From a bacterium (lineage in GTDB: Bacteria > Arandabacterota > Arandabacteria > Arandabacterales > JALGWA01), in the NCBI GenBank assembly GCA_050125095.1, contig JASFEA010000117.1:1-10209 (forward strand): 10,209 bases of DNA. Reading direction: 5' to 3'. Both the position numbers and the translations under genes were made by a program. Position 1 is the first letter of the stretch, and each line of letters begins with the position of its first letter. Below the pieces are notes generated by a model, which ran no database searches, was not told the origin of the DNA, and worked only from the letters and a program-made list of their open reading frames with translations. This document shows, in pieces, positions 1 through 10,209 of the stretch.

Positions 1-1
1 G

Positions 2-1150
2 GATGAGATAGACGCGATTGTCGACTTCGTCAGAGCCGGCGGCGGTCTCTTTCTGATCGGGGACCATGACAACCTCTTCGGCATGACAGTCTATCTCAAT
101 GCCATCGCGGAAAGGTTCGGGACTCGGTTCCGGTGCGACGACACCTTCGACCTGGCGACGGGCGGTTTCTCGAGGCATACCGGCATGGGTTTCTGGACGC
201 ATCCGGCGGTGAAAGGCGTTGAGGGGTTCAGGTTCCTCACGTCATGCACGATCGAGGGTGGCTTAGGGGTCGAGCCCGTTATGCTCGGACTCGGGCTCGG
301 CAGCGAGGACGCCGACTACGGCCACCCCAATTTCTTCGGCAACATCTCCTATGACCTCGCCGACAGGTTCGGCGTATTTCTGCAGGCCGCGGCGGTGCGC
401 TTCGGCCGGGGAAAAGTGCTTCTCTTTACAGACAGCACCTGCTTCTCCAACTTCTGTATGTTCAGCCCCGGCACCCCCGAGCTCGCGCTCAGCCTTGTCG
501 GGTTTCTGGCGGGTGGGCGGGGCGACACGCGATTATCTCAATCGGTGATAGTCGATACGACCCACTCGAAAGCCTCCTTCTTCGACTATATGGGCTCGGG
601 TATGAGGCCCCCGTGGCAGCGCTTCGAGGAGTTCTACATGTCATTCATGCGTGTGGGGATGCGGCCCCGGGCGGGGGATCTTGAGGATATCAATATGCCG
701 AAGGCGTCGCATCTCGTGTTCGTGAATCCGCGGCGGTCGTTTGGCGCCGGGGAAGTCGAGCTCATTGTAGGTTTCGTAGCGGCCGGCGGCCGGCTACTCG
801 TTCTTGACGGCGCGTTGAATCATGGGTCGGCGGCCAATGAAGTGCTGCAGGCCTTCGGCATGGGGATTGTGGTAAGGCCGGGGGCAGGGGGCGGTTCCGG
901 GGGAGACCCTGCACCGCCCTTCCTGACCCCGGTCCTGGAGGTTGCGGGTGGCGAAATCCTGGCCGCCGACCCGGCGGGGCGCATAGTGGCGGCTAGGGCC
1001 GCCTTCGGGGCGGGCGCCGTGGTGGCCGCCGTGGATTCATATACCTACTCGGAGGTCGGCCTCGGGAGACCCCTTCGGCCGGCACATGCTTATGAAGGGT
1101 GCGCTCCCCGCTACAGGGCTCTATTCGACCTCCTGGGGCACCTCAGGTGA
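2..1150 (+). CDS. 5'-truncated protein with two tandem class-I glutamine amidotransferase-like (DUF4350 / GldG / IFT52-type) domains
   Basis: The frame of ORF 83..1150 is open back to position 2 (DEIDAIVDFVRAGGGLFLIGDHDNLFGM...), so the true start lies outside the window. The signature E-x-x-x-I-x-x-F-V-x-x-G-G-x-L occurs twice: EIDAIVDFVRAGGGLFLIGDH...LNAIAERFG and EVELIVGFVAAGGRLLVLDG...ANEVLQAFG. Each is followed by a similar element (FGRGKVLLFTDS / FGAGAVVAAVDS). Confidence 0.7.
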   Translation, partial: DEIDAIVDFVRAGGGLFLIGDHDNLFGMTVYLNAIAERFGTRFRCDDTFDLATGGFSRHTGMGFWTHPAVKGVEGFRFLTSCTIEGGLGVEPVMLGLGLGSEDADYGHPNFFGNISYDLADRFGVFLQAAAVRFGRGKVLLFTDSTCFSNFCMFSPGTPELALSLVGFLAGGRGDTRLSQSVIVDTTHSKASFFDYMGSGMRPPWQRFEEFYMSFMRVGMRPRAGDLEDINMPKASHLVFVNPRRSFGAGEVELIVGFVAAGGRLLVLDGALNHGSAANEVLQAFGMGIVVRPGAGGGSGGDPAPPFLTPVLEVAGGEILAADPAGRIVAARAAFGAGAVVAAVDSYTYSEVGLGRPLRPAHAYEGCAPRYRALFDLLGHLR

Positions 1151-1158
1151 GTCCATGT

Positions 1159-1263
1159 GGCGGTGATGCCACTGGAGGCGATGCCACTGGAGGCGATGCC
1201 ACTGGAGGTGATGCCACTGGAGGTGACGCCACTGGAGATGATGCCACTGGCGGTGACGCCATG
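1159..1263. repeat. Tandem repeat, 7 x 15 bp, consensus GGAGGTGATGCCACT
   Basis: Units start at 1159, 1174, 1189, 1204, 1219, 1234 and 1249: ggcggtgatgccact, ggaggcgatgccact (x2), ggaggtgatgccact, ggaggtgacgccact, ggagatgatgccact, ggcggtgacgccatg. Confidence 0.97.
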
Positions 1264-1349
1264 GGCAGGATGGTACCATGGGCAGCAGGGCGTCAGGAGG
1301 GTGCATCTTCCCTTATTCTCAGGCACTTCTGGCTCCGGTTACGGCATCA

Positions 1350-1391
1350 CTATTGTGGATCCCGGGACCTGACTCCAAAAGACCTCACCCC
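1350..1391 (-). repeat. Degenerate and partial copies of the dispersed REP-like repeat
   Basis: ctattgtggatcccgggacctgactcc (1350-1376) aligns without gaps to ctattgtgcatttcaagacctgacccc (1406-1432). aagacctcacccc (1379-1391) is a half copy. Confidence 0.7.
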
Positions 1392-1408
1392 ATAAGAAAA
1401 TTGGGCTA

Positions 1409-1432
1409 TTGTGCATTTCAAGACCTGACCCC
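1409..1432 (-). repeat. Dispersed 24-bp REP-like intergenic repeat (reverse orientation)
   Basis: The reverse complement of ttgtgcatttcaagacctgacccc is GGGGTCAGGTCTTGAAATGCACAA, one mismatch from the copies at 3884 and 6148. Confidence 0.92.
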
Positions 1433-1457
1433 TCGAAATACTTCTGATCCCACTGAC

Positions 1458-1486
1458 TTGACGTATTTAGCGACCTATGGTAAGCT
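1458..1486 (+). promoter_or_regulatory. Putative sigma70 promoter for the M6 protease gene
   Basis: TTGACG (1458-1463), 17-nt spacer, TAAGCT (1481-1486), with an extended -10 TGn (tgg) immediately upstream. It lies in an AT-richer patch. Confidence 0.6.
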
Positions 1487-1718
1487 CATACTAAGCAGAT
1501 TTGTGCAAGACAGCCTCGCTGTTATTACGCCGGCGCATGGAAGTCGCTTTCGGGCCGGGCTGGGAGCCTCCGTAAGCCGGAGCGAGGTGGTCGTATTCTA
1601 GCCGCCCCGTCCGCTGGTGGCTGCCATGCCCTTCCTGTCCACGGCTTCGTTGTGCCCAGACGTCCGTTTGCCCGGGGGGTCAACGCCGTTGCCAGACCCG
1701 GGAGGAGGGATTGGACCG

Positions 1719-3878
1719 ATGAAGACCATGCTTGCCGTATTCGTATTGGGCGCGTTGATTGCGCTTACCGCACTGCAGGCTTATGCTATGCCCCTGTCAC
1801 CCAAGGCCTTGGAGAAAGCCCGCAAAGAGGGGGCACCCTTGTCGGACGAGCTTCTCGCCCCGCCCCCGCCATATGTGAACGCGCCGGGGCCGATCCCGCC
1901 CCTGGGGCATTCGGGAGCGTACAAGGCGCTTGTCATATGCATAGCCTTTACGGATTCGGGTTATACCTATTCGACCTCGTCATTCGACAACATGGTATTC
2001 GGGCCGTGGGGCACGGGCTCCATCAACGACTATTATACCGAGATATCCTACGGCAACCTCACGCTTTCGGGCAACACTTACGGCTGGTACACCGCGAGCC
2101 AGGGTCGCGACTACTACGGCGATAACCAGAAGGGCTGGGGAGCGTATCCCAAGAATGCCGCCAAGCTCGTGGAGGAGGCCGTTGACGCCGCCGAGACCGC
2201 CGGCTGCAACTTCGCGCTATATGATAATGACGGCGACGGTGAAGTCGAGTCCATGTGGATCGTTCACTCGCATGAGGGCTGCGAGACTAGCCTTAACTCG
2301 AACGACATCCAGAGCCACAAGGCCAAGATCAGCCAGATGGGCGGCACGGCCAGGGTCTATGACGGGGTCACCATCGACACATATATGTGCGTTCCCGAGC
2401 TCCAGTCGACGGCTCCGCTCCAGCATGTCCAGATCGGCGTCTATTGCCACGAGTACGGCCATGCGCTCGGGCTTCCGGACCTCTACGACGTCGGCCGCTA
2501 CTGCACGGGTACCATGGGATGGGGCATCGGCGCCTGGGGGCTCATGTCCTTCGGCGGCTGGGGCGGCGACGTGGTGACGCCTTCGAGCCCGTCGCATATG
2601 TCCTGCTGGTCAAAAATTCAGATGGGGTGGATCAACCCGTCCAGGGTGACCATGTCGTCCGGAACCAATATCACCCTCTGGCGTGCGGAGGACTATCCCC
2701 ATGCGTGGAAGGTAGGCATGGACATGCAGCACACCGAGTACTTCCTCGTCGAGATGCGGGACTCGGCATACGGTTTCGATAAGAGCCTTATAAAGAGCGG
2801 CGTGCTCATATATCACGTGGACGACGACCAGTACATGGAAAACGACTGTGAGAACGGCACCGGCTGCCCGAGTAACTACCATCTCATGGTCGCGCTCGAG
2901 CAGCCCGATAACAGCTACGATCTTGACTGCGGGGCCACGGGGAACTACGGCGACAGGGGCGACATGTACCCGTACGGCACGGTAGACTCCTTCGACCCGA
3001 CCACTTCGCCGAGCTCTTACACCAATGAAGGCACCAACACGGGCGTCTATATAAGCAACATCAACCCGGCGTCCAATCGCCTGTTCGCCGACATGTTCAT
3101 AATGGGCAAACCGCTTCATCCACAATGCGTATATGATGACGGCTATTACAACATCATGTACAGGTGGAGCACCAATGACGCCGGCTTCGCCGTGAAGTGC
3201 ACCCCCGCAAAATACCCGTGCGAAGTGCGGGGGCTCCGCATCATGATCGGCGACGCGTACTACCCGCACTTCCAGTGGAGAATCTGGGACGACAGCGGGT
3301 CGGGCGGCACGCCGGGAAGCCCGCTCACGCCGGTGCACACAGTGAATCCCGCGACCGTGAGCGAATGGGTGTACTGCGACGCGACGGGCGATACCGTGAT
3401 CGTCGACTCGGGAAGTTTCTGGGCGGTATACATCGAGTACAATAACTCCCAGATCTATACGGACAATGACTCGCCATGGTCGGGACGCACCATGACGTAT
3501 TACCTGGGGAACTTCTTTGTGGACAACGGCGCCTACGGCAATTACATGATACGCGCGGTGTACGATACGCTTGTCTGCGCCGGAGTGCCGGAGACGCCTG
3601 CGCCTGATGTCGTGGCGCTCGTGAGCCCGAACCCGTTCAGGGAAGAGACGGCTCTATCATTCGCGCTAGACCGCACGACGCACGTGGCCGTTATCGTCTA
3701 TGACATAAAGGGGCGGCGCATCAAGGAGCTCGCCCGCGGGCCGTTTGAGGCCGGGCGGCACTCGGTCGTATGGGACGGCACCGACGCGCGCGGCAATCCC
3801 GTGTGTTCGGGCATATACTTCTACAGGTTCATAACGCCCGTTAAGGCCCGGACCGGCAAGGTGACGCTGTTGAGATAA
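1719..3878 (+). CDS. Secreted M6 family (immune inhibitor A-like) zinc metalloprotease with C-terminal FlgD-Ig / T9SS-type sorting domain, 719 aa
   Basis: Start reassigned to ATG 1719, with SD GGAGGAGG at 1701-1708 and signal peptide MKTMLAVFVLGALIALTALQAYA|MP. M6 motifs: GSINDYYTEISYG, YDNDGDGEVE, GVYCHEYGHALGLPDLYD (HExxH at 2448), WGLMSFGGW (Met-turn), PSHMSCWSKIQMGWI, EYFLVEMR, GVLIYHVD. A YDDG-starting beta domain follows, then the CTD at 3621-3878 (SPNPF...VYDIKGRRIK...WDGTD...SGIYFYR...GKVTLLR). Confidence 0.93.
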   Translation: MKTMLAVFVLGALIALTALQAYAMPLSPKALEKARKEGAPLSDELLAPPPPYVNAPGPIPPLGHSGAYKALVICIAFTDSGYTYSTSSFDNMVFGPWGTGSINDYYTEISYGNLTLSGNTYGWYTASQGRDYYGDNQKGWGAYPKNAAKLVEEAVDAAETAGCNFALYDNDGDGEVESMWIVHSHEGCETSLNSNDIQSHKAKISQMGGTARVYDGVTIDTYMCVPELQSTAPLQHVQIGVYCHEYGHALGLPDLYDVGRYCTGTMGWGIGAWGLMSFGGWGGDVVTPSSPSHMSCWSKIQMGWINPSRVTMSSGTNITLWRAEDYPHAWKVGMDMQHTEYFLVEMRDSAYGFDKSLIKSGVLIYHVDDDQYMENDCENGTGCPSNYHLMVALEQPDNSYDLDCGATGNYGDRGDMYPYGTVDSFDPTTSPSSYTNEGTNTGVYISNINPASNRLFADMFIMGKPLHPQCVYDDGYYNIMYRWSTNDAGFAVKCTPAKYPCEVRGLRIMIGDAYYPHFQWRIWDDSGSGGTPGSPLTPVHTVNPATVSEWVYCDATGDTVIVDSGSFWAVYIEYNNSQIYTDNDSPWSGRTMTYYLGNFFVDNGAYGNYMIRAVYDTLVCAGVPETPAPDVVALVSPNPFREETALSFALDRTTHVAVIVYDIKGRRIKELARGPFEAGRHSVVWDGTDARGNPVCSGIYFYRFITPVKARTGKVTLLR

Positions 3879-3883
3879 TATCC

Positions 3884-3937
3884 GGGGTCAGGTCTTAAAA
3901 TGCACAACTGACCTGGGGTCAGGTCTTGAAATGCACA
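3884..3937 (+). repeat. Two direct copies of the dispersed REP-like repeat (31-bp period)
   Basis: ggggtcaggtcttaaaatgcacaa (3884-3907) and ggggtcaggtcttgaaatgcaca (3915-3937). The intervening ctgacct is complementary to the ggtcag core of either copy. Confidence 0.93.
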
Positions 3938-3950
3938 TGGGAGCGGACGC

Positions 3951-6140
3951 ATGAGAACCATGCTGCTGATTCTATCCTGTCTCATCGTCCTATTGGCAAC
4001 GCAGTCACAGGCAGGACACAATTTCGATGGGAAGGTCGCGGTTCATGTCTTACCGCATGAGGACAGGACCTGCTCCAAGGCTTTCCCGGTCATCTCCTAC
4101 TGCGGAGAGATAATCACCACCTATGAGGGATGCGGGGACATCGATTTCTTCCCTGTGTTTTTCAATCTCAATGGTTATACGGGCATGAACTACGGGATGA
4201 TATGGCCAGGGTCGGGCAGCTGCCTCTTCACTTCCTGCAGCGATTTTAAGATAGGTGACTTTACGTGGTCCGGCGGCGGCATGGCCCAGGTCTGGGGGGA
4301 GTGCCAGGGCGGTCCCGTCGGCATCCCGGGATGGGGCTGGATATCCTGCGACGAGCCCGGGCAAATCTGTGTTGTCGAGCACCCGGAGAATTATGTCCTC
4401 AGTGTGGCGGACTGCCTGTATCAGGAGGATGAAATGAGGAAGTCCTTCTGTGCGGGTGTCTGCGGGGCTGGGGGGATGGACCCGTGTGAAGAGTTACCGC
4501 CGTACACGGCCCTTCCAGTCGAAATCGCCTCTGGCGTTGGAGGAGAATGCATCGTCGTTGGGAATGACATAACATACACGATTCAGTACGAGAATCCGAA
4601 TCCAGGGCCCGTAAGCGGTGTTGTGCTGACAGCATCCTACTCTCCCCACACAGTCTTTCGGAATGCGAGCGGTCATGGTCAGAGGATCGGGGACTACGTG
4701 AGGTGGGATGTCGGCAACCTGGCCATCGGCCAGATGGGGTCGGCTAATTTCACCGTTCGGGTCAGTGAAGATGCACCATTGGGTGCCCTGCTAGGGGCCT
4801 CAGCTTTGATTGAGTGCATCGAGGTGCCCGACGGCACGGCAGGGGACACCACCATGGTGTGCCTTGAGGAGTTCGCACCGCTCGGACTCGATATCACCCC
4901 CGACGTGGGCGAAGGTTGCGCCTTTGTCGGAGACGACATGACGTACACGATTTCGTACGGCAACTCAAATCCGGGCGCCGTGAATAACGTCCTGCTCTGG
5001 GCGTTCTTTTCACCGCATACTATTTTCCAGAGCGCAAGCGGTAATGGCCGGGAAATCTATGGGAACCGGGTGGAGTGGAATTTGGGCAGACTGGTTGCTG
5101 GCGAGGCGGACTCGGCCCATTTCACGGTTCGCGTCAAGCAGGTCACAATGCCGGGCACGCCTTTGCCGGTCTCAGCCACAATAAAATGTAGCGAGGCTCC
5201 AGACGGCAGTGCTGCGGGAACCACTATGGTATGCGTTGATGAGTTGGCGCCCCTGGGGCTTGTAAAGGATGACGGCATTGGAGACGACGGATTCGCCATC
5301 GTCGGGGACTATATCACGTATAAGATCAGGTTCGACAATCACGGGAATGCCTCGGAGGTTTGTAATGTAAGAGTAGTGGACGACCTCGGGGATAAATTGG
5401 CTTTCGTGTCGGCTTCCGACGATGGCGTTTATGACCCAGGCCCCGGGACCGTCACCTGGGACACTGGAACGCTTTCGGGCGGCGCGAGTGACAGCGTGGT
5501 ACTAACCACGGCCGTGAGGTATGAAGCATATGACCGCGAGGAGATCATAAACTCATGTTCTGTGAAGGGAGACGAGACCCGTACGACGAGGGTTAATGAA
5601 CGCACCGAGGTTCTGCATGCCAAGGTGGCTCTTTATGTGCGGCCGCATGCTTACTGGCATAAGTGTGGCCAGGATATCCCACCTCTGGAAAGATGCCAAG
5701 ATATTCGCCATTTCGACCACTCATGCGACGTGACGGTATACCCCGTGTTCTTCGATATCAAGGGAGTGCAGGGCCTCGAGTACTCCATGGTATGGCCGGT
5801 TGGCTGGGGTAGCTGTACATTTATGAGCTGCAGCGACGCTACAATCGGGGATATAGCCTACCCGGGGGACCAGGTGGTGCAGATCTGGAACGAATGCCAG
5901 CAGCAGGACCTCTTCATCCCGGCGGTGTGCCACGTAATGGGAACGGGACCCGGGTTGATACGTGTGGAAGAAAACTGGGGTTCGGGCATGGTCGGCATCA
6001 CAACATGCAGAGGAAACAAATACAACGTCTTGGATAGATACCCCGGGGGCGTTTGCGGTGAGTATGTCAGACCGGCCTGTGGCGGACCGGCCAATGTAGA
6101 ACCCGTGACCTGGGGCAGGCTTAAGGCCATGTTCCGGTAG
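3951..6140 (+). CDS. Secreted Cys-rich protein with three DUF11-like (Ig-like) repeats, a duplicated N-/C-terminal domain and a C-terminal TWGRLKAMFR motif, 729 aa
   Basis: Signal peptide MRTMLLILSCLIVLLATQSQA|G and weak SD GGGAG at ~3939-3943. DUF11-like repeats: VGNDITYTIQYEN...VRWDVGNL, VGDDMTYTISYGN...VEWNLGRL and VGDYITYKIRFDN...NVRVVDDL...FVSAS...VTWDTGTL (~4510-5610). Homologous Cys-rich domains lie at ~4032-4487 and ~5622-6086. Confidence 0.88.
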   Translation: MRTMLLILSCLIVLLATQSQAGHNFDGKVAVHVLPHEDRTCSKAFPVISYCGEIITTYEGCGDIDFFPVFFNLNGYTGMNYGMIWPGSGSCLFTSCSDFKIGDFTWSGGGMAQVWGECQGGPVGIPGWGWISCDEPGQICVVEHPENYVLSVADCLYQEDEMRKSFCAGVCGAGGMDPCEELPPYTALPVEIASGVGGECIVVGNDITYTIQYENPNPGPVSGVVLTASYSPHTVFRNASGHGQRIGDYVRWDVGNLAIGQMGSANFTVRVSEDAPLGALLGASALIECIEVPDGTAGDTTMVCLEEFAPLGLDITPDVGEGCAFVGDDMTYTISYGNSNPGAVNNVLLWAFFSPHTIFQSASGNGREIYGNRVEWNLGRLVAGEADSAHFTVRVKQVTMPGTPLPVSATIKCSEAPDGSAAGTTMVCVDELAPLGLVKDDGIGDDGFAIVGDYITYKIRFDNHGNASEVCNVRVVDDLGDKLAFVSASDDGVYDPGPGTVTWDTGTLSGGASDSVVLTTAVRYEAYDREEIINSCSVKGDETRTTRVNERTEVLHAKVALYVRPHAYWHKCGQDIPPLERCQDIRHFDHSCDVTVYPVFFDIKGVQGLEYSMVWPVGWGSCTFMSCSDATIGDIAYPGDQVVQIWNECQQQDLFIPAVCHVMGTGPGLIRVEENWGSGMVGITTCRGNKYNVLDRYPGGVCGEYVRPACGGPANVEPVTWGRLKAMFR

Positions 6141-6147
6141 CAATCCC

Positions 6148-6171
6148 GGGGTCAGGTCTTAAAATGCACAA
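6148..6171 (+). repeat. Dispersed 24-bp REP-like intergenic repeat
   Basis: ggggtcaggtcttaaaatgcacaa, identical to 3884-3907. It begins 7 nt after the TAG at 6140. Confidence 0.93.
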
Positions 6172-6274
6172 TGGGGCCGCAGACAGATCGCGGTTCCTGA
6201 GATATAGTATTCCTGCGGCGCCACGGCCGATTAAGGAATCATCGGTTAATGTTCTCTCGCAGGAGGTGGGAGAA

Positions 6275-8434
6275 ATGGACGAGCGTCACCTTTCATCGCT
6301 ACCATTTGAATTGGCCTATCTTGCAATGCTCACGAGGCGCGGCGTCAAGCGCCTGAGCCGGTGGGAGCGAAGCCTCTCGCCCGAGCATACTGACCTCATC
6401 AGGAGCATGGGCCTTCATGTGAGGCCGGTCACGCGGCGCACGCTCTTCGGAAGAAAAGTGAGCGAGACCGTGTTTGCGGCGCGAGAAGCAGCCGCCGATT
6501 TCTATGTCTCCCGTTTCGACGGCAAGCGTCTCTCGTCCTCTCCGGAGGAGACCAGGCTCAAGGGTTTCATGTTCGGGTATCCCTCATGCTGCGTGGAGGA
6601 GTTCATACGCCACCCGTATTCTAAGAACGGCCTGAGCCGGAGGGACCAGCGCATCCTCTTCCACTGGGCCTGCCCGGGCTGCAAGGTGACTCCCGGCCTC
6701 ATCAAGGAGTACGGGGACATATACCGCGAGTGCGCGAAGGTACTCGTAAGGGCACCGGCGCACCACGCGACTTCTGCCGCGAGCAGGAAGCGCGATGCAT
6801 TCCCGGTACTGCGGCTCCTGCGCCAGGCCTCCGTCCCTGCCGCCGCGGGCCTCGCAGCCATGTTGCTGCTGCCGGCCGCGGCCCGCGGAGACGATCCCCA
6901 CTGGCTCGCAGTTCCCGACGATCTCGACAGCGACTACGCCAGCTTCGCCGAGGAGGTTCTGGCCGGCTACTCCTGGAGGGGGGCATACAGCGTGAGCGAC
7001 AGCCTCCTCGACGGCGTTTATCTCGCTCATTTCCTGCACGCCATGATCGAGAGCCTGCCGGATACGCCTCAGACCGACCAGCCTTATAAAGAGTATGAGT
7101 TTGTGTACGGCATCGAGACATGCGATGTCTGTGGAGCCGATTTCAACATGGGCAGCATCCGTATCGTAAACCCCCAGCGCGGGCTCGAGATGGAGTTTCC
7201 CATCATAGGGCTTCACTATCTCGAGCACGGCAGTCTCTCCTATATGGGAACGGTGCACGACGGCCGCGTTGATCTCTATGCGCTAAAGCGCGTGCTTCTG
7301 GCCGGCGACGGATCCCATCACCTTACCTATGAAGGCGACGCCGACGCCGACGGGCTTTTCCCGGAGGAAGAGGCGTATCTGGGCACCAACCCCACTGACC
7401 CCGACAGCGATGATGACTCGGTGAAGGACGGGCCCCAGTATTTCGAAGGCCTGGTGGAGGCCCTCAGCCAGGTCTCCCGGACGCCTTCGGATACCGAGCC
7501 CTATATAGAGGAATGGTTCGCTCGCGGCAAGGAACAATGCGAGATCTGCGGCCAGTGGTTCAACATGGGCTATGTCGTGGTTAACAATACCAGCGAGGGC
7601 CTCTCGCTCATGCTTCCCTATGTGAGCGTTCACTGCCTCACCCACGGGTCGGCGGTGTTCAACGGCACGACAAACGACGGCCGCATTCTCCCGGTGCTCC
7701 TAAACACGGCCTTGAGGGGCGACGGCCAAATGCACTGGCTCGAGGTCGAGGATGACGGAGACGGAGACGGCCTCAAGGACGTGGAGGAATCGCACTTCGG
7801 TCTCGATTCCGGCCTCTACGACTCCGACGGCAACGGCGTGCCCGACGGGCCGCAACTGGCCGGCATCATGCACGATATCATCGCCGGACTCCCGGAGGGC
7901 GAGACGCCTGATACCACTTATGTGGTTCACAACTACACCGTGGGGTCTTACCCCTGCCTTATTTGCGGCGAGGACATCAATATGGGATTCATGGAAATAG
8001 TGAATCCGCAGAACGGGACGAGCATTTCACTTCCCTATTACAACCTCCACTTCATGGAGCACGGCAGTTTCGAAACCGACCGCTCCGACATATATGCGAG
8101 GATCGACCCCAGGGACATCGATGCCGTCATAGATGCGAGCGCGCATGTTCCGCAGGGTCCTGCACAGGCGAGCCCGGTGCAGGTGTTTCCCAACCCGTTT
8201 ACGGAAAAGACGCGGGTTGTGCTTAACCTACCCGTGGCTGCCGCGGTGGACGTGAGCGTATTCGACGTCAACGGGCGCAGCGTCTTGAGTAAACGAACGG
8301 AAGCCGAAAAGAGGACCGAGTTCTTCTGGTACGGCCGGGACGCCGAGGGCAATGCCCTGCCGCCGGGAGTATACTTCTTCCGCTTCGACTTCGACGGCAC
8401 AACGCTCACCAGGAAGGTGATGTTGCTGAGGTGA
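6275..8434 (+). CDS. Multidomain protein: GYPxCC (DUF483-like) N-terminal domain, internal signal/TM-like segment, 3 x 139-aa repeats with DxDxDG and CxxC...HxxxH motifs, C-terminal FlgD-Ig / T9SS-type domain, 719 aa
   Basis: Start reassigned to ATG 6275 (SD AGGAGGT at 6261-6267). Motifs: GFMFGYPSCCVEEF (6563-6604), FHWACPGC (6659-6682), RLLRQASVPAAAGLAAMLLLPAAARG|DD (ends 6889). Repeat CxxC codons lie at 7121, 7538 and 7955. The CTD spans 8183-8434 (VFPNPF...VFDVNGR...WYGRD...PGVYFFR...RKVMLLR). Confidence 0.85.
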   Translation: MDERHLSSLPFELAYLAMLTRRGVKRLSRWERSLSPEHTDLIRSMGLHVRPVTRRTLFGRKVSETVFAAREAAADFYVSRFDGKRLSSSPEETRLKGFMFGYPSCCVEEFIRHPYSKNGLSRRDQRILFHWACPGCKVTPGLIKEYGDIYRECAKVLVRAPAHHATSAASRKRDAFPVLRLLRQASVPAAAGLAAMLLLPAAARGDDPHWLAVPDDLDSDYASFAEEVLAGYSWRGAYSVSDSLLDGVYLAHFLHAMIESLPDTPQTDQPYKEYEFVYGIETCDVCGADFNMGSIRIVNPQRGLEMEFPIIGLHYLEHGSLSYMGTVHDGRVDLYALKRVLLAGDGSHHLTYEGDADADGLFPEEEAYLGTNPTDPDSDDDSVKDGPQYFEGLVEALSQVSRTPSDTEPYIEEWFARGKEQCEICGQWFNMGYVVVNNTSEGLSLMLPYVSVHCLTHGSAVFNGTTNDGRILPVLLNTALRGDGQMHWLEVEDDGDGDGLKDVEESHFGLDSGLYDSDGNGVPDGPQLAGIMHDIIAGLPEGETPDTTYVVHNYTVGSYPCLICGEDINMGFMEIVNPQNGTSISLPYYNLHFMEHGSFETDRSDIYARIDPRDIDAVIDASAHVPQGPAQASPVQVFPNPFTEKTRVVLNLPVAAAVDVSVFDVNGRSVLSKRTEAEKRTEFFWYGRDAEGNALPPGVYFFRFDFDGTTLTRKVMLLR

Positions 8435-8540
8435 TGCTGCCGACGTAAGCCTTCATAGACAACAACTTACCCCTGCCCCCTATACTCTATCTCTGCGCTT
8501 ACCTTTATGCGAATAAAAGTGACTAGGTTTTAAGTATGCA

Positions 8541-8569
8541 TTGACCGGGGCGTCGGCATATGCTATAAT
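8541..8569 (+). promoter_or_regulatory. Near-consensus sigma70 promoter for the paralog pair
   Basis: TTGACC (8541-8546), 17-nt spacer, TATAAT (8564-8569), with extended -10 TGn (tgc, 8561-8563) and AT-rich upstream sequence (aataaaagt...ttttaagt). Confidence 0.85.
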
Positions 8570-8690
8570 GCATTGGCTAAGGTGTGTTCGCCATATTCAC
8601 CCCTAGGCCTCGGCTCGTGAGAAAGCGGGAGAATTGGTTGAATAATTGTCTCTGCACTTGCCGGGAGTGTAGGCGAAGGAGGTGAAGAGC

Positions 8691-9401
8691 TTGAAAAGAG
8701 CTGCGATTCTGTATTTCTTGGTTGTTTTTGTAATGGCAGTAGCGGTCTACGCCGACGCTCCGATCAACGATATTTACCAGTCACCTGGTGATATCAACGA
8801 GGGAAGGTTTAGCGAGGCTTATATCGGCGGCGGCCAGGGCCAGGTGGACAATACCGTGCACGCTGAGTCCTGGGACGGTTACGACCTGGGTCTGCAGTGG
8901 AAGGTGCTCTGTCCCGTGATGGCGTATCCGCCTGAACTCATCGAGGACACGGTGGACGAATACGGCAACGGGCACAGGGTTTATCGCACTGTCTACGCGA
9001 ACGGGGAGTTCTGGCTTTCGGGCACCGGTGCGTGGAGCAGCGGCGATGCGTACTACTCGGGCGACCTCGAGCACTACGTGCATACGACCACTATGCAGAT
9101 TGCCGGGGGCGAGGTAGTCGCCTACAACACGAACGCGCAGATGACCGGGCGTTTCCACGGTTATCAGGAGACGTGCATGCAGCTGACGATCGCCAACGCG
9201 GTCCTCGTAGGCATGGCTGGTGTGCCGCCGGCTGACTATCCGGTCCTCAAGGACGGGACCTCTGGCAGTTGTCTGGATGCCGCTGGAGGTTACATCGGCG
9301 AATGGGGCAATGTCTGGGCGATCACCATGATCATCCAGGGTTGCGAACCGACAGCGAGCGAGGAATCAAGCTGGGGTGCCATCAAGAGCTTGTATCGCTA
9401 A
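8691..9401 (+). CDS. Secreted protein of unknown function, paralog A, ending SWGAIKSLYR, ~236 aa
   Basis: SD AAGGAGGTGA (8676-8685) overlaps the GTG at 8682, so TTG 8691 is the more plausible start. Signal peptide MKRAAILYFLVVFVMAVAVYA|DA. Colinear similarity to 9439..10128. Confidence 0.88.
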   Translation: MKRAAILYFLVVFVMAVAVYADAPINDIYQSPGDINEGRFSEAYIGGGQGQVDNTVHAESWDGYDLGLQWKVLCPVMAYPPELIEDTVDEYGNGHRVYRTVYANGEFWLSGTGAWSSGDAYYSGDLEHYVHTTTMQIAGGEVVAYNTNAQMTGRFHGYQETCMQLTIANAVLVGMAGVPPADYPVLKDGTSGSCLDAAGGYIGEWGNVWAITMIIQGCEPTASEESSWGAIKSLYR

Positions 9402-9438
9402 AGACAGTTTACACTAACTGGTCGAAGGGGGTGAAATA

Positions 9439-10128
9439 ATGAAAGTAGTTATCGCTCCGGCTGTTGTATTAGCACTTCTTGTGGCAATGCCGGTGCTGGC
9501 CGGCACGCCGCTCGACGGGACGTACAAGTCCCTGGACGGCGACATGGCCAACGGCAGGTTCAGCGAATCATGGTATGGTGGCGGCCAGGGGCAGATCGGC
9601 AACACGGTGCACTCGATGTCGTACGATGTCACGGGCGCCGTAAACGAGTGGAGGATCTGGTGTCCATCGCTGGCTGAGGCGCCTGTCTTGATTGCCGACA
9701 ATCGCGATGCCAACGGTACGGGCCAGGTAGAGTATCAGTCGACTTATCAGGGCGGGTACTTCTGGCTTACCGGCACAGGCCCATGGGGAACCGGGGACGC
9801 TGAGTACACCGGTTACTTCACAATCTATATCCATAACACCACATTCATCTTCTTCAACAACATTCCCATCAGCTACACAACCAATGCACAGATGGAGGGT
9901 TTCTTCGACGGTTATTGCAAGTGCATTCTGGTAGTGGCCAATGGGGCGAGTGTGGGTAATGGTGCGCAGCCCTCGGACTACCCGGCGTTCCTCGAAAGCG
10001 ACTGCGACGAGGACACTGGCCTTACAGGCGAGTGGGGTACGGTGGCTGACATCACCATGACGATTTACCAGTGCGCCAGCGCGGCGGAACAGTCGACCTG
10101 GGGCACTATCAAGTCGCTTTACAGGTAG
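9439..10128 (+). CDS. Secreted protein of unknown function, paralog B, ending TWGTIKSLYR, 229 aa
   Basis: SD AAGGGGGTGA before ATG 9439. Signal peptide MKVVIAPAVVLALLVAMPVLA|G. Shares GRFSE, GGGQGQxxNTVH, WxxxCP, FWLxGTGxW, TNAQMxGxFxGY, PxDYP and GEWGxVxxITM with the upstream gene. Tandem TAGTAG stop. Confidence 0.9.
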   Translation: MKVVIAPAVVLALLVAMPVLAGTPLDGTYKSLDGDMANGRFSESWYGGGQGQIGNTVHSMSYDVTGAVNEWRIWCPSLAEAPVLIADNRDANGTGQVEYQSTYQGGYFWLTGTGPWGTGDAEYTGYFTIYIHNTTFIFFNNIPISYTTNAQMEGFFDGYCKCILVVANGASVGNGAQPSDYPAFLESDCDEDTGLTGEWGTVADITMTIYQCASAAEQSTWGTIKSLYR

Positions 10129-10157
10129 TAGGACTAACTAGCTAGTCAGTTCTGCAC

Positions 10158-10200
10158 AGGGCGGCAGGTGTTTGACCGGGCACCTGCCGCCTTTATATTT
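10158..10200 (+). terminator. Rho-independent terminator
   Basis: Perfect 11-bp stem GGCGGCAGGTG (10160-10170) / CACCTGCCGCC (10181-10191) followed by TTTATATTT, about 30 nt after the stop codon. Confidence 0.88.
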
Positions 10201-10209
10201 CTGCATGCT

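Follow-up and report, generated by a model that had tools for sequence, protein, structure and literature searches.

The window, i.e., the whole stretch of 10,209 nucleotides analyzed here, raises the question of what a short C-terminal tail (the tag) does for the three proteins that share it, and of what reads it. The features needed to follow the argument are these:

3621..3863, + strand: T9SS type A CTD encoded within the M6 metalloprotease gene (1719-3878), TIGR04183 over cut-off
3951..6140, + strand: tagged passenger of 729 aa; signal peptide, then an unnamed Cys-rich domain of ~160 aa occurring twice, with three DUF11 repeats in between
6096..6140, + strand: tag 1, VEPVTWGRLKAMFR and stop, with the linker CGGPAN directly before it (from translation)
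8183..8422, + strand: T9SS type A CTD of gene 6275-8434, TIGR04183 35.6 bits (cut-off 23)
8682..9401, + strand: tagged passenger, 239 aa as listed, paralog of gene 9439..10128; the GGAGG upstream makes TTG at 8691 the more probable start
9357..9401, + strand: tag 2, SEESSWGAIKSLYR and stop (from translation)
9439..10128, + strand: tagged passenger of 229 aa; signal peptide, then a small domain predicted as a beta-barrel and belonging to no known family
10084..10128, + strand: tag 3, AEQSTWGTIKSLYR and stop (from translation); mature residues 200-206 predicted as helix, the linker before them being of low confidence

Translation places the three tags as listed, with Trp ninth from the C-terminal end in all three. 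The earlier note was also right about the passengers: the 239-aa and 229-aa proteins are paralogs (44% identity), and a comparison of the 729-aa protein, its tag removed, with the 229-aa protein found nothing significant (best E 0.26). The best hit of a fold search with the latter was a middling small-barrel match (2q03_B; Z 9.3, rmsd 3.1, 115 aligned), and its 48 matches, itself included, comprise 42 with the strict tag at the end, 5 with a variant, and a single fragment. A search with the second domain of the 729-aa protein found only five close relatives, and both of the two that were read carry the tag.

Neither NCBIfam nor Pfam gave a match to the tag for the three window proteins or for 47 tag peptides; specifically, TIGR04183/PF18962 and TIGR04131 match neither set. 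The PDB sequence search gave no match that would name the tag, and the ESM Atlas returned unnamed clusters only, with structural neighbors that are mostly CTD-bearing proteins. Subscription papers and supplements aside, we found no description of the tag in the literature, and proteomics tables could already hold these proteins.

The tag is a genuine terminal module on Sec-type proteins. Scanning the 60,934 six-frame stop-to-stop segments of this genome with the pattern [ST]W[GS]x[ILVMF]K, and counting matches ≤14 residues from the stop as terminal, we found 58 terminal matches and only 4 elsewhere, so the tag is indeed seldom internal. Since the internal rate predicts ~0.8 terminal matches, chance is ruled out as the source of the set; one of the 58 (C49) resembles a chance match. 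Written out more fully, the consensus of this genome reads G-P-(S/T)-A-(T/V)-E-P-(T/S)-T-W-G-x-I-K-(A/S)-(L/M)-(Y/F)-R. The tag codons differ synonymously, and therefore the tag is conserved as protein and not as a DNA repeat. A 22-bp intergenic repeat (106 copies), considered as a possible carrier of the tag, proved to be unlinked to tag genes (3 of 87 gene ends).

The modularity described in the window extends to the whole genome, with the 58 tagged passengers compared falling into 29 families. A signal-peptide-like start, likewise expected, was found in 52 of 55 tagged proteins by a crude heuristic that is also positive in 680 of 2271 other genes and 104 of 134 CTD genes; 4 of the 55 start lipobox-like. 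The tag lacks a transmembrane helix, as the earlier note had stated: eight mostly amphipathic residues follow the Trp, and a later hydrophobic segment of any kind occurs in only 2 of 55 tagged proteins. The Cys said to precede each tag is no general feature and no part of the tag, a Cys being present 8-14 residues before the Trp in 35 of 61 tags. One protein carries an internal tag copy, and in C108 the tag comes after a stretch resembling a CTD. The passengers are small (median 290 aa vs 720 aa for CTD proteins), and in a Pfam scan of 20 of them, 6 were recognizable, mostly as surface-type binding modules (X25, CBM20, lamin tail, beta-helix, PD40), and none had a catalytic domain. One passenger resembles the periplasmic Spy/CpxP.

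AlphaFold predicts a terminal helix at the tag, after a complete domain and with a pLDDT lower than that of the domain. Judged from pLDDT only, the tag is unlikely to be an integral part of the fold, and its ~15 residues, predicted as a helix, form no seven-strand beta-sandwich of at least 70 residues. The proposal of a short amphipathic helix stands as to the helix and less well as to its amphipathicity, the helical moment (1.36) being barely above the strand-periodicity moment (1.24).

The tag stands in for the type A CTD. Of 150 proteins representing the domain family of the 729-aa protein, 70 end in the strict tag, 24 in a variant tag, and 11 in a type A CTD, while none has both; the remaining 45 have neither, and many of these resemble fragments. 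Of the 58 tagged passengers of this genome, 12 have CTD-ending paralogs. Nine pairs were compared by alignment, and in 5 of them (3 distinct CTD partners) the similarity reaches the junction, the other 4 giving no alignment within the stretch compared. The exchange is also seen in Bacteroidota, where one and the same FN3 domain precedes the tag in a single-copy family and a CTD in long proteins (of 5 examined, 4 assigned by the CTD profile and the fifth by eye); a fold search gave generic FN3. In addition, tagged genes adjoin a CTD gene in 20 of 61 cases, vs 62 of 489 for control genes.

The two endings can be compared residue by residue. The CTDs of this genome end in T-x-K-(V/M)-V-L-L-R, with Lys at -6 in 133 of 171, and the tag has its Lys at -5, out of register by one residue, with Arg or Lys as the last residue in 47 of 49. 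In the 94 tagged domain relatives, Lys is kept in 91 (Arg, Asn, and Gln being permitted by the pattern) and Trp in all 94 (Phe being permitted in the strict pattern only). The available text of PMC10994853 describes a near-invariant C-terminal Lys as functionally important in type A CTDs. The linker is A-G-V before the CTDs of this genome and S-(G/S)-(V/I) before the tag of the FN3 family; the cleavage consensus given in the accessible part of PMC11969387 is PT/GI. A PorU-site-like linker precedes 49 of 57 FN3-family tags and 28 of 61 other tags, and in this genome 24 of 61 tags vs 389 of 4120 random windows. Where the FN3 family has Ser, 24 of 61 tags from multi-copy lineages carry a Pro, which differs from the small residues found at PorU sites.

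This genome also carries T9SS genes: SprA (501 bits), PorU (542 bits), and seven PorV-family genes over cut-off, together with 171 terminal CTDs. Of the GldKLMN motor and ring, the search covered GldM and GldN, and neither gave a match in this 91%-complete genome, where divergent forms could escape the models; the GldM model is positive in 49 Bacteroidota genomes, and the GldN model has no positive control. No PorP-family gene over cut-off was found in this genome.

Phylogenetic profiling, which the earlier note had suggested, places the tag only in genomes with T9SS genes, kin among these genomes not being independent. The tag pattern occurs in 66 of 201 Bacteroidota genomes, all 66 of them SprA-positive, and in none of 39 SprA-negative ones, which, judging from their sizes, are probably one clade. 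The full FN3-plus-tag protein is present as one copy each in 74 of the 201 (74/74 SprA-positive, 0/39 SprA-negative), specifically in 73 of 113 SprA-positive genomes lacking GldM and in 1 of 49 bearing it; the other 40 of the 113 do not have it. It was not found in the 15 genomes of this phylum searched and does occur in the cultured species Cyclonatronum proteinivorum (WP_124245596.1). Of the other tag-bearing genomes, 58 of 61 gave a SprA match, and the three without one have PorU-family matches, two of them over cut-off. Since SprA is near-universal in these phyla, co-occurrence of the tag with it comes cheaply. The collection scan yielded at least 121 tag loci, and its taxonomic range is that of a sample profiled within this superphylum.

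On balance, we consider it probable, judging from these sequence patterns, that the tag is an undescribed and far shorter T9SS sorting signal, alternative to the type A CTD. The passenger would leave the cytoplasm by Sec and then fold in the periplasm. The tag would present a ~10-residue helix, with Trp, Ile, Leu/Met, and Tyr/Phe on one face and the near-invariant Lys, to some component of the T9SS, a PorV-family barrel at the SprA translocon being the likeliest candidate, and the small passenger would then be moved to the cell surface. The PorU sortase may cut the (S/T)-(A/G)-(V/T) linker, as in CTD cargo, this being the weakest step. The helical nature of the tag, the register shift of its Lys, the lack of a tag-specific PorV paralog in the genomes compared, the confounding by kinship, the gaps in the distribution of the FN3-tag protein, the Pro in multi-copy lineages, the Spy/CpxP-like and lipobox-like passengers, the internal tag copy, and the CTD-like stretch of C108 count against a T9SS signal.

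Type A CTDs are bound by PorV and cleaved by PorU. Like them (TIGR04183, PF18962; FlgD_ig-like PF13860), the tag sits at the extreme C-terminus of Sec-type proteins after a small-residue/Val linker, has a near-terminal Lys and a final Arg/Lys, and is found with the same passenger domains, in the same genomes, and often in adjoining genes. Unlike these seven-strand sandwiches of 70-100 residues, it is a predicted helix of ~15 residues, without PNP or GxY motifs and without a profile match, on smaller passengers. The tag also resembles LPxTG, PEP-CTERM, and GlyGly-CTERM in being short, modular, C-terminal, and present on many unrelated signal-peptide proteins; those signals have a transmembrane helix and a basic tail, whereas no transmembrane helix follows the motif of the tag.

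In the accessible part of PMC11969387, the T9SS signals described are folded beta domains no shorter than 43 residues, and the available text of PMC5445135 gives a minimum signal of two beta strands and 22 residues. The short CTDs of Prevotella intermedia show that such signals can shrink while keeping cleavage and basic terminal motifs; as far as the available text goes, these have 43-55 residues, three beta strands, and motifs B, D, and E, whereas the tag has no strand motifs (PMC11969387). The type B CTD (TIGR04131) with its PorP/SprF shuttles, as the accessible part of PMC12618676 presents it, is a precedent for a second signal with its own barrel shuttle, unlinked genes included, and at 150-235 residues is far longer than the tag.

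The tag could instead be a docking peptide tied to the T9SS, dockerin-like and not an export signal, which would bind a T9SS part or CTD cargo and retain small accessory domains either within the periplasm or at the surface; the FN3-tag protein would then be an unrecognized subunit or regulator of GldM-less T9SSs. A conserved protein that is present just once in each of 74 genomes, with housekeeping genes around it, suits a component more than cargo, and the small passengers (290 vs 720 aa), the 0 of 20 catalytic domains, and the Spy/CpxP-like and lipoprotein-like passengers point the same way. However, tag and CTD are exchanged at one and the same junction, behind similar linkers, for which an export or processing signal is the simpler account, and we regard docking as unlikely.

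The earlier note had favored a separate, undescribed export or anchoring machine, which would be co-inherited with the T9SS in the same superphylum and would read the tag. A tag structure unlike that of any CTD and the confounding of SprA co-occurrence by kinship are in its favor, as is the exchange of position with another signal, which is typical of independent sorting systems. However, the tag occurs in 0 of 39 SprA-negative Bacteroidota genomes, and no conserved neighbor gene hints at another system: at 40 loci of the single-copy gene (flanks ≤1.5 kb) and 9 longer ones, annotated by eye, the only conserved neighbors among the matches listed are housekeeping genes. In this genome, no cognate shuttle stands beside tagged genes as a rule, and a tag gene lies upstream of the PorU-like gene at 1 of 9 C25-like genes. 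Nor was a dedicated shuttle found among the PorV paralogs: those of this genome, three tag-positive genomes, and two tag-negative ones include no subfamily confined to tag-positive genomes, judged by BLAST scores only; all four paralogs of the tag-positive G171 have counterparts in the tag-negative G183. PorV-family counts across 31 genomes are 4-19 in GldM-negative and 2-5 in GldM-positive ones, tag present or not. Complex prediction, pairing the 31-residue tail of the 729-aa protein (alignment of 47) with the canonical PorV of this genome (alignment of 29), scored 0.01 in two runs and, its controls being unfolded, carries no weight either way. With neither a tag-specific PorV paralog nor a conserved neighbor gene so far, the evidence favors the existing T9SS, and a separate machine is distinctly improbable.

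It is very improbable that the tag works without a protein reader, as an amphipathic helix that binds membrane or LPS in the manner of the membrane-targeting sequences of MinD and FtsA: the predicted hydrophobic face and basic residues would suit it, but the helical moment is modest, the SprA link is left unexplained, and Lys and Trp are kept in 91 and 94 of 94 in a passenger-chosen set, where lipid-binding helices usually accept exchanges of the kind that the pattern permitted.

Returning to the tag as a T9SS signal, we tentatively suggest, as a possibility rather than an expectation, that a helix of ~10-15 residues is an old, fold-independent signal of the GldLM-motor-free T9SS. It would have been kept as one FN3-tag protein, maybe an unrecognized machine part, in Ignavibacteria, Kapabacteria, Calditrichia, KSB1, and related classes, mostly lost where GldM is present, and expanded to dozens of passengers in Eisenbacteria-like phyla, its Lys making the same contact as the terminal Lys of the type A CTD. 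Because the single-copy family occurs in at least one cultured species, the tag is open to testing, and the near-absence of the FN3-tag protein from GldM genomes offers a handle on T9SSs without detectable GldM. If the tag is indeed such a signal, a short peptide in place of a folded beta domain would change the view of what the translocon recognizes, would provide a minimal secretion or display tag, and would show where dozens of "hypothetical" proteins in each genome are sent, in several uncultured phyla.

Translation of the window, which comprises all of contig C117, confirmed that three of its proteins end in the ~15-residue "WGx(I/L)K" tail (the tag), with the sequences that the earlier note had read. 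The features that concern us are as follows:

about 1157-1265, just 3' of the first gene: ~7 tandem 15-bp units (by eye)
1410-1431 (-); 3884-3906, 3915-3937 and 6148-6170 (+): 22-bp intergenic repeat
6096-6140 (+): tag of the 729-aa protein (3951-6140)
6275-8434 (+): product with three CxxC...NMG...HxxxHGS repeats, acidic calcium-binding-like repeats and a type A C-terminal domain (CTD) of type IX secretion (T9SS)
9357-9401 (+): tag of the 239-aa protein (8682-9401)
10084-10128 (+): tag of the 229-aa protein (9439-10128)
10160-10200, 3' of the last tagged gene: 11-bp inverted repeat and T-rich run (by eye), which looks like an intrinsic terminator

By sequence comparison, the tag is the sole part common to the 729-aa and 229-aa proteins, which bears out, for this pair, the claim that they share nothing else. 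The two small proteins are paralogs (44% identical), and the 229-aa protein has named homologs, including in Candidatus Eisenbacteria. Type A CTDs end both genes flanking the 729-aa gene. For the 229-aa protein, AlphaFold2 (48 sequences) gives a high-confidence beta domain (most blocks at pLDDT about 95), then a linker and a C-terminal helix at pLDDT 64-68; for a second tagged family, the predicted structure is an FN3-like sandwich with a terminal helix (pLDDT 71-78). The drop in pLDDT and the unrelated folds before the tag suggest that it is independent of the preceding fold.

The 22-bp repeat is REP- or MITE-like, with 106 copies on 65 contigs, commonly in tandem or inverted pairs, and showed no linkage to tag genes in this genome. 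In the 6275-8434 product, the N-terminal ~170 aa look cytoplasmic and precede an internal signal-peptide-like stretch (from translation); this architecture may reflect a fusion of two genes or an internal start. Its CxxC...NMG...HxxxHGS repeat, possibly metal-binding, had no library match.

Across this genome (3.35 Mb, 91% complete; 60,934 six-frame segments), the motif lies at most 14 residues from the stop in 58 segments, against about 0.8 terminal matches expected by chance, and elsewhere in 4. A slightly wider pattern yields 61 tagged ORFs, and the tag codons vary synonymously between copies. The 58 tagged passengers of more than 40 residues form 29 families (BLAST). Signal-peptide-like starts were assigned to 52 of the 55 tagged genes that have an intact start and encode 100 residues or more; the heuristic is crude, scoring 30% of other genes positive too. 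Among 20 passengers scanned, six had Pfam matches (X25, CBM20, lamin tail, beta-helix, PD40, Spy/CpxP-like) and none a catalytic Pfam domain. Phylum-wide, all 15 genomes carry 13-45 DNA-pattern matches each, against 0-1 for a reversed control.

One family in this genome has Phe for Trp in the tag (contigs C52:7376-8014, C52:2-940 and C167:1128-2288); two of its members start like lipoproteins, and the third, truncated at its 5' end, carries one internal and one terminal copy. An in-frame TGA precedes three short tagged segments (C80:4965-5570, C15:27815-28450 and C124:6-191), two of which have an in-frame upstream signal-peptide ORF; these fit a secreted selenoprotein family also bearing the tag.

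The tag and the CTD appear as alternatives. Our own profile identifies 171 terminal type A CTDs in this genome (TIGR04183 scored for 150 of 165 CTD candidates), and CTD-ending paralogs exist for 12 of the 58 tagged passengers. Five of nine such pairs align up to the junction, and four show no alignment in the stretch compared. Among the 150 listed of 179 representative relatives of the 729-aa domain, 70 end in the strict tag, 24 in a variant tag and 11 in a CTD, none has both, and 45, many fragment-like, have neither. Since further domains separate the domain from the CTD in those 11 proteins, this family has alternative endings rather than a common junction. One 5'-truncated protein of this genome has a CTD-like stretch and then the tag. 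In five long Bacteroidota proteins, the FN3 domain of the single-copy FN3-tag family (below) directly precedes a type A CTD (four by profile, one by eye).

A pattern scan of species genomes gave at least 121 tag loci; among the matches listed, they occur also in Eisenbacteria, Krumholzibacteriota, Latescibacterota and Zixibacteria records. One family, with 58 of these, is about 135 residues long and consists of a signal peptide, an FN3 domain and the tag. Its records are labelled Ignavibacteria, Kapaibacterium, Calditrichaceae, KSB1, Chlorobiaceae and Bacteroidetes, and a cultured carrier is Cyclonatronum proteinivorum. Its profile has 5,074 matches, some of which may be FN3-only proteins, and the tag ends 120 of 120 members among the matches listed, a partly circular result as the profile contains the tag. 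Housekeeping genes surround the gene, neither Pfam nor NCBIfam names the family, and no member was found in the phylum of this genome. A second small conserved tagged family (loci L025, L033 and L112; about 140 aa, no FN3 match, one record labelled Zixibacteria) has, at L025 and L033, a Rex-like gene on one side and an anti-sigma antagonist/kinase pair on the other.

A single sample of 201 Bacteroidota genomes was profiled: SprA is present in 162 and GldM in 49. The tag pattern occurs in 66, as a single copy in 64 (three matches were chance-like; a control pattern matched 11 times), and the full-length FN3-tag family, counting rows that reach the tag, in 74, one copy each. SprA is present in all 66 and all 74, and neither occurs in the 39 SprA-negative genomes. 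The family is found in 73 of 113 SprA-positive GldM-negative genomes versus 1 of 49 GldM-positive ones; Fisher significance for its co-occurrence with T9SS is overstated, because kin genomes are not independent. SprA was also found in 58 of another 61 tag-bearing genomes (a set with two duplicated pairs and with ten loci left out by a size limit); the remaining three match the PorU family, two of them over the cut-off. GldM had no match in 113 of the sample's 162 SprA-positive genomes. Among 31 genomes compared, PorV-family genes number 4-19 per SprA-positive GldM-negative genome versus 2-5 per GldM-positive one.

This 91%-complete genome has SprA, PorU and seven PorV-family genes over the cut-off; GldM and GldN were not found in it. 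On contigs C65, C107, C12, C24 and C32, large CTD genes have their own divergent PorV-family gene directly 3', resembling type B cargo/shuttle pairs. Triplets identified by eye at C2:43803-49330, C2:55136-64107 and C71:8785-15612 each combine a PorV paralog with a TonB-dependent-receptor-like gene and with a gene whose product ends in the short motif K-F-x-x-x-R; one adjoins TonB/ExbD/ExbD/ExbB-like genes (by eye), a possible energy source for T9SS without GldM.

The tag lacks the defining features tested of type A CTDs, type B CTDs and transmembrane sorting tags and is thus a member of none. Its near-terminal Lys and last Arg parallel the type A CTD end, whose Lys, according to PMC10994853, is near-invariant and important and may have its main role at another point of transport. 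The linker is like the CTD cleavage region in 49 of 57 FN3-family members, and in fewer of the tags elsewhere (28 of 61); Pro is present there in 24 of those 61. The shortest described T9SS signals that we found, in excerpts of PMC11969387, are three-strand domains of 43-55 residues. No description of the motif appeared in the open-access literature searched (supplements aside), whether by motif spelling or otherwise.

Altogether, the tag is terminal, modular and predicted helical; it is borne by exported proteins, alternates as an ending with the CTD and follows the presence of T9SS genes. On this evidence it acts like a CTD, and we consider it somewhat probable that it is an alternative T9SS signal. 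That it is instead a T9SS-linked docking peptide seems rather unlikely, and its handling by a separate machine more doubtful still. A lipid-binding helix is very improbable, given that Lys is kept in 91 of 94 tags. As an alternative T9SS signal, the tag helix would be bound after Sec export by a T9SS component, probably a barrel of the PorV family at SprA; the passenger would then arrive at the cell surface, and PorU would perhaps cut the linker before the tag. Since no tag-specific PorV paralog was found among the genomes compared, we assign no protein as its reader. The tag is real and apparently undescribed; its function is inferred, and the best reading makes it a new, short form of the C-terminal signal of T9SS.
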